Positions 1 through 64,000 of a stretch of 64,000 bases of DNA are shown here, piece after piece (position 1 is the stretch's first letter; every line of letters begins with the position of its first letter). This stretch comes from an uncultured Planctomycetota bacterium (GTDB lineage: Bacteria > Planctomycetota > CAYMFW01). The stretch spans positions 813 to 64,812 of the forward strand of contig CAYMFW010000002.1 of assembly GCA_964389785.1 (NCBI GenBank). Reading direction: 5' to 3'. The notes under the pieces are model-generated. The model did not search any database. It had not been told where the DNA came from and saw only the letters and a list, made by a program, of their open reading frames with translations. A program made the translations under genes and the position numbers.

Positions 1-307
1 TGTCGTCTCGCAGAAGGATCTCGCGGCCGGTTACGGCAAGCGTGGCCGACGTGACGCCGGGAGGTAGAACCACGTTGACGTATCGCGCCGGCGTCCAGGG
101 CGTGCCCGGAGTGTCCTCGGGCAGGCAGCCGTCTTTGAGACGGACCGTCTCGAAGCCCTTGAGCGAACCGAAAGAGAGGTCCTTCTGCTCGAAGGTGAAC
201 CTGGACCGGATCTCCCCCGCGCCGGCGATGCCGGCGCACAGAAGAACCGCGCCGAGCGCCAGCTCCAGCGACGCGCATCTCAACAGAGATGGTCTTTCTC
301 CTCCCAT
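1..307 (-). CDS. secreted protein, N-terminal portion (gene runs off the left edge of the window)
   Basis: The minus-strand frame from ATG 307-305 (alternative TTG 283-281) stays open to position 1. It reads MGGERPSLLRCASLELALGAVLLCAGIAGAGEIRSRFTFEQKDLSFGSLKGFETVRLKDGCLPEDTPGTPWTPARYVNVVLPPGVTSATLAVTGREILLRDD. The N-terminus looks like a signal peptide. The ORF is missing from the track only because it is truncated. Resemblance to C25/gingipain-type propeptide N-termini is weak and unverified. Confidence 0.5.
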   Translation of the reverse strand, partial: MGGERPSLLRCASLELALGAVLLCAGIAGAGEIRSRFTFEQKDLSFGSLKGFETVRLKDGCLPEDTPGTPWTPARYVNVVLPPGVTSATLAVTGREILLRDD

Positions 308-785
308 TGCATCCCCGAGCACAGGTGGCCGGTCAGGTACTCCTTCGCTTGCCTTCTTACCGCCTCGTCGATGCGCAACTCACATGTGTCTTGTTCTTGA
401 ATTATACCGGCGAAAAGAAGGATGTCAAGGGGGAGGGGGAGCATAGGATCCAGAGGTGAGAGCAATGGAAAGGTATTCCCTTATGTGGGAATGAGTTATG
501 TCCTTGAATCAGGTATTATGTTCCTGCAATCCATAAAGTGGCTGAGACCGGGGGAGGGCGAGATTCGACATTTAATCGCGTTCATCATGGCTGTTGTTCC
601 CGCCGTGTTTCTTGTCCGTGTGTACCGTAATCCAAAAGGTAAGATCAGGTTGGCTATAGACGACGATGTTCGCTCGGGGAGGGCGGGGTGAAGTCGCCCC
701 TACAGAGATAAGTTATCTGTCCCCGGATTAACTTCTACTTGTCAATAGGAAAGTTCCTTTTACTAAGGTCGTCGCAGGACGGGAC

Positions 786-1029
786 GCCTCCAAGAGCCCA
801 TTTCAATCATCCGCATTTGAATATCTTACCTTCGTAGCAGGAGTCGGACAAGGATTTTCATGGCGGGAGGCGACACCCGGGGGCATTGCGGCAGAATCAG
901 CGCAATTTCGGCATGGTCAAGGCGTGGCCCCATACCCCATCTCATCAGGCGGCGAGTGCCCCAGCGTCTTCGACGGCTCCTCCTCGAGCAGGCCAAGATG
1001 ATTGAGGATGCGAAATATCACGTCTTTGT
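786..1029 (-). mobile_element. relic of the 3' end of an IS91-family (Y2 HUH) transposase gene plus downstream repeat R1 (copy A)
   Basis: Minus-strand translation of 1045-934 gives DRAILHKDVIFRILNHLGLLEEEPSKTLGHSPPDEMG. This matches my memory of the C-terminal tail of IS91-family transposases (..VIxKILxHLGL....P....HSPP). It is truncated upstream, stops follow, and there is no intact ORF. Segment 786-933 is repeated at 2279-2426. Confidence 0.4.
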
Positions 1030-1134
1030 GTAGAATAGCCCTATCATGAAAAGAGCGATATCGGCCCTCATCCTCTCCCTAGCTTCTTCCCTCCTCCTCA
1101 CCACCTCCGTACTCGCGGACGTCACCCTCTATGT
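1030..1134 (+). repeat. repeat R2 copy A: -10 box plus start codon plus signal-peptide coding segment of the beta-helix gene family, truncated
   Basis: gtagaatagccctatcATGaaaagagcgatatcggccctc...ctcctcctcaccacctccgtactcgcggacgtcaccctctatgt aligns with 6669-6762 and 2576-2666. It encodes MKRAISALILSLASSLLLTTSVLADVTLYV, after which homology ends abruptly. Confidence 0.85.
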
Positions 1135-1402
1135 TCATCATGATCTCGCCCCTGGTGGGCGTGCCGGGCTCCGATATCCTGTTCGCGTCATTCCAGTACC
1201 GTACCGCGCTGGCGACAGGTATCGTCCCTCTCGCGCTGGTCGTGCTGCAGGTGGTGGGCGGGGCGATCGGCAACATGGTGTGCGTCAATAGCATTGTAGC
1301 CATTTCCGCAACCGTGGGCCTGGAAGGCAAGGCCGGAGCTACTCCATCCTGGTCGCGCTCGTGGTGGTAGCTCTCACCGGATTTGGTTTGCTTACCGGCT
1401 GA
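1131..1402 (+). pseudogene. L-lactate/glycolate permease (LctP family) 3' fragment, frameshifted
   Basis: The translation ..PLVGVPGSDILFASFQYRTALATGIVPLALVVLQVVGGAIGNMVCVNSIVAISATVGLEGKAG matches the conserved C-terminal region of LctP permeases. The last TM helix (YSILVALVVVALTGFGLLTG*) continues in another frame after ~1335. About 85% of the gene is missing upstream, and the fragment abuts R2 copy A. Confidence 0.6.
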
Positions 1403-1417
1403 CAAAGGAGGCCTCTT

Positions 1418-2239
1418 ATGGCAGGAACAATTCATTTGACTGTACAGGCCGATGACTTCGGCATGCACCCGGCCGTCAACGAAGGCATCGTCGATTCGTT
1501 CGTGCACGGCCTGCTGACCGACGCCAATGTGATGACTCCGTGCGAAGGCTTCGAGGACGCGGTCAAGCTCGCCAGGCAGCACGATCTTCCGGTCGGCCTG
1601 CACTCGACGCTTTCCTGCGACTTCGACCGATTTCGCTGGGGGCCGGTTACGGAGATGAAGACGCTTGTTGACGAGGCCGGATACTTCGTGCAGGAAAAAG
1701 CGATTTGGGAGCATGCCGACATCGACGAGGCACGCCGGGAACAGGACGCGCAGTATCAGATGCTGGCGGATACCGATCTTCCGATCACCCACATCAGCGA
1801 GCACATGGGCGTGGACGACGGAGGGAAGTTCTTTCAGATACAGGCGGAGCTGGCGGACCGGACCGGTATTCCGCACCGGCTGGTGTCCAATCCTCTTTTC
1901 AGGGATAGACCGGTTCTTCAGTACAGCTTTGACGGCAACGTGCGCGTCAGCAACAAGGGCCCCGACTTCGAAACGCGCAAGGCTCGCCTGAAGGAGCTGC
2001 TGTTCGCGCTCGAATCCGGCGGATACTACATATGGATAGTGCACCCGGCGGCGGACAGCGACGTGCTGGACACGTTCCAGACGCCGGGAACCGCCATGTG
2101 CGTGTGGGCGCGCCTGTACCGGGTGCTCGACTTGAAGCTTCTCCTGGACGCCGAAGTGAAGGAGTGGATCGAGCAGCTCAACATAGAGCTGACGCCGGTC
2201 TCGCAGGTGCCCTACGCGAAGGCGCCGAAGAAGTTCTAG
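1418..2239 (+). CDS. YdjC/ChbG-family carbohydrate deacetylase
   Basis: 273-aa ORF with AAAGGAGG 8 nt upstream. The N-terminal LTVQADDFGMHPAVNEGI and the ..HSTL.., ..HISEHMG.. motifs are typical of the YdjC family. Confidence 0.8.
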   Translation: MAGTIHLTVQADDFGMHPAVNEGIVDSFVHGLLTDANVMTPCEGFEDAVKLARQHDLPVGLHSTLSCDFDRFRWGPVTEMKTLVDEAGYFVQEKAIWEHADIDEARREQDAQYQMLADTDLPITHISEHMGVDDGGKFFQIQAELADRTGIPHRLVSNPLFRDRPVLQYSFDGNVRVSNKGPDFETRKARLKELLFALESGGYYIWIVHPAADSDVLDTFQTPGTAMCVWARLYRVLDLKLLLDAEVKEWIEQLNIELTPVSQVPYAKAPKKF

Positions 2240-2278
2240 ACCACCAGGAATCTCCTTTTTCTGAGGTCCCCGCGAGAG

Positions 2279-2426
2279 GCCTCCGAAAGCCCATTTCGAT
2301 CATCCGCATGTGATTATCGTACCTCCACCACGACAGCCCGGCAAGAATTTCCGCGGCGGGGAGTGACACCCAGGGTCGAGACGGCCGAATCAGTGCGATT
2401 TCGGCATGGTCAAGGCGTGGCCCCAT
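2279..2426 (-). repeat. repeat R1 copy B (same sequence as the tail of the IS91-like relic)
   Basis: Roughly three-quarters identical by eye to 786-933. Shared strings include gcccatttc(g/a)atcatccgcat and aatcag(t/c)gc(g/a)atttcggcatggtcaaggcgtggccccat. As in copy A, it lies ~100 nt upstream of an R2 copy. Confidence 0.7.
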
Positions 2427-2527
2427 TGTCCGCGGGAGCGATGCGAATCAGTTTCTCCCGACGTCCATAGCAGCATGCATCAGTTCCGTCCCCTCGCCGG
2501 GATCGAGATCATATGTCAAGAAGAGAG

Positions 2528-2666
2528 AACGCCGGCCCCCGCGACACCCCCACCTTGCCTCCTCACCCCCATCCCGTAGAATAGACCCGTCATAAAACGA
2601 GCGATATCGGCCCTCTGCCTCCCCCTCCTCCTCGCCACCTCCGTACTCGCAGACGTCACCATCTAT
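2528..2666 (+). repeat. repeat R2 copy B: intact promoter, start codon mutated (ATG to ATA), signal-peptide segment, truncated
   Basis: aacgccggcccccgcgacacccccaccttgcctcctcacccccatcccgtagaatagacccgtcatAaaacgagcgatatcgg... is near-identical to 6620-6762. Homology ends at ..gtcaccatctat. Confidence 0.85.
2555..2582 (+). promoter_or_regulatory. sigma70-like promoter inside R2 copy B (TTGCCT-16-TAGAAT), pointing into the aldolase operon
   Basis: -35 TTGCCT at 2555-2560 and -10 TAGAAT at 2577-2582. A second perfect TATAAT lies at 2768-2773, closer to the aldolase start. Confidence 0.45.
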
Positions 2667-2808
2667 ACTGATCCGCGCCATGGAGAAGATGGCGCGTGCG
2701 GACGGCTGCGCGGCGCTCCACATGGGCGTCAAGAACCGCTCGGGTAGTTTACGGAGAACACGTGCGGTATAATCCCGCGACACACATGGAAGAGGCAGAT
2801 AACGGACC

Positions 2809-3705
2809 ATGGCACACGCGACGCTGGAGGCAATCCGGACGGCGGAGCTGGTCGGCAGGGCGCTGAAAGCCGGAACGGTCGTTCCCGGCTTCAACATTCC
2901 GTACCTTCCCATGATGGAACCGGTGGTCCGGGCGCTGCGAGACACGCACAGCTTCGGGTTCATCATGGTCGCCCGGCTGGAATGGATGAAGTTCGAATCG
3001 GGGAGCCTGGAAAAGGTCCGCGACGAGTACGAGCGGGTAAAGGACCTCGATCACACGCGCCTCCATCTCGATCACGTGCCCGTGATCGATGAAGACGACG
3101 TGAGAGTGGATTACCAGGATGTCCTGCGGCGCGCCGTCGAGGCGGGTTACGATTCGATCATGATCGACGGCTCACGCCTGCCGCTCGAGGAGAATATCGA
3201 CTGCACGAAGCGCGCCGTGGAGATAGCCCGCTCCGCCGGCATCCCCGTCGAGGCGGAGCTCGGCGCGGTGATGGGTCACGAGACCGGTCCCCTTCCCCCC
3301 TACGACCAGCTCTTTGCGTCGGGCAGGGGGTTCAGCGATCCGGACGAGGCGAGACGCTTCGTGGAAGAGACAAACGTCGACTGGCTTTCCGTCGCCATCG
3401 GGAACGTTCACGGGGCGATATCGGCCGCCCGCAAGAACGAGAAGAAGATCGAGGCCCGGCTGGACATCGGCCGCCTCGATGAGATCCGGGCGGCGATCGA
3501 CGTCCCCCTGGTCCTGCACGGCGGCACCGGAATCGCCAGGAAGTACATCCTGGAATCGATCCGGCACGGCATCGCCAAGGTGAACGTGGCAACGGCGATC
3601 CGCCAGCCGTACGAAAGAGAAGGGCTGCAGGCGGTCTACCCGGCGATGCTCGCCGTGATCCGCGAGGACCTGCAGATCGAGAATAGCGCGGAGCTTCTGA
3701 AGTAG
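2809..3705 (+). CDS. class II ketose/fructose-bisphosphate aldolase family protein
   Basis: Motifs LHLDHVP, YDSIMIDGS, EAELG, GNVHGA and LVLHGGTG are the hallmark metal and substrate motifs of class II FBP/tagatose-BP aldolases. Confidence 0.85.
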   Translation: MAHATLEAIRTAELVGRALKAGTVVPGFNIPYLPMMEPVVRALRDTHSFGFIMVARLEWMKFESGSLEKVRDEYERVKDLDHTRLHLDHVPVIDEDDVRVDYQDVLRRAVEAGYDSIMIDGSRLPLEENIDCTKRAVEIARSAGIPVEAELGAVMGHETGPLPPYDQLFASGRGFSDPDEARRFVEETNVDWLSVAIGNVHGAISAARKNEKKIEARLDIGRLDEIRAAIDVPLVLHGGTGIARKYILESIRHGIAKVNVATAIRQPYEREGLQAVYPAMLAVIREDLQIENSAELLK

Positions 3706-3718
3706 GAGGATATACGAG

Positions 3719-5119
3719 ATGAACGAGACGACTTTTGCATTGTATTTCGGCAACCGCGGCTTCTTTCCCGAGTCGCTCATCGCCGGCGCGCGCAGGGAGA
3801 TGGTCGAGGCGCTGGAGAAGCTCGGGCACGGCACGCTGATCATGGACGAAGACGCGACCCCCCACGGCGCCGTCGAGACCCCGGCGGAGGGCGCGAAATA
3901 CGCGCGCTTCCTGGAGGCCCACCGGGGGGAGTACGACGGGGTGATCCTGTGCCTGCCGAATTTCGGCGACGAGACCGGCGCCATCTGCGCGCTCCGGGAC
4001 GCCGGCGTTCCGATCATGATACAGGCCTATCCCGACGAGCCGGACAGGATGGGATTCAGCACCAGGCGCGACGCGTTCTGCGGCAAGTTTTCGGTAATGG
4101 ACGTCTTCTGTCAGTACGGCTTGCCGTTCACCACGTTCAAGCCCCACACGGTGCACCCCGCCGGCGAGACCTTCGCCCGGCATGTCGGCCAGTTTGCCGC
4201 GGTCTGCCGGGTGGTCAACGGAATGAAGAGAATGACCGTCGGCGCCGTCGGCGCCCGCACGACGGCGTTCAAGACCGTTCGCTTCGACGAGCTCACGCTC
4301 CAGCGGTACGGCATCACGACGGAAACGCTGGACCTGTCGGAAGTGATATCCCGCGTACGGGACCTGAACGCGGACGGCGACGAGTGCCGCGCGAAAGCCG
4401 AACGCCTGAGGAATTACACCCGTTGGGACGGCGTGCCGGATGAAGCGTTCGCGACCCTCACGAAGCTTTCGGTGGTGCTCGACGAGCTCATCGCCGAGCA
4501 CGGCATGGACGCGATGGCCCTACGCTGCTGGCTCGAGCTGGAAAAGGAGCTGAAGGTCTCGCCCTGCGTGCTGCTGAGCGAACTCAACGATCGCGGTATC
4601 CCGGCGGCGTGCGAGCTCGACGTGTGCAACGCGGTGGCGATGCATTCGCTTTCGCTCGCGTCGGAAAGGGCCGCCACGTGCCTGGACTGGAACAACAACT
4701 ACGGGGACGACGACGACAAGTGCATCCTCTTCCACTGCGGGCCCGTTCCCCAGAGCCTGATGGCCGGGAAGGGGACGATCATCGAGCACCCGATGTTCGC
4801 CAAGGCGCTCGGCGCCGGGTGCGCGTACGGCTGCAACGCCGGGCGCATCGCACCCTGCCCGCTGACGTTCGCGAGCTCGAAGACGCAGGACGGTGCGCTG
4901 ACGTTCTATCTCGGAGAAGGCGAATTCACGGGCGACGCGATCGCGGACGATTTCTTCGGCTGCGCCGGCGTCGCACGGATCGACAACCTGCAGGACAAGC
5001 TGGAGACGATCGGGCATCAGGGCTACCGGCATCACGTAAGCGTCACGGCGGGTCACGTGGCGGTTCCCGTCCGCGAGGCGTGGGAACGCTATCTCGGCTA
5101 CAAGATCTGCGAGCTATGA
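3719..5119 (+). CDS. L-fucose/L-arabinose isomerase-family sugar isomerase
   Basis: 466 aa with GGAGGA RBS. The N-terminus is FALYFGNRGFFPESL.., followed by ..GVILCLPNFGDE.. and ACELDVCNAVAMH, typical of the fucose-isomerase-like family. The stop overlaps the kinase start (ATGA). Confidence 0.7.
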   Translation: MNETTFALYFGNRGFFPESLIAGARREMVEALEKLGHGTLIMDEDATPHGAVETPAEGAKYARFLEAHRGEYDGVILCLPNFGDETGAICALRDAGVPIMIQAYPDEPDRMGFSTRRDAFCGKFSVMDVFCQYGLPFTTFKPHTVHPAGETFARHVGQFAAVCRVVNGMKRMTVGAVGARTTAFKTVRFDELTLQRYGITTETLDLSEVISRVRDLNADGDECRAKAERLRNYTRWDGVPDEAFATLTKLSVVLDELIAEHGMDAMALRCWLELEKELKVSPCVLLSELNDRGIPAACELDVCNAVAMHSLSLASERAATCLDWNNNYGDDDDKCILFHCGPVPQSLMAGKGTIIEHPMFAKALGAGCAYGCNAGRIAPCPLTFASSKTQDGALTFYLGEGEFTGDAIADDFFGCAGVARIDNLQDKLETIGHQGYRHHVSVTAGHVAVPVREAWERYLGYKICEL

Positions 5120-6600
5120 GCCTGCTCGGCGTAGACGTCGGGACGGCGGGATGCAAGGCGGCCGCATTCTCCGAGGACGGCACCTGCATCGCCCGGGCCT
5201 ACCGCGAGTACGCGACCCTGCACCCGGCCGAAGGTCGGTCGGAGCTCGACAGCGCGGAGGTCTGGGAAAAAACGCACGCGGTGATTTCCGAAGCGGCCGC
5301 CGGGGCGGCACGCGATCCGGTGACGGCGCTGTGCGTCAGCGCGATGGGGGAAGCCGCCACCCCGCTGTCCGCCGACCGGCGAATACTCGGCAACTGCATC
5401 CTCTCGAGCGATACGCGGGGGAGAGAGCACGTCGCCATGCTGGAGAAACGGTACGGGCAGAAGCGGTTCTACGAGATCAACCCGAACATCCTGGCGACCA
5501 ACTACACCCTCCCGAAGATACTCTGGCTGCGTGAGAATGCCCCCGATCTCTACGAACGGACGGACGTGTTTCTGCTCTGGGACGGGCTCGCGGGGTTCAT
5601 GCTGGGGTGCGACCCGTTCACCGGCTATTCCGAGGCCAACCGCACCCTGCTCTTCGACATGCCGGGCCGGGACTGGTCCGACGAGCTTCTCGGGACCGCG
5701 GGAATCGACCGCGCAAAGCTTCCACGCTGTCTGCCGGGCGGCGCGATAGCGGGAACGGTCGGCGATGCCGCTGCGGACGACATGGGTCTGCCGCGGGGCG
5801 TGAAGGTGGTGGTCGGCGGGCACGACCAGTGCTGCAACGCGCTCGGGGCCGGCCTGTCCCGACCGGGCAGGGCCGTGGACGGCATCGGCACGTTCGAATG
5901 CATCACCCCTGTCTACGACCGCGTTCCGCCGGCACACGCCATGCTGCAGCAGGGGCTCAACGTGGAGCACCACGTCGTCCCCGGGCTGTACGTATCGTTC
6001 CTGTACAATCAGGCCGGGTTGCTCGTACGCTGGTTCCGGGACACGTTCGCGAAGGAGCGCCGTGACGAGGAAGACATCTACGATCGGCTGGCCTCCGAGA
6101 TGCCGGCCGATCCGACTCGCCTGTTCGTACTGCCGTATTTCGAGATGACCGGTTCGCCGCGTTTTGTCAGCGACGCATCGGGCGTTATAACCGGCCTGAA
6201 GACGCACACCACGCGCGGAGATATCCTGAAGGCGATCATGGAGAGCGTGACGTACTATTTCGCGGAGAGCATCGAGTCGCTGCGCGGGATCGGCATCGAC
6301 ACCTCGGAATTCGTCGCGACCGGAGGCGGCGCCACGTCCGATCCGTGGCTGCAGATCAAGGCGGACATACTCGGCGTTCCCATCGTCAGGCCGCGTATCA
6401 CCGAGTGCGGGCTCCTGGGCGCCGCGCTCCTTGCCGGTGCCGCCACCGGCGTGTTCGACTCCCTCGACGAGGGCGTCGGGCGCTTCGTGCGGCACGAAAG
6501 AGTATTCGAACCTGACCGCACACGCCATTCGATCTACCGCGAGCGGCTGGAGAAGTACCGCGGGCTTTTCCCCCTGATGCGAGACTACCTCAGCGGATAG
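5116..6600 (+). CDS. FGGY-family carbohydrate kinase (xylulokinase-like)
   Basis: In-frame ATG at 5116 gives MSLLGVDVGTAGCKAAAF..; ..TLPKILWLRENAPDLY.. and ..ATGGGATSDPWLQIKADILGVPI.. are FGGY signatures. The track ORF starting at 4609 is over-extended. Confidence 0.85.
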   Translation: MSLLGVDVGTAGCKAAAFSEDGTCIARAYREYATLHPAEGRSELDSAEVWEKTHAVISEAAAGAARDPVTALCVSAMGEAATPLSADRRILGNCILSSDTRGREHVAMLEKRYGQKRFYEINPNILATNYTLPKILWLRENAPDLYERTDVFLLWDGLAGFMLGCDPFTGYSEANRTLLFDMPGRDWSDELLGTAGIDRAKLPRCLPGGAIAGTVGDAAADDMGLPRGVKVVVGGHDQCCNALGAGLSRPGRAVDGIGTFECITPVYDRVPPAHAMLQQGLNVEHHVVPGLYVSFLYNQAGLLVRWFRDTFAKERRDEEDIYDRLASEMPADPTRLFVLPYFEMTGSPRFVSDASGVITGLKTHTTRGDILKAIMESVTYYFAESIESLRGIGIDTSEFVATGGGATSDPWLQIKADILGVPIVRPRITECGLLGAALLAGAATGVFDSLDEGVGRFVRHERVFEPDRTRHSIYRERLEKYRGLFPLMRDYLSG

Positions 6601-6619
6601 GCTCCGGACGACGTGCCCG

Positions 6620-6762
6620 AACGCCGGCCCCCGCGACACCCCCGCCTTGCCTCCTCACCCCCATCCCCGTAGAATAGACCCGTCATGAAACGAGCGATAT
6701 GGGCCCTCTGCCTCACCCTCCTCCTCACCACCTCCGTACTCGCGGACGTCACCCTCTATGTG
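6620..6762 (+). repeat. repeat R2 copy C: the functional promoter, start and signal peptide of the beta-helix gene
   Basis: Master copy of the cassette found at 1030-1134 and 2528-2666. Confidence 0.85.
6647..6675 (+). promoter_or_regulatory. sigma70-like promoter TTGCCT-17-TAGAAT, 9 nt upstream of the ATG (near-leaderless)
   Basis: -35 at 6647-6652, -10 at 6670-6675, ATG at 6685. No Shine-Dalgarno sequence fits in between. Confidence 0.5.
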
Positions 6763-9411
6763 TCGCCGAAAGGCGACGATGCCGGCCTCGGCACACCCAA
6801 GAAGCCGTTCAAGACGATCACCCGCGCGCAGAAGGCCGTCCGGGACATCACGAAGGGCGCGCCGCCGACGGAGGCGATCATCGTCTACCTGGGCCGCGGG
6901 ACGTTCTCGATCGACAAGCCGCTCGTATTCACGCCGGAGGATTCGGGCGCGAAGGACTTCCCCATCCTCTGGCGGGCGTGGAAGAGAGAAAAGGTGGTGA
7001 TAAGCGGCGGCAGGGAGATCACCGGCTGGGAGAAGGGGTCCGGGAAACTGTGGCAGACGACGGTGCCGGAGGTGAAGGAAGGGAAGCTCTATTTTGACTC
7101 GCTCTTCGTCAACGGCCGGCGGGCGGTGCGCGCGCGCACGCCCAATAAAGGATACCTGTATTCGGCCGGACCCCTGGCGCGGGTCGCCCCGAAGCACGGC
7201 ACCGTGAGGGAAGACGACGAGACGATGTTCGGGTTCCGCTTCACGCCGGGAGACATCACGCAGTGGGACAACCTGCAGGACGTGATGGTGACGTTCTACC
7301 ACACGTGGCTGGCGAGCCTGCACTGGGTGAAGGAGGTGGACGTGCGAAAGAACATCGTCCGCTTCAGGGAGTCGGTGCGCAAGCAGCTCGCGCTGGAGAA
7401 TCCCATGAGCCGGTACACGGTGGAGAACTACTTCGAGGCGCTGGACGCGCCCGGGGAATGGTACCTGAACCGGAAGACCGGCGTGCTGAGCTACTACCCG
7501 AGAGACGGCGAAGACATGAGCAAGGCAGTGGCGATCGCGCCGGTGGTCGATTCGCTTCTGCGCATCGAGGGAGATCCCGAAAAGGGCGCGTTCGTGAACT
7601 ACCTGAAATTCTACGGGCTGACGTTCCACTACTCCGACCTCCAGGGGGACGGGACCTACATCCATCGGAGGGGAAACTATTCCATGCAGGCGTTCGCCCA
7701 CATGGACATCGCCGGCATCCGGGCGCGGGGAGCGCGGCACGTGGAGATCGAGAACTGCGAGGTGGCGCACCTGGGAAGCCACGGCATCTGGCTCGAGGAG
7801 GGCTCCAGGTTCTGCACGGTGAGGCGCTGCCACATCCACGATCTGGCGGGCGGCGGCGTCTATATCGGAAACGGCCAGTATCAGTACAAGGCCCCGAACG
7901 ACAACGTGACGACGAGTCACCACACGGTCGACAACTGCTTCATCCACGACCTGTGTCACGTGTATCACGGGTCGGTGGGCGTGTGGATAGGATGCAGCTC
8001 GGACAATACCGTAACGCGGAATGAAATCAGCGACATGGATTACACCGGCATATCCGTCGGCTTTACCTGGCGGAGCTGGGACGTGGATCAGAAGAGGAAT
8101 ATGATCGGGCTCAATCACATCCATCACCTGATGAACGGCGTGCTTTCCGACGGCGGAGGAGTATATACCCTGGGGGATTCCCGGGGCACGAAGATATCGA
8201 ACAACCTGATCCACGATATCGTCCCCTACCCCCACCACAGCTACGGTATCGGGCTGTACCAGGACCAGGCGTCCGCGGACATCGTGCTGGAGAACAACAT
8301 CGTGTACAACGTGGCGCCCAGAGGATTCGGCTATCATCTGCATTACGGGGAGAGGAATACGGTACGCAACAACATATTCGCGTTCGTGGACGGCAAGGCG
8401 ATCAACCGGACGAAGAAGTTTGCGAGGGAGAACGAGCCGATTACGGTTGACGGGAATATCGTGTACGCGTCCAATGAAATGCATCCGTTCATCGGCGGTG
8501 ACGGGTTCCTGCCCGGCAAGGTGCGGTGCGAGCGTAACGTGTATTTCAACACGAAGGGCTATGTGGACTTCCGGGACGAGAATAACAAGAAGATAGGGTT
8601 CGATGAATGGCAGAAGCTGGGGTACGACGCGAGCGGTGCGGTGGCGGACCCGCTGTTCAAGGATGCCGCGAAGGGAGATTTCACTCTGGATGCGAAGTCT
8701 CCGGCGGTGGCGAAATTCTTCAGGCCGATAGACGTGGGGGCGATCGGGCTTCGTGGAGACGAGGAGTGGACGGGGCTGCCGGGGAAGGTGAAGCGGCAGC
8801 CGGTGTATCTGCCGCCGCGCAACGCGTTGACGGGGATGCTTCTGGACTTCGAGAACCAGGAGCCGGGGGATTTTCCGCTCTACTGCCGGATCTCGGACGA
8901 CGCCACGCGCACGGTCGTCGTGGCGGAAGGCGGCGCGGAGGGGAGTAAGCGCTGTCTGAAGTTCAGCGACGCGAAGGGCAAGCCGAGCTGGAAGCCACAC
9001 GTGTGGAATCGCGTGCATATCGAGAAGGGGCGGGTGAGGTTTTCCTTCCATATAAGGAACGACGAGAAGAAGCCGGCGAGGATTCTTATTTCGTTCCGGG
9101 ACTGGCGCACCCGGCTCATCACCGGGCCGAGCGTGGAGGTGACCCGCGGTAATATCGTGAAAGCCGGGGGCAAGAACTGCGGCATCATTCCGGGAGGAGC
9201 GTGGGGGAAGATCGATATGGATTTCACGCTGGGCGAACGCGAGCTGAAGACGTTTACGCTCCGGGTGACGACGGCCACGATGTCGACGATCACCAGCGAT
9301 CTGCCCTTCGAGGACAAGGACTTCGAAGTCGCCACCTGGTACGGCTTCGTCTCGGCGCCCGACGAAGAGGCGTACTGGTGGCTGGACAGGGTGAGGTTGG
9401 GAGAGAAATAG
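6685..9411 (+). CDS. secreted right-handed parallel beta-helix repeat protein (pectate-lyase-fold, likely glycan-active)
   Basis: 908 aa with signal peptide MKRAIWALCLTLLLTTSVLADV. LYVSPKGDDAGLGTPKKPFKTITRAQ is the typical N-terminus of beta-helix proteins. Repeated ..G(I/V)(Y/W)(I/L)... turns with NN(I/L)(I/V)(H/Y)D(I/V) motifs follow. Confidence 0.75.
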   Translation: MKRAIWALCLTLLLTTSVLADVTLYVSPKGDDAGLGTPKKPFKTITRAQKAVRDITKGAPPTEAIIVYLGRGTFSIDKPLVFTPEDSGAKDFPILWRAWKREKVVISGGREITGWEKGSGKLWQTTVPEVKEGKLYFDSLFVNGRRAVRARTPNKGYLYSAGPLARVAPKHGTVREDDETMFGFRFTPGDITQWDNLQDVMVTFYHTWLASLHWVKEVDVRKNIVRFRESVRKQLALENPMSRYTVENYFEALDAPGEWYLNRKTGVLSYYPRDGEDMSKAVAIAPVVDSLLRIEGDPEKGAFVNYLKFYGLTFHYSDLQGDGTYIHRRGNYSMQAFAHMDIAGIRARGARHVEIENCEVAHLGSHGIWLEEGSRFCTVRRCHIHDLAGGGVYIGNGQYQYKAPNDNVTTSHHTVDNCFIHDLCHVYHGSVGVWIGCSSDNTVTRNEISDMDYTGISVGFTWRSWDVDQKRNMIGLNHIHHLMNGVLSDGGGVYTLGDSRGTKISNNLIHDIVPYPHHSYGIGLYQDQASADIVLENNIVYNVAPRGFGYHLHYGERNTVRNNIFAFVDGKAINRTKKFARENEPITVDGNIVYASNEMHPFIGGDGFLPGKVRCERNVYFNTKGYVDFRDENNKKIGFDEWQKLGYDASGAVADPLFKDAAKGDFTLDAKSPAVAKFFRPIDVGAIGLRGDEEWTGLPGKVKRQPVYLPPRNALTGMLLDFENQEPGDFPLYCRISDDATRTVVVAEGGAEGSKRCLKFSDAKGKPSWKPHVWNRVHIEKGRVRFSFHIRNDEKKPARILISFRDWRTRLITGPSVEVTRGNIVKAGGKNCGIIPGGAWGKIDMDFTLGERELKTFTLRVTTATMSTITSDLPFEDKDFEVATWYGFVSAPDEEAYWWLDRVRLGEK

Positions 9412-9485
9412 ACCATGAACGACCTTGTTATCACACTCCGCCGGGGCGACGTGCTGGAATTGCAGGCTGTCCTGAAACCGGAATA

Positions 9486-10007
9486 ATGGCCGGCGAAGAA
9501 CCCAAACGCCGGCCAGTCGGCCCCATCGTCATCCTCGCCATGATTGCCGTCGGCATCGCGCTTTTCTGGCCCAAGAGAACTACCTGGTTCGTTGTGCACC
9601 AGTACCCGGCCGGCGTGGTGGAGGAGTGGCGTCATGAAGCGGAGAAGAAGGTCGTGTGGAAAGGCACTATCCGGCAGCTCGGTCACGAGGAGTTTGCTGT
9701 CGCGCCCTGGAACACCGAGATCGAAAACAACGCGGCGGTGACACAGTGCTACTATGTCTACTACGAAGAACGATACACGGACTTCTTCGGCAAACTGTAT
9801 TCCGGAATGCCCTCCGGTTCTTCAGGAAGCCACCGGCTGTTTGTGGCGACGCAGGGAGAGCGGCTGCTGCTGGCGAGCTACGACCTCACCCTCGACAAGA
9901 AGAGGGATATACGATCGTACGTCCACGTTGACAACGAGAACCTAGCGACTATATTGAGATTCGTGTCCGGAATACATAAAGAGAAAGCCCGGTTGGGAAC
10001 GGAGTAA
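9486..10007 (+). CDS. hypothetical membrane-anchored protein
   Basis: In-frame ATG at 9486 gives MAGEEPKRRPVGPIVILAMIAVGIALFWPK.., a single N-terminal TM helix. I recognise no family. Confidence 0.45.
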   Translation: MAGEEPKRRPVGPIVILAMIAVGIALFWPKRTTWFVVHQYPAGVVEEWRHEAEKKVVWKGTIRQLGHEEFAVAPWNTEIENNAAVTQCYYVYYEERYTDFFGKLYSGMPSGSSGSHRLFVATQGERLLLASYDLTLDKKRDIRSYVHVDNENLATILRFVSGIHKEKARLGTE

Positions 10008-10025
10008 CGACACAAGGAGGGAGCA

Positions 10026-10214
10026 ATGCCGATTATCACGGTTCACGGGCCGCGGGTCGAGGAGGTGGAGAAGAAGCGGGAGTTCGTAGGCAGCGTCACG
10101 GAGGCGGCGACGAATCTGTTCGGTTTGCCGAAGCAATCGATCGTCGTGCTTCTTCGGGAGACCTCGCGGGATAACGTCGGCGTCGGCGGGGAGCTGATCA
10201 TCGACAGGAAGTAG
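10026..10214 (+). CDS. 4-oxalocrotonate tautomerase-family protein
   Basis: 62 aa starting MPIITVHG (catalytic Pro1 after Met removal), with AAGGAGGGAG RBS. Length and pattern are typical of the tautomerase superfamily. Confidence 0.8.
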   Translation: MPIITVHGPRVEEVEKKREFVGSVTEAATNLFGLPKQSIVVLLRETSRDNVGVGGELIIDRK

Positions 10215-10242
10215 GTTCGGGCGAGGCCTATAGCAGGGAACC

Positions 10243-10458
10243 ATGATGCGGTATCCGCACACGGGTGAGACTACGGAGGCAATTATAGACCACTTTCTGA
10301 CGTCATCCAGGGGGAACGATCCGACCTCAGCATACTATGTCCTCAAGAATCTCAACAAGCGCCTCAGGGTACGGCTGAACACCATCGAAGAAATGGGCGC
10401 ACACATAGGCTTGCCCCCGGACAGCTTGAACTGTACCGGGTGGATCAGCCTTATTTGA
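10243..10458 (+). CDS. hypothetical small protein (weak call)
   Basis: 71-aa ORF in a lower-GC patch. No recognisable motif. It overlaps the convergent NHL gene end by 8 nt. Confidence 0.2.
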   Translation: MMRYPHTGETTEAIIDHFLTSSRGNDPTSAYYVLKNLNKRLRVRLNTIEEMGAHIGLPPDSLNCTGWISLI

Positions 10459-13063
10459 TTTCCACGGTCTCCTCGGCCGCGTACGTCAGGCGCACCTGCA
10501 CGATCCGGGCGGCGAGCATGTCGTGGACGAACACGTCGCCGTCGAGCGCCGCGGTCTTGTTCGGGTACCACAGCGGGATGGGCGGCTCGGGAACCGCGCC
10601 GCCGGCGCCCGTATTGTCCAGGCTTCCGTACGCGCCGAACCGGGTGATGAGGTTTCCGGCGGCGTCCACCGCGGCCACGCTGAACCCGGGCGCGTCGGGT
10701 ACCCACACGCGGCCCCAGTCATCCGCATCGAACCGGACGCTGATGGTGACGCACTGACAGCCGGTCTGCAGCGGCATCGGCGCCAGGCCGTGGAAGTCCC
10801 ACAATATGCCTTCCATCTTCACCGGCTGGAGCTTCTTCACGACCATGCCGCCCGCCACGTGGGTGGCGTCGGCCTCCTTCGCCGGGAACACCCCGCCGCC
10901 TTCGGAACGATAGCGGAACACGGTGCCGTACCAGCGGGCGAGATCGCCGAACGGGTCGGAGTCGTAACATTCCGGCATCGTCAGCTCCTTCGGCCGGATC
11001 GTGTCGGAGGCGTACATCCTGCCCGCGCGGTCTATCCGGAAACAGCCGCCGCTCTTGGTCATCGCGATCAGCTTTGGTTTCACCAGCGCCCCGTCGGGTC
11101 CATACACGTCGACGAAGACGTCGCGGTTCTCCCGGGAGGCGGCGGAGACCACGTATATCTTTCCGTCCGGGCCGACGTCGAAGGGGGTGGCGTGCATGTT
11201 GAACGCGGTGTGGGCCCGGTTGGCGTTGCACTCCAGGTACTCGCCGGCCTTCTCGAAGGGGACCAGCTTGCCGTCGCGGTCGAAGCGGCGGATTCGCCAG
11301 ATCTTCTCCACGTTCGGCAGATCGATCGAGCTGCGGAAGTAGATCAGCCCGTCGGGCCCCACGGCGATTTCGGACAGCCCGGAGAGCGCGGCCTTCCCGG
11401 CCTCGCCGGCCAGGGACAGCTTGCTCACCTCTCCGGTGGCGGGGTCGAGCAGGCCGCCGCCGACTACCAGCCGGTTGTGCGCGCGGTCCGCGCCCATGGC
11501 GGGCGGGCCGCCGCCGCGTCTCTTGTAGCAGATCATCTTGTGCGGCACCCGCTCCAGCCGGCCGTCCCGGTCGACCACCTTCCACATGAAGTCGTTGCCG
11601 GCCCCCTTGGCGGGAAGGGCCAGCCAGACAACCGGCTCCTTGCGCGTGGCGTCGAGGGCCATCATCGGGCCCGCGTCGTGCATGTAGCTCGGCTGTTTCG
11701 GAAGGTCCAGCCGGGAGACCTCCTTCCAGTCGTCGAAGGAGGTGAATTTGACGAGACTCTTGTCCGCGTAGATTTCCCAGGTGGCCTGTCTTCCGTAGCT
11801 GTGTGTTGCCCCGCGATCGCGCACGGAAAGCACATACACCGCGCCGGTCTTCGGATGCACACGAACCTGTTCCGGCCCGCGGATATCGAACTTCTTGATA
11901 AACGCGCCGCTGTCGTCGAAGACCTGGATGCGGTCGTTCTTGTAGTCGCAGACCCAGATGCGTCCCTTCGGGTCTACGGCGACGCCTCGCGGATCGTTGA
12001 ATTGGCTCTGTTCGTCGCCGGGATTGAATTCCCTGCCGATGAACGGCTTCGCGAAATCCGCCGCGTCGAGCGTGGTGCGGTACACCGCGTGCCCGAGCCC
12101 CGACTTCTTCGTCCGCGCGCCCGCGAAGTAGAGGTGCTTCTCGTCCGGCGAGAGCGCCATGAAGATGTACGCGCACATCTTGGCATTCTCCTGCAGCGGC
12201 GGTCCGGCGAAGGTCTCCTTCCCGGCTGCACCGTCGGTGCCCAGCACCAGCAGGCGGCGCTTGCCGTGCACCGGCTTGCCGCAGGGATAGAACATCCGCC
12301 CGTCGGTGGTGATCACCGGGGTGCTGCGCGTTGTCCCCGGCGCTCCGGGCAGGAACCCCCCGTAGGAGAAGTTTCCGCCGCTCAGGGCCAGGGGGATGCG
12401 CCGCCCGTCGGTGGTGGTGAGCCACCGCACCTCGGACACCTTCTCGGGCGGCCAGTCGCCGCGGAACGGAGAGAGGGTGCACAGGTACGCGCCGTCGCCG
12501 TCGAACACCTTGATGTTCAGCTTCTGCAGCGCGCCGGCCAGCCCGTTGTCCCGGATATACGTGTCGCCTTCCTTTATATAGAGCAGACCGTCCTTGTCCA
12601 CGGCCAGGCCGAGCGGGCCGCGGGCGTCCAGCCCCTGCTCCTTCTGGTAGAGCATCCGCGCGAACACCGGTTTCATGCCGAGAGAGACGCGGACCCGGCA
12701 GTCCGCCGGGGCGGGCTTCCCGACGTCGTCGGCGCCGTCCCACTCGATCTTCTGGGCGAGCGAGTCCTTCGCGAACGGCTCCGGGGCGTTCTTCCCCAGC
12801 ACTCCCGAGGCCAGGTGCCGGACGACCCTGCCGTTTGTATCAACGATCGCCGCCGTCGCGTCGCACGCCGCCTTGCAGGCGAAGGTGATGATCCATTTCT
12901 CGCCGTCCTTCTTCACGGCGGGCTTCTCCGCGAACCCGGCGGCCTCCGCCGCCAGGGCGCACCCCGCCGGCATCACCGTCGCCGCGAGCATCGCCGCGGC
13001 CGCCAGCCTCGCTGTCGGCACGAACCTGCCGCATCTTCCGTTACGCATTCCTGTCTTTCGCAT
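10451..13063 (-). CDS. secreted NHL-repeat beta-propeller protein (paralog of 55574-58411)
   Basis: ATG at 13063 is preceded by AAGGAG; the track start at 13108 is an upstream GTG. A signal peptide and an N-terminal Ig-like segment (..VVRHLASGVLGKNAPEPF..) are shared with the paralog. The NHL-type repeat GRIWVCDYKNDRIQVFDDSGAFIKKF is present. Confidence 0.75.
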   Translation of the reverse strand: MRKTGMRNGRCGRFVPTARLAAAAMLAATVMPAGCALAAEAAGFAEKPAVKKDGEKWIITFACKAACDATAAIVDTNGRVVRHLASGVLGKNAPEPFAKDSLAQKIEWDGADDVGKPAPADCRVRVSLGMKPVFARMLYQKEQGLDARGPLGLAVDKDGLLYIKEGDTYIRDNGLAGALQKLNIKVFDGDGAYLCTLSPFRGDWPPEKVSEVRWLTTTDGRRIPLALSGGNFSYGGFLPGAPGTTRSTPVITTDGRMFYPCGKPVHGKRRLLVLGTDGAAGKETFAGPPLQENAKMCAYIFMALSPDEKHLYFAGARTKKSGLGHAVYRTTLDAADFAKPFIGREFNPGDEQSQFNDPRGVAVDPKGRIWVCDYKNDRIQVFDDSGAFIKKFDIRGPEQVRVHPKTGAVYVLSVRDRGATHSYGRQATWEIYADKSLVKFTSFDDWKEVSRLDLPKQPSYMHDAGPMMALDATRKEPVVWLALPAKGAGNDFMWKVVDRDGRLERVPHKMICYKRRGGGPPAMGADRAHNRLVVGGGLLDPATGEVSKLSLAGEAGKAALSGLSEIAVGPDGLIYFRSSIDLPNVEKIWRIRRFDRDGKLVPFEKAGEYLECNANRAHTAFNMHATPFDVGPDGKIYVVSAASRENRDVFVDVYGPDGALVKPKLIAMTKSGGCFRIDRAGRMYASDTIRPKELTMPECYDSDPFGDLARWYGTVFRYRSEGGGVFPAKEADATHVAGGMVVKKLQPVKMEGILWDFHGLAPMPLQTGCQCVTISVRFDADDWGRVWVPDAPGFSVAAVDAAGNLITRFGAYGSLDNTGAGGAVPEPPIPLWYPNKTAALDGDVFVHDMLAARIVQVRLTYAAEETVEIK

Positions 13064-13250
13064 CGTCGTGCTCCTTGATATGCAGGGGGAATGATGAAAC
13101 CGCCGCACGATGGATTATACGGCGCCGGGGGAAAGAGGAACAAGGAACCGTCACCGGATTCAACAGAAGTCCATATCTTTCAACATTCACCACCGTTGAT
13201 TTCCGGACGGCCACGTGGTATGGGTTCGCTCATAGGAAAGGAGAATTTCG

Positions 13251-14384
13251 ATGAAGAAACCATGGATGACAGGGCTTATGGTGTGTGCCGCGGCGTGCCT
13301 GATTGCGTCGTCGTCGGCGGCGGCGGCGGGGGAGGAAGGTGAGGCAGAGGTCAAGATCGGGGGCAAGACGCTGTCCACCCTGGTGAAGCAGCTCGACTCC
13401 TCGAACCGGGGCCTCCAGGTGCGCGCCGCGCGGGCGCTGTCCGAGGCGCCGGAGGAGCTGTATCCGAAGATCGTCCCCAAGATGATCCTGCTGCTGGAGG
13501 CGGAGAGGGAGAACCTCCGGTTCGTCGCCGCGCAGACGCTGGGCAACTGCGGCCCGGTCGCGAGAGCGGCGGTCCCCAAGCTGGTGCCGCTGCTGAAGGG
13601 CACCCAGTTCGAGCGGAACCGCGCCGCGGCGGCCAAGGCGCTGGGCCAGATACTGAAGGACGCCAAGCCGAGCGACGAAGTGGAGAAGGTGGCCCAGGCG
13701 CTCACTGCCAAGGTCAGCGATGATTGGGACCAGTACTCGGACGTGCGGCGGGAGGCGGTGCGCGCGCTGGGGATGATCGGTCCGGCGGCCAAGTCCTGCA
13801 TCTCCAAGCTGAAGAGGGTGATGACCGACCACGTGGGTGATTTCAAGAGCCAGTTCATGGAGCATCTGCTGGCGCGCCGCGAGGCGGCGTGGACGTGCGG
13901 GCGCATGGGATTGTTGGCCAAGGAGCACATCGACCTGCTGATCTCCATGATGCACGCCGAGGGGCCCCGCAACCCGGAAGTGGTGGAGGCGATCGGGCTG
14001 ATCGGACCGGTGCACGAGAACGTGATCCCGAACATCATCGATAAGATCGAGAGCACCGGCCGTCCCGGCGACGCCGGAGGGTGGAAGGCGAAGGCGTTTG
14101 CCGCGCTGGGAGGGCTCGGCGCGAAGTCGGCGCCCGCGGTGCCGCTCGTCCGCCGCATGCTGCAGAATACGGTGGGCGACAACTCCTTGGAGGTCAAGAT
14201 CGCGATGGTGAAGGCGCTCGGGCAGATCGGCACGGCGGCCAAGGAGGCCGCGCCGGAGATCCTGTCTCATATCAAAATGGGGGAAAGCCGGCAGAACGAA
14301 CAGTACAAGACGCTGAAGGAAGAATCCGTCAAGGCGTACAAGGCGGTGACGGGTCAGGACCCCCCTTCCTCGGAGAAGAGATAG
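13251..14384 (+). CDS. secreted HEAT-repeat protein
   Basis: Signal peptide MKKPWMTGLMVCAAACLIASSSAAAAG, then repeated ..R..AA.ALG.IGP.A..AVP.L..L.. HEAT/PBS-lyase-like units. AGGAAAGGAG RBS. Confidence 0.7.
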   Translation: MKKPWMTGLMVCAAACLIASSSAAAAGEEGEAEVKIGGKTLSTLVKQLDSSNRGLQVRAARALSEAPEELYPKIVPKMILLLEAERENLRFVAAQTLGNCGPVARAAVPKLVPLLKGTQFERNRAAAAKALGQILKDAKPSDEVEKVAQALTAKVSDDWDQYSDVRREAVRALGMIGPAAKSCISKLKRVMTDHVGDFKSQFMEHLLARREAAWTCGRMGLLAKEHIDLLISMMHAEGPRNPEVVEAIGLIGPVHENVIPNIIDKIESTGRPGDAGGWKAKAFAALGGLGAKSAPAVPLVRRMLQNTVGDNSLEVKIAMVKALGQIGTAAKEAAPEILSHIKMGESRQNEQYKTLKEESVKAYKAVTGQDPPSSEKR

Positions 14385-14391
14385 CGCCGGG

Positions 14392-15633
14392 ATGACAACG
14401 ATGAACAACAAGGACGTGGAAATCATCCGGGAGCTGGCCGCGCGAACGACTGAGATCGCCGCGCTGCCGGTGCAGGAGGAGAAACGGACGCTGTGGCGCA
14501 AGCTGAACGCGCTCGAGCCGGAGCGCCCGATGGTGATGATCGACCAGGTGTGCTGGAACGAGATGGGCATCGGCGACGAGCTGACACTGCAGTGCACCGA
14601 CGCCGAGTGCCGGGAGTACGAGAAGCGCCTCCGGCGAACGCTCTACCAGTGGAAGCATTTTCCCGTGGACATGGTGGTGGAACCCTTCTTCCGGGTGCCC
14701 AAGGCGATCCGCAACAGCGGTCTGGGCATCAAGGTGGAGGAGGAGACCGCCGTGGGCGACCCCACGAACGCGGTGGTGGGCCACATGTACGAGAACCAGT
14801 TCCAGACCGAGGACGACCTGGAGAAGATCAAGATGCCGCGGATCAGCCACGATGCCGCCGAGACGGAACGGCGCATGGCGGTCGCGCACGAGCTGTTCGA
14901 CGGCCTGCTGGAGGTGAGACCGTGGGGGGCGGACCCCCACCTGTCGCTGTGGGATCCCATCTCGACGTGGATGGGCGTGCAGAACGCGCTGTACGCGCTG
15001 GTGGACACGCCCGACTACGTGCACCGCCTGGTGTCCCGCGCGACGGACGGCTACCTGAGCATGCTCGACCAGCTCGAGGAACAGGGCCTGCTGTGCGGAC
15101 CCCAGAGCCTGGTCCACTGCACGGGCGCGTATTCCGACGAGCTGCCCGCGCCGGGCTACGATCCGGCGAAGCCCCGCACGAAGGACCTCTGGATGTACGG
15201 GCTGGCTCAGATGTTCTCCACCGTCTCGCCCGCCATGTTCAAGGAATTCGAGGTGGACTACACCGCGCGCATCTGCGAGCGTTTCGGCCTGGTGTACTAC
15301 GGGTGCTGCGATCCGCTGGACGGCAAGATGGCCGAGGTGCGCATGATCCCGAACGTGCGCAAGGTGTCCATGAGCCCGTGGGTGGACGAGGACCGCGGCG
15401 CGTCGGAGATCGGCGGCGACCTCGTCTACTCCCGCAAGCCGAACCCGGCCCAGGTCGCGATGGAGAGCTTCCACCCGGAGCAGGTTCGGGCACACCTGAC
15501 CGAAACGCGGGAGGCGTGCGACCGGCACGGGTGCCCGCTGGAATACATCCTGAAGGACATCAGCACGGTGCGTTACGAGCCGCAACGGCTGTCGGAATGG
15601 GCCGCCATCGCCATGGAAGTGGCGGGCGGATGA
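14392..15633 (+). CDS. uroporphyrinogen-decarboxylase (URO-D/MtaA)-like family protein
   Basis: 413 aa, 8 nt after the HEAT gene. The TIM-barrel-like pattern and the C-terminal ..LVHCTGAY.., ..YYGCCDPLDGKMAEVRMIPNVRKVSMSPW.. resemble URO-D-family proteins. Assignment from memory only. Confidence 0.5.
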   Translation: MTTMNNKDVEIIRELAARTTEIAALPVQEEKRTLWRKLNALEPERPMVMIDQVCWNEMGIGDELTLQCTDAECREYEKRLRRTLYQWKHFPVDMVVEPFFRVPKAIRNSGLGIKVEEETAVGDPTNAVVGHMYENQFQTEDDLEKIKMPRISHDAAETERRMAVAHELFDGLLEVRPWGADPHLSLWDPISTWMGVQNALYALVDTPDYVHRLVSRATDGYLSMLDQLEEQGLLCGPQSLVHCTGAYSDELPAPGYDPAKPRTKDLWMYGLAQMFSTVSPAMFKEFEVDYTARICERFGLVYYGCCDPLDGKMAEVRMIPNVRKVSMSPWVDEDRGASEIGGDLVYSRKPNPAQVAMESFHPEQVRAHLTETREACDRHGCPLEYILKDISTVRYEPQRLSEWAAIAMEVAGG

Positions 15634-15669
15634 GAGGGGCGTGCGATCCGCCGTCCCCCGGCCCCTCCG

Positions 15670-16821
15670 CTAGCCCCTGCCCAATACGCTGACAAGACAA
15701 CGCAGGCTGCCGCCGTGGACGTACACGTCGGTGCAATCCACCTGCCGGACGGTGTATCCGGCTGCCCGCCACACTTCTTCGGCGGCGCGGTTGAGTGATT
15801 CCGCTCCGCGGAAGACCGGCATGTACACCACTCTTTCGCCGTCGCGGCAGTCGATGATGACGTTGAGATACGTCAGATACGTCCTGCCGTCCCGCCCGGG
15901 GAGAACCGGGATGCGCATCACATGATAACCCGAACGTCTGCACTGTTCCGCGACCGCGTCGAAGAGGAGCTGTGTTTCTCCGGTCGAGTCGAATCCCCTG
16001 CCGGGAGCCATCAGCGTCTCGAGTGAAGCCGCCTCGCCCGGACCGGCCCGCTCCAGGTGCCGCTTCGCCAGCGCCGGGTCCCCCACGATCACCGTGCGGC
16101 TTCCGACGGTCATCATGAACATGCCCGCGTGATGCTCCGGCGCGTTCTCCAGCAGGACCACGTTCCGCTTCAGCGTTCCGGTGAGCATGGCGACGAGCTG
16201 CTCGACGCCGGCAACGGTGCGCTGGAAGTTCCGACGGAAGACCCGCGGGGTAACGAACACGCTGTGTTCGTCGGCGACGAAGTCCCCGCCGTCGAAGTAC
16301 AGCGCGTCCCGCTCCGCCCGCACGTCCCCGTCCGAAGCCGCGGCGATGTCGAGCCCGACCCGCCGGTCTCCCGCGCGGCCGGCCCAGATCTCCGCGCCCG
16401 ACTCCCCGTGCGGCAGGAGAAGGGTGGTCGGCTGCCCGGGCCGGATCGGTGACAGGGCCAGCCATCGGTCGCGCGACCAGAAGGTCATCTGATGATCCGC
16501 GAGAACCGGCCGAATGACGCAGGATGGCGACCCGATGCGGGAAATGAAATCGTCGTACGCGGCGCGATCCGGACACACCACGGTGACGATAACGCTGTCG
16601 GGAAGGTCCGCCAGAAACGCGCGCAGGGCCGTCTGCACGACGGGTCCCGCGTCCGGCACGTACTGGATGACCAGCTCCCGGATGTCTCCCTCGCAGTCCG
16701 AGAGGGCCGGCCCGGCGCACGCTCCGATGGGAGGGGTGGAGCGGCCGCCGGGCCCGGAACACAGCAGGACCAGTCCGGCAAGGCCCAGTCCCAGCAGTAC
16801 CCCCGACAGCCTGGTGATCAT
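15670..16821 (-). CDS. membrane-anchored guanidino-group-modifying enzyme (agmatine deiminase / Porphyromonas-type peptidyl-arginine deiminase fold)
   Basis: In-frame ATG at 16821 gives MITRLSGVLLGLGLAGLVLLCSG.. (N-terminal hydrophobic anchor). Motifs FWSRDRW (cf. W-x-R-D), YFDGGDFV, EHHAGMF and the C-terminal HGGSLRCLVSV (catalytic Cys context GGxxxC) fit the family. The track ORF extending to 17397 is a fusion artefact. Confidence 0.65.
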   Translation of the reverse strand: MITRLSGVLLGLGLAGLVLLCSGPGGRSTPPIGACAGPALSDCEGDIRELVIQYVPDAGPVVQTALRAFLADLPDSVIVTVVCPDRAAYDDFISRIGSPSCVIRPVLADHQMTFWSRDRWLALSPIRPGQPTTLLLPHGESGAEIWAGRAGDRRVGLDIAAASDGDVRAERDALYFDGGDFVADEHSVFVTPRVFRRNFQRTVAGVEQLVAMLTGTLKRNVVLLENAPEHHAGMFMMTVGSRTVIVGDPALAKRHLERAGPGEAASLETLMAPGRGFDSTGETQLLFDAVAEQCRRSGYHVMRIPVLPGRDGRTYLTYLNVIIDCRDGERVVYMPVFRGAESLNRAAEEVWRAAGYTVRQVDCTDVYVHGGSLRCLVSVLGRG

Positions 16822-17372
16822 TTGCGGGCGACCGCTACCCGTACCTGCTTCGACTCTGTCTGTCGCTCGAGAAGCGCAAGAGGGATAACCGCCGGGCCCG
16901 TCAGCGACCGGGACATGGCCGTCCTGGACCCGGACTTCATCGTGAAGGAAACCGATTTCCCTTCCGGGATCTTCACGCCGGTCGAAATCGAATGCGCTTG
17001 CGTGGTATCGCCGTCGGCGGTCAGCGTGCAGTCGTATTTCCACAGCTCCTCGGGCATCATTATCATTCGAGAGAACCTTGAAGCCGGATTCTCCGCCAGC
17101 AGACGGATCTCTATCCTGCAGTTCTCGGCGTTTTCCTCCGTCCGAACCGCAACCACCTCGAGGCTCGGGATTTCTCCGGCCTTGTACGTGTCCTTCTTCG
17201 CGCGCAGCGTGACGTTCCACCCCTTCTCTTTGAGCGCCGGCCACGCGATTTCCGGCTGATTCTCCTTCTTCGGACCGCCGGCCCCGCCCGCCACCGGCCA
17301 GAGCAGACCGAGCGTGACGGTCGTCGTAACCGCCGCAATCCCCAACACTTCCGCTACCCGTGTCCTTCCCAT
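16818..17372 (-). CDS. small membrane-anchored hypothetical protein, translationally coupled to the deiminase-fold gene
   Basis: 184 aa with AGGAGG RBS and an N-terminal TM segment (VLGIAAVTTTVTLGLLW). Its stop overlaps the downstream start (ATGA at 16818-16821). Confidence 0.55.
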   Translation of the reverse strand: MGRTRVAEVLGIAAVTTTVTLGLLWPVAGGAGGPKKENQPEIAWPALKEKGWNVTLRAKKDTYKAGEIPSLEVVAVRTEENAENCRIEIRLLAENPASRFSRMIMMPEELWKYDCTLTADGDTTQAHSISTGVKIPEGKSVSFTMKSGSRTAMSRSLTGPAVIPLALLERQTESKQVRVAVARK

Positions 17373-17510
17373 CCTTTCCTCCTTTCCGACCTGTCACCCC
17401 AACACCTCGTTCCTGATAAGACTATACGGCTGCCGGGAGCATTCGTGTGTAAAAGCGATGTAAAACGTAGCCGTCCTTTTCTGTAGAATACGACAGAGGA
17501 GAGACCATAT

Positions 17511-18668
17511 ATGACGGACACCCGCGTACCGGCGCCGGACCCGGCGGAAGCCGATCGGCTGATCGGCGTTCATTACTTCCCCGGATGGAAGCCGGGCACG
17601 CACATCGGCTGGCCCGCCCTGGCCGGCTACCCGGAACGGAAGCCGGTGCTGGGATGGTACGACGAATCCAACCCGGAGGTGACGGACTGGGAGATCAAGT
17701 GGGCGGTCGAGCACGGCATCTCCTTCTTCGTGTACTGCTGGTACCGGAACAGGGAGAACGCGGGCAGGCCGCTCGGGGTAGCCGACGCGCGGCTGGGCCA
17801 CGCGATTCACGAAGGCCTGTTCCGGAGCCGGTACGCAGAGAAGTTCCGCTTCGCGATCATGTGGGAAAACCAGGGCACGCGGGGCATGATCTCCGACCTG
17901 GACGACCTGAAGGAGAACCTGGTCCCGTTCTGGTGCGAAGAGTATTTCTCGAAGCCGTTCTACCTGCGCATGGGCGATCGGCCGGTGCTGTTCGTGTACC
18001 ATATGGAATCGCTCATCGAGCAGGTCGGCGGCCCGGACGGGGCGGCCAGGGCGGTGGAGATCATACGGGAGGAGATCGCGCGGCGGGGGCTGGGTGACGT
18101 GTTCGTCATGGTCGAGCGACGCTGGGCGGACCGGAAGTTCCTGGAGCAGGCGAAGGGGTGCGGGTTCGACGCGTCGTTCGCCTACTGCTGGCACGCGAAG
18201 GACCGCTTCCCCGTTATCGAGAAGGCGTTCGACGAACAGCTGGAGCACATGCAGGCGCTGAGGGACATGAACGTGCTCCCCTTCGTGCCCACCGCGACGG
18301 TGGGGTGGGACCCCATGCCGTGGGCGAACGAGAGCCCGGACTCTCCCTGGCTGAACAAGGACAGGATGACGCGATGGTACTCCACGCCGGACGAGTTCCG
18401 CACGCTGCTGGAGAGGGTGAAGCGGTTCGCCGACGCGTTTCCGGAGGGAGACCTGGCGCGCTCCATGCTCCTTCTGGACAACTGGAACGAATGGGGGGAG
18501 GGGCACCATATCAGCCCGCACGAACGCGGCGGGTTCGGATACCTGGAGGCGGTGCGGAGCGTGTTCACGCCGGGGACCAACAGGCCGGACCACCGTACGC
18601 CCGGGGAGCTGGGACTGGGGCCGTACGGCCCGCCGAATCCGGAGGATTGTCAGGAGGCACTGCCGTGA
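17511..18668 (+). CDS. WbsX/GH99-like TIM-barrel glycan-active protein
   Basis: 385 aa. IGVHYFPGWKPG...GWYDESNPEVTDWEIKWAVEHGISFFVYCWY resembles the WbsX-like family N-terminus. GAGGAG RBS, with a TAGAAT -10 box at 17484-17489. Confidence 0.5.
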   Translation: MTDTRVPAPDPAEADRLIGVHYFPGWKPGTHIGWPALAGYPERKPVLGWYDESNPEVTDWEIKWAVEHGISFFVYCWYRNRENAGRPLGVADARLGHAIHEGLFRSRYAEKFRFAIMWENQGTRGMISDLDDLKENLVPFWCEEYFSKPFYLRMGDRPVLFVYHMESLIEQVGGPDGAARAVEIIREEIARRGLGDVFVMVERRWADRKFLEQAKGCGFDASFAYCWHAKDRFPVIEKAFDEQLEHMQALRDMNVLPFVPTATVGWDPMPWANESPDSPWLNKDRMTRWYSTPDEFRTLLERVKRFADAFPEGDLARSMLLLDNWNEWGEGHHISPHERGGFGYLEAVRSVFTPGTNRPDHRTPGELGLGPYGPPNPEDCQEALP

Positions 18669-19717
18669 ACCGATGGACCGTCGAGAAGGCGAACGAGTGG
18701 TATAACGCGCAGCCGTGGCTGGTGGGATGCAACTTTCTTCCGAGCAGCGCGATCAACCAGCTGGAGATGTTCCAGGCGGACACCTACGACCCCGAAACGA
18801 TCGAGCGGGAGCTGGGCTGGGCGGAAGACCTGGGCTTCAACACGCTGCGGGTGTACCTGCACGACCTGCTGTGGGCCGACGACCGGGAGGGCTTCGCCGG
18901 GAGGATCGACGACTTCCTCGGCATCGCCGACCGTCACGGCATGCGGGTGCTGCTTACCCTGTTCGACGACTGCCACCGGCCGGACCCGGAGCTGGGCGTG
19001 CAGCCGCTGCCGGTGCGCGGCGTCCACAATTCCGGCTGGAAGCGAAGCCCTCACCGGGACATCGTCCTGCAGTTCCATGACGGCACCGTGCCGGAGAACG
19101 AGAGAACGCGCCTGCGGGATTACGTCCACGACATACTGGGCCGCTTCGCGGACGACGCGCGCGTTCTGATGTGGGACGTGTACAACGAGCCCGGCTTCAA
19201 GGACTCGCTGAACGACCTGCTGGAGGAAACCTGGCAGTGGGCGCAGGAGGCGAGGCCCTCCCAGCCGCTGACGTCCTGCCAGGAAGGTTCGCAGGGCGAG
19301 AAGAACATCGCGTTCAACGCGGCGCACTCCGACGTGATAACGTTTCACTGCTACCAGGGCGAGCTGCTCGAGGAGACCATCGCGCGGCACCGGGACGCCC
19401 ACGAGGGACGGCCCCTCATATGTACGGAGTACATGGCCCGGGACCACGGCACCACGTTTCAGCACAGCCTTCCGATCTTCAAGACGCACCGCGTCGGCTG
19501 TTACAACTGGGGCCTGGTGGCCGGGAAGAGCCAAACCCACTTCAGCTGGAAGACGGTGAAGCAGCTGGAGGAGCTGAAACAGCAGGGAGCGTTTCTCCGG
19601 CCCGGCGATCCGATCCCCGAGCCGCCGCTCTGGTTCCACGACATCTTCCGCACGGACGGCACCCCGTTCGACCCGAAAGAAATCGACTTCATCAAGAGCG
19701 TGGTCCCGCGCACGTAA
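18665..19717 (+). CDS. clan GH-A glycoside hydrolase (GH5-like)
   Basis: GTG at 18665 overlaps the upstream stop (GTGA). ..GFNTLRVYLHD.., VYNEPG (acid/base NEP) and ICTEYMA (nucleophile TE) are typical of the GH5-type (beta/alpha)8 fold. Confidence 0.65.
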   Translation: MNRWTVEKANEWYNAQPWLVGCNFLPSSAINQLEMFQADTYDPETIERELGWAEDLGFNTLRVYLHDLLWADDREGFAGRIDDFLGIADRHGMRVLLTLFDDCHRPDPELGVQPLPVRGVHNSGWKRSPHRDIVLQFHDGTVPENERTRLRDYVHDILGRFADDARVLMWDVYNEPGFKDSLNDLLEETWQWAQEARPSQPLTSCQEGSQGEKNIAFNAAHSDVITFHCYQGELLEETIARHRDAHEGRPLICTEYMARDHGTTFQHSLPIFKTHRVGCYNWGLVAGKSQTHFSWKTVKQLEELKQQGAFLRPGDPIPEPPLWFHDIFRTDGTPFDPKEIDFIKSVVPRT

Positions 19718-19739
19718 TAGAGTGACAGGTTACTCTATT
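19716..19739. terminator. possible bidirectional hairpin between convergent genes
   Basis: aatagagt-gacaggtt-actctatt forms an 8-bp stem. It is AT-rich and has only a short T tract, so it is weak. Confidence 0.3.
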
Positions 19740-19751
19740 TGCTCACCGGCA

Positions 19752-22610
19752 CTACTGCTTCACCTCGACGGTCACCTGGTTCGAAATCGCGCTTCTATGG
19801 TTCGTTGAATCCCAGCTCCGCACGGCGAAGAGGTACGTCCCCGGCTTGAATTCCTGTCCCGGAATCCGGAGCCCCGTCGTCATATCCGAGGTGAACTCCT
19901 GCTTCTTCCCGGGCTCGGCCGCGGGCTCTCCCTGGAGATGCTCGGCCGCCCACCAGTTGCAGTATTCGTCCGGGTGGAACTCGTAGACGCGCTTGTCCCG
20001 GTCCCAGTTGAGATTCGGCACCATCTTGCGGGTGGAAAACCGTGCCTGGAGCTTCGCCGCGCCCTCGGGCGTGGTCCAGGCCAGCTTCACCTTGCCGCCG
20101 CCCAGCGACTCGACCTTCAGGTCCTTGATGGCGTCCGGCGCCTTGCCTTCCAGCTGCTTCTTCTGGTGAAGCATGTAGTATATCAGCGCCTGGCACCCCG
20201 GCTTGTCCAGGTACGTGAAGCCGCTTTCGTTCAGCCCCATCGCGAACGAGCTTCGCATCACCCGCTCGGCCAGGCCCTCGCTGAACTCCTCCCCGTAGCG
20301 CAGGATGGGCATCATCACCGAGTAGTGCGCGGGACCGATGAAGCCCCAGTTGCGCTTGTGCCCGCGGGGAAAGCCGGCGAGGTTGTAGCTGTAGGCCCCG
20401 TACACGTCCTTGCCGTCCTTGTAATGACCCTGGTCGTCCGTCAGGAAGCACTCCCGGCCCATGATCCATTCTATCCCCTCGCACATGTCGGCCAGGCGCT
20501 CTCCGACCGGATCGTCCCACTCGAAGCGGCTGCGCGAAAGCCAGAACGAGTCGTGAATGATGTAGCCGATCATCAGGCGGGCGCTCATGTTGATCGGGGG
20601 CTCCGGCGGGATCTTGTGCCACTCGGTTCCGCCGTGGCCGAACGCGCCGCGGTGCCAGTCCATCTTCCATTTCGTCTGTTCGGCAACGAGCTTCGTGGTG
20701 TGCGTCGCCAGAGCTTCCTTGAACTCCTTGTCCCCGGTGATGTCGTCTCCGCCGGCGAGCAGGTACATCGCCCACCCGAGGAACCGGGCCCATCCGTACA
20801 TCCGTGGGCCGGCACGGTCCGCCCGAAGCTTGCGGACGAAATCGACCGTCGCGTCGCCTATGCGCTGATCGCCGGTGCAGTAGTAATACAGGGGAATGCC
20901 GTACCAGTGGACGTGCTCCTCCTCGAAGTTGATCTTTCGGCCGATGTAATGCTTTCGCCCGAAGTCGGTTATGCCGTCCCCGTGATGCATGCTCCAGTCG
21001 ACGTTGTAGTTGAAGCGGTCCTCCGCGTAGAGGAAATAGCCCCCCGCGCGCTCCAGGTTGTCGTCCCTGAGGAAGTTCACGAACGCGACGCGCGCGAAGT
21101 CGTGCTGGTTGCGAAAGCCGCCCCTGCCCCAGTACCACGAGCGCCACACCACCATCGGGCGGCGGCGGCCGGCCTGGCGGTTCACCCAGCCCTTCTCCTT
21201 GCACAGCGCCTCCTCTTCGGCGCGCGAGACGAAGTGGTACAGCGGGTAGACCTCGCTGTCGCCGGTGCAGCGGTTGTACCAGGCAACGGTCGTCCGGCCG
21301 GTGAGCGGGTACTGGAACCGGTACATGGCCCCTTCAGGGTCCGCGGCCGGCGTGGCATGGAAGTGGTAGAGCACCTCGAAGGTGGCGTGCGAGCCGTGGG
21401 CGATGACGTGCTTCACACCGCTCTCCGCGGGCCACAGCCCGACGGCGATGGTGCCGTCGGCGCGCACGCGCATCGTCTTCGGAAAGTTGCCGCGCGCGAA
21501 CCGGACGCCGACGGTAGCGCCCGCGCCGTCTTTGTGTGCCGCGTCTACCCACATCAGGTCCGGCACCTCTTCGGCCTTCCCCCGCACCAGCTCTTCGCCG
21601 CCCTTTTTCACCCAGTAGCCCGTGTCGTCGCCTTTGACGCCGAACTTGTCCCAGCCCATCTCCTCCTTGCCGGAGCCCCGCTGGTAGTCGCCCTTGGGAC
21701 GGGCCTGGTAGAAGACGATGTCCTTGCCTTCCTCGGGCTGCTCGCTCCTGTCGCGGCCGGTTAGCCGCACAACCGAGGCCGGCCCGGCCAGGTGCGTCAC
21801 GACGTTCACGCTCGTCAGGTACACCTTCGTCCGGTTCTCCTTGTCCTCGTCGTTCGTCAGCGTGTAGTAGACCCGGACGTCGGAGCGGCCCTGGTAGAAA
21901 TACATGCGGACGATGTAGCCGAGCATCCGCTTGCCGGCCTTGTCGCGGTTGCTTCCGGTCGCCCGTATCACGCAGCGCACCGGTCCGTTTTCCTCGAGCA
22001 CCACCTTGCCGTCGGCGGAGCCGAGGAACGTGCCGCCGTCGGCGCCTACCACCTCGACGTCCATCGCCCCCGGCTTCACCACCTCGACGCCGCCCGTCCT
22101 GACGCCGTCGAACAGGTTGAACTCATCCTTGCGCACGGACACGGTGACGGCGCCGGTGTCGACGGTGATGGCCTTGTCCGTTTCCGCGGCGAGCGGCTTG
22201 CCGCCGGAAACGCCCTTGCCGGGCACGACGGTGAATCCGTCCGCCTTCTGCTTTGCCTTGCAGTCGGTCTGCAGCACCACGGCCGCCCAGCGAACGTTTC
22301 CGCCCGGCCACTTCGCGAGCGTGCGGAACTGATACGCGTCGGCCCCCTCCAGGGCGAGCGCGGGTCTCCCGTCCGCCTCCTTCACGGCCATGTCGTCCGT
22401 AAACGGCACCCCGATACTCACGCCTTCGGCCGTACGATCCGCTCCCGCGGAACCCATCCGCTTCGCCTCGAACACCTCGAGCGGCACGGATATCTTTTCC
22501 GCCGCCCGGACCGGCGCGGCCGCCGCCGTCACAGCAAGAACCGCCGCGATCAGTATCGAAACGAACGCTCCGAGCAGCAATACGACGGAGAAACATACCT
22601 TGCCCTTCAT
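19752..22610 (-). CDS. large secreted protein with C-terminal Fn3-like domain, possible polysaccharide lyase/hydrolase
   Basis: ATG at 22610 with GGAGG upstream. Signal/anchor MKGKVCFSVVLLLGAFVSILIAAVL. A beta-rich N-terminal third is followed by a helix-rich centre (..WYWGRGGFRNQHDFARVAFVNFL..) and a C-terminal ..LKVESLGGGKVKLAWTTP.. Fn3-like module. Function not established. Confidence 0.6.
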   Translation of the reverse strand: MKGKVCFSVVLLLGAFVSILIAAVLAVTAAAAPVRAAEKISVPLEVFEAKRMGSAGADRTAEGVSIGVPFTDDMAVKEADGRPALALEGADAYQFRTLAKWPGGNVRWAAVVLQTDCKAKQKADGFTVVPGKGVSGGKPLAAETDKAITVDTGAVTVSVRKDEFNLFDGVRTGGVEVVKPGAMDVEVVGADGGTFLGSADGKVVLEENGPVRCVIRATGSNRDKAGKRMLGYIVRMYFYQGRSDVRVYYTLTNDEDKENRTKVYLTSVNVVTHLAGPASVVRLTGRDRSEQPEEGKDIVFYQARPKGDYQRGSGKEEMGWDKFGVKGDDTGYWVKKGGEELVRGKAEEVPDLMWVDAAHKDGAGATVGVRFARGNFPKTMRVRADGTIAVGLWPAESGVKHVIAHGSHATFEVLYHFHATPAADPEGAMYRFQYPLTGRTTVAWYNRCTGDSEVYPLYHFVSRAEEEALCKEKGWVNRQAGRRRPMVVWRSWYWGRGGFRNQHDFARVAFVNFLRDDNLERAGGYFLYAEDRFNYNVDWSMHHGDGITDFGRKHYIGRKINFEEEHVHWYGIPLYYYCTGDQRIGDATVDFVRKLRADRAGPRMYGWARFLGWAMYLLAGGDDITGDKEFKEALATHTTKLVAEQTKWKMDWHRGAFGHGGTEWHKIPPEPPINMSARLMIGYIIHDSFWLSRSRFEWDDPVGERLADMCEGIEWIMGRECFLTDDQGHYKDGKDVYGAYSYNLAGFPRGHKRNWGFIGPAHYSVMMPILRYGEEFSEGLAERVMRSSFAMGLNESGFTYLDKPGCQALIYYMLHQKKQLEGKAPDAIKDLKVESLGGGKVKLAWTTPEGAAKLQARFSTRKMVPNLNWDRDKRVYEFHPDEYCNWWAAEHLQGEPAAEPGKKQEFTSDMTTGLRIPGQEFKPGTYLFAVRSWDSTNHRSAISNQVTVEVKQ

Positions 22611-22805
22611 GTCCACCTCCGCTCTGTTTCACGGATTTCGCGAAGATGTCATTATAGCAGAATCATGTGCGAAGGTTGCGGCCCGAGAACGGATAGACGC
22701 TTCACTCCGTCTTCGGCGTTGTCGGCGCGTCGAGAAACACCATGGCATCCGCGTGTAAAGGGGAAGCAAAAGCGGTACAATGGCTTTCAGAGAAGGGACC
22801 CAAAC

Positions 22806-22952
22806 ATGAAGAGCGTCATACTCGTCGGCGACTCGATCCGCATGGGATACCAGGGAAAGGTGCGCGAACAGCTCGCGGGCCGGGCGGGGACAAGGAGCGG
22901 GAATTCTCGGGGTGCCGGTGCGACATTGACAACGATTCCCGGTGGATTATAG
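22806..22952 (+). pseudogene. truncated 5' duplicate of the SGNH hydrolase gene (first 27 codons conserved, then divergent 48-aa ORF)
   Basis: MKSVILVGDSIRMGYQGKVREQLAGRA.. versus MKTIALVGDSIRMGYQGKVREQLAGRA.. at 25209. Nucleotides 22826-22887 match 25229-25290 with a single mismatch. It retains its own TACAAT -10 (22778-22783) and RBS. Confidence 0.75.
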
Positions 22953-22960
22953 TACCTCCG

Positions 22961-25198
22961 ATGTGCTCGATGAGACTGATGCTGCTCCCGGTGACGATCG
23001 CTCTCACCTGTTCCGTCTGCGCCGTCGCGGAGGCCGGCGGCGGCCCGGACGAGCCGATCAACAGGTGGGTGAAAAAGACCAAGGCCCCCAATCACGTGCA
23101 CGAAAACGACATGGCCTACGACCCGTCGACCGGAAGAGTTGTGTTCTACGGCGCGCACGTGGGCATGCTCTACCCGCAGAGCAACTACACGTTTCTCTAC
23201 GACGTCCGACGGAACCGGTTCTTCGAGTCTCAATCCCAATACCGTCCCCAGCGGCGGTGTTTCGTCAACACGGTGTATCTCGACTCCTGCCGGCTGACCC
23301 TCACCGGCTGCGGCAGTCCCGGGCACGGGTCGCTCCCCGAAGGCGGCTTCCGGAAGGATCAGGGGAACTACAAGGTCTGCTACCGGCGCTTCAACGTGGG
23401 ACCGTGGCTGTACGACGGCGTGGACGACAGCTGGAGCCACTGCCGGACCCTGCCTCCCCGCTGGCGCAACAAGGACGTCTCCACCCTGGTCTACGAGCGC
23501 AACAGCGACGCGATGCTCTACAACGAGGGCGACAAGTGGGCCGTCTACTGCCCGCGGACGAACCGGGTGACCATGCGGTGGCTGCCCGAGTCGCTGTGGT
23601 CGTTGTGCGGCTACGCGGTGGCGTCCGACCCGGTCCGCCGGAAGATCGTGCTGTTCGGCGGGCTGAACGGCTTCAGTTTTCCCCGCACACAGGAAGCGTA
23701 CGACAAGCGCATGAACCGGGACACCTGGATATACGACATCGCCACGGACACGTGGCGGAAAGTCGAGACCAAGAACGGCCCGCAGCCGGGCTACCCGATG
23801 CTCGCGGTGATGAGCCTGAAGATGGTATATCACCCCCCCACCGACAGCATGCTGATGCTGCAGAACCCGGTGAGCGCGCCGCCCGCGAACACGACCGACA
23901 TACCGCCCACCGAGCTGTGGAGCTTCGCGCTGGATAAGGAACGGTGGGCGAAGGTGCCGATGGAGAAGGGAAGCGAGATGCCGTCGTATCTCGGCCTGCT
24001 GGATTACGCCCGGAACGAGGACCTGCTGGTCCTTATCGGCGGCGGCAGGGACACGATGGGACGAAACGGCCAGCCCAGTATTTCCGGGAGCCGGACGGTG
24101 TGGACCTGCCGGGTGCGGATTCCGGACCGGAAGCCGGTGCGGCCGGCGCTGCCGGGGCGGATCCGGGTCGAGACCGGCGGCGAGGGCAACCGGGTGGTCT
24201 GGGACAGCGGCGTGATGGCCGGCTACGACGTGTTCCGCGCGAAGGCCCCCGGGCTGTCCGGAAAGACGACCGCCATGTACTCGGCCGACGCGCCGTTCAA
24301 CAGGGCCGCCCTCGCGCCGCCCCAGCTTCCGGCGCACCTGGCGACGACGCCCCAGAAGCCCCGCACCAACTGGTGGGGACCGGACGCCGACCCGTGCCCG
24401 GGCGTCTACAAGAGAATCAACGAGAAGCCGGTGAAAGCGGGCTGGTACATGGACAAGGACATAGAACCCGGCGCGGTGTACGCGTATCAGGTGCTGCCGA
24501 ACATGGCGCCCCTCGACATGGCGCGGTCGCTGCCTGCGTTCAACCAGCCGTGGCACCCGGTGAGGCTGAGGGCCTCGGTGGAGTCCGCGAAAAAGGTGGT
24601 ACTCCGCTGGAGGGCGAACGAGGAGAAGGACCTGGCCGGCTACAGGGCGTACCGGGCGATCGGCGAACAGATCGAGCGCGGCACCGGCACGCTGATGACG
24701 AAGGAGCCGATCGGGACGACGGAGTTCACCGACACCTCGGACGACCTGTCCGACGGGGTGGTCCGGTTCTACTGGGTGACGGCGGTCAACAGGGGAGGAA
24801 TCGAGAGCGGGGCGTCGCCGCTGGCGCACAGCTTCCCCGACGCGCCCGCCGGGCTCACCATCGTGCCGGGCGAGGGCCCGAGCAACAGGGACGGTATCCT
24901 GCTGGGCTACCGGGTGCGCTGGGAGTGGCCGCGCGACGTGAAGGTGGCCGGCTTCCACGTGTACTACGCGGATACGCACCGCAACGGCTCGAACGGACCC
25001 GGCGGCACGTACGATAAGGACTGGAAGCGGATCACCGAGACGCCGGTGACGGACAACGAATACGTCTTCCCGCTGGCCGCGGACGACCCGCGGCCCAACC
25101 ATTACTTCCACGTGCGGGCGGTGAACGTACTGGACCAGCAGGGCTTCTACTCCGACATCGTCAGCCCGACGGACCTGCGCTTCCGGGCGACGCCGTGA
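22961..25198 (+). CDS. secreted Kelch-type beta-propeller protein with three Fn3-like domains
   Basis: In-frame ATG at 22961 gives MCSMRLMLLPVTIALTCSVCAVAEA (signal peptide). Repeated ..V(L/V)FGG.., ..W.YD...D.W.. Kelch-like blades follow, then ..LRWRANEEKDLAGYRAYRA.. and ..VAGFHVYYAD.. Fn3-like modules. Confidence 0.65.
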   Translation: MCSMRLMLLPVTIALTCSVCAVAEAGGGPDEPINRWVKKTKAPNHVHENDMAYDPSTGRVVFYGAHVGMLYPQSNYTFLYDVRRNRFFESQSQYRPQRRCFVNTVYLDSCRLTLTGCGSPGHGSLPEGGFRKDQGNYKVCYRRFNVGPWLYDGVDDSWSHCRTLPPRWRNKDVSTLVYERNSDAMLYNEGDKWAVYCPRTNRVTMRWLPESLWSLCGYAVASDPVRRKIVLFGGLNGFSFPRTQEAYDKRMNRDTWIYDIATDTWRKVETKNGPQPGYPMLAVMSLKMVYHPPTDSMLMLQNPVSAPPANTTDIPPTELWSFALDKERWAKVPMEKGSEMPSYLGLLDYARNEDLLVLIGGGRDTMGRNGQPSISGSRTVWTCRVRIPDRKPVRPALPGRIRVETGGEGNRVVWDSGVMAGYDVFRAKAPGLSGKTTAMYSADAPFNRAALAPPQLPAHLATTPQKPRTNWWGPDADPCPGVYKRINEKPVKAGWYMDKDIEPGAVYAYQVLPNMAPLDMARSLPAFNQPWHPVRLRASVESAKKVVLRWRANEEKDLAGYRAYRAIGEQIERGTGTLMTKEPIGTTEFTDTSDDLSDGVVRFYWVTAVNRGGIESGASPLAHSFPDAPAGLTIVPGEGPSNRDGILLGYRVRWEWPRDVKVAGFHVYYADTHRNGSNGPGGTYDKDWKRITETPVTDNEYVFPLAADDPRPNHYFHVRAVNVLDQQGFYSDIVSPTDLRFRATP

Positions 25199-25208
25199 GG
25201 AGCGGAAC

Positions 25209-25784
25209 ATGAAGACCATCGCACTCGTCGGCGATTCGATCCGCATGGGATACCAGGGAAAGGTGCGCGAACAGCTCGCGGGCCGGGCGGACGTGTGGGG
25301 GCCGGAGCAGAACGGGGGCACCAGCGAGAACGTGCTGGCGCACCTGGAGGAATGGGCGCTCTCCCGGGGGCCGGACGTGCTTCATATCAACTGCGGCCTC
25401 CACGATCTCAAGAAGGAATTCGGCGAGGATGCCGCGGCGGTCCCGCTCGACGCGTACAGGGAAAACGTTCGCTCCATTCTGACACGGCTGAAGGACGGGA
25501 CCGAGGCGACCGCGATATGGGCGCTCACCACCCCGGTCAATTTCGAGAACCATCACAGGAACAAGGATTTCGACCGGTTCGAAGAGGACGTGGTCGCGTA
25601 CAACGAGGCCGCCTCGGAGGTCTGCCGGGAGCTGGGCGTGGCGGTGAACGACCTGTATTCCGCGGTCGTCGAGGCGGGCCCAGACCGCATCCTGCTGAAA
25701 GACGGGGTGCACTTCACGCCCGAAGGGTACGATATACTCGGCGAGCGCGTCGCTGAGTGTGTGGGATCGGCGCTGGAGGGATAG
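25209..25784 (+). CDS. SGNH/GDSL-family hydrolase
   Basis: 191 aa with block I GDSIRMG, block III-like INCGLHD, and block V DGVHFTPEGY (DxxH). Confidence 0.8.
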   Translation: MKTIALVGDSIRMGYQGKVREQLAGRADVWGPEQNGGTSENVLAHLEEWALSRGPDVLHINCGLHDLKKEFGEDAAAVPLDAYRENVRSILTRLKDGTEATAIWALTTPVNFENHHRNKDFDRFEEDVVAYNEAASEVCRELGVAVNDLYSAVVEAGPDRILLKDGVHFTPEGYDILGERVAECVGSALEG

Positions 25785-25868
25785 GCGGCCCTCCCGGTAA
25801 ACCGTTGACAGGGGAAAGCACCTCTGGCATCGTATTGCTGTCGACAGAGCCAACAAAGGAGGTCTCTC

Positions 25869-27101
25869 ATGGGAAAGATGTCAGTATTCGCACGGCTGGG
25901 CGCGCTGTGTGCGGCAGCGGGTGTTCTGGTATGCGGTGTGGCCGCCAACGGCGCGGACTGGCCGGACTGGCGCGGACCGAACAGGAACGGGAAATCGGCT
26001 GATACCGGCCTTCTCAAGGCATGGCCCGAGGGCGGCCCCAAGCTGCTGTGGAAGGTCACCGATATCGGCAAAGGCTTTTCCACCGTTACCGTGTCGAAGG
26101 GCGTGGTGTACACGGCGGGTCACGCCGGGGAAAACCTGACGATATTCGCGTTCGATATCAACGGAAAGCCGAAGTGGAAGGTCGCTCAGGGCCCGGCGGT
26201 CAAGGTGGCCCACCCCGGTTCGCGTTCCACCCCGGTCATCAGCGACGGCAAGCTGTATCTGACGGGAGCCGGCGGGCTGGTCACCTGCCACAGCATCACC
26301 AACGGCAAGGAGGTCTGGAAGAAGGACATGAGGGCCCTCGGAGGCAAGCCCGGCAACTGGGGGTACGCCGAGTCGGTGCTGATACTGGACACCATGGCGG
26401 TCTTCACCCCCGGCGGCAAGAACGCGCTCGTGGCGCTGAACAAGGCGACCGGGAAGGAGATATGGAAGAGCGACGTCCAGGCCAACACGCACTACTCGTC
26501 TCCGATCGCGGTGAAGGAGGGTAACAGCACCATCATCGTGCAGGGCTCCGGCAGCGGCATCTTCGCCGTCAACGCCAGGGACGGGAAGAAGATCTGGATG
26601 GACGAGTTCTGCAAGAAGAACACGGCGAACTGTCCCGACCCCGCGTATTCCGACGGGCACCTCTTCTGGGCGAACGGGTACGGCAAGGGCGGCATCTGCT
26701 TCAAGGTCGAGTGCAAGAACGGCGCGTGGAGCTTCACCGAAGCCTACCGCACCAAGGACATGGTCTGCCATCACGGCGGCTACGTGATCGAGAAGGGATA
26801 CGTCTACGGGAACCACGGCGGCGGCTGGTCGTGCCTGGATCTGAAGACGGGCCAGGTGAAATGGAACGACAAGGGCGTCGGGAAGGGCTCCCTGTGCTTC
26901 GCCGACGGCATGCTGTACCTGTTCGGCGAGCGTGGAGGCCAGGCGGGACTCGCCGCCGCGACACCGGACGCGTTCAAGATGAGCGGCCAGGTCAAGGTGG
27001 CCGGCAACGGGCCGAGCTGGGCCCACCCGGTGGTCGCCGACGGCAAGCTGTTCCTGAGGTACGACACGAATCTCTACTGCTTCGACGTGAAAGCGAAGTA
27101 A
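25869..27101 (+). CDS. secreted PQQ-like (BamB-like) beta-propeller repeat protein
   Basis: AAAGGAGG RBS and a signal peptide. DWPDWRGPNRNGKS is the classic N-terminus of the PQQ-like repeat family, with repeated ..G.V(Y/W).... blades. Confidence 0.75.
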   Translation: MGKMSVFARLGALCAAAGVLVCGVAANGADWPDWRGPNRNGKSADTGLLKAWPEGGPKLLWKVTDIGKGFSTVTVSKGVVYTAGHAGENLTIFAFDINGKPKWKVAQGPAVKVAHPGSRSTPVISDGKLYLTGAGGLVTCHSITNGKEVWKKDMRALGGKPGNWGYAESVLILDTMAVFTPGGKNALVALNKATGKEIWKSDVQANTHYSSPIAVKEGNSTIIVQGSGSGIFAVNARDGKKIWMDEFCKKNTANCPDPAYSDGHLFWANGYGKGGICFKVECKNGAWSFTEAYRTKDMVCHHGGYVIEKGYVYGNHGGGWSCLDLKTGQVKWNDKGVGKGSLCFADGMLYLFGERGGQAGLAAATPDAFKMSGQVKVAGNGPSWAHPVVADGKLFLRYDTNLYCFDVKAK

Positions 27102-27281
27102 TTAATGCTGCCAGATAACTCAATTCGGGGACGACTCAAGTCGAGGACAGATAGCTCAATCGAGCCGTCTGACCCCTTGATTATACTATCGCCGTTCGTA
27201 CCGTCCTGCGCAGGTTACGTGGTCTGAGTCATAATGCCCACGAACGAAAACGTGTCAAGGGTCGCAGGAGGAAGCAAGCCG

Positions 27282-28109
27282 ATGTGGAAGCATTACGCGG
27301 CGATACTGGCAATTGTGGCGGCGGGGGCGATTCTGGCGGGCGCGGCGGCGGGATACGCCGCGACGGGGATACCCGTGGCGTCCGTGAAGACGATGCCGCC
27401 GTCGGTAGTGAAGACGGTCCCGCAGGCGGGAGACACCACGGTGGATCCGGGCCTGACGGAGGTGAGCGTGACGTTCAGCAAGGACATGCTGACAAAGGAA
27501 ATGTGGTCGTGGTGCAGTCAGTCGCCCGACACGTTTCCGAAGATAGACAAGTCGAAGATCCGGTTCCTGAAAGACAAGCGCACGTGCGTGCTCCCGGTGA
27601 CGCTGGAGCCGGACAGGACGTACGTGATATGGATCAACACGCAGAAGCACACCCACTTCCAGGACACGGAGAGGAACCCCGCGATACCGTACCTGCTGGT
27701 GTTCCAGACGGGGAAGAAGGGCGCCGCGCCGGCGGCGGCGGAGGCCGCGTCGGCGACGAGCGAGGCGGAGGCGGCTGCGGAGGCCGCCGCCAGGAGCTGG
27801 CTCGAACTGGTGGACGACGGCGGCTACGCCGCGAGCTGGGACGAGGCCGCGGCGTATTTCAAGAACGCGGTGACGAAGGGCAACTGGACGCAGGGCCTGG
27901 AGACGGCCAGGAAGCCGCTCGGGAAGAACCTGTCCCGCAAGGTGCTGTCCAGGAGCTACCGGACGACCCTGCCGGGCGCGCCGGACGGCAAGTACGTGGT
28001 GATACAGCTCAAATCGTCGTTCGAAAAGAAGAAGGAAGCCGTCGAAACCGTCACCCCCATGCTGGACAGGGACGGAAAGTGGCGGGTGAGCGGGTATTTC
28101 ATCAAATAG
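27282..28109 (+). CDS. membrane-anchored protein with Ig-like N-domain and C-terminal DUF4019-like domain
   Basis: ATG at 27282 has AGGAGG 8 nt upstream; the track start at 27234 has no RBS. A TM anchor is followed by ..VVKTVPQAGDTTVDPGLTEVSVTFSKDM.. (SbsA-Ig-like), an Ala-rich linker, and ..SWDEAAAYFKNAVTKGNWTQGL...DGKWRVSGYFI (DUF4019-like). Confidence 0.6.
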   Translation: MWKHYAAILAIVAAGAILAGAAAGYAATGIPVASVKTMPPSVVKTVPQAGDTTVDPGLTEVSVTFSKDMLTKEMWSWCSQSPDTFPKIDKSKIRFLKDKRTCVLPVTLEPDRTYVIWINTQKHTHFQDTERNPAIPYLLVFQTGKKGAAPAAAEAASATSEAEAAAEAAARSWLELVDDGGYAASWDEAAAYFKNAVTKGNWTQGLETARKPLGKNLSRKVLSRSYRTTLPGAPDGKYVVIQLKSSFEKKKEAVETVTPMLDRDGKWRVSGYFIK

Positions 28110-28240
28110 AAGAGAACTGTTGACATCCGGGGGGTTTCCGTATACCGTATCTGCGCTTTGGAAAGCCAGAGGTCGATTCGGGGCGATTCATCGGCCGAAC
28201 GCTATGTAGAGATTGTTAGAATCGCCGGGATGAAAGGGTT

Positions 28241-28519
28241 GTGATGAGGCTGTATATTGGGAACATGTCGTATGACATGACGGAGGACGATGTGAGGGAC
28301 CTGCTCGCCACTCATGGAGAGGTCGCCTCGGTGGATTTGATCACGGACAGAGATACCGGCCGCCCGAAGGGGTTCGGTTTCGCAGATATGCCGAATGATG
28401 CAGAGGCACAGGCCGCCATCAACGCGCTGAACGAGACTGAGATCCAGGGAAGGACCATCAAGGTCAACCAGGCTCGTCCGAGAGAGGAGAGGGGCGGCGG
28501 CGGCGGCGGCAGGTACTAA
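28241..28519 (+). CDS. RRM-type RNA-binding protein
   Basis: 92 aa with RNP-2 LYIGNM, RNP-1 KGFGFADM and a Gly-rich tail. An extended -10 TGtTAGAAT lies at 28214-28222. Confidence 0.9.
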   Translation: MMRLYIGNMSYDMTEDDVRDLLATHGEVASVDLITDRDTGRPKGFGFADMPNDAEAQAAINALNETEIQGRTIKVNQARPREERGGGGGGRY

Positions 28520-28541
28520 ATCCGATAGAAGCGCACAGACG

Positions 28542-28576
28542 GCCGCGCGGGCACACGCTCGCGCGGCTTTTTTATT
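28542..28576 (+). terminator. rho-independent terminator of the RRM gene
   Basis: gccgcgcg-ggcacacgct-cgcgcggc followed by ttttttatt: an 8-bp GC stem plus T run, 23 nt after the stop. Confidence 0.8.
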
Positions 28577-28596
28577 CCAATCTCCTTCCACAGGCG

Positions 28597-28784
28597 TTCT
28601 GAGATTTTCGAACACGGCGGGAGCGGGATACTCCTGAACGAGTTCGTGGTGAGACGAACGGGCCGAAGGCCCTTCCATAGTCCGTCGAACCGCGACCTCG
28701 GAGGCGCCATATCCGCATCCATGGCGCCGAGAATGAGTGAAGGGGTGTCCCGCTCCCGCATTCACGTGTTCGAAAATCTCAGAA
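28597..28784 (+). ncRNA. conserved structured element X, copy 1 (core 28617-28759 plus an extra 20-bp outer stem); candidate ncRNA or structured DNA repeat
   Basis: An 18-bp closing stem pairs 28617-28634 with 28742-28759. The internal blocks TGAACGAGTTCG, CGAACGGGC, GTCGAA, CCTCGGAGGCG and GCCGAGAATGAGTGAA are all shared with 63579-63723. The outer perfect 20-bp inverted repeat 28597-28616 / 28765-28784 overlaps the FadL-type gene stop codon. The strand call rests on two G-U pairs that form only in plus-sense RNA. Confidence 0.55.
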
Positions 28785-30077
28785 CTTCCACTCGTACCCG
28801 ACGTAGAGCTCGTGCGTGGTGACGCCGTAGTCGGCGCCCGGAACGTATCCGCCGGCATCAGGACCGAACGCGTACGTGTATCCCATGTTCAGCGTGTTGC
28901 CCCCGACGTCCACGCCCGCCCCGATGGAAAGCTTCCACGTGTCCACCACCAGCCCCCCCACCAGGGTGCGGTAGCGCTTGGGCTCGGGCGCCTCGTCGTA
29001 GAGCGCCCCGCAGCGAAGCGTCCAGCGGAGACCGGCCTTCCGCTCGTAGCCGACGGCGTACAGCACCACGTTCTTCCAGCGGGCCGGGTTGCCGTCCGAG
29101 TCGTCGAAGATCCCGGGAATCGGGCTGCCGTAGCTCGTCTTCTGCCGGTACGCACGCCAGCCCATCCACGTGGCGGAAAGCGCCAGCAGGCTCTTCTCGT
29201 CCGGGCGAAAGGCCAGGCCGGCCGCGATGCGCGTCGGGTAGTACGTCCTCACCGTAGTGCTGGTCGAGACGGTGAGCGGAATGAGCGAGTTCACCACCGT
29301 AGAGTCGCCCTTCCTCTCGAACGAATACGGCAGCTTGAGGACCAGGCCGACCGAGGTGCGCGCGCTCGGCCTTGCCAGCATGCCCAGGTTGAAGCTGAAG
29401 CCGATCCCGTCGGTGTCCTGGTTGGATTTCATGGTGTACGGAACCGCGCCGGTGCGGCACTTGTTGCAATCGACGTCGAGCAGGCCGTAGTGAAGCGCCA
29501 TCCGCACGCCCAGGTCGAGCACCGGCGAGGCGCGGTAGCCGAGCACCAGCGGGACGTTGGCCGACCCGTTCGTAAAGCTTATCTCTCCCTTCAGCGTATC
29601 GCCGCCCCCGGTCTGCATCGAGTCCTCCCACCCGGTGCCGGAGCCGGATCCGTACAGGCCGGTGCCGAACGCGATCCGGTCCCGCCGGGCGATGTACCCC
29701 AGCGCGATGGCGTGGATGGGCGCGACGATCTTCTTTGCGCTGAACGAGACCGGCTCGTCGCCGATGGGGTCGAAGAAGTCGCCGCGCGACGGGTCGCCGC
29801 CCGCGGCCAGGTTGCGGAGCGATTCGGACGAATACCCCCCGCCGGTGAAGAACTCGTACTCCAGACCGAAGCGGCGCCCCTCCGTCTGCGCGATGCCCGC
29901 CGGGTTGTAGTGGACGGCCGACCAGTCGTCGGCCACGCCGACCATGGCGTAGCCCATGGAGCGGCTGCGGGTGCCGATGCCGTTCGGCTCGGTGCCCGAG
30001 CCGCGCGCCCTCGACCCGCCGGCCAGCATCAGGGCCGCACAGAAGAGCACCTGTGATATTCCAGAAATTCGTTTCAT
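28779..30077 (-). CDS. outer-membrane transport protein, OMPP1/FadL/TodX family
   Basis: 432 aa with a signal peptide. ..GTRSRSMGYAMVGVADDWSAVHYNPAG.. is typical of the FadL family. The beta-barrel pattern ends in the terminal YVGYEWKF aromatic signature. Confidence 0.75.
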   Translation of the reverse strand: MKRISGISQVLFCAALMLAGGSRARGSGTEPNGIGTRSRSMGYAMVGVADDWSAVHYNPAGIAQTEGRRFGLEYEFFTGGGYSSESLRNLAAGGDPSRGDFFDPIGDEPVSFSAKKIVAPIHAIALGYIARRDRIAFGTGLYGSGSGTGWEDSMQTGGGDTLKGEISFTNGSANVPLVLGYRASPVLDLGVRMALHYGLLDVDCNKCRTGAVPYTMKSNQDTDGIGFSFNLGMLARPSARTSVGLVLKLPYSFERKGDSTVVNSLIPLTVSTSTTVRTYYPTRIAAGLAFRPDEKSLLALSATWMGWRAYRQKTSYGSPIPGIFDDSDGNPARWKNVVLYAVGYERKAGLRWTLRCGALYDEAPEPKRYRTLVGGLVVDTWKLSIGAGVDVGGNTLNMGYTYAFGPDAGGYVPGADYGVTTHELYVGYEWKF

Positions 30078-30230
30078 ACGGATTGTGCCGTATCTGTCTC
30101 CCCACGAACAGAGGAAGGGTACAGTGCTGAGGGGAGAAACACAAGACGCGTGAAAACGTGAGTCACCTTTCCGGGAGATGAACGCAAGATTCGTGATTGT
30201 GTGTCACCTTCGTGGTAGTATTAATGTACT

Positions 30231-33200
30231 ATGGGGAGCAGGACGATTGGGCGGCGCGTGGTCGTTGCATCGTGTGCCTTCCTTGCCGCCTGCGCCCTCA
30301 TCCTCTTCCCCTCCATCGTGCCCGGCTCCTTCGCCGATGAGCCGGCAGACGTACCCGGCATCGGCTCCGCCGCCCGCTACCTGACGGGAACCTTCCGCGA
30401 CAGGAACGGCAAGAGCATCGACAGGATGGTCGTGCCCGGACGCCGACCGCCGAAGGTGAAGATGGCCGTCGCGTCCGTGCCGCGGGGCATTGTCGCCCTC
30501 GGGGCGAACGGGCTGGCCGACGTTCCCGCCTTCGACTGGTCCTACGGGTGCTCCGCCACCTCGGCCGCGATGATGATGGGCTACTACGACAACCTGGATT
30601 ACACGAACATGTACACCGGACCGACCAACGGCGGGGTCTGCCCCATGAACAACTCCACCTGGGGCGACGGCGAGTGCCCGCTGAGCGCGACGCACCAGGG
30701 ATACGACGGCCGCGGCATCAAGGGCCACGTGGACGATTACTGGGTCTCATACGGGAGCCCGGCGACCGATCCGTGGGTCGGCAGCTGGGCGGAGCATACC
30801 CTGGGGGACTGCACCGGCGACTACATGGGCACCAACCAGTCGGAGCTGAACAACAGCGACGGGTCGACGACGTTCTACAACTATACGGACGGCGAGCCGC
30901 TGTACGACTACACCGCCTGTGAGCCCGACAGGAGAGACGGCTGTCACGGGATGCGGCTCTTCGCGGAGTCGCGCGGCTACTGGGTGGAGGAGAACTTCTC
31001 CCAGTACATCTACGGGTACGACGACAACACGAAGGGCTTCACCTTCGCCGATTACCAGGCCGAGATAGACGCCGGGCGGCCCGTCGTGATCCAGGTGGCC
31101 GGCCATTCGATGCTCGGCACCGGATACGACACGGATACCTCCCTGGTCTACCTGCACGACACGTGGGATCACAACTCCCATTCGATGACGTGGGCAGGCG
31201 AGTATTCCGGCATGGAACACTACGGCGTGGCCGTGATCCGGCTCGCCCCGGCGGCCAAGCTGTCCGTCGCGGACGTGCAGGTCGACGAGGGCGCGGGCAC
31301 CGCCACGGTGACGGTCACCATGACGGGAAAGAGCTGTCTCGCGGTCTCCGTCACCTACGCCACGTCCGACGACACCGCCACCGAGGGAAACGACTACACG
31401 GAGGCGACGGGGACCCTGACGTGGAGCGCCGGCACCAACGGCGACAGGACGTTTTCCGTGACGATCGCCGAGGACGCGGTGTCCGAAGGAAACGAAACGG
31501 TGAGCATAACCCTGTCCGGCGCGCAGAACACGCTGATAGAGGACGGAAGCGCCGTGCTCACCATCCTGGACAACGAGAGCCCGGACATGGTGGTCGATCC
31601 GGTGTCCGGCCTTACCACCACGGAGGCGGGAGGTACCGACACCTTCACCATCGTGCTCGACACCAAGCCCTCCCACGACGTGACGATACCCCTTTCCAGC
31701 TCGAACCCGGACGAGGGAACGGTGAGCCCCGCATCCGTCACGTTCACCCCCGGCAACTGGGACACCGCCAGGACGGTGACGGTCACGGGCGTGGATGACG
31801 ACGCGGACGACGATAATGTCGCGTACACCGTCATCACCGGCGCCGCGACCAGCTCCGACGCCGGCTACGACGGAGTCGATCCGGACGACGTGTCCGTGAC
31901 CAATAACGACAACGATACCGCCGGCATCACGGTCAGCCCCACCGGCGGGCTTCAGACGACGGAGACCCTGGGAATCGCCACGTTCACGATAGTGCTGGCG
32001 ACCGCGCCGACACACAACGTGACGATAGCGCTCACCACCTCGGACGATACGGAGGGGACTGTGTCCCCCGCGTCCGTTACGTTCGTCCCGGGAGAGTGGA
32101 ACGACCCGAAAACGGTGACGGTGACGGGGGTCGACGACGTGCAGGTCGACGGCCCCGTCGGCTACAACATCGAAACCGCGGCCGCCGTCAGCGACGACGC
32201 GAAATACTCCGGCATCGACCCGGACGACGTGTCCGTGACGAACACGGACAACGACACCCCCGGCATCACCGTGACGCCCACGAGCGGGCTGACGACCACC
32301 GAGGCGGAGGGCACCGCGACCTTCACCATAGTGCTCCACACACAGCCGACCCACGACGTGACGATAGCGCTTTCCAGTTCGAACACCGACGAGGGAACGG
32401 TCTCTCCGGCCTCCGTGACGCTCACGTCCGGTAACTGGGACACGCCCAGGACGGTGACGGTGACCGGCGTGGGCGAAGACATCGACGACGGGGACGCCGC
32501 GTATACGATAGTCACGGCCGCCGCGGAGAGTGACGATCTCGTTTACCACGGCGTGAATCCCGATGACGTGTCCGTCACGAATATCGACGACGACACCGCG
32601 GGCGTGACGGTAGACCCCGCGTCCGGCCTTACCACGACGGAGGCGGGAGCGTTCGACACGTGTACGATCGTCCTGGACTCCGAGCCGACCGCCGACGTGA
32701 CGATACCCCTTTCCAGCTCGAACGCGGACGAGGGAACGGTGAGCCCCGCGTCCGTCACCTTCACTTCCGGCAACTGGGATACCGCGAAGACGATAACGGT
32801 GACCGGAGTGGGCGATTCGATCGACGACGGCGACGTCTCCTATCATATAGTCACCGGCGCCGCGACGAGCGGCGATGGAAAATACTCGGGAATGGACGCG
32901 GAAGACCCGTCGGTTACGAACACGGACGACGACACGGCCGGCGTCACCGTGTCCCCGACGTCCGGCCTGGTGACGAGCGAAGCCTCGGGCGGCGCCGGCT
33001 TCACGGTGGTGCTCACGAGCGAGCCGACCCACGACGTGACGATACCGCTTTCCAGCTCCGACGCGACGGAGGGAACGGTATCCCCCTCTTCCGTGACCTT
33101 CACTTCCGCCGACTGGGACCAGGCGAAGCCGGTGTCGGTGCAGGGCGTGAACGACGACGTGGATGACGGAAACGTGGGGTACACGATAACCATCGGCCCG

Positions 33201-36200
33201 GTGACGAGCGATGACGCGACGTACGCCGCGATCGACCCCGACGACGTATCGGTCGTCAATAACGACGACGACACCGCCGGCGTGACCGTCGCGCCCGTAT
33301 CCGGGCTGGTCACCTCGGAGGGCGGGGCAACCGACTCGTTCACGGTGGTACTGACGAGCGAGCCGACGGACGACGTGACGATAACGTTTGTCAGCTCGGA
33401 CGTGACGGAGGGGACCGTCTCGCCCGGAGCGGTGACCTTTACCGCCGGCAGCTGGGATGAAGCGGTCCCGATAACGGTAACCGGCGTGAACGACGACATG
33501 GCGGACGGCGATGTCTCCTACAGCATACTCGTCGCCGCCGGAAGCGCCGACGGCACATACGCCGCCATCGATCCGGCCGACGTATCGGTCACCAACGACG
33601 ACAACGACATGCCGGGAATAACGGTGACCCCGTCGGACGGCCTGGTCACCTCCGAAGGCGGCGGCACCGCCGAGTTCACGATAACGCTCAATACCCGTCC
33701 GGGAGAAAACGTGACGATCAGCCTGGACACCTCTGACTCCGGCGAGGGGATCGTATCGCCGGCGTCCTGTACGTTCACGCCGGGCACCTGGAATAACCCC
33801 AAGACGGTGACGGTCACCGGCGTGAACGACGACGTGGACGACGGGGACGCGGCCTACCAGGTGCTCACCGCCGCGACGAGCGGTGACCCCGACTACGACG
33901 GCATCGACACGCTGGACGCGTCCGTGACGAATACGGACGACGACACCGCCGGCGTGACGGTGACCCCCACGGAGGGCCTGACGACCACGGAGGCGGAGGG
34001 CTTCGCCGAGTTCACGGTGGTGCTGGACAGCGAGCCGCTCGACTGGGTGGAGATCACCTTCGGCAGCTCCGACTACAGCGAGGGCTGGGTGGCGCCCGAC
34101 GCGATCTACTTCAGCCCCGGTGATTGGAGCACGCCCAAGACGGTGTGCATCGTCGGTGTGGACGACGACGTGGACGAGGGCGACGTGACGTATACCGCCA
34201 TTGTGGACCCGGCGGGCAGCAACGACCAGACGTACCACGGCATAGACCCGGCGGACGTCTCGGTGACGAACATCGACGACGACACGGCCGGCCTCTCCAT
34301 CAGTCCCACCGGGGGGCTGGTGACCACGGAGGCGGGCGGCACCGCGACCTTCGTCGTCACGATGGCCAGCGAGCCGACGTCGGCGGTGACGATCGACCTG
34401 ACGAGCACGGACGAGTCGGAGGGCCGGGTGAGCCCCACTCCGCTCGTATTCATGGCCGCGAACTGGAGCAAGACCCACACGGTGACGATCACGGGGCAGG
34501 ACGACGCCGTCGCCGACGGCACCGTGGCGTTCCAGGTGATAACGGACGCCGCCGTCAGCGACGATCCGCTCTACAGCGGGACAGACCTCGACGACGTGGA
34601 CGTCACCAATGACGACAACGAGGTACCCGGCGTAACGATAAATCCGACCGGCGGACTGACAACCACCGAGGCGGGCGGCTTCGCCGAATTCAGCGTATCG
34701 CTCGGATCGGAGCCAGCGGCGAGCGTCACCGTCGGGTTCTCCGTTTCGGACCCGTCGGAGGGCCAGGTGACGCCGGCGGAGGTGATCTTCACGAACCAGA
34801 ACTGGGATACGGTGCGGACGGTGACGGTGACCGGTATCGACGACGACGCGGACGACGGCGACGCGGGCTATAGCGTGGTGTCCGGCGCCGTGGTAAGCGC
34901 GGACCCGGTGTACGACGGCATAGACCCGTCCGACGTGTCGGTGACGAATACCGACGACGACACCGCCGGCATAACGGTCACCCCCACCGAGGGGCTGGTG
35001 ACCACGGAGACCGGGGGAACGGCAGCGTTCACCGTGGTGCTGACGAGCCGTCCGGGCGGCGACGTGACGATCGGCGCGGTCAGCTCGGACCTCGACGAGG
35101 GAACGGTCAGCCCTTCGTCCCTGGTGTTTTCCGACACCACCTGGGACGAGCCGCAGACGGTGACCGTGACGGGAGTGAACGATGCCCTGATAGACGGTCC
35201 GGTTCCCTTCAGCGTGGTTCTCAGCCCGGCGGTCAGCGCCGATGAGGGCTACGACGGGATCGATCCGCCCGACGTCGCGGTAACGAACGCGGACAACGAC
35301 TCTCCCGGCATAACGGTCAGCCCGGTATCCGGCCTGGTCACCACGGAGGCGGGAGGCACCGCAACGTTCAGCGTCGTCCTCAATACGATGCCCACCGCGA
35401 GCGTCGAGGTCGGGCTCTCCAGCTCCGATACCGGCGAAGGAACGGTCTCGCCGGAAACGGTAACCATCACGGCCGCCGGATGGAACGTTCCCGCGATAGT
35501 AACGGTGACCGGTATCGACGACGCGGTGGACGACGGCGACATCGCCTTCACGATAGTGACGGCCGCCGCGGTCAGCGCGGACGGCGACTACGACGGCCGG
35601 GACCCGTCCGACGTCGACGTAACGAATGCCGATGATGATGAGCTCCCCACGATCAGCTTCGACGCGCCGTCGTCGAGAAGCCCCGAATCCGATTCGTTTC
35701 CGGCTCTCACCGTCTCCCTGAGCGCCGCGTATGCGCTTCCGGTGACGGTCGAGTGCGCGGTGACGGGCGGCACGGCGGACGAGGGAACCGACTTCGTTCT
35801 CCCGGGCGGCACGCTGACGTTCGCGCCGGGCGAGACCGTCGCGACCGTTCCCCTGACGGTGACCGACGACGCATTCGACGAGCCGGACGAGACGCTGGAG
35901 ATAGCCATATTCGACCCGGTGAACGCGGCACTGGGCGCGACGCGCTCACATACCTGTACCCTGGGAGATGACGACGACGTGCCGACGGTCCAGTTCCATT
36001 CCCCGATTTCCGAAGCCGACGAAGCGTGCGGTACCGCCCATATCAACGTGACGCTCTCTTCCGTTTCAGGAAAGACGGTGACCGTCGCGTATTCGGCCGC
36101 CGGAGGCACCGCGGAAGCGGGAGCCGACTACGTGCTCAACGGCGGCGCGCTGTCGTTCGCGCCCGGGGAAACGACCGCGGGTATTTCCCTCACCGTCACG

Positions 36201-37652
36201 GACGACGCGCTGTGCGATTCCGGCGAGACGGTGATCGTGCGGCTGTCCGGCCCGGTCAGCGCCGCGCTCGGCACGGACGACTATCACACCTGCGAGCTGA
36301 ACGACGAGGACCTGGACGGGGACGGGCTGTCGGACGACTGGGAGAACGCGTATCTGGGCGGAACGGACGCCGGCCCGGATGACGATGGCGACAATGACGG
36401 GGCGTCGAACGGCGACGAGAGCGACGCGGGGTCCGACCCCTCCGATCCGGATACGGACGACGACGGCGTCTATGATGGAAGCGACGACTTCCCGACCGAC
36501 CCGGACGAACAGACGGACACGGACGGTGACGGCGTCGGCAACAACCTGGACACCGACGACGACAACGACGGCGTCGAGGACGGAGAGGACGCGTTCCCGA
36601 CGGACCCGGGCGAGCAGACGGACACGGACGGTGACGGCACCGGCAACAACGCGGACACGGACGACGACGATGACGGGGTCTCCGACGAACGGGAAGGAGA
36701 GATCGGAACGAATCCTCTCGATCCCGATACGGACGGGGACGGCACGATCGATTCCGGCGCTGGAACCGACTCCGACGGGGACGGCATCGTGGACGACGCG
36801 GACGACGAGGACCTGGTGCCGATAGAGGACTCCGACACGGACGGTGACGGCACGCCGAACCGCGACGACGAAGACGACGACGGCGACGGCATTCCGGACG
36901 TATCGGACGAATTCCCGTACGACACCGATAACGACGGCCTGCTGAACGGCGCCGACGACGACGACGACAACGACGGCATCGCGGACGCGATCGACGACTA
37001 CCCGATGGACACCGACAACGACGGGCTTGACAACGCCGCCGACGAGGACGACGACGGCGACGGAGTGGCCGACGTGATAGAAGCGGAGCTGGGAACCGAC
37101 CGGCTCATCGGCACGGGGGACGACGCTCCCGACATTGCGCTGCCGGAACCCGTGACGATCGATCCGACGATACCCGGCACCGTCACGTACGACTACTCCG
37201 GGCTCGAGGGCTACACGTGGGCCACGTCAATCCTGTTCGTGTACCGGGCCCAGGAGCTTACCGGGACGCTCGCCCCCATCGTCAGCATTCCGAAGCCGGA
37301 CGAAGACGCGGACGCGGACGTGCCCGGCGGCTACATGGTTGCCGGCGCCGTCTTCGACATAATCGGAGAGATAGCTTCGGGACAGACCGTCCTGCTCCCG
37401 CTTCCCCTGCCGGACGAGCTCAGGGACCGGGGCCTGACCGAAGAGGACGTTGTCGTGCAGATGTTCGACGGCGAAACGTGGCAGGACGAGGGAACGGTTA
37501 TCAGTGTCGCCGACGGCGTGGTGACGACGGAGGTCTCCCACTTCTCCCGCTGGAGAATCCTGGTGCCGGCACCCGCCGGTTCGAGCGGAGGCGGCGGCGG
37601 CTGTTTCCTGCGATCCGCCGGAGGGGCTTTCTTTTCCCGCAACCAGGACTGA
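30231..37652 (+). CDS. giant secreted adhesin-like protein: papain-like (C39-like) N-domain, Calx-beta domains, 12 tandem ~113-aa repeats, thrombospondin-type-3 Ca-binding repeats
   Basis: 2473 aa with a signal peptide. FDWSYGCSATSAAMMMGYYD (Cys) ... VAGHSMLGTGYD (His) form a papain-like pair. The Calx-beta pattern ..VTYATSDDTATEGNDYTEATGTLTW..G....F.V.I..D...E.NE.. appears at aa ~345-450 and twice near aa 1810-2020. The Asp-rich DTDGDGVGNNLDTDDDNDGV repeats span aa ~2030-2290. Confidence 0.85.
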   Translation: MGSRTIGRRVVVASCAFLAACALILFPSIVPGSFADEPADVPGIGSAARYLTGTFRDRNGKSIDRMVVPGRRPPKVKMAVASVPRGIVALGANGLADVPAFDWSYGCSATSAAMMMGYYDNLDYTNMYTGPTNGGVCPMNNSTWGDGECPLSATHQGYDGRGIKGHVDDYWVSYGSPATDPWVGSWAEHTLGDCTGDYMGTNQSELNNSDGSTTFYNYTDGEPLYDYTACEPDRRDGCHGMRLFAESRGYWVEENFSQYIYGYDDNTKGFTFADYQAEIDAGRPVVIQVAGHSMLGTGYDTDTSLVYLHDTWDHNSHSMTWAGEYSGMEHYGVAVIRLAPAAKLSVADVQVDEGAGTATVTVTMTGKSCLAVSVTYATSDDTATEGNDYTEATGTLTWSAGTNGDRTFSVTIAEDAVSEGNETVSITLSGAQNTLIEDGSAVLTILDNESPDMVVDPVSGLTTTEAGGTDTFTIVLDTKPSHDVTIPLSSSNPDEGTVSPASVTFTPGNWDTARTVTVTGVDDDADDDNVAYTVITGAATSSDAGYDGVDPDDVSVTNNDNDTAGITVSPTGGLQTTETLGIATFTIVLATAPTHNVTIALTTSDDTEGTVSPASVTFVPGEWNDPKTVTVTGVDDVQVDGPVGYNIETAAAVSDDAKYSGIDPDDVSVTNTDNDTPGITVTPTSGLTTTEAEGTATFTIVLHTQPTHDVTIALSSSNTDEGTVSPASVTLTSGNWDTPRTVTVTGVGEDIDDGDAAYTIVTAAAESDDLVYHGVNPDDVSVTNIDDDTAGVTVDPASGLTTTEAGAFDTCTIVLDSEPTADVTIPLSSSNADEGTVSPASVTFTSGNWDTAKTITVTGVGDSIDDGDVSYHIVTGAATSGDGKYSGMDAEDPSVTNTDDDTAGVTVSPTSGLVTSEASGGAGFTVVLTSEPTHDVTIPLSSSDATEGTVSPSSVTFTSADWDQAKPVSVQGVNDDVDDGNVGYTITIGPVTSDDATYAAIDPDDVSVVNNDDDTAGVTVAPVSGLVTSEGGATDSFTVVLTSEPTDDVTITFVSSDVTEGTVSPGAVTFTAGSWDEAVPITVTGVNDDMADGDVSYSILVAAGSADGTYAAIDPADVSVTNDDNDMPGITVTPSDGLVTSEGGGTAEFTITLNTRPGENVTISLDTSDSGEGIVSPASCTFTPGTWNNPKTVTVTGVNDDVDDGDAAYQVLTAATSGDPDYDGIDTLDASVTNTDDDTAGVTVTPTEGLTTTEAEGFAEFTVVLDSEPLDWVEITFGSSDYSEGWVAPDAIYFSPGDWSTPKTVCIVGVDDDVDEGDVTYTAIVDPAGSNDQTYHGIDPADVSVTNIDDDTAGLSISPTGGLVTTEAGGTATFVVTMASEPTSAVTIDLTSTDESEGRVSPTPLVFMAANWSKTHTVTITGQDDAVADGTVAFQVITDAAVSDDPLYSGTDLDDVDVTNDDNEVPGVTINPTGGLTTTEAGGFAEFSVSLGSEPAASVTVGFSVSDPSEGQVTPAEVIFTNQNWDTVRTVTVTGIDDDADDGDAGYSVVSGAVVSADPVYDGIDPSDVSVTNTDDDTAGITVTPTEGLVTTETGGTAAFTVVLTSRPGGDVTIGAVSSDLDEGTVSPSSLVFSDTTWDEPQTVTVTGVNDALIDGPVPFSVVLSPAVSADEGYDGIDPPDVAVTNADNDSPGITVSPVSGLVTTEAGGTATFSVVLNTMPTASVEVGLSSSDTGEGTVSPETVTITAAGWNVPAIVTVTGIDDAVDDGDIAFTIVTAAAVSADGDYDGRDPSDVDVTNADDDELPTISFDAPSSRSPESDSFPALTVSLSAAYALPVTVECAVTGGTADEGTDFVLPGGTLTFAPGETVATVPLTVTDDAFDEPDETLEIAIFDPVNAALGATRSHTCTLGDDDDVPTVQFHSPISEADEACGTAHINVTLSSVSGKTVTVAYSAAGGTAEAGADYVLNGGALSFAPGETTAGISLTVTDDALCDSGETVIVRLSGPVSAALGTDDYHTCELNDEDLDGDGLSDDWENAYLGGTDAGPDDDGDNDGASNGDESDAGSDPSDPDTDDDGVYDGSDDFPTDPDEQTDTDGDGVGNNLDTDDDNDGVEDGEDAFPTDPGEQTDTDGDGTGNNADTDDDDDGVSDEREGEIGTNPLDPDTDGDGTIDSGAGTDSDGDGIVDDADDEDLVPIEDSDTDGDGTPNRDDEDDDGDGIPDVSDEFPYDTDNDGLLNGADDDDDNDGIADAIDDYPMDTDNDGLDNAADEDDDGDGVADVIEAELGTDRLIGTGDDAPDIALPEPVTIDPTIPGTVTYDYSGLEGYTWATSILFVYRAQELTGTLAPIVSIPKPDEDADADVPGGYMVAGAVFDIIGEIASGQTVLLPLPLPDELRDRGLTEEDVVVQMFDGETWQDEGTVISVADGVVTTEVSHFSRWRILVPAPAGSSGGGGGCFLRSAGGAFFSRNQD
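31581..35642 (+). repeat. 12 tandem coding repeats (~339 bp / ~113 aa each) inside the giant gene
   Basis: The unit is (P/A)G(I/V)TV.P..GL.T(T/S)E.GG.A.F...L...P...V.I.L.SSD..EG.VSP..V.F....W...(K/R)TVTVTG(V/I)(D/N)D...DG...Y.(I/V)......S.D..Y.G.DP.DV.VTN.D(D/N)D. I counted 12 consecutive units in the translation. Confidence 0.9.
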
Positions 37653-37662
37653 CACACCGGAA

Positions 37663-39372
37663 ATGAACAGCAACGCGACTGCAGATCGGTCCCCGTCACA
37701 GTCGATTCACCTCCTCATCCTCTGCCTCATTCTGATCGTGTACATGGCCGCCTCCCGGGCCGCCCTGATGTCGTCACCGTGGATGCCCCGGATGATCCTG
37801 GTGATGGCTCTTGTCGTCGCGGCGCTGGGCGCCGCGGCCCTGCTGAGCTTCCGGAGAACGCTCGCGGAACGGGTGGACGCCTGGATCCGACACCCGTCCC
37901 CCCTGCCGGTGCTGCTGCTCGCCCCCTGCGTGCTCGTCGCGGCGCGTGTGGCCCCGACGATCACGCTGCGCGCGTGTCTGACCCTGGGGATCTGGGCGGC
38001 GTTCGCGCGGGGGTATCTTTCCTTCGGGTCCCGCGGCACCCGCGCGGCCTGGCTGGCCGTTCTCGCGCTGGCGGTGCTGGTCCGCGTCGCCCTCATCGCG
38101 GGGCTCCCCCGGCCGCTGTGGTATCCGGACACGCCGTCGTACCTGGCCGGGGTGGACGAGTATCTCTCCGGCGGCCCCCTCACCTTCAACCCGCATCGAA
38201 TGCCCGGCTATTCCATCTACGCCCTCGTTCTCCTGCGCCTGGGCGGATACCCCGGGTATCCGCTGCTCTCTCACGCGCTGACTCTCGGGATCGCCTGGGC
38301 GGCCGGCCGGGTGGTGCGCCGCACGGATGGTGAGACGGCCGGCTGGCTGGTCTTCACCGCCCTCGCGCTCTCTCCCCACGCGGTGATATATGCCCATTCA
38401 CTGCTCAGCGAGGCGCTCTTCATCCCTCTGATTGCGGTCTACGCCCTTCTCGTCCGGACGCAGTTTGCCGATCGTGAGATCGAGAAGCCGCTTCACCGGC
38501 TCCTCGGCGCGGCAGGTCTCGGGCTGGTCACCGCGGCGGCCGTCCTCACCCGGCCGGGCGCGATCCTTCTCATCCCCGTCGGCGCGGGAGCGGCACTGCT
38601 TCGCCGCTGGCGGTGGCCCCGCCTGGCGGTCCTGATCGCGACGGCGTCGATCCCCGTCCTTCTGTGGATGGCGCACCAGAAGCAGGAGCACGGCGTGTTC
38701 CGTCTGACGGCGGCCGGCAGCTACGCCCTCTTCGGCACCACCGCACATCTCATCGAGAGCGATTCCCCGGGACACGAAGAGCTGAAGGCGGAGATGCGGG
38801 ACGCCATCGCCGCGCACAACGCCGCGCATTCCTGCTGGGCCCCCGATTACGAGTGGCTGCTCTACCAGGGGCCGCTGAAGAACCCGGCGTTCGAGTCGCT
38901 CTCCCCCCGGGAGCAGGACCGGGCCCTCTTCGACGTGGCCGTGCAGGCCCTCCGGCGCCATCCGTTCCGCTATATCCAGCGCTCCCTCTTTCCCCTCTGG
39001 CGCTTCCTCATTCAGCCGACGAATATCCAGGTGCTGGCCCTTCACGCGTACGCCCCCGGCGAGAATCTCTTTTTCGAGATCGCCGCGCACCAGATGACGC
39101 GCGGCTACTCCCTGTTCCCGCTGGAGCTTTTCGAACACTGGCTGCTCGCGATCGCCGCCGCGGCCATCGCCCTGCGCACCGGCCGGGAGCGCGGGCCGCT
39201 GCTGACGCTCGCCGCCGCCGCGTTCGGCTTCGTGATCCTGTCATGCGCGCTGAACACCGCCGTGACCCGCTACCAGCTCCAGTGGTTTCCCCTGCTGCTC
39301 GTCGCCTTCGCGGTGCTCGCCGGGGACTGGAGCGGGCATCGTTGCATTTCCGACGACGCGCGCCTAGAATGA
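37663..39372 (+). CDS. polytopic membrane protein, GT-C-fold (ArnT/PMT_2-like) glycosyltransferase candidate
   Basis: 569 aa, starting 10 nt after the giant gene. It has at least 10 predicted hydrophobic helices, an early loop ..LWYPDTPSYL.. and a large later soluble loop, which is the general architecture of GT-C enzymes. No catalytic motif was verified. Confidence 0.5.
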   Translation: MNSNATADRSPSQSIHLLILCLILIVYMAASRAALMSSPWMPRMILVMALVVAALGAAALLSFRRTLAERVDAWIRHPSPLPVLLLAPCVLVAARVAPTITLRACLTLGIWAAFARGYLSFGSRGTRAAWLAVLALAVLVRVALIAGLPRPLWYPDTPSYLAGVDEYLSGGPLTFNPHRMPGYSIYALVLLRLGGYPGYPLLSHALTLGIAWAAGRVVRRTDGETAGWLVFTALALSPHAVIYAHSLLSEALFIPLIAVYALLVRTQFADREIEKPLHRLLGAAGLGLVTAAAVLTRPGAILLIPVGAGAALLRRWRWPRLAVLIATASIPVLLWMAHQKQEHGVFRLTAAGSYALFGTTAHLIESDSPGHEELKAEMRDAIAAHNAAHSCWAPDYEWLLYQGPLKNPAFESLSPREQDRALFDVAVQALRRHPFRYIQRSLFPLWRFLIQPTNIQVLALHAYAPGENLFFEIAAHQMTRGYSLFPLELFEHWLLAIAAAAIALRTGRERGPLLTLAAAAFGFVILSCALNTAVTRYQLQWFPLLLVAFAVLAGDWSGHRCISDDARLE

Positions 39373-39379
39373 AGCGCAT

Positions 39380-40327
39380 ATGTCGCTGACATCTCCCATT
39401 CACTACGACTCGTTCGACAGCATCACGCTCGGCACCGAGTGCCGGTACCTGGTGTACCTGCCCCCGGCGTACGAGGCCGAGCCGGACCGGCGCTTCCCGG
39501 TGGTCTTCTGGCTACACGGGGCCAACGGCCGGCCGCCGGCCGCGCTTCCCATGATGCTTCGGCTGGAGCTGGAGATCGCCCGCGGCACCGCCCCGCAGAT
39601 GATAGTCATCTCGCCCGACGGCCTGGGAAACACATGGTGGTGCGACACGAAGGACGGCGCCCGCCCGGCCGAGACGGTGCTGGTGAGGGAGCTGGTGCCC
39701 CGCGTGGACGCGACGTGGCGCACGACAGGCGCACGGGACGGGCGCGCGATAGAGGGCTTCTCGATGGGCGGCTTCGGGGCCGCGCATATCGCGTTCAAGT
39801 ATCCGGAGCTCTTCCGCGCGGTGTCCATCGCAAGCGGGGCGCTCCACACGCCGGAGCAGGTCCGCAAGGAACGGGCGGGGCGTTTCGTGGAGGTCTTCGG
39901 CGGCGACATGGACTACTGCACGGCGGAGTCGCCCTGGACGCTCGCGGAGAAGAACGCGGACACGATACGGGAACGGCTCGCGATACGCATCAGCGTCGGG
40001 CAGGACGACGAGCTCCGCCCCAAGAACGAGGCCCTCAGCATGCTGCTGTCCGACCTCGACATCGAATACACGTTCGGGCTTGTCGAGAGCGAGGAGCACA
40101 AGCTCGGCCAGCTGTACGAACGCATCGAGGACCCGTTCTCCTTCTACGCGGAGGTCTTCGCGGCGCACGCGGGGGAGATCGAGCCGGCACGGAACACCCG
40201 GATGCTGGGGAATTTCACGGACCGCCTGCGGGACGGCATGCGCGACGGGAGCCTGCACAACGACGCCGCGGGAGTCGAGGCGGTCAACTCACTCGTCGAG
40301 GAATTCAGACAGTCACTCGAATTCTGA
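39380..40327 (+). CDS. alpha/beta-hydrolase 'putative esterase' family (esterase D / feruloyl-esterase-like)
   Basis: ..YLVYLPPAYEAEPDRRFPVVFWLHG.. and the nucleophile elbow GFSMGG are typical of the PF00756-type esterases. Confidence 0.75.
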   Translation: MSLTSPIHYDSFDSITLGTECRYLVYLPPAYEAEPDRRFPVVFWLHGANGRPPAALPMMLRLELEIARGTAPQMIVISPDGLGNTWWCDTKDGARPAETVLVRELVPRVDATWRTTGARDGRAIEGFSMGGFGAAHIAFKYPELFRAVSIASGALHTPEQVRKERAGRFVEVFGGDMDYCTAESPWTLAEKNADTIRERLAIRISVGQDDELRPKNEALSMLLSDLDIEYTFGLVESEEHKLGQLYERIEDPFSFYAEVFAAHAGEIEPARNTRMLGNFTDRLRDGMRDGSLHNDAAGVEAVNSLVEEFRQSLEF

Positions 40328-40336
40328 GGAGGAGAC

Positions 40337-42259
40337 ATGTCGTACGGACACATGCTGAGGTGCTGGATATTCGTTCTCGCCTGCACCGCCGCATTCGCCG
40401 GAGCGGCTCCGGACAGGGTCGTCATCGAGGACTTCGAGGAAGAGAAGCCGCCCCTGTCGCCGAACCAGGACGGCGGGACGCCGCCTGCGTTTTCGATCGC
40501 CGACAGGGACGCGAAGAGCGGAAAGAAGTGCCTCCGGCTCGAGTACCGCAATCCAGACAAGGGCTACGGCAACCTCCGGATGCCGGTCTGGCTCTCCGGG
40601 GCCGAGGAGGCGGTGGAGCTGTGGGTCCGGCGCGAGAAGGCGGAAGGGAAGGCGACGCTTCATATATGGCTCTTCGAGGAGGACGGCGACGCGTGGCTCT
40701 CCCCGGGCACCGCGCTGACAACGCTCCAGAAGGGCTGGCAGGCCGTCCGCCTGAAGCTCTCCGATTTCAGGTACGACCCCCGTGGGGACAAGGTGAAGAG
40801 CATCGGCAGCGTCAGCAGGATGCTTCTCGGCTGTAACTACGCGGACTTCGTGATATTCGTCGACGGCATCACGTTCGTCGGCAAGGACCTCGTCGCAGGG
40901 AGGAAGAAGACGATGGAAGAGGTGGAGATCTCGTGCGAGGTGGACTCGAAAACGACGCTCTGCAGTGACTTCATCGGCATCGGCGCGGAGTGGAACCCGT
41001 ACGTGTGGCTGGACGTTCCCGAGGAGCACTGGAAATCGATAGAAGAGCGCATCCGCTGGATGAAGCTGCCGGCGGCCCGCATCCTGATGCTCGCCAGGTG
41101 GTGCGTGCGGGAAGGCGGCACGTTCGACTGGGAGAGCCGCGAGATGAAGATACTCTACCGGCACCTGGATATCTGCCAGAAGGAAGGCATCACCGTGTTC
41201 CTCACCGACTGGGGGTGCGTGCGCGACTGGGTGAAGGCCCCCGGCATCGCGAACACGGCCGACCCGAAGTACGCCGGGACGATCGGCGCGTACCTGGACC
41301 ACCTGATCAACAAGAAGGGATATTCGTGCATCAGGTACTTCATCCTGGTCAACGAGCCGAACTGCGAGGCCGGCGGCTACGAGGACTGGAAGAAGGGCGT
41401 GCTGAACGTCGCGAAGGAATTGAAGGCGAGAAAGCTCGATGGGCACGTGACGATCGCCGGCTCCGACGCGAGCCAGGTGGACGGCACGTGGCACCGGAAC
41501 GCGGTGGACCAGCTCCAGGGGACGCTCGGGGCGTACGACCTGCACCTCTACGCCGGAGACGGCGAGGTGAAGGCGGGCCGGCTGGAGGGCCGGTGGCAGA
41601 ACCTGTGGGGATACGCGCTGGCGAAGGACCCGAAGGCGAAGGGCAAGCGCTTCGTCGTCGGCGAGGCGGGGCTGAACGACGGCGCGGTCCATCCGCGGGG
41701 AAACAACAACATCGACAGCTACCACTACGGGATATTCATGGCGGACTACGCGGTGCAGGCCGTTCGCGCGGGGAGCCATGCGGTGCTGGCGTGGATGCTC
41801 TGCGACAACTCCCACAAGGGCTTCTTCTGGGGCTGCTGGTCGAACAGCGAGAAGGGGCTGGAGCTCCGCCCGTGGTTCTACACCTGGTCGCTGCTCTCCC
41901 GGTATATCCCGCCCGGCTCGACCATCCACGCCGTGAAGCAGACCTCGTCCGCGCCGCCGGCGCACCCGGCGCAGGTGCGCATCCTCGCGGCCAAGGCCCC
42001 CGACGCGGGCGGGAAGAAAGGCGGCTGGACGTTCTGCGTCGTCAACCGCGACACCCGCCGGGAGGCCTCCGTGACGCTTCGCGTTCCCGGCGCGGGAACC
42101 GCGAAGCTCGCGCGCTACGTGTACAGGGAGAAGGTCCGGCGGACGGACACGCGCGGGTTCCCCGTCTCCGAGGCAACGGAGAGCGCCGACCTGACGAAGG
42201 GGCACGCGGTGACGTGCCCGAAGAACGCGGTGGTGATACTCACGTCGGTGGAACGATGA
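40337..42259 (+). CDS. secreted glycoside hydrolase: N-terminal CBM11/CIA30-like jelly-roll plus clan GH-A catalytic domain
   Basis: GAGGAGGAG RBS and a signal peptide. The N-terminal ..VVIEDFEEE...LRLEY...W..V.L.LSDF.. module is followed by LVNEPN (acid/base) and VVGEAG (nucleophile) in a (beta/alpha)8-like pattern. Confidence 0.65.
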   Translation: MSYGHMLRCWIFVLACTAAFAGAAPDRVVIEDFEEEKPPLSPNQDGGTPPAFSIADRDAKSGKKCLRLEYRNPDKGYGNLRMPVWLSGAEEAVELWVRREKAEGKATLHIWLFEEDGDAWLSPGTALTTLQKGWQAVRLKLSDFRYDPRGDKVKSIGSVSRMLLGCNYADFVIFVDGITFVGKDLVAGRKKTMEEVEISCEVDSKTTLCSDFIGIGAEWNPYVWLDVPEEHWKSIEERIRWMKLPAARILMLARWCVREGGTFDWESREMKILYRHLDICQKEGITVFLTDWGCVRDWVKAPGIANTADPKYAGTIGAYLDHLINKKGYSCIRYFILVNEPNCEAGGYEDWKKGVLNVAKELKARKLDGHVTIAGSDASQVDGTWHRNAVDQLQGTLGAYDLHLYAGDGEVKAGRLEGRWQNLWGYALAKDPKAKGKRFVVGEAGLNDGAVHPRGNNNIDSYHYGIFMADYAVQAVRAGSHAVLAWMLCDNSHKGFFWGCWSNSEKGLELRPWFYTWSLLSRYIPPGSTIHAVKQTSSAPPAHPAQVRILAAKAPDAGGKKGGWTFCVVNRDTRREASVTLRVPGAGTAKLARYVYREKVRRTDTRGFPVSEATESADLTKGHAVTCPKNAVVILTSVER

Positions 42260-42275
42260 GGTGCCGGGGAAGAAG

Positions 42276-43904
42276 ATGAAGTACCTGTTCCTGATCACCG
42301 CCGCGGCGCTCGCCGCCTTCGGCGCGGCGCTGTACCTCACCGAGCCGCAGGCCCGGAGCGAGGTGCCGGTGATCTACTGGGTGATCGACCCGGCCCCCGC
42401 GCGCCCGGAGCAGATCGCGCTGTACCACCGGTGGCTCATCAAGCACGGCCACGGAGAAAAATATGACATCACCACGATGGCGGAGCTGGATGTGTTCCGC
42501 CGGAAGAAGTGGACCCCCGCCGTGCGGGACGCCATAGAGAAGGGCAACCCGGACGGACCGAAGGTGTGGGACGCCCGCACGAACGCGGCCGACCTGCCGC
42601 TCAGCGTTACCGCCCCCGGCGCGGAGATGCGGGTGGACGCATCGAGCAACGACCTGAGCAAGAAGCTGATACAGGGCGTCTCCGGCGTCGCCGGGGACGT
42701 GCTCGAGGCGTATAACGGCGGGCAGCAGATGCAGTACTTCGCCGCGGCCGGGATGCTGGCCGACGTCACCGAGAGCGCGAAGAAGTACGGATTCGAGCCG
42801 GAGAAGACGTACGAGGCGCTCCGGCCGGCGCTCTTCTTCGAGGGGCGGCAGTACGCCTTCCCGCGCAACCCGGCTCAGACCATGTACTGGGTGAACAAGG
42901 CGACCTTCGAGAAGCACCAACAGCCGCTTCCCCCCTCCCGGTGGACGATCGAGGAGTTCGAGAAGCGCGGGAGGGAATTCGTGAAGGCGGCGAACCCGCC
43001 GGGCGCGCGGCGCAGGGTGTTCTTCGCCGACCGGGCGTTCGTCGTTGAGCTGCGCCGGGGCCTGGGGCTTTCGATGTTCAACGAGACGCTCACCCGGTGC
43101 ACGCTGGACGATCCGCGCAACGCCCGGGTGATGCGCCTGATCCACCAGTGGACGTACCAGGACCGGATACTCCCCAGCGCCGCCGATATGGCCGCGTTCG
43201 ACACCGAGGGCGGCTGGGGAGGGAAGTCGTTCCAGCTCTTCAAGAACGGGCAGTTCGCCATGTTCGCGAGCGGGCGCTGGGCGCTGATGCTCTTCCGCAA
43301 ATTCGGCGAGATGCAGCTCGCGGTCGCGGAGCCCCCCCACACCGGCATGCCGAACACCATACTGTCGGGCGGGCAGTCCACCGTGTTCCGGGGGTCGCGC
43401 CACCGGAAGTACGCGGAGCTCTTCCTGGCGTACATGGCCGACGAGGACTACAACATGCAGATCGTGCGCGACGGAGACGCCCTGCCGCCCAATCCCAAGT
43501 ACACCGACAGCGAGCTGTTCAGGCGCCCGCCGGACCATCCCAACGAATGGGGATGCCACGAGCCGTGGGCGAAGGCGGCGCACGAGATAGGCACCGTGGC
43601 CAGCTTCAGTCCGTTCGTGCTCCCCGTCGTCGCCGCCCGGTACGACGGAGTGTCACAGCAGGAGGTGATGAACGACCGCGCCACGGCGGAGGAGGCGGGA
43701 AAGACAGCCGCGGACCGGATCAACGGGGAGATACGGCGCACCCTCGCGGAAAGCGCGGAGCTGAGGAAGAGATACGCGGAGCTCACCGGCCTGCAGGAGA
43801 AGATCGACGCGTACCGCGCGGAGGGCCGGAAGGTCCCTCTGGACTGGATAAGGAACCCGTTCCACCGCAGGTGGTATCTGGAGAAGGGATGGGTGGCACA
43901 ATGA
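42276..43904 (+). CDS. ABC transporter extracellular solute-binding protein (sugar, family 1-like, long form)
   Basis: MKYLFLITAAALAAFGAALYL is the anchor (an alternative GTG start is at 42261). ..FPRNPAQTMYWVNKATFEK.., ..LFKNGQFAMFASGRWAL.. are typical of sugar SBPs. Confidence 0.7.
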   Translation: MKYLFLITAAALAAFGAALYLTEPQARSEVPVIYWVIDPAPARPEQIALYHRWLIKHGHGEKYDITTMAELDVFRRKKWTPAVRDAIEKGNPDGPKVWDARTNAADLPLSVTAPGAEMRVDASSNDLSKKLIQGVSGVAGDVLEAYNGGQQMQYFAAAGMLADVTESAKKYGFEPEKTYEALRPALFFEGRQYAFPRNPAQTMYWVNKATFEKHQQPLPPSRWTIEEFEKRGREFVKAANPPGARRRVFFADRAFVVELRRGLGLSMFNETLTRCTLDDPRNARVMRLIHQWTYQDRILPSAADMAAFDTEGGWGGKSFQLFKNGQFAMFASGRWALMLFRKFGEMQLAVAEPPHTGMPNTILSGGQSTVFRGSRHRKYAELFLAYMADEDYNMQIVRDGDALPPNPKYTDSELFRRPPDHPNEWGCHEPWAKAAHEIGTVASFSPFVLPVVAARYDGVSQQEVMNDRATAEEAGKTAADRINGEIRRTLAESAELRKRYAELTGLQEKIDAYRAEGRKVPLDWIRNPFHRRWYLEKGWVAQ

Positions 43905-45385
43905 TCTCCCGCGGCGGCCGCGAAGCGAGCCGGATGGCGAAAGGGCTGGCGTTCATCGCCCCGAACATCGCGGGCTTCCTGGTCTTCACCCTGTTTCCAC
44001 TCGTGTTCAGCTTCGCCATGGCGTTCACCAACTGGGACATCCAGCGGCACAACATGTACAACAACGAGGCACTGCGCTTCGTGGGGCTCGAGAACCTGGT
44101 CCGGCTGTTCGGGGACCCCGACTTCTTCAAGTACCTCGGCAACACGTTCTTCCTGATGATGGGAATGCCGTTCGGCATCGCGGGGAGCCTGGGCGCCGCG
44201 CTGCTTCTCAGCCGGGACCTCTCCGCGGGCGGCAGGCGCGTGTGGGCGTACGTGCTTCTGTGCGTGTCGCTCACCGTCGGTATCGGGGCGCTCATCGCGG
44301 CGGGGGCGGGAGCGACGGCGATGACGATACTCGTATGCGGGGTCGCCGGCGCCATACTTGTCACCGGCTCCCTGGGGGGAAAGACCGTCTACCGGACCCT
44401 CTTCTACTTCCCCCACTTCACCGCGGGGGTGGCGACGTTCCTGCTGTGGAAGAAACTCTACAACCCGCACACCGGTCCCTTCAACAACGCTCTCAGACCC
44501 CTGCTGGAAAGCTTCGGTGGCGCGGTGAACGCCCTTCCCGCGGGCCTGGTGCGGAGCGGCGCGTGGGCGTGCGCGGCTCTGGCGGCCGCGCTGGCGCTGA
44601 TCGGCGCCCGGAACCTGCGGAGGGCGTGGCTCGACGGGGAGATGGGGACCGTCTCCGTGTCGATCGGCACGTCGCTCCTGTGCGTCCCGGCGGTCCTCGC
44701 CGTTCCCTGGGCGCCGGACGCGGTGGTGCGACTCATCATCCCCGCGGCCGCGCTGGCGGCGGCGGCGCTGATCGTCCGGACCCTCGCCGCGCGGCGGGAG
44801 TTCGCCTGCGCGCTCGACGAGGAGCTGGGACACGCGGTGATCTCGTGCGGCGGCATCATGACCGCCCAGCTCGCGCTTCTGGGGCTCGGCATCGTGCTCT
44901 TCCGCCTGCCGGAGATGAGCGCGGCGGGCCTGGCGCCCCCCGAGTGGCTGACGCAGTATCACTGGTCGAAGCCGTCCCTCATGATCATGGGATTGTGGGC
45001 GGCCGTCGGCTCGAACAGCATGCTGCTGTATCTGGCCGGCATATCCAACATCCCGCCGGAGCTCTACGAGGCGGCCGACGTGGACGGCGCGTCGCCGCTC
45101 CAGCGCTTCCTGCACATCACCTGGCCCCAGCTCGCGCCCATCACGTTCTTCATACTCATCATGGCAATCATCCACGGCCTGCAGGGCGGCTTCGAGATGG
45201 CCCGCACCATGACGCAGGGCGGGCCCGCCGGCGCCACCACGACGCTCAGCTACTACGTCTACACCGAGGGGTTCGAGACCGGGCGGCTGGGATACGCCTC
45301 GGCCGTCGCGTGGGCGCTCTTCGCGCTGGTGTTCACCGTCACCGTGTTCAACTGGAAGTTCGGAAACAGATATGTCAACGACTGA
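43901..45385 (+). CDS. carbohydrate ABC transporter permease with ~200-aa extra transmembrane insertion
   Basis: ATG at 43901 overlaps the upstream stop (ATGA). The N-terminus FIAPNIAGFLVFTLFPLVFSF and the C-terminal EAA loop YEAADVDGASPLQRFLHITWPQL fit the MalF/UgpA type. 494 aa versus ~290 typical. Confidence 0.8.
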   Translation: MISRGGREASRMAKGLAFIAPNIAGFLVFTLFPLVFSFAMAFTNWDIQRHNMYNNEALRFVGLENLVRLFGDPDFFKYLGNTFFLMMGMPFGIAGSLGAALLLSRDLSAGGRRVWAYVLLCVSLTVGIGALIAAGAGATAMTILVCGVAGAILVTGSLGGKTVYRTLFYFPHFTAGVATFLLWKKLYNPHTGPFNNALRPLLESFGGAVNALPAGLVRSGAWACAALAAALALIGARNLRRAWLDGEMGTVSVSIGTSLLCVPAVLAVPWAPDAVVRLIIPAAALAAAALIVRTLAARREFACALDEELGHAVISCGGIMTAQLALLGLGIVLFRLPEMSAAGLAPPEWLTQYHWSKPSLMIMGLWAAVGSNSMLLYLAGISNIPPELYEAADVDGASPLQRFLHITWPQLAPITFFILIMAIIHGLQGGFEMARTMTQGGPAGATTTLSYYVYTEGFETGRLGYASAVAWALFALVFTVTVFNWKFGNRYVND

Positions 45386-46205
45386 GAAACAGGTGATACC
45401 CGCCACGCTGCTGCACTACGTGCTGGCGGCCGCGAGCCTGACGCTGGTGCTGCCCTTCGTCTGGATGGTGCTCACCAGCCTGAAGACCCTCGACGAGGTG
45501 GGCCTCGAGACGTGGCTGCCCCGCGCCGCGCAGTGGCACAACTACCCCGACGTGTTCGGGGTCGAGGGCATCCAGTTCGGCCGGTGGTACCTGAACAGCA
45601 TATTCGTCGCCGCGTGCGTGACGTTCCTGCAGGTTCTGACCAGCTCGATGGCCGCGTTCAGCTTTTCGCGGCTCCGCTGGAAGGGACGCGACAAAGTGTT
45701 CCTGCTGTACCTGGGCACGATGATGCTGCCCGGGCTCGTGATGATGATCCCGAATTACCAGATCATGATAAAGCTGGGGCTGGTGGACACGTACGCCGGG
45801 CTCGTCATACCGGCGGCGTTCAGCGCGTTCGGCACGTTCCTGCTCCGGCAGTTCATGCTGGGCATCCCCACCTCCCTCGACGAGGCCGCCGAGATCGACG
45901 GCGCGAGCACCTGGCAGGTGTTCTGGGAGGTGATACTGCCGCTCTCCCGGCCGGGGCTGATCACGCTCGCGATCTTTACCTTCATAGGCAACTACCACAG
46001 CTTCTTCTGGCCGCTCGTGATGATGAAGACCACCCACCGCTACACCCTGCCGATAGGGCTGCTCTTCTTCGACAACAGCCAGGGGCAGGAGACCTGCCTG
46101 CTGATGGCGGCGATCACGATGTCGGTGGTGCCGATGATCCTGATATTCGTCTTCCTGCAGAGACACCTGGTCCGCGGCATCCAGCTCGGCGCGGTGAAGG
46201 GGTAG
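45372..46205 (+). CDS. carbohydrate ABC transporter permease (MalG/UgpE-like)
   Basis: 277 aa with EAA loop DEAAEIDGASTWQVFWEVILPLSRPG. It overlaps the upstream gene by 14 nt. Confidence 0.9.
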   Translation: MSTTEKQVIPATLLHYVLAAASLTLVLPFVWMVLTSLKTLDEVGLETWLPRAAQWHNYPDVFGVEGIQFGRWYLNSIFVAACVTFLQVLTSSMAAFSFSRLRWKGRDKVFLLYLGTMMLPGLVMMIPNYQIMIKLGLVDTYAGLVIPAAFSAFGTFLLRQFMLGIPTSLDEAAEIDGASTWQVFWEVILPLSRPGLITLAIFTFIGNYHSFFWPLVMMKTTHRYTLPIGLLFFDNSQGQETCLLMAAITMSVVPMILIFVFLQRHLVRGIQLGAVKG

Positions 46206-46247
46206 ACGGAATACCCGCAAAGAGCCCGTGACGTCACCCCCCACCCC

Positions 46248-46275
46248 TTGACACCACACTGATTACGGGTATACT
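46248..46275 (+). promoter_or_regulatory. sigma70-like promoter TTGACA-16-TATACT
   Basis: -35 at 46248-46253 and -10 at 46270-46275, 48 nt upstream of the DUF1559 gene. A GTGACGTCAC palindrome at 46228-46237 lies just upstream. Confidence 0.6.
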
Positions 46276-46323
46276 TCTACGGGGTGAGCGTGCGTTGTCC
46301 GATAACACTATTGGTGACTGAAT

Positions 46324-47289
46324 ATGCGTAGGAACCGACACAACCGGGCCGGAACCGGCACATGGAGCCATTCAGCTTTTACGCTCGTCGAGCTGCTCGT
46401 CGTGATCGCCATCATAACGATACTCGCGTCCATACTGATCCCCACGATGAACGAGGTCAAGGAAAGGGCCCGCGTCGTCGTGTGCATCAGCAATCTCCGG
46501 CAGGTCGGGGTGGCCCACATAGTGTTCGCCGGAAACAACGACGGCCAGCTGCCGTGGGCCCCGGGCACCGACAGCTTCCCTTCGATTCCCTGCAGGTGGG
46601 GCAATACCCGCTGGGTGGACGGGTATTCGCAGATGAGAGAGTACCTGGACCTGGTATGGGGCCTCTACAACTGGAAGCCGTTCCAGACGCGGACGATACC
46701 ACAGCCGGGCAAGTACCTCACCGACTTCCGCGTATTCTACTGCCCGGGATGGATTCTGCATCTCGACAACAGCCCCGGCACGTACTACTACAACAACACT
46801 TCCCTGAGATACGTCCCCGACCGGCTCGACAAGGCTTTCATGCAGCCGATGGATTATCCGTGGAACTTCAACTCCCAGCGCATCGGATACGAGATATTCG
46901 CGTCGGGCCATCCCCGACCCAACGACCTCTCCAACGACGAGAAAGGCCTCGAGTGTTCCAGGCGCCTCCTGTCGAAACAGCGAAGGCTGAGGGCGTCGTC
47001 GCTTCCCACCTGCTGGATGGCGGCGGACATGGCGAGTGCAAGCTGTCACAAGGTGCCGCAGAACGTCAGCGGCTTTACGTTCCCCTACAACGTCATTCAC
47101 GTGGACGGGCACGCCGGCACCCACCAGGTGGACCCGTACTCCGGGGCGTCGGGCGGCACGGTCCGCATGCCGGGGGGCGACTGGCAGAAGTCCTCCAGCC
47201 AGATGCCGTACGGCAACTCCGGATGGAACCCCACCATCGGACTGCAGAGAACCGGCCTGGACACGGATAACGACAGGAAGGGCAGATAG
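46324..47289 (+). CDS. prepilin-type N-terminal cleavage/methylation domain protein, DUF1559-like
   Basis: ..[24 protein letters not shown].. followed by ..ISNLRQVGVAHIVFAGNNDGQLP.. is the classic type IV pilin-like N-terminus plus DUF1559 pattern. Confidence 0.85.
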   Translation: MRRNRHNRAGTGTWSHSAFTLVELLVVIAIITILASILIPTMNEVKERARVVVCISNLRQVGVAHIVFAGNNDGQLPWAPGTDSFPSIPCRWGNTRWVDGYSQMREYLDLVWGLYNWKPFQTRTIPQPGKYLTDFRVFYCPGWILHLDNSPGTYYYNNTSLRYVPDRLDKAFMQPMDYPWNFNSQRIGYEIFASGHPRPNDLSNDEKGLECSRRLLSKQRRLRASSLPTCWMAADMASASCHKVPQNVSGFTFPYNVIHVDGHAGTHQVDPYSGASGGTVRMPGGDWQKSSSQMPYGNSGWNPTIGLQRTGLDTDNDRKGR

Positions 47290-47293
47290 GGGC

Positions 47294-47322
47294 TTGACGT
47301 CCGCCGGACGCCCGGGTATAGT
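47294..47322 (+). promoter_or_regulatory. near-consensus sigma70 promoter TTGACG-17-TATAGT of the LacI-family gene
   Basis: -35 at 47294-47299 and -10 at 47317-47322 with 17-nt spacing. Confidence 0.7.
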
Positions 47323-47325
47323 AAG

Positions 47326-47347
47326 CCAATTAAAACGTTTTAATTGG
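47326..47347. promoter_or_regulatory. perfect 22-bp palindrome CCAATTAAAACGTTTTAATTGG, candidate LacI-family operator
   Basis: The sequence is its own reverse complement with a central CG, as in LacI/GalR operators. It starts 4 nt after the -10 box, so it covers the predicted transcription start. Confidence 0.65.
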
Positions 47348-47357
47348 CCAATAGCCC

Positions 47358-48329
47358 ATGAGCGTCACCCTGGTCCAGATCGCCCGCCGGGCGGGAGTCT
47401 CGCCCGCCACGGTCAGCCTGGCGCTGCGCGACGACCCGCGAGTAGCCGAGGCGACCCGCCGGCGTGTCTGCAGCCTGGCCGGGAAGGCGGGATATGTGCC
47501 GAACAACGTCGGCCGGGCCCTGCAGTCCAGAAGGAGCCGGCTTGTCGGGTACCTGCTTCCGGACGTCACGGCCTCCTTCTACAGCGACGTCCTCCAGGGA
47601 ATCGGCGAGGCGGCGGACGCCGCGGGCTACAGCGTGCTCACCGCCATCACGGAGCGCTCTGCGGACAGCGAACGCCGCCACCTGCGTGTATTCCGGGAAA
47701 AGCGGGTGGATGGCGTGCTGGTCTCGCTCTTCACGGAGCGTACGTGCCGCGAGCTGAGGGCCCTCGAGAAATCGGGGACAGCCGTGATGGTCTGCTCTAA
47801 CGAGACCTTCGACCGGCGCGTACCCTTCGTTATTATCGATAACAGGAGGGGCGGAGCGCTCGCCGCCGAGCACCTGATCCGACTTGGGCACCGGAGGCTG
47901 GGGTTCTGCTTCCCGGCAGCGGGGGCGGAGGCGCGCTACGCGGGCGCGAAGGGGGCGGCGCGGCGGCTGCGGTGCAGCGCGCCGGTGCGGTGCCGCGACG
48001 CGGGCGATCTCAGAGACCGTCTGCGAGCGGGCAGTCGACCGACGGGAATCGTTGCCTGCACGGATTTCGCCGCGCTGGAGGTGAAACACGTCGCGGACGA
48101 GCTGGGGCTCCGGATCCCGCAGGATCTCTCCGTCGTCGGATTCGACGATCTCTGGTTCACCGGCCTGCCCGAGTTCTCATTCACGACGGTTGCCCAGCCG
48201 AAGCGTGAGATAGGGCGGCTCTCCATGCAGCTGCTTCTTCGCAGGATCGAGGGCACACGCGTCAAGAGCAGGCGGCTCGCGCCCAGGCTCGTTGTCAGGG
48301 GGAGCAGCGGCCCCCCCCGGGGTAGATGA
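47358..48329 (+). CDS. LacI-family transcriptional regulator
   Basis: N-terminal HTH VTLVQIARRAGVSPATVSLALRDDPRVAEATRRRVCSLAGKAGYVPN, followed by a periplasmic-binding-fold sugar domain. Confidence 0.9.
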   Translation: MSVTLVQIARRAGVSPATVSLALRDDPRVAEATRRRVCSLAGKAGYVPNNVGRALQSRRSRLVGYLLPDVTASFYSDVLQGIGEAADAAGYSVLTAITERSADSERRHLRVFREKRVDGVLVSLFTERTCRELRALEKSGTAVMVCSNETFDRRVPFVIIDNRRGGALAAEHLIRLGHRRLGFCFPAAGAEARYAGAKGAARRLRCSAPVRCRDAGDLRDRLRAGSRPTGIVACTDFAALEVKHVADELGLRIPQDLSVVGFDDLWFTGLPEFSFTTVAQPKREIGRLSMQLLLRRIEGTRVKSRRLAPRLVVRGSSGPPRGR

Positions 48330-48344
48330 AAAGGAGTATCGGCC

Positions 48345-49397
48345 ATGAATCGAGTGGGGACGATCAAGATCGGCATAGTCGGGCTGGGAGTCGGTTCCTG
48401 GCATCTGAGGAGCTTCCTCGAAACCAGGGGCGCCGAGGTGGTCGCGCTGTGCGACGTTGACGGGAGACGTCTGGCAGGGAAGGGCGCGGACAGCGGCGTG
48501 AAACGCCTCTACACCGACTACGGGGATCTGCTGGCGGACGGGTCGGTCGATGCGGTAAGCGTCTGCGTGCCCAACGCGCTGCACGGACCGATCGCTGCAG
48601 CGGCGCTTCGGGCGGGAAAGCACGTCCTGTGCGAGAAGCCGCTGGCGAACACCCTTGTCGAAGCGCGAAAGATTCTCCGGGCCGCGAAGAAATCCAGGAA
48701 GACATTCATGGTTGCCATGAAGCTCCGGTATCTCCCCGAGTCCGCCTACGTGAAATCTCTTCTGGACAAGGGCCGCTTCGGATTCGTCTACCACGGCTAC
48801 TCTCACTACCTGAGGCCGTTCGGCGGCATTCCGGCCAGGCCCACGTTCATACACAAGAGATTGTCGGGCGGCGGCGCCCTGATAGACAACGGCGTGCACC
48901 TTCTCGACCTCAACTGGTACCTGATGGGAAATCCCAGGCCGGTTTCCGCCTTCGGAACGACGTCCATGCGCCTCGTCAGGGTCGGCAGAGGCTTCGGAAT
49001 GTCCGCCGTGAAAGCGAAGGGCCTGAAATGCGACGTGGAGGATTTCGGCGCCGGCATGATCCGTTTCGCAAACGGGGCGTGCGCGTATCTCGATAACGCC
49101 TGGGCGTCGTTCGTGCCGCAGGAAGGCGTCGCCCACGTGCGGATTCTCGGTGACAGGGGAGGGGCGACCGTGTGGCCGTTCTCCGTGACGCTCTCGAAGG
49201 GATCGAAGGTCGCCGATGCCACGCCGGACCTGGCCGGGAAGAAGTTCCGTGCTCCGACACAGTTCGAGCACTTCGTGGACTGCGTGCGCCGCGACCGCCC
49301 GCCGCTTTCAACCGTGGAGCAGGGGGTGCAGATGATGCAGATGCTCGACGGGATCTACCGCTCGAGCAGGACGGGGAGGATGATCAGGCTCACCTGA
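48345..49397 (+). CDS. Gfo/Idh/MocA-family NAD(P)-dependent oxidoreductase
   Basis: Rossmann motif IGIVGLGVGSWH and the EKP motif (HVLCEKPLA). AAAGGAG RBS, 15 nt after the LacI-family gene. Confidence 0.9.
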   Translation: MNRVGTIKIGIVGLGVGSWHLRSFLETRGAEVVALCDVDGRRLAGKGADSGVKRLYTDYGDLLADGSVDAVSVCVPNALHGPIAAAALRAGKHVLCEKPLANTLVEARKILRAAKKSRKTFMVAMKLRYLPESAYVKSLLDKGRFGFVYHGYSHYLRPFGGIPARPTFIHKRLSGGGALIDNGVHLLDLNWYLMGNPRPVSAFGTTSMRLVRVGRGFGMSAVKAKGLKCDVEDFGAGMIRFANGACAYLDNAWASFVPQEGVAHVRILGDRGGATVWPFSVTLSKGSKVADATPDLAGKKFRAPTQFEHFVDCVRRDRPPLSTVEQGVQMMQMLDGIYRSSRTGRMIRLT

Positions 49398-49780
49398 GGC
49401 GCGAGGCCGCCTCTCAACAAAAGTCCATAAATTCCAACAAATACACCCCTTGTGCTTTGGTTAGCGGGAGATATACTCATCCGGATAGCATAGTCATTCG
49501 GAAACCACACCGGATCGGCGGGATTTGTTTCGTTCACGTTCGTCACACGCCTTGGGACCGCCGCAGCACCGCTGCGGATGAGAGGAGAACACGCTGCTTC
49601 TGAAGATCACCCAGGGCGGCGGCGCCCGTACAGCCGGCATTCGGACCCACCAGATACAAGGGGACGTGCGGCAGAAAGATCACGATCGTCGGCGACCCGA
49701 AGGCGTTCGAGAATCCGGCCGGGGCGAAGCTCACCGCCAAAGCGCGCGGCGGAACCGATCGTCACCCGGCAGCCGGCTTC

Positions 49781-49809
49781 TTGCCCGTATTCTCCTTACG
49801 CGGTAGGAT
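49781..49809 (+). promoter_or_regulatory. promoter TTGCCC-17-TAGGAT placed 6 nt before the ATG (leaderless mRNA predicted)
   Basis: -35 at 49781-49786, -10 at 49804-49809, ATG at 49816. Confidence 0.5.
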
Positions 49810-49815
49810 TACCGC

Positions 49816-51171
49816 ATGAACAGCTCACGCATCACGCCCAGAAGATTCCTGGGCTACTCCGCGGGCAGCGTGGGCATCGCCGTGCTCAGGCAGGTGATGG
49901 TGTTCTTCCCGATGTTCTTCTACTGCCCGCCGGCGGGAAAGGGTACGATATACCTCGACGGCGCGCTGGTGGGCACCGCCCTGCTCGTCGGACGGCTGAT
50001 GGACGTGCTGTCCGATCCGGCCGTCGGGTACCTCTCGGACCGGACGTCGCACCGGTGGGGAAAGCGCCTCCCGTATATCGTCATCGGCGTGCCGCTGTGG
50101 ATCGCCGCGACCGTGTTTCTCTTCGCCCCTCCCGGGGTCGCGGAATCGATGATGAACTTCTACTGGCTTGTCATGGTCTCCGCGCTGTTCTTCCTGGCCA
50201 CGACCGCGGTGCAGATACCGTACACCGCGGTGCTGCCGGAGATCACCGCGTCGGAAGACGAGACGGTGCGGGTGTCCGCGAGGATGGGGAAGTTCTACAT
50301 GGCGGGAGTGCTCGTCACCGTCGCGGCGGGCTGGCCGCTCGCGTCGTATCTCGGCTTCGTCGGAATGGCGCTCGCGTTCGGGCTTCTTGCCGCGGTGTCG
50401 TTCGCGTTCGCGATCGCGGAGCTCTTCACCGTAGAGCAGAGACCGGTGGTCGGCTACACGCAGGGCTTTCTCAGAAGCGCGATCACCGTCATCACCCAGA
50501 AGCCCTTCATCACGTACCTCGTCAGCCACAGCCTGTTCATGCTGGGTTATTACATGCTGCTCGTGTCGACGCCGTATCTCATCACGCAGATCGTGGGGCT
50601 CGGCACCGCGGCGGCCGGCGGGTTCTTCCTCTTGGCGATGCTGGTCGCCATCGGGGTCTCGCCCGTCATTACCCGGCTGGGGCTTCGCTGGGGCAAGAAG
50701 CCGGTGATGCTCGGCGCGATGGTGCTCTACGTCGTGATGTTCGCCCTGTGGACGTTCATCGGACGGATCCCGTGGCTGCAGGGGATCGGGACGATGGCCG
50801 TGGGAAAGACGACGGTGGACACCGGCGTGCTGATCGAGGCAGTCGTGTTCTTCGCGCTCGCCGGCGTCGGGGTGTCCGTGCAGATGCTTCTTCCGAACGC
50901 GATCGTGGCGGACCTGGTGATCTACGACGAGAGAACGGGAGGGGAACGCAGGGAGTCGCTGGTGTACGGCCTGCAGGGCGGCATCGAGAAGAACGCGGTG
51001 ATGATCGCCACCCTGCTGGTCGGTTTCATCCTCAAGCTGGGCAACACCACGTCGAATCCGGCGGGGATTTACATGATCGGTCCGGTCGCGGCCCTGCTCA
51101 CGGCCGTGGGATTCGGCATATTCCTCGCGTATCCGCTGAAGAAAGGGTGGCAGGAGAATGAAAACGTCTGA
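49816..51171 (+). CDS. MFS transporter, glycoside-pentoside-hexuronide (GPH):cation symporter family
   Basis: 451 aa with 12 TM-like segments. ..GYLSDRTSHRWGKRLPYIVIG.. is the GPH signature (D-x-T-x-x-x-G-(K/R)-R-x-P). Confidence 0.85.
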   Translation: MNSSRITPRRFLGYSAGSVGIAVLRQVMVFFPMFFYCPPAGKGTIYLDGALVGTALLVGRLMDVLSDPAVGYLSDRTSHRWGKRLPYIVIGVPLWIAATVFLFAPPGVAESMMNFYWLVMVSALFFLATTAVQIPYTAVLPEITASEDETVRVSARMGKFYMAGVLVTVAAGWPLASYLGFVGMALAFGLLAAVSFAFAIAELFTVEQRPVVGYTQGFLRSAITVITQKPFITYLVSHSLFMLGYYMLLVSTPYLITQIVGLGTAAAGGFFLLAMLVAIGVSPVITRLGLRWGKKPVMLGAMVLYVVMFALWTFIGRIPWLQGIGTMAVGKTTVDTGVLIEAVVFFALAGVGVSVQMLLPNAIVADLVIYDERTGGERRESLVYGLQGGIEKNAVMIATLLVGFILKLGNTTSNPAGIYMIGPVAALLTAVGFGIFLAYPLKKGWQENENV

Positions 51172-51405
51172 TGATTTCACCGTACGGGTAAACGGTGCCG
51201 AGGTGTTCGTGCATCGGGCTCGGGTTTCCGCGGTGCCCTTGAACTGGCGGCGACCGGACACTGGTGAGGGATTTTCTCTATGAAAACATACGCTTCGAGA
51301 TGGAGGACGTGTCGCTGGAGAACGTCCGCATCAACGGGAAGCTCGTCACGAGCCTCGAGGACGGGAATACCCGCACGAACGAGTTCGTGAAAGACGTCCG
51401 GTTCA
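51158..51405 (+). pseudogene. collapsed remnant of a glycoside-hydrolase-like gene (N-terminal ~30 codons joined out of frame to C-terminal ~45 codons)
   Basis: MKTSDDFTVRVNGAEVFVHRARVSAVPLNW.. resembles the N-termini of beta-helix/GH28-like enzymes. A different frame then reads ..[41 protein letters not shown], typical of their C-termini. The catalytic core is absent. Confidence 0.35.
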
Positions 51406-54312
51406 GTTCTTTTTCAGGACCACCCTCACGGTCGTGATGCCCCGTTTCGGCACGCGTACCGTCACCGCGTTCCCGGAAACCTTCGCGGAATTCTTCTTCA
51501 CCGGCCGCTCCAGGAGGTCCGTTTCGACCGCGCTCTTCACCCTGCCGCAGAACCGGTCGAAGGACAGCTTCGCCTGCGCGGCCCTGCCGGAGGGATCGTA
51601 GAGGCGTACCACGAGCGCGTCGCCTTCTTCGGCCCTCTTTATCGTGTCGAGAACGACGCTGTCGGGTGACACGGCGACGAACGATCCGGCGCCGGGAAGT
51701 GTTCCCTTGTGCGCATCCGTGTTTATCACCTTCAGCTCGTGGTTGAATGCGCGCGCCGATTCTATCGCCCGCTCGGGACTTATGCGTCCTCCGGTCGGGA
51801 GCAGGGCGAAGCGCATGTCGTGCCGCCCTATCTCCGGAAGCGGATCGGGAGAGTAGCTGGAGCGGACGAGGGTGACGTTCATCGTATTTTCGACGAGCGA
51901 GTGGCCGTGCTTACAGTCGTTGAGAACCAGGCACCCGGCGGCCTTCTTTCCCGCCTTCCCCCCCACGTGCGCCCACCGGAGCGCGGGCACCTCCTCGCCG
52001 TTCTTCATGTCGCGCGATATGGAGCCGAACGGTATCTCGTACTCCGCCTTCGGCTTCTCCAGAGCCAGCGGGAGCGACAGCCGCAGTACCGGCGTTCCCT
52101 TCTCAGGACTCCCCCGCTCGAACCAGGTGCCGGAGATGTCGACGTAGAGCGCCGGGTCGCCCGCCTTGAGCACGTAGCTTACGCTGAAATTCGAATCGCC
52201 GAGCGTGCCCTCCGCGGTGATGCCCGCCCGGTACGGGCCCTTCGAACCGCGCGATATCTTCCTGACGTTCATCGGCTGCCACGGGCCGGTGTGCTCCACC
52301 GTCCAGGCGCTCATGCCCCGGGCGCGCTCGACGGCGTACTGCAGGACCGGCGCCGGACGGTCGGGCGAGATCAGCGCGGTGCCGGTGGTGAGATCGACCA
52401 GGGAGGCGATGCCGCCCGTCGTCATGTCGAGAGACACGGAGACGAGCCCGTTCGACAGCCCTTCCGGACCGCGCTCGTACGACGTGTAGCCGCACTGATG
52501 CTCTATGCCGGTCTGTCCGGTTCCCGCGCTCTTTTCCTTCGCCGTCCCCTCCTCCACGTAGTACATCGCGTACCCGTACGGGCCGACGGAGACGGGAAAC
52601 GCGAGATCCACGTGGTCGTGGCCCCAGTAGTGCCCCTTGCCCATCACCTGGACCGGCACCGCGGACCCGTCCGGGCCGACCGCCCGGAACGGTATCCCGG
52701 CGATGTCCCTGTCCTGCCAGCCCCAGCCGGGGTCCCAGAGCCGGACCTCGATCACCTCGTCGCGCCCGCGCGGAAGCGGGTTCCACACCAGGAACGCGCG
52801 CCGGTCGGAGCCTTTGCCGTGGCCGTACCGGGTGATGTCGCCCTCGGCGGTGTTCATGCCCATGCCGCCGCCCATCGCGCGGGGCACGGCCGACGGGGGA
52901 AGGTCGTCCTGGACCCGTATCGCGGCGGCCGACGTGTCGACGGCCCCGGCGAGCGTACGCAGCGCCTCGGCTTCGCGAATGGAGGTAAACGCCGCGATCT
53001 CCTGGAACAGGCCGTGGGTGTACGTTCGGGTGTCGCGGACGCCCGAGCCGGGGAGGATGTCGTGGAAGTGGGAAAACAGCGTGTCGCGCCACTTCTCCTC
53101 GAACCCCCGGGAGGGGTACGCCCCGCCGAGACCGCTCCAGACGAGCGAGGCCGCGGCTTCCGCGTCCTGGAGCTTCTTCTCCGAGAACCGGTTCGCCCGC
53201 TTGATGAGGGTCTGCGTGGTATAGCACCCGGTGAATTCGAAATTCAGCTCGTCGTCGATCACCGGCAGCTTCGCCGCGTCGAGCTCCGCGAAGAAGTCGC
53301 GCGCGGTCGAGCAGATGACGCGGGGGTAGACCGGCCACGCGTCCAGGTCACGCCGGGTGACCAGGTCTCGCCGCGTCGGCCCGCCGCCGTGGTCGCCCAT
53401 GCCGTACACGAAGCACGCCGACTTCAGACCGGTTTCGTCACAGAAATCCTGCAGCGCCCGCTTCGCCATGCTCGGTCCTATCGATCCGTTGTAGCCGAGG
53501 TGCATGTCGTTCATGACAAGTACCCGGCTTCCGTCCGGGCCGCGCCACCGGAAGGCCCGGGGGCGGGGCTGGGGCGGGGTGTGCACGCCGGGGCGGTGCA
53601 GGTAGACGTACTTCACGCCGCCGCGGACCAGGTACGTGGGTACGGTGTGCGCGTGACCGAACGTGTCGGGCGACCAGTCTATGGCGACGTCTTCCGGCGC
53701 GAGGCCGAACAGGTCCTGCATGTACCGCCGGGTGTACAGCAGGTGGCGGCAGAGCGCCTCGCCGCCGGCCAGGTTCTTGTCTCCCTCCACCCAGTGACTC
53801 GCCGTCACCTCCCAGCGGCCCTTCTTCACCAGCTTCGCGATCTCCTTCAGCATGGACGGATTGTGCTGTTCGATGATCCGGTAGACCGAGGCCTGGCTCT
53901 GGGAGAACGTGAACTCCGGGAACTCCTTCATGAGATTGAGCACGGTGGTGAACGTGTCGTTCGTGGTGTTCACCGTCTCGGGCCACGACCACATCCAGTT
54001 CATGTCTATGTGCGCGTGCGCGATGCAGTGAATCGTATACGCCTTGGCCGCCTCCCCTATCGGGGACATCAGCCCCTCCGCCTTCCGGACCGCCGTCCGG
54101 ACGCCGGCCGGGGCGCCGGCGGCGAACGCGGCGCCGACGAGGGTTTCGCCCTTCGAGATGAGTTTCTTCCAGGCACCCGCGTTCTTCCCGTTCTTTCTGC
54201 ACAGGTAGTGCGCGAACCGGACCTGCGTGTCGAACCGCTTCCGCTCGTACTCGAGGAGCTTCTTCGCGCGCGCGCACCCGACATCGACGGAAGGATCACC
54301 TGACTTCTTCAT
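51403..54312 (-). CDS. GH38 alpha-mannosidase
   Basis: 969 aa. [10 protein letters not shown], ..FSQSQASVY.., ..WSPDTFGH.. and HFHDILPGS are conserved GH38 motifs. Confidence 0.9.
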
Positions 54313-54408
54313 GGAATATTCTCCCTGCTATATAGAGCGGATTCAGTGCGGGCATCCTACCGGCACGGTATCGGGGAAGCAAGATTCTCCTCGTGGCGGG
54401 ACGGGGTA

Positions 54409-54438
54409 TTGCGAGAGGGCCGGACGCCGGGGTAGAAT
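54409..54438 (+). promoter_or_regulatory. promoter TTGCGA-18-TAGAAT upstream of the second DUF1559 gene
   Basis: -35 at 54409-54414 and -10 at 54433-54438. The -10 overlaps the first in-frame ATG (54437), so the ATG at 54449 is the likely, near-leaderless start. Confidence 0.45.
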
Positions 54439-54448
54439 GCCTCTCGCC

Positions 54449-55486
54449 ATGAGACCGTCACGCGGATTTACTCTCGTAGAGCTTCTGGTGGTGATCGCGA
54501 TCATCGCGCTGCTCGCCGCCATGCTGCTTCCGACCCTCTCGCGGGCCAGGGAGTACGCCTACTTCACCCGGTGCAAGAGCAACCTGAGGCAGATCACGGT
54601 GGGCTTCCTGGTATTTGCCGGGGAAAACAAGGGGCGCCTTCCCGAGGGAGAGAACCGATGCGCGGGCAGCCCGAGCGCCCTCCGGAAGATGGGATACGTC
54701 GAGCCGGTAGGGGCGTTCGCCAAGGGCAAGTCTCTGGTGGCCAAGATCTACGACGACTCGCTCTGGCCGACCGATGCGGGCTACGCGTACGACTGGAACA
54801 TGAACAAAGGATACGGGATGATCGGAAAGCCGAAGCTCAAGGGCAAATACCTCCCGATAGAGGTCCTCTGGTGTCCGGCGGTGAAGCTTCGCAACTGGAA
54901 TTACGTCAATATCGACGTGGGCGACTGGTCGGGCACGGAGAAGGGAAGGGACTACATAGCGCGGCGTAACGGGAATTTCGGCTACACGCTCTTCGTGTTC
55001 AGCGTCGGGTGCTGGCAGTACAAGACGACCAGGTGGAAGAATCACGTGAGTCCCGAGTACCGCGCCCTGTACGGCCTTTCGTCGGGCAGCGAGGACGCGT
55101 GGCGCTCCGAGGAGCCGTTCCGCTGGAACACCAACAACACCACCATCAAGACGTCGCACAAGCCGTCCGCCTGGATAGCCGCCGACAGCGTGCCGGGCAT
55201 AAACGACGGCTGCTACGGCCGCGGCCAGAGATCGTGGACGACGCATTTCGGCATCCGGTCGGCTGTCGAGGGAGAGTTCCGGTTCAACGTCGCCCACCTC
55301 GACGGACACATCGACGACTCTCCCTGGAAAGAAGTGAGGGGCAGCATATGGAACCAGTACCGGGTGCCGGTGCAGGATTGGGGCCGCCCGTACGGCTGGG
55401 CGTACTACAACGGCTCGCTGACCGGCATAGGCGGCTCGATACGGAAGGAACCGTACATCGACGGCGCGTTCGACGAGAACCTGTAG
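54449..55486 (+). CDS. prepilin-type N-terminal cleavage/methylation domain protein, DUF1559-like
   Basis: [62 protein letters not shown].. (an alternative start is at 54437). Confidence 0.85.
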
Positions 55487-55573
55487 CCCGTCGCGCCGGA
55501 ACCGCACCCTTGCGGAACGAACGGCCGGTTACGTATAATCGAGTTCAAAATCAGACCCCGGGAGAACCAGATC

Positions 55574-58411
55574 ATGAGGCGCATACTTCTCTCTGCTGTC
55601 GTGTTCGTGTCAATCGCTCTCGCCCCCGCCGCGCACGCCGCCGGATGGCAGAAACCGTACGGCCCTTCCTGCACCGAGCGGGCGAACGTGTTCGCCTTCA
55701 CCGAAAAGCCGACGGTGAAGCTGGTCGCGAAAGACAGGTACCAGATTACGTTCGCGGTGAAGGACTGCTGCGACGTGACCGTGGCCGTCGTGGACGGGAA
55801 CGGCACGGTGATTCGTCATCTGGCCTCCGGCGTGCTCGGCAAGAACGCGCCGGCGCCGTTCCAGAAGGGTTCCCTGAAGCAGACGGTTCACTGGACGGGA
55901 AAGGACGACCTGGAACGGTATCCGAAGTCGCTGGATGGATTCAAGGTGCGGGTGTCGCTCGGCCTGAAGCCCGAGTTCGACAAGCGGCTCGGGGGCACGA
56001 GCCCGAAGAACCTGCCGGGCTACGTGTGGAGCATCGCGATCGACGGTACCGGCGCGTACGTGTTCGCCAAGGGGCCGGGCAGCCACGGCCGGGTGACGCT
56101 GCGGAAGTTCGATCTGAACGGAAACTATCTGAAGACGCTCTTCCCGCCGCCCGCGAACAAGCCGGCGAAAGACCTCACCGGCACCGGGTATATCGAATAC
56201 GAGGAGGGCATAAAGGCCTGGCACAGCCACGTCGTGAACGAGACGGTGGCGCGCAACGGGTTCATCTTCAAGGGCGCCGGAGGAAAGGGCGTCGGCGACT
56301 GCCAGGTGGCCGTCGCCGGGAACAAGCTCTTCTACGTCAACGCGGGCAGCTCGCTGATCGCGGCGCAGGGGGCGTCGTCGCTCCACTGGATACACACGGA
56401 CGGCTCGACGGATCTGGCCGGGATGAAGGGCGTGCCGTTCGCGTGGGGAGCGCATCTCCTGCCGCGCCTGGCCGGCTCGCCGGACGGCAAATGGGTATAC
56501 ATGGTGTCCGACCACGGCGCGTACAAGTTCGGACCCGTCGTGGTGCGCGCGCCGGCCGACGGGAGCGCGCCGTCGAAGGCGTTCATAGGGGACCAGAAGA
56601 AGCCGGGAAGCGACAACACCCTTCTGAACGGCCCCACCGGGATAGACTGCGACGCGACGGGCCGGATATACGTGGCGGATTCCATGAACAACCGGGTGCA
56701 GATATTCTCGCCCGACGGGAAGTATCTGAAGACGATTCCCTGCGACCGGCCGCGGCTGGTGCGGGTGCACCGGAAAACGGGCGGGATATACGTGCAGCAC
56801 GCGGCGCGGGAGCGGGGGAAATCCATTGCCCAGCTCACCAAGTACGTGTCGTTCGACAATCCGGCGAAGGACTACACGGTGAACGGCATCGCCACCGGTA
56901 CGATGACGCTCGACTCCTGGTCCGCGAAGCCCCGTCTGTGGCTGGCCGGGGCGTCGCAGACCACGTCGCACATATCCGGCACCTCGAACGCGGGAAGCAG
57001 CGTGATGATCTACGAGGAGGACGGCAAAACCCTCAAGAAGATCGTGGACTTCGACGAGGAGGCGAAGAAGGAGGCCGGCGGGAATTACCTGGGACGCTGG
57101 AGCGGGTGCATATTCGATAAGGTGGTCTGCGACCCCACGCGGGAGCAGGTGTACTACAAGAACAGCCATTTCCTCGACCTGAAGACGGGGAAGCGGCTCG
57201 GCTCGTTCTGGCCCGGCGCGCACAGCTTCGACGACATCGCCTTCGATGAGCACGGGTATATGCACGTGCACTTCAACCCGGGCTTCTACATGCCCGGCGT
57301 CGGCCGGGTGGACCCGGCACAGCGCGTTCCCCACGGGAAGGGAGAGAACTCGTTCCGCTACCCCGAGGTGCCGTACGACTACGGTATCCCGAAGATGGGC
57401 AAGTGGAAGTCCGAATGGATCGGGATCCTGCCGACGAAGTGCCAGCCGGGGGCGAAGTTCTTCCAGGACGGCATCGGGGTGAACATGCGCGGGGACGTGG
57501 CCGTCGAGAGCAATATCTACTACGTTCCCAGGATGTCGGAGGAGGGCTGGGGACTGGCCGCGGCCGGCATACGAGAGCGAAGCAAGAAGGGGGAATACGT
57601 GGACGGCTCCATGGGCGGCACGGCCAACAACTACGCCAGGTACATGCAGCAGATACGGGAGAGGGAGAAGCGCGGCGACAAGGTGTACTTCATCCCCCGC
57701 CGTCCGGGGATATCCCTCGCCGGAGCGACGGTATGGACCTTCGACCGCACCGGCGAGCTCCGCGACGAGTGCGCCGTGGTGGCCGGCAGGCTGATCGCCG
57801 GCCTGCAGATGGACGAGGACGGGTACCTCTATTTCACCAACAATCGTCCCGCGCTGGTCGGCGGCACGCAGTTCCTGGCGGGCCGGGGAGGGCTGCACGG
57901 CACGGACGAGGGAAAGACGAGTCCGTTCACGGGAACCTGGATGAAGACGAAGGGCAAGGCGAAGATACTGCAGGCGAAGTCGCCCATACCGATGGACACA
58001 CCGCCGAAGCGCGAGGCGGAGCTGGTGTACGGCGGCACCGAGAGCTGGGTGGACGGCGTGGAGTGGACATACGCGGGCGCGTCGCCCTGCGTCGCGGGCG
58101 GCTGTTCGTGCCCGTCCATGCGTCCCGCGCTCGACTGGTACAAACGCTCGTTCGTGCCGGAGGCGTATCGGCACTCGTTCGGCATCCTGGACACGAACGG
58201 AAATCTCGTCATGCACATGGGCACCTACGGGAACCTCGATAGCGGCAGCGGCCCGAAGAGCCGGGTGCCGGTCGAGGGCGGCATCGGCGTCACCCAGCCG
58301 CGTTTCATCTCGGCAAGCAACGACTACGTCGTCTTCGACGACTGGGGCGAGCGGCTCGCCGTCGTGAAGCTGAACTACCACGCCGAGGAGTCGGTGCCCG
58401 TCATCCGATAG
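55574..58411 (+). CDS. secreted NHL-repeat beta-propeller protein (paralog of 10451-13063)
   Basis: 945 aa with a signal peptide. The Ig-like N-terminal segment contains VIRHLASGVLGKNAPAPF. The NHL repeat GRIYVADSMNNRVQIFSPDGKYLKTI is present. The C-terminal ..VVKLNYHAEESVPV mirrors ..QVRLTYAAEETVEI of the paralog. Confidence 0.8.
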   Translation: MRRILLSAVVFVSIALAPAAHAAGWQKPYGPSCTERANVFAFTEKPTVKLVAKDRYQITFAVKDCCDVTVAVVDGNGTVIRHLASGVLGKNAPAPFQKGSLKQTVHWTGKDDLERYPKSLDGFKVRVSLGLKPEFDKRLGGTSPKNLPGYVWSIAIDGTGAYVFAKGPGSHGRVTLRKFDLNGNYLKTLFPPPANKPAKDLTGTGYIEYEEGIKAWHSHVVNETVARNGFIFKGAGGKGVGDCQVAVAGNKLFYVNAGSSLIAAQGASSLHWIHTDGSTDLAGMKGVPFAWGAHLLPRLAGSPDGKWVYMVSDHGAYKFGPVVVRAPADGSAPSKAFIGDQKKPGSDNTLLNGPTGIDCDATGRIYVADSMNNRVQIFSPDGKYLKTIPCDRPRLVRVHRKTGGIYVQHAARERGKSIAQLTKYVSFDNPAKDYTVNGIATGTMTLDSWSAKPRLWLAGASQTTSHISGTSNAGSSVMIYEEDGKTLKKIVDFDEEAKKEAGGNYLGRWSGCIFDKVVCDPTREQVYYKNSHFLDLKTGKRLGSFWPGAHSFDDIAFDEHGYMHVHFNPGFYMPGVGRVDPAQRVPHGKGENSFRYPEVPYDYGIPKMGKWKSEWIGILPTKCQPGAKFFQDGIGVNMRGDVAVESNIYYVPRMSEEGWGLAAAGIRERSKKGEYVDGSMGGTANNYARYMQQIREREKRGDKVYFIPRRPGISLAGATVWTFDRTGELRDECAVVAGRLIAGLQMDEDGYLYFTNNRPALVGGTQFLAGRGGLHGTDEGKTSPFTGTWMKTKGKAKILQAKSPIPMDTPPKREAELVYGGTESWVDGVEWTYAGASPCVAGGCSCPSMRPALDWYKRSFVPEAYRHSFGILDTNGNLVMHMGTYGNLDSGSGPKSRVPVEGGIGVTQPRFISASNDYVVFDDWGERLAVVKLNYHAEESVPVIR

Positions 58412-58657
58412 CCGGTTGACTTGCCGATCCCTGAAAAGGGGCTGCAGTAAGCCCTACTCACACGTGTCCTGATATCGAACACCCGTACCGCACATGTGTC
58501 CCAAATCGGGACATCCCGTCTTCGTGAGACACGTTCGGACCGCCGGGACGCAAAATCAGTTTCGTCGTATCCCAAAACACTAAAAACACTTATATATCAT
58601 TTCCCGCGGCCGGATGTGACCCTCATTATCTGGCACATCCGTTGCACTATCACTAGT

Positions 58658-59473
58658 ATGAATAGCAGACTTTACACGATTCTGGTCACGGGAATTCTGG
58701 TGCTGAGCGCGGCTCAGACCGTCCTCGGGGACGGCGAGCAGGGGGACGACCGGGTGCTCCTTCTGGAGACCGGCCTGGCGCTCGACGAGTTGGTACCCTC
58801 CCTTGAGGCGGTCGAGGAGAATGCTCCCGAGCCGATGATACACACCCACGGAACGCTCCTCGAAGAGATTCCCGTGACCATCTCCTCCGTGATCGCCGCC
58901 AAGCTGCTCACCACGTTCACCCACGAGCTGGGCCACGTGGACGAGGCGCTCGATCAGGGACTGGACACCGCAATCAACATGGGCATACTGTTCGGCAACG
59001 GTGACTACGCCGCGCCCGGCGCGGTCGGCTCCTTCCAGTTCCAGGGAAGGCCGCGGGATCGGAACCGGATCTCCCTGGCCGGTATCGGTTCCAACCTGGA
59101 CATATACCAGACGCTGAACGAGGAGATCGTCGCGGGGCACTCCGACACCAGGTTCGCGAACACCGTCGCGCTCTTCACCGGGCTCGAGCTGGCGCGCTAC
59201 GTCATCTGGGACGCGGTGGCCGGCAACAGCGCGAGCGACCTAGTGGAGTTCCGCGACCAGAGCGGCACGGACGATCAGTTCATCTACGCGGCCGCGCTGA
59301 TGAACGCGGTGGATTTCCTCCTGAGCGGCGGCACGTATCACGCGCGCCGCACCGTCGGCCTGGACGCGGAACGCCCCACGTCCACCGGCCTGTTCGGCAC
59401 CGGACTTCGCCCCTGCTCCTGGATCGACGAGGACAAGATCTGCATCGGCATGCAGATGACCGTCAACTTCTAG
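58658..59473 (+). CDS. secreted hypothetical protein with HExxH motif
   Basis: In-frame ATG at 58658 gives MNSRLYTILVTGILVLSAAQTVLG (signal peptide). It has a single FTHELGHV zincin-like motif and a C-terminal ..GMQMTVNF aromatic end. Confidence 0.5.
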   Translation: MNSRLYTILVTGILVLSAAQTVLGDGEQGDDRVLLLETGLALDELVPSLEAVEENAPEPMIHTHGTLLEEIPVTISSVIAAKLLTTFTHELGHVDEALDQGLDTAINMGILFGNGDYAAPGAVGSFQFQGRPRDRNRISLAGIGSNLDIYQTLNEEIVAGHSDTRFANTVALFTGLELARYVIWDAVAGNSASDLVEFRDQSGTDDQFIYAAALMNAVDFLLSGGTYHARRTVGLDAERPTSTGLFGTGLRPCSWIDEDKICIGMQMTVNF

Positions 59474-60420
59474 CGGTACTTTTCGAGGGCGGCACAGACG
59501 GCTTCGATATTCTCCAGCGGCACGTCCGGTCCGCACTCTCCCCTCAGCCACAGCCCCCCTTCCGGGGAGCCCAGCGCCTCCACGGCCTCGCGCACGTGCG
59601 TGTCTATGTCCGCGGGGGAACAGAACGGAAACATCTGGCGGTCCAGGTCCAGGTCCACGCACACCTTTCCCCTGCAGACCCGCACCAGGTTATCCAGGCC
59701 GTTGGCGCGGAACTGCGGATTGACGACGTTCACTCCGCACTCCACCAGGTCCGGGATGATTTCATATATGTGCCCGTCGGTGTGCATGTAGATATGGTGC
59801 CCGGCCTCGCGGCACGGGCGGTAGATCTCCTCGTAGCACGGCTTCAGGTACCTGCGCCACTTCCCCGGGCTCATGGGAAGCGACGTCTGCATCCCGAGGT
59901 CGTCGCCGAAGTACAGAACGGCAGGCTCCGATCGTCTCGCGAGCATCAGCTTCACCTGCCGCACGTTGTAGTCGCGCACCACGTCGATCAGCATTTGCAG
60001 CTCCGGCGGCTCCTCCGCGAAATCCACCATCGCCTCCTCGAACCCCCTCAGGTCTGCCAGCCGCAGGTACATGAAGCCGTGCGGCAGGCCGGCGTCCTCC
60101 GCGGGAGCCTTGAGGGTCCGTACCGCCTCCCGGGTGGGCACCGGGTGACGGGTGACGATCGCCTCCAGCCCGGTCTCCACGTTGCTCCACACGCATCCCC
60201 AGGCGTCTACGTGCTCGCCCTCCTCGTACGTGCCCTTCCAGACCTCGTCGTAGTCCCGGTCTTTCTTCTGCTCCCCGAATATCACCGGGTGGCGGGCGAC
60301 CAGCTCGTCCAGCGCCTCCCGGTACTTCATCCAGGTGCCGGGAAGGAGGCCGATCGACACCGGGATGTGCTCCGGACGGTCGAAGTTCATCGCCTTTATC
60401 CGGTCTTCCTGCATGCCCAT
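59470..60420 (-). CDS. uroporphyrinogen-decarboxylase (URO-D)-like family protein
   Basis: 316 aa. ..FDRPEHIPVS.., ..LYFGDDLGMQTSLPMSP..W..Y..P.Y.. and ..HIYMHTDGHIYEIIPDLVECGVNVVNPQ.. fit the URO-D/MtaA-type TIM barrel. Confidence 0.65.
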   Translation of the reverse strand: MGMQEDRIKAMNFDRPEHIPVSIGLLPGTWMKYREALDELVARHPVIFGEQKKDRDYDEVWKGTYEEGEHVDAWGCVWSNVETGLEAIVTRHPVPTREAVRTLKAPAEDAGLPHGFMYLRLADLRGFEEAMVDFAEEPPELQMLIDVVRDYNVRQVKLMLARRSEPAVLYFGDDLGMQTSLPMSPGKWRRYLKPCYEEIYRPCREAGHHIYMHTDGHIYEIIPDLVECGVNVVNPQFRANGLDNLVRVCRGKVCVDLDLDRQMFPFCSPADIDTHVREAVEALGSPEGGLWLRGECGPDVPLENIEAVCAALEKYR

Positions 60421-60433
60421 GATAGATATGTCC

Positions 60434-61705
60434 TCAGCCGAGCCGGGGAAGCGTGGTGTATCCCTCCGGCAGTATGTGAACGAGGGGCCGGTCGGTTTCG
60501 AGATGCGCCGCGGCCTTCTCCAGTGCGTCAGCCATGTCCGAGGCGCGTTCCACCCCCAGGAGGGCCGCCCGCGCGTCGTCCATCTTCGTTACCATTATCG
60601 TGTGCACCGCCTGCGTCTTCAGCCTGTGCGCCAGCGCGGTGTGTCCGGATATCTGGAAGTGGTCCTTCAGCCGCTTCTCGTGCTCCTCTATGGACGGCAC
60701 CGCCAGGTACTCCTCCAGGATCTCGTTGCCCAGCCCGTCGCGGCACTCGGCCGCGAGAATGACGACCCCGCCTTTCTTCACCGCGTAGAACGCGTTGTCG
60801 TACGCCTTGTGAGACTGTATGTAGTTGATGTCCTTCGGATAGCCGCCGGGCGTCGCGATCACGACGTCGGCGTGCTCCCCTATCTTCACCGCGAAGTGCG
60901 CCGTCACCGTCTCGCACGCCTTCCGATGCGCCTTCTCCCAGTCACCCGCGAATACGGCGGCGATCTCCCGCCTGTCGTTCAGCACCACGTTGACGAGGAA
61001 GTCGGGCGAGACCATCCGGGTCGCTTCGGTCATGTCTTCGCTCACCTCGTTGCCGTCCAGCTTCGCGGGCCTGCAGTGCGGGTTCCTGCCGCCCCCGGGA
61101 TCCATCGTGAAGGCGTGATTCCTGACGATCGTTTCCTCGGCGCAGATTCCGGGCAGGACGCTCTTGCGCCCGCCGCCGAAACCGGCGAAGTAGTGAAACT
61201 GCGCGGTGCCGGTGATCACCAGCCGGTCCGCCTCGTGCGCCATCCGGTTGATCCGCACCGGCGTGCCCGCCCCGGTGGTGCCGACGCTCACCATGTCCTC
61301 CGCGCGGCAGTCGTGGTCCACCAGCCGGACCCGTGAGGTGACCTCTTCTCCAACGATGGCCCGTCGCTCCTCGTCCGTGTGCATCGCGTGGGTGCCGCAG
61401 GCGAACAGGACGGTGATGCCGGGATCCGGCACCCCCGCGTCGTTCGCCGCGTTCAGAAGGACCGGCAGCACGACGCCCGCGCCGGTGATCCGTGTCTTGT
61501 CGGACACGACGATCACCAGGCTTCCCGCCCCGTCGAGCACCTCGGTCAGCGGCGGGGAGGATACCGGGTGCGCGACGGCGCGCGCGACCTCCCCCGCCGG
61601 GTCCTCGAGTGACGGCATGCCCTTCGGCACCAGCAGGGACGGCCGCCACCCATCGGGCAGCTCGAAATCGACCTGTCCGTCCCCGTAGCCGATTGAGGGC
61701 ATCAT
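60434..61705 (-). CDS. larA: LarA-family (nickel-pincer cofactor dependent) 2-hydroxyacid racemase/epimerase homolog
   Basis: ATG at 61705 (GGGGAG RBS) overlaps the upstream stop (ATGA). VIVVSDKTR, ACGTHAMHTDEE and QFHYFAGFGGGRKSVLPG (the Lys that tethers the cofactor in LarA) fit the DUF2088/LarA family. The track start at 61831 lies inside the upstream gene. Confidence 0.8.
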   Translation of the reverse strand: MMPSIGYGDGQVDFELPDGWRPSLLVPKGMPSLEDPAGEVARAVAHPVSSPPLTEVLDGAGSLVIVVSDKTRITGAGVVLPVLLNAANDAGVPDPGITVLFACGTHAMHTDEERRAIVGEEVTSRVRLVDHDCRAEDMVSVGTTGAGTPVRINRMAHEADRLVITGTAQFHYFAGFGGGRKSVLPGICAEETIVRNHAFTMDPGGGRNPHCRPAKLDGNEVSEDMTEATRMVSPDFLVNVVLNDRREIAAVFAGDWEKAHRKACETVTAHFAVKIGEHADVVIATPGGYPKDINYIQSHKAYDNAFYAVKKGGVVILAAECRDGLGNEILEEYLAVPSIEEHEKRLKDHFQISGHTALAHRLKTQAVHTIMVTKMDDARAALLGVERASDMADALEKAAAHLETDRPLVHILPEGYTTLPRLG

Positions 61706-63534
61706 CTCCCCTTCAGCGCCGCGGAGTACGCGGCCCGGTAGTGACCGATCACCTCGGACCAGTCGAACAGGTGCGACACCCGCTCGACCCTGTTGCGCAG
61801 CTCGCGCCGCTGGCGCCTGTTCAAACGACAAAAGTCATATAGGAAATCGGTGAGGCTTTCGACCGTTTGTTTCGCGGTCCGGCCGTGCCGGTTGATGACG
61901 CACAGCCCGTTGGCCTCGTAGTCAGGAAGGATCTTGACCAGGTGGTTGCCGAACCCGCTCAGGTCACTCGCGACCGCCGGGATGCCGAGCGCGACACACT
62001 CCATCGGGGTGTAGCCCCACGGTTCGTAGTACGACGGGAACACCCCGAGATTGCAGCCGCGGACGAACTGCTGGTAATCCAGACCGAGAATCGGGCTGGT
62101 GCTCGCGACGAACTGAGGATGGAACACCACCTTCACCCGGTCCTTCTCCGCGTTCAGAAGGCCGCAGGCCCGCAGCTTCTGGATCACCGGGTCACCGTCC
62201 GGGTCCGTCAGGTCGTGCGTCACGTTGCGGGGGAGCTTCTTCGACTGCCACGCCAGCATACTCCGCCGTATCCGAAGCGCCTGCGTCTCCGTAAAGACGT
62301 CCTTCGAGTCGGGAATCCTTCCCTCGACTACCCGCTGGAAGAGCCGGGTGCCCATGTCGTGCTCGACCGAGCCGCAGACCTGGCGGAGCTCGTGGTACAA
62401 CGCGTGCTGGCTCAACACGTCCACGTTGATGCTGCGGACGTCCGCGTTGGCGACGATGAAGCCGACCACGGTGAGGTCCATGTCGTCTTCGATCAGGCGA
62501 CGGTTCAGCGTCGCGAGGCTCTCTATGAATATGTCTTTGCCCTTGTTCCGGTATTCGTAGCGGCCCGCCGTAAACAGGTAGACGGTCGTGTCCAGGTCGA
62601 AGGTATAGGAGCCGAAGAAGTGTCCGGTGACGAAGTCGTGTATCCGGGCCTTGTAGATGCGGTGGAGCGCCTGGAATTCATCCGGCGCCTCGAATTGGCT
62701 TATGCTCAGCCCGTTCGGGACGATGAAATCCGACTTCCGGCCCAGCAGCTTCAGGGCTTCTCCCGCGGACAGATCGGACACCGTGGTGAACACGTCCGCT
62801 TCCTGCACCGCGAGCCGCTCGAGCGCGTACCGGGAAGGAATGCCGAGCTGTCTCGCTTCCTTGACCGGATTCACCTTGTCGAGCAGGCCGTAGAAGTCCT
62901 CGCTGGCCGAGCTCATGTACCTGCCCAGCAGCGTGCCGTGCGTGGTGAAGATGGTCGCGACGGGTATCCCATGCTTCCTGATGAGGGGAACGGCCACGCC
63001 GCCCATCCACTCGTGGAAGTGCGCGATCAGCGGGGTCTTCTTCGAAACTTCAGCGAATCGATCCAGAAAGTCGGCGACCTGACAGCCGAACGCGACTACC
63101 TCGTCGACCATCGCGTCCCGCACGTGGGTCTCTACATCCAGTTCCTTCCACAGAAGAAACTTGCGCCTCTCCAGCTCCGCCTCCCTCATCTTCGGTTCTA
63201 TGAGGATCGTCCTGGGGTGCCCGGGCACCAGCCACCGTCCATACCGGCACGTGACGCCGTCCCTGGTGAGCGCGTCCATCGTCAGCGCGATCGGCCCCTC
63301 CGGCATCAACTCCTCGAATTCGACGGCCGCCCTCTCCGGCACGTACGGCCCGATCATCAGGTACCGGTCGCCCCACATCTCCACCATCGCCGGGGCCTTG
63401 CTTCTCAGGACGGTGTAGATTCCGCCGAGCTGGTTGCACACCTCCCACGCGACTTCGCACAGGAAGGCGTCGTCGACGGACGGCGCGGATTTCCGCTTCT
63501 TCGACGGGGACCCTTTCTTCTTCTTCGTTACCAT
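61702..63534 (-). CDS. GT3-family (animal/fungal-type) glycogen synthase
   Basis: FLCEVAWEVCNQLGGIYTVLRSKA, ..IAHFHEWMGGVA.. and ..TTHGTLLGRY.. match the eukaryote-type glycogen synthase N-terminal signatures. An unusual Lys-rich N-terminal tail MVTKKKKGSPSKKRKS is present. Confidence 0.85.
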   Translation of the reverse strand: MVTKKKKGSPSKKRKSAPSVDDAFLCEVAWEVCNQLGGIYTVLRSKAPAMVEMWGDRYLMIGPYVPERAAVEFEELMPEGPIALTMDALTRDGVTCRYGRWLVPGHPRTILIEPKMREAELERRKFLLWKELDVETHVRDAMVDEVVAFGCQVADFLDRFAEVSKKTPLIAHFHEWMGGVAVPLIRKHGIPVATIFTTHGTLLGRYMSSASEDFYGLLDKVNPVKEARQLGIPSRYALERLAVQEADVFTTVSDLSAGEALKLLGRKSDFIVPNGLSISQFEAPDEFQALHRIYKARIHDFVTGHFFGSYTFDLDTTVYLFTAGRYEYRNKGKDIFIESLATLNRRLIEDDMDLTVVGFIVANADVRSINVDVLSQHALYHELRQVCGSVEHDMGTRLFQRVVEGRIPDSKDVFTETQALRIRRSMLAWQSKKLPRNVTHDLTDPDGDPVIQKLRACGLLNAEKDRVKVVFHPQFVASTSPILGLDYQQFVRGCNLGVFPSYYEPWGYTPMECVALGIPAVASDLSGFGNHLVKILPDYEANGLCVINRHGRTAKQTVESLTDFLYDFCRLNRRQRRELRNRVERVSHLFDWSEVIGHYRAAYSAALKGR

Positions 63535-63578
63535 ATCAGAACTCCTCTATCGCTCTACCGCTGTTCTTCACGCTGCAA

Positions 63579-63723
63579 GCGGAAAGGGCAAGTTGCTGAA
63601 CGGGTTCGAGATTCGGCCGGCAGCCCGAACGGGCTATTCGATAAGCCGGTCGAAGCTCGCCCTCGGAGGCGAGCCCGTTCCTTATACGGGCCGAGAATGA
63701 GTGAAGCAACTTGCCCTTTCCGC
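63579..63723 (+). ncRNA. conserved structured element X, copy 2; candidate ncRNA or structured DNA repeat
   Basis: A 19-bp perfect inverted repeat pairs 63579-63597 with 63705-63723. It encloses the same five conserved blocks as copy 1. It ends 1 nt before the cobO-like stop codon and lies 45 nt upstream (in the minus sense) of the glycogen synthase start. Confidence 0.55.
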
Positions 63724-63724
63724 C

Positions 63725-64000
63725 TCAAAATTCTATCCCTTTTTGCGCCTTCACGCCGCCGGCGTAGGCGTGCTTGATCTCCTTCATCTCCGTGACGGTA
63801 TCGGCCGCCGCGACGATCGAATCCGGGCAACCGCGCCCGGTCAGCACCAGGTGCACCGGCTCCGGCCGGGCGGCTATCAGCCCGGTGATGTCGTCTTCGC
63901 TCAGGAGATTCTCCTTCACGGCCAGCAGCGCTTCGTCCGCGACCACCATGTCGTAGTCGCCGGAGGCGAGCCCCTCCCTCACGCGCTCCAGCGCCTTTCC
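63725..64000 (-). CDS. cobO: cob(I)yrinic acid a,c-diamide adenosyltransferase (CobO/BtuR type), C-terminal part; gene continues past the right edge
   Basis: ..YDMVVADEALLAVKENLLSEDDITGLIAARPEPVHLVLTGRGCPDSIVAAADTVTEMKEIKHAYAGGVKAQKGIEF matches the conserved C-terminus (..VLTGR....L...AD.VTEM...KH.......A..GIEF). The frame stays open to position 64000. Confidence 0.85.
   Translation of the reverse strand, partial: GKALERVREGLASGDYDMVVADEALLAVKENLLSEDDITGLIAARPEPVHLVLTGRGCPDSIVAAADTVTEMKEIKHAYAGGVKAQKGIEF

Follow-up and report, generated by a model that had tools for sequence, protein, structure and literature searches.

The locus examined here raises the question of what the 190 nt between a cobO-like gene and a glycogen synthase gene contain; in the window (the whole 64,000-nt stretch of DNA that was analysed) most of this interval is taken up by a single, strongly folded sequence. 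The neighbouring genes were identified through the Pfam marks on a public contig that carries the same locus, namely NifU, CobA_CobO_BtuR, Glycogen_syn, LarA and URO-D. The first-pass annotation of the interval had listed several possible roles for the fold, including a 3'-end element, a plus-sense RNA, an operon leader and a mobile structured DNA.

Two copies beside gene ends in the window

The fold next to cobO (copy 2) is 145 nt long, at 63579-63723, and consists of a 19-bp perfect stem around a branched core of about 100 nt (Table 1). BLAST pairs 63579-63597 with 63705-63723 in this stem, and within it CGGAAAGGGCAAGTTGCT, at 63580-63597, is repeated as its exact reverse complement at 63705-63722, whereas chance alone would give about 0.03 pairs of this kind. 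The folding energy is -91.3 kcal/mol for the plus strand of 63535-63730 (z = -5.7; none of 200 shuffles was as stable) and -88.9 kcal/mol for the minus strand of the region (z = -4.05). At its base the stem has GCGG...CCGC, a part that varies in other copies.

A BLAST search against the window revealed only one other related stretch, at 28634-28742, which shares 70% identity with the core of copy 2. This is copy 1, whose own stem (P1) is completely different in sequence from that of copy 2, and which is enclosed in a further outer stem of 21 bp that spans the stop codon of a FadL-type gene, with a 5-nt bulge, ATTCA, between its right arm and P1. As the C-terminus of the FadL-type protein has the length usual for its family, it is the left arm of the outer stem that is the inverted copy of native sequence. 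Copy 1 is additionally flanked by a 7-nt repeat, CTTCCAC.

What was first described for the placement of these copies is borne out. Both lie in the same orientation, each on the plus strand just past the stop of a minus-strand gene; P1 of copy 1 ends 19 nt from the FadL-type stop, with the outer stem overlapping that stop, and copy 2 abuts the cobO-like stop and accounts for 145 nt of the 190-nt gap ahead of the synthase gene. The interval originally given for copy 2, 63535-63724, holds the hairpin only from 63579 to 63723, its first 44 nt being a spacer outside the hairpin. It also holds that no U-tract follows the stem of either copy, and that neither forms a canonical intrinsic terminator. 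There is no U-tract terminator or sigma-70-like promoter at copy 1, no terminator-like site on either strand between 63300 and 64000, and no sigma-70-like promoter at copy 2. The sole canonical terminator near copy 1, at 28541-28578, is that of an RRM-protein gene, for which an exact-sequence look-up returned no match.

Table 1. Positions of the two copies, their parts and the adjoining gene signals in the window
Feature	Positions	Strand	Detail
Copy 1, outer stem, left arm	28596..28616	+	Inverted duplicate of the FadL-type last codon, stop and next 14 nt
Copy 1, P1 and core	28617..28759	+	67.3 bits to model R1
Copy 1, P1 (18 bp)	28617-28634 with 28742-28759	+	Two U-G pairs on the plus strand
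Copy 1, outer stem, right arm	28765..28785	+	Native FadL-type 3' end; stop at 28779-28781
Glycogen synthase start codon ATG	63532..63534	-	ORF 61702-63534
Spacer from element to synthase ATG (44 nt)	63535..63578	-	Not hairpin; holds the synthase ribosome-binding site
Synthase ribosome-binding site GAGGAG	63542-63547	-	Inside the 44-nt spacer
Copy 2, P1 5' arm	63579..63601	+	19 perfect pairs, UGAA/UGAA tandem G-A step, invariant C (63601)
Copy 2, core (three-way junction)	63602..63700	+	65.4 bits to model R1
Copy 2, GG	63602-3	+	Within the core
Copy 2, P1b (proposed)	63604-7 with 63695-8	+	GUUC with GAAU
Copy 2, P2 with apical hairpin	about 63608-63660	+	
Copy 2, invariant block CCTCGGAGGCG	63661-71	+	
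Copy 2, P4 hairpin	about 63668-63692	+	
Copy 2, invariant block CCGAGAATGAG	63691-63701	+	
Copy 2, P1 3' arm	63701..63723	+	
cobO-like stop TGA (plus strand: tca)	63725..63727	-	1 nt from the end of P1

Distribution, anatomy and strand bias of the family

A covariance model (R1) built from 39 diverse copies finds exactly two matches in the window, both on the plus strand and 35 kb apart, and at least 75 copies scoring 40-120 bits in the loci that were fetched. In a set of genomes with a single representative for each species, the blocks CTCGGAGGCG...CCGAGAATGAG gave at least 72 loci, and a scan of metagenome contigs with the two conserved blocks yielded three true homologues, which differ in their P1 sequences and in their neighbours. 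The family is present in at least five phyla, having been found in Desulfobacterota, Gammaproteobacteria, Nitrospirota, Nitrospinota and Planctomycetota-like metagenomes, with loci listed from two Desulfurivibrio isolates, Desulfobulbaceae and Desulfobacterales MAGs, Halorhodospira, Nitrospirota and Nitrospinota. Desulfurivibrio and Desulfobacterales possess many copies each, and about 20 copies among the matches listed come from a Candidatus Competibacteraceae MAG. Copies in other genomes are dispersed and often found at contig ends. The unit measures 137-145 nt in the clade of the window and 83-250 nt elsewhere, and it is non-coding, as the copies share no ORF and vary in core length by numbers not divisible by three.

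The element has no counterpart among the RNA families of Rfam 15 that were searched. The whole window gave no match at gathering thresholds, the two window copies gave nothing at E ≤ 10 bar a 10-bit terminator fragment, and the main-clade loci gave nothing at E ≤ 1, whilst a minimal copy gave long-hairpin matches far below threshold, the best being mir-3613 (29 bits against a gathering threshold of 91). The families without a match include hammerhead, twister, pistol, hatchet, HDV-like and CsrB/Rsm RNAs, as well as TwoAYGGAY, Desulfotalea-1, 6S and Y RNA. In the genome collection, the strict pattern TGAACGNGTTCG...GAGAATGAGTGAAG had no matches and GAACGNGTTCG...GAATGAGTGAA had five chance matches with no stem; viral contigs gave 5 + 5 chance matches to the patterns, with no stems and no match to model R1, and plasmids gave no blastn match to the element. 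The chance pattern matches do not score with model R1. No published description of the element was found in literature on the motif, on the taxa together with MITEs, or on CsrA together with repeats. Across the 8-kb flanks of about 65 copies, no specific protein family recurs, with no TnpA, TnpB or RAYT gene seen and no HUH or integrase gene recurring; the clusters that do recur there are ABC ATPases, sensor kinases and aminotransferases.

Each copy follows one layout, in which the long variable stem P1 is followed by C-GG-R-UU-Y, hairpin P2, CCUCGGAGGCG, hairpin P4 and CGCCGAGAAUGAG. P1 is an inverted repeat of 18-24 bp in every copy, and its sequence is free to the extent of differing even within one genome; an outer GCGGGAGC is common to four of the five copies in the window's clade. 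Inside P1, a C-G pair that does not vary leads into a GG/GA internal loop and on to a proposed 4-bp helix (P1b) formed by R-UUY with GAAU. P2, at the three-way junction, can be as small as a 4-bp hairpin or, where it holds nested insertions, exceed 100 nt; the CCUCGGA linker is single-stranded and invariant, and P4 has a GGCG...CGCC base and a variable loop, with GA following. Approximately 30 core nucleotides are invariant across phyla, although for the two scanned blocks this is partly a matter of ascertainment, with only two further copies with changed blocks coming from the model search. As judged from the aligned copies, the family is a deeply conserved three-way-junction core atop a long stem in which sequence is free and pairing is kept.

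The covariation supports this fold. Among 39 sequences and 35 pairs, 92.3% of cells are paired, compared with 64.1% when shuffled and 34-47% when slid, and there are 382 double-sided changes, a number matched by none of 500 shuffles. For P1 this may be weaker evidence of a functional fold, as arm-to-arm correction at the DNA level could keep the stem perfect, and its perfection could reflect template switching at quasi-palindromes instead of selection. P1b stands as a proposal, with one-sided changes only across the alignment. A first consensus fold from five sequences had paired CGGG with CUCG, and was abandoned as R-UUY with GAAU fits the 39 sequences better, remaining pairable throughout via G/A and C/U changes.

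The fold also favours one strand. In the 39 sequences, G-U pairs outnumber A-C mismatches 75 to 16, with the proposed P1b wobbling as G-U in 28 of the 39 and as U-G in 14, and 35 of the 39 copies fold more stably as the plus strand, the mean difference being 5.3 kcal/mol. In the window's clade, the plus strand is more stable in all five copies, by 6-14 kcal/mol. The G-U to A-C ratio and the folding energies together suggest that it is the plus strand on which the fold is selected, or at any rate tolerated, which agrees with the plus-sense reading made at first from the wobbles.

The clades differ in the motifs that they expose. The main-clade core has 4.5 GGA motifs on the plus strand vs 0.9 on the minus, and 28 of 34 main-clade P4 loops read A(N)GGAY (e.g., GGACAGGAUGUCC), which we take to match the CsrA/RsmE hairpin consensus. 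The P4 loops of the window's clade show UCC on the plus strand in five of five copies, with one GGA in the window copies, and the short 83-92-nt forms have no GGA loops. The P4 loop looks flipped between the clades.

Various other resemblances were tried and discarded. A tRNA-like T-loop fails, GGGUUCG having neither a partner nor an A58 position, and a hammerhead-like core fails with CUCGGAG...CGAGAAU being unlike CUGANGA...GAAA and with no Rfam match. A retron msr-msd is contradicted by the dispersal of the copies and the lack of a neighbouring reverse transcriptase gene; the register forbids a minus-strand cUUCGg tetraloop at the P3 tip, and a small ORF is ruled out by frames and lengths that are not conserved.

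Empty sites and transposon shells

Relatives that have cobO and the synthase gene adjacent without the element had been put forward as the check on insertion, and two were found. In both (L175 and L176, with a synthase 65% identical), the order NifU-CobO-synthase-LarA is kept, and only 2 nt lie between the cobO TGA and the synthase ATG (TACTGAACATG and TACTGAAGATG), against 190 nt in the window. A sister copy sits between convergent nth and FHA-kinase genes (L264 and L097). The nth/kinase locus L264 and the window's cobO locus (L001) come from the same sequencing run, SRR9710702, and the nth/kinase copy probably belongs to the organism of the window as its third. In a relative with an Nth 85% identical (L263), the nth TGA is followed by 9 nt and the kinase stop, with no element, and in another, with 90% identity, the nth and kinase genes overlap. 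Where the element is present, Nth gains 10 residues and terminates at a TGA that belongs to the element, and the kinase gains two codons; the flanks align on both sides, with no target duplication visible.

Comparison of these filled and empty loci shows that the insertion of copy 2 split a cobO-synthase pair lying only 2 nt apart in relatives, and that the sister copy entered a 9-nt gap between nth and the kinase gene, rewriting both C-termini. As the empty sites come from distant relatives (65% and 85% protein identity), the exact boundaries of the insertion at the cobO site are blurred. There, the 44-nt spacer resembles the last ~36 nt of cobO including the TGA, in frame (...VK...IE(E)F-stop), with a local alignment score of 24 against 15.6 +/- 2.9 for shuffles, 30 of 2000 of which score as high. 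Copy 2 may therefore be flanked by a diverged duplication of about 36 nt. In the relatives, the ribosome-binding site of the synthase gene is inside the cobO tail, and in the window it is in the spacer. Insertion at gene ends in this clade is thus accompanied by remodelling, with a duplicated gene tail apparently supplying a ribosome-binding site at cobO, and two new C-termini at nth/kinase.

Two likenesses between element and target were observed alongside. At the stop codon, each of the three empty sites has TGAAC or TGAAG, and the junction motifs of the element, CTGAAC and GTGAAG, are similar. The stems by the window copies hold inverted target-like sequence, in the outer stem of copy 1 and possibly in P1 of copy 2 when set against the cobO tail. 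Together with the P4 loop that looks flipped between clades and the variable but fully paired middle of P1 in one Desulfurivibrio genome, these likenesses may hint at a route of insertion or repair that copies one arm from the other.

In other lineages, the module is found inside transposon-like shells. In the Competibacteraceae MAG, the unit has ends (TA)CGGATCC...GGATCCG(TA) at A-TA-T sites, which are typical of families that duplicate TA, such as IS630. The Desulfobacterales MAG MNYK01 has the module within a unit of about 200 bp with ends GTAACTATCCAGCGG... and ...GCTGGATAGTTAC, bordered by 8-bp direct repeats (GAACCATG, GATGTAAG and AAAAAAC(G/A)) at all three sites that are readable on both sides. 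These ends and the 8-bp repeat match those of ISDge4, a member of the ISBst12 group of the IS66 family with ends GTAACTGCTCAGCA and an 8-bp repeat (PMC12898284). The two kinds of shell indicate that the same core is carried by different types of transposon. The module is therefore shown to be multicopy in several phyla and, in some lineages, to lie inside shells with their own terminal inverted repeats and target duplications.

Weighing the explanations

The reading favoured here, at a probability of roughly 0.6, is that copy 2 is an inserted selfish repeat of about 140 nt, interspersed and constrained by its structure, of a kind similar to ERIC and Correia elements. Like those, it is about 100-150 bp, non-coding, imperfectly palindromic, and intergenic or 3'-untranslated. 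ERIC and Correia elements occur in either orientation, are co-transcribed with their neighbours, affect mRNA stability or processing, and behave as miniature transposons without a transposase of their own. They are, however, restricted to one bacterial family or genus, whereas this element has a nearly identical branched core of about 60-100 nt in at least five phyla; it also differs from them in having no sequence similarity, a conserved centre instead of conserved ends, a strand-biased fold and, in the naked form of the window's clade, no target duplication.

There is a similar likeness to MITEs. The element is small and non-coding, is present in multiple dispersed copies, and shows insertion polymorphism at two loci in the window's clade. 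The MNYK01 unit resembles IS66 (ISBst12 group) MITEs in its GTAACT...CAGC ends and 8-bp duplications, and the Competibacteraceae unit resembles IS630-type MITEs in its TA-flanked ends; both units are multicopy, and contigs often break at them. The window copies, on the other hand, have neither shell and no clear target duplication. If the module were filler DNA of MITEs, the same internal module would not be expected in different IS shells, yet this is what is seen. In general, the ends of small structured repeats are conserved because the transposase reads them, and REP, ERIC and Correia elements are usually lineage-specific. Here this usual pattern is reversed, with distant phyla and several transposon shells sharing a branched centre that hardly varies, on a stem of free sequence, which argues that the centre itself is under selection.

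As a selfish repeat, the module would persist as a passenger, its fold being selected in a single-stranded plus-sense form, either RNA or an ssDNA intermediate, that is read by a putative conserved partner. In lineages with MITE-like units, IS66/ISBst12-type and TA-type transposases would copy the module by acting on the shells. We know of no transposase that acts on the naked form. Copy number in the window is low, with only two copies in 64 kb and the probable third in the same sample. At its locus, copy 2 probably has no dedicated host function, and would be a passenger that divided a translationally coupled gene pair. Directly downstream of the cobO stop, the minus-strand operon mRNA would carry a hairpin of roughly -70 to -90 kcal/mol, which may serve as an intercistronic barrier or an RNase III site, as in REP, ERIC and Correia elements, and the duplicated cobO tail would give the synthase gene back the ribosome-binding site that it had lost.

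A core that is conserved across IS shells while the ends are free points to a function of the core beyond a purely selfish model, and some 30 invariant nucleotides across phyla would be more usual in ribozymes, aptamers or sites for a specific protein. It is therefore conceivable, if tentative, that the core represents a new class of functional RNA, with a minimal form of about 60 nt (C-GG-R-UU-Y-R, P2, CCUCGGAGGCG, P4, CGCCGAGAAUGAG) acting as a ribozyme or as a protein or ligand module, spread over at least five phyla in different IS shells and, in the Planctomycetota-like clade, by duplication-free insertion 1-2 nt after TGA. Slightly more doubtful is the account in which the core is a plus-sense RNA of a new ncRNA class, either a small ribozyme that cleaves itself or an RNA that serves a conserved RNA-binding protein as decoy or scaffold, with each copy transcribed on its own or by read-through and the shells serving only as vehicles. 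Such a function would agree with the invariant nucleotides at a three-way junction whose stems covary freely, with the strand-specific wobbles and the greater stability of the plus strand, and with a core that is kept while the shells change IS type. The plus-strand GGA motifs and CsrA-like P4 loops of the main clade also agree with it, recalling the Csr/Rsm decoys (CsrB, RsmX/Y/Z), as main-clade copies hold 4-7 GGA in about 80 nt, two of them in A(N)GGAY loops.

Set against a functional RNA is that the window copies have no promoter-like or terminator-like signals, that the plus strand of copy 2 is antisense to the operon, that there is no likeness to any Rfam ribozyme or sRNA, and that dozens of near-identical copies per genome are unusual for the gene of a trans-acting RNA. 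The missing Rfam match, the missing promoter and terminator and the tens of copies per genome also separate the element from the Csr/Rsm RNAs themselves. As neither the plus strand of the window's clade (UCC in 5/5) nor the short forms have the GGA loops, a Csr-type decoy is not the common function of the family. On either reading, selfish repeat or functional RNA, the element is a small candidate (83-145 nt) for a new functional RNA or a new mobile element read through its structure.

Rather unlikely is that the host has selected the element as a cis-acting hairpin in minus-strand mRNA, in the FadL 3' UTR and between cobO and the synthase gene, where it would be a terminator, stabiliser or processing site at a 3' end or between cistrons. 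REP, ERIC and Correia elements do act as hairpins of this sort, offering an analogy, and the strong fold of the minus strand of copy 2 is consistent with it, as is the minus-strand gene end that lies 1-22 nt from the element in four of the five copies in the window's clade. Family-wide, however, the copies, which lie close to the 3' ends of genes, are mixed in their orientation to the gene end, with upstream same-strand and downstream convergent contexts about equal (about 24 vs 31). Wobbles and energies favour the other strand, no U-tract is present, a stabiliser would need no set of about 30 invariant core bases, and relatives lack the element.

The last of the roles first suggested, a mobile structured DNA that targets gene ends, stands in its general form, given the empty sites, the multiple copies and the target duplications, and fails in the specific models that had been named for it, attC and IS200/IS605. 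It is improbable, and more so than a host hairpin, that the fold is an ssDNA substrate for recombination or transposition with one strand read by an HUH transposase (IS200/IS605, REP/RAYT) or a tyrosine recombinase (attC, CTX attP). Several features would suit such a substrate: a strand-specific fold that tolerates G-T wobble, no visible target duplication at the nth/kinase site, insertion 1-2 nt past TGA at both sites with empty counterparts, the resemblance of those empty sites to the element's junctions, and the shared strand of the window copies. IS200/IS605 PATEs and REP/REPIN-RAYT systems in particular are comparable, having hairpin-forming ends, strand-specific recognition of single strands, no target duplication and a frequent position just after genes.

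Those systems, however, insert one way round only, 3' of a defined tetra- or pentanucleotide, and conserve the hairpin feet at their ends, whereas here the conserved part is the apical three-way junction and the orientation to the flanking TGA varies. Copy 2 follows the cobO TGA-G in the minus sense and the nth-site copy follows TGA-AC in the plus sense, and at one further locus (L140) two copies stand head-to-head, 60 nt apart. As the orientation differs by site and no transposase recurs nearby, the IS200/IS605 model fails. The attC sites are similar in lying right after a stop codon and in being imperfect hairpins of 57-141 nt that are read by structure on one strand. They carry R''/R' boxes (RYYYAAC / GTTRRRY) at the base and vary at the tip, however, whilst this element varies at the base and is conserved at the tip; it also forms no cassette arrays, the window copies being 35 kb apart, and has shells with transposon-type duplications. 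The attC model therefore fails for want of R boxes and cassette arrays and because the centre is conserved and the ends are variable. More generally, no HUH or integrase gene recurs near the copies, and the duplications, where they are seen, belong to ordinary double-strand transposons.

The proposal that the element is a riboswitch or cis-regulatory leader of the glycogen synthase / LarA / URO-D operon, which its large share of the synthase upstream region (145 of 190 nt) had favoured, is refuted to the point of having almost no probability left, as model R1 finds no match at 80 further synthase loci (707 kb), the two closest relatives have empty sites, other copies adjoin unrelated genes and the fold favours the strand antisense to the operon. 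For annotation, this means that the 190-nt 'leader' of the synthase gene is actually an insertion.

The family can be tested in culture, as the Desulfurivibrio isolates that carry many copies are cultivable. In one Desulfurivibrio genome, the middle segment of P1 is hypervariable among the copies and yet perfectly paired.

Flanking sequence and empty sites

The whole structure of copy 1 of the element is bracketed by a 7-nt direct repeat, CTTCCAC (28588-28594 and 28785-28791), and its outer stem of 21 bp pairs 28596-28616 with 28765-28785. This stem consists of the last codon and stop of the FadL-type gene together with the next 14 nt, duplicated in inverted form. At all three sites found empty, two between cobO and the synthase (L175:2400-2420 and L176:470-490) and one between nth and the kinase (L263:4640-4660), the stop codon reads TGAAC or TGAAG, at the position where filled genomes carry the element. 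The two P1/core junctions of the element itself read CTGAAC and GTGAAG.

Copy number and arrangement

The organism of the window probably has at least three copies of the element, since one sequencing run (Logan SRR9710702) contains both the cobO locus of the window (L001) and an nth/element/kinase locus (L264), the Nth protein of which is identical to that of a JGI contig (L097).

In Desulfurivibrio dismutans, one intergenic region (L140:1930-2215) has two family members head-to-head, a short form of 83-91 nt and a 123-nt form with 60-70 nt between them, and a third lies 1.3 kb from this pair. The elements are apparent hotspots of nested rearrangement: some of the copies from a Competibacteraceae MAG (L110, L124, L165, and L167) have an extra structured insertion of ~70 nt at the P2 tip, and in a Desulfobacterales MAG (L116) the core is partly duplicated in inverted form.

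Other features of the window

A textbook intrinsic terminator lies near copy 1, indicating that canonical terminators are in use in this genome, in contrast to the element. Downstream, a 2473-residue ORF appears to encode a giant, repeat-rich protein of surface or adhesin-like type.

Features of the window outside the element
Feature	Position	Strand	Detail
RRM-type RNA-binding protein gene	28241-28519		glycine-rich; precedes terminator
Intrinsic terminator	28541-28578	+	12-bp stem, T-run; 3' of RRM-type gene
Giant ORF	30231-37652	+
Tandem repeats	31607-35629	+	12 x 339/336 nt, 60-76% identical; within giant ORF
Asp-rich DxDxDG-type repeats	36294-37084	+	giant ORF, downstream of tandem repeats
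Repeated stretch	1030-1134; 2527-2668; 6619-6761		100-150 nt, 84-100% identical
Direct repeat	22796-22887; 25199-25290		92 nt, 91% identical

The three repeated stretches each comprise the upstream region and start of a signal-peptide-like ORF (MKRAISALILS...), and are probably the starts of paralogous genes with a promoter region in common. The direct repeat spans two gene starts (MK..VGDSIRMGYQGKVREQLAGRA), likewise probably of paralogues, placed in tandem.
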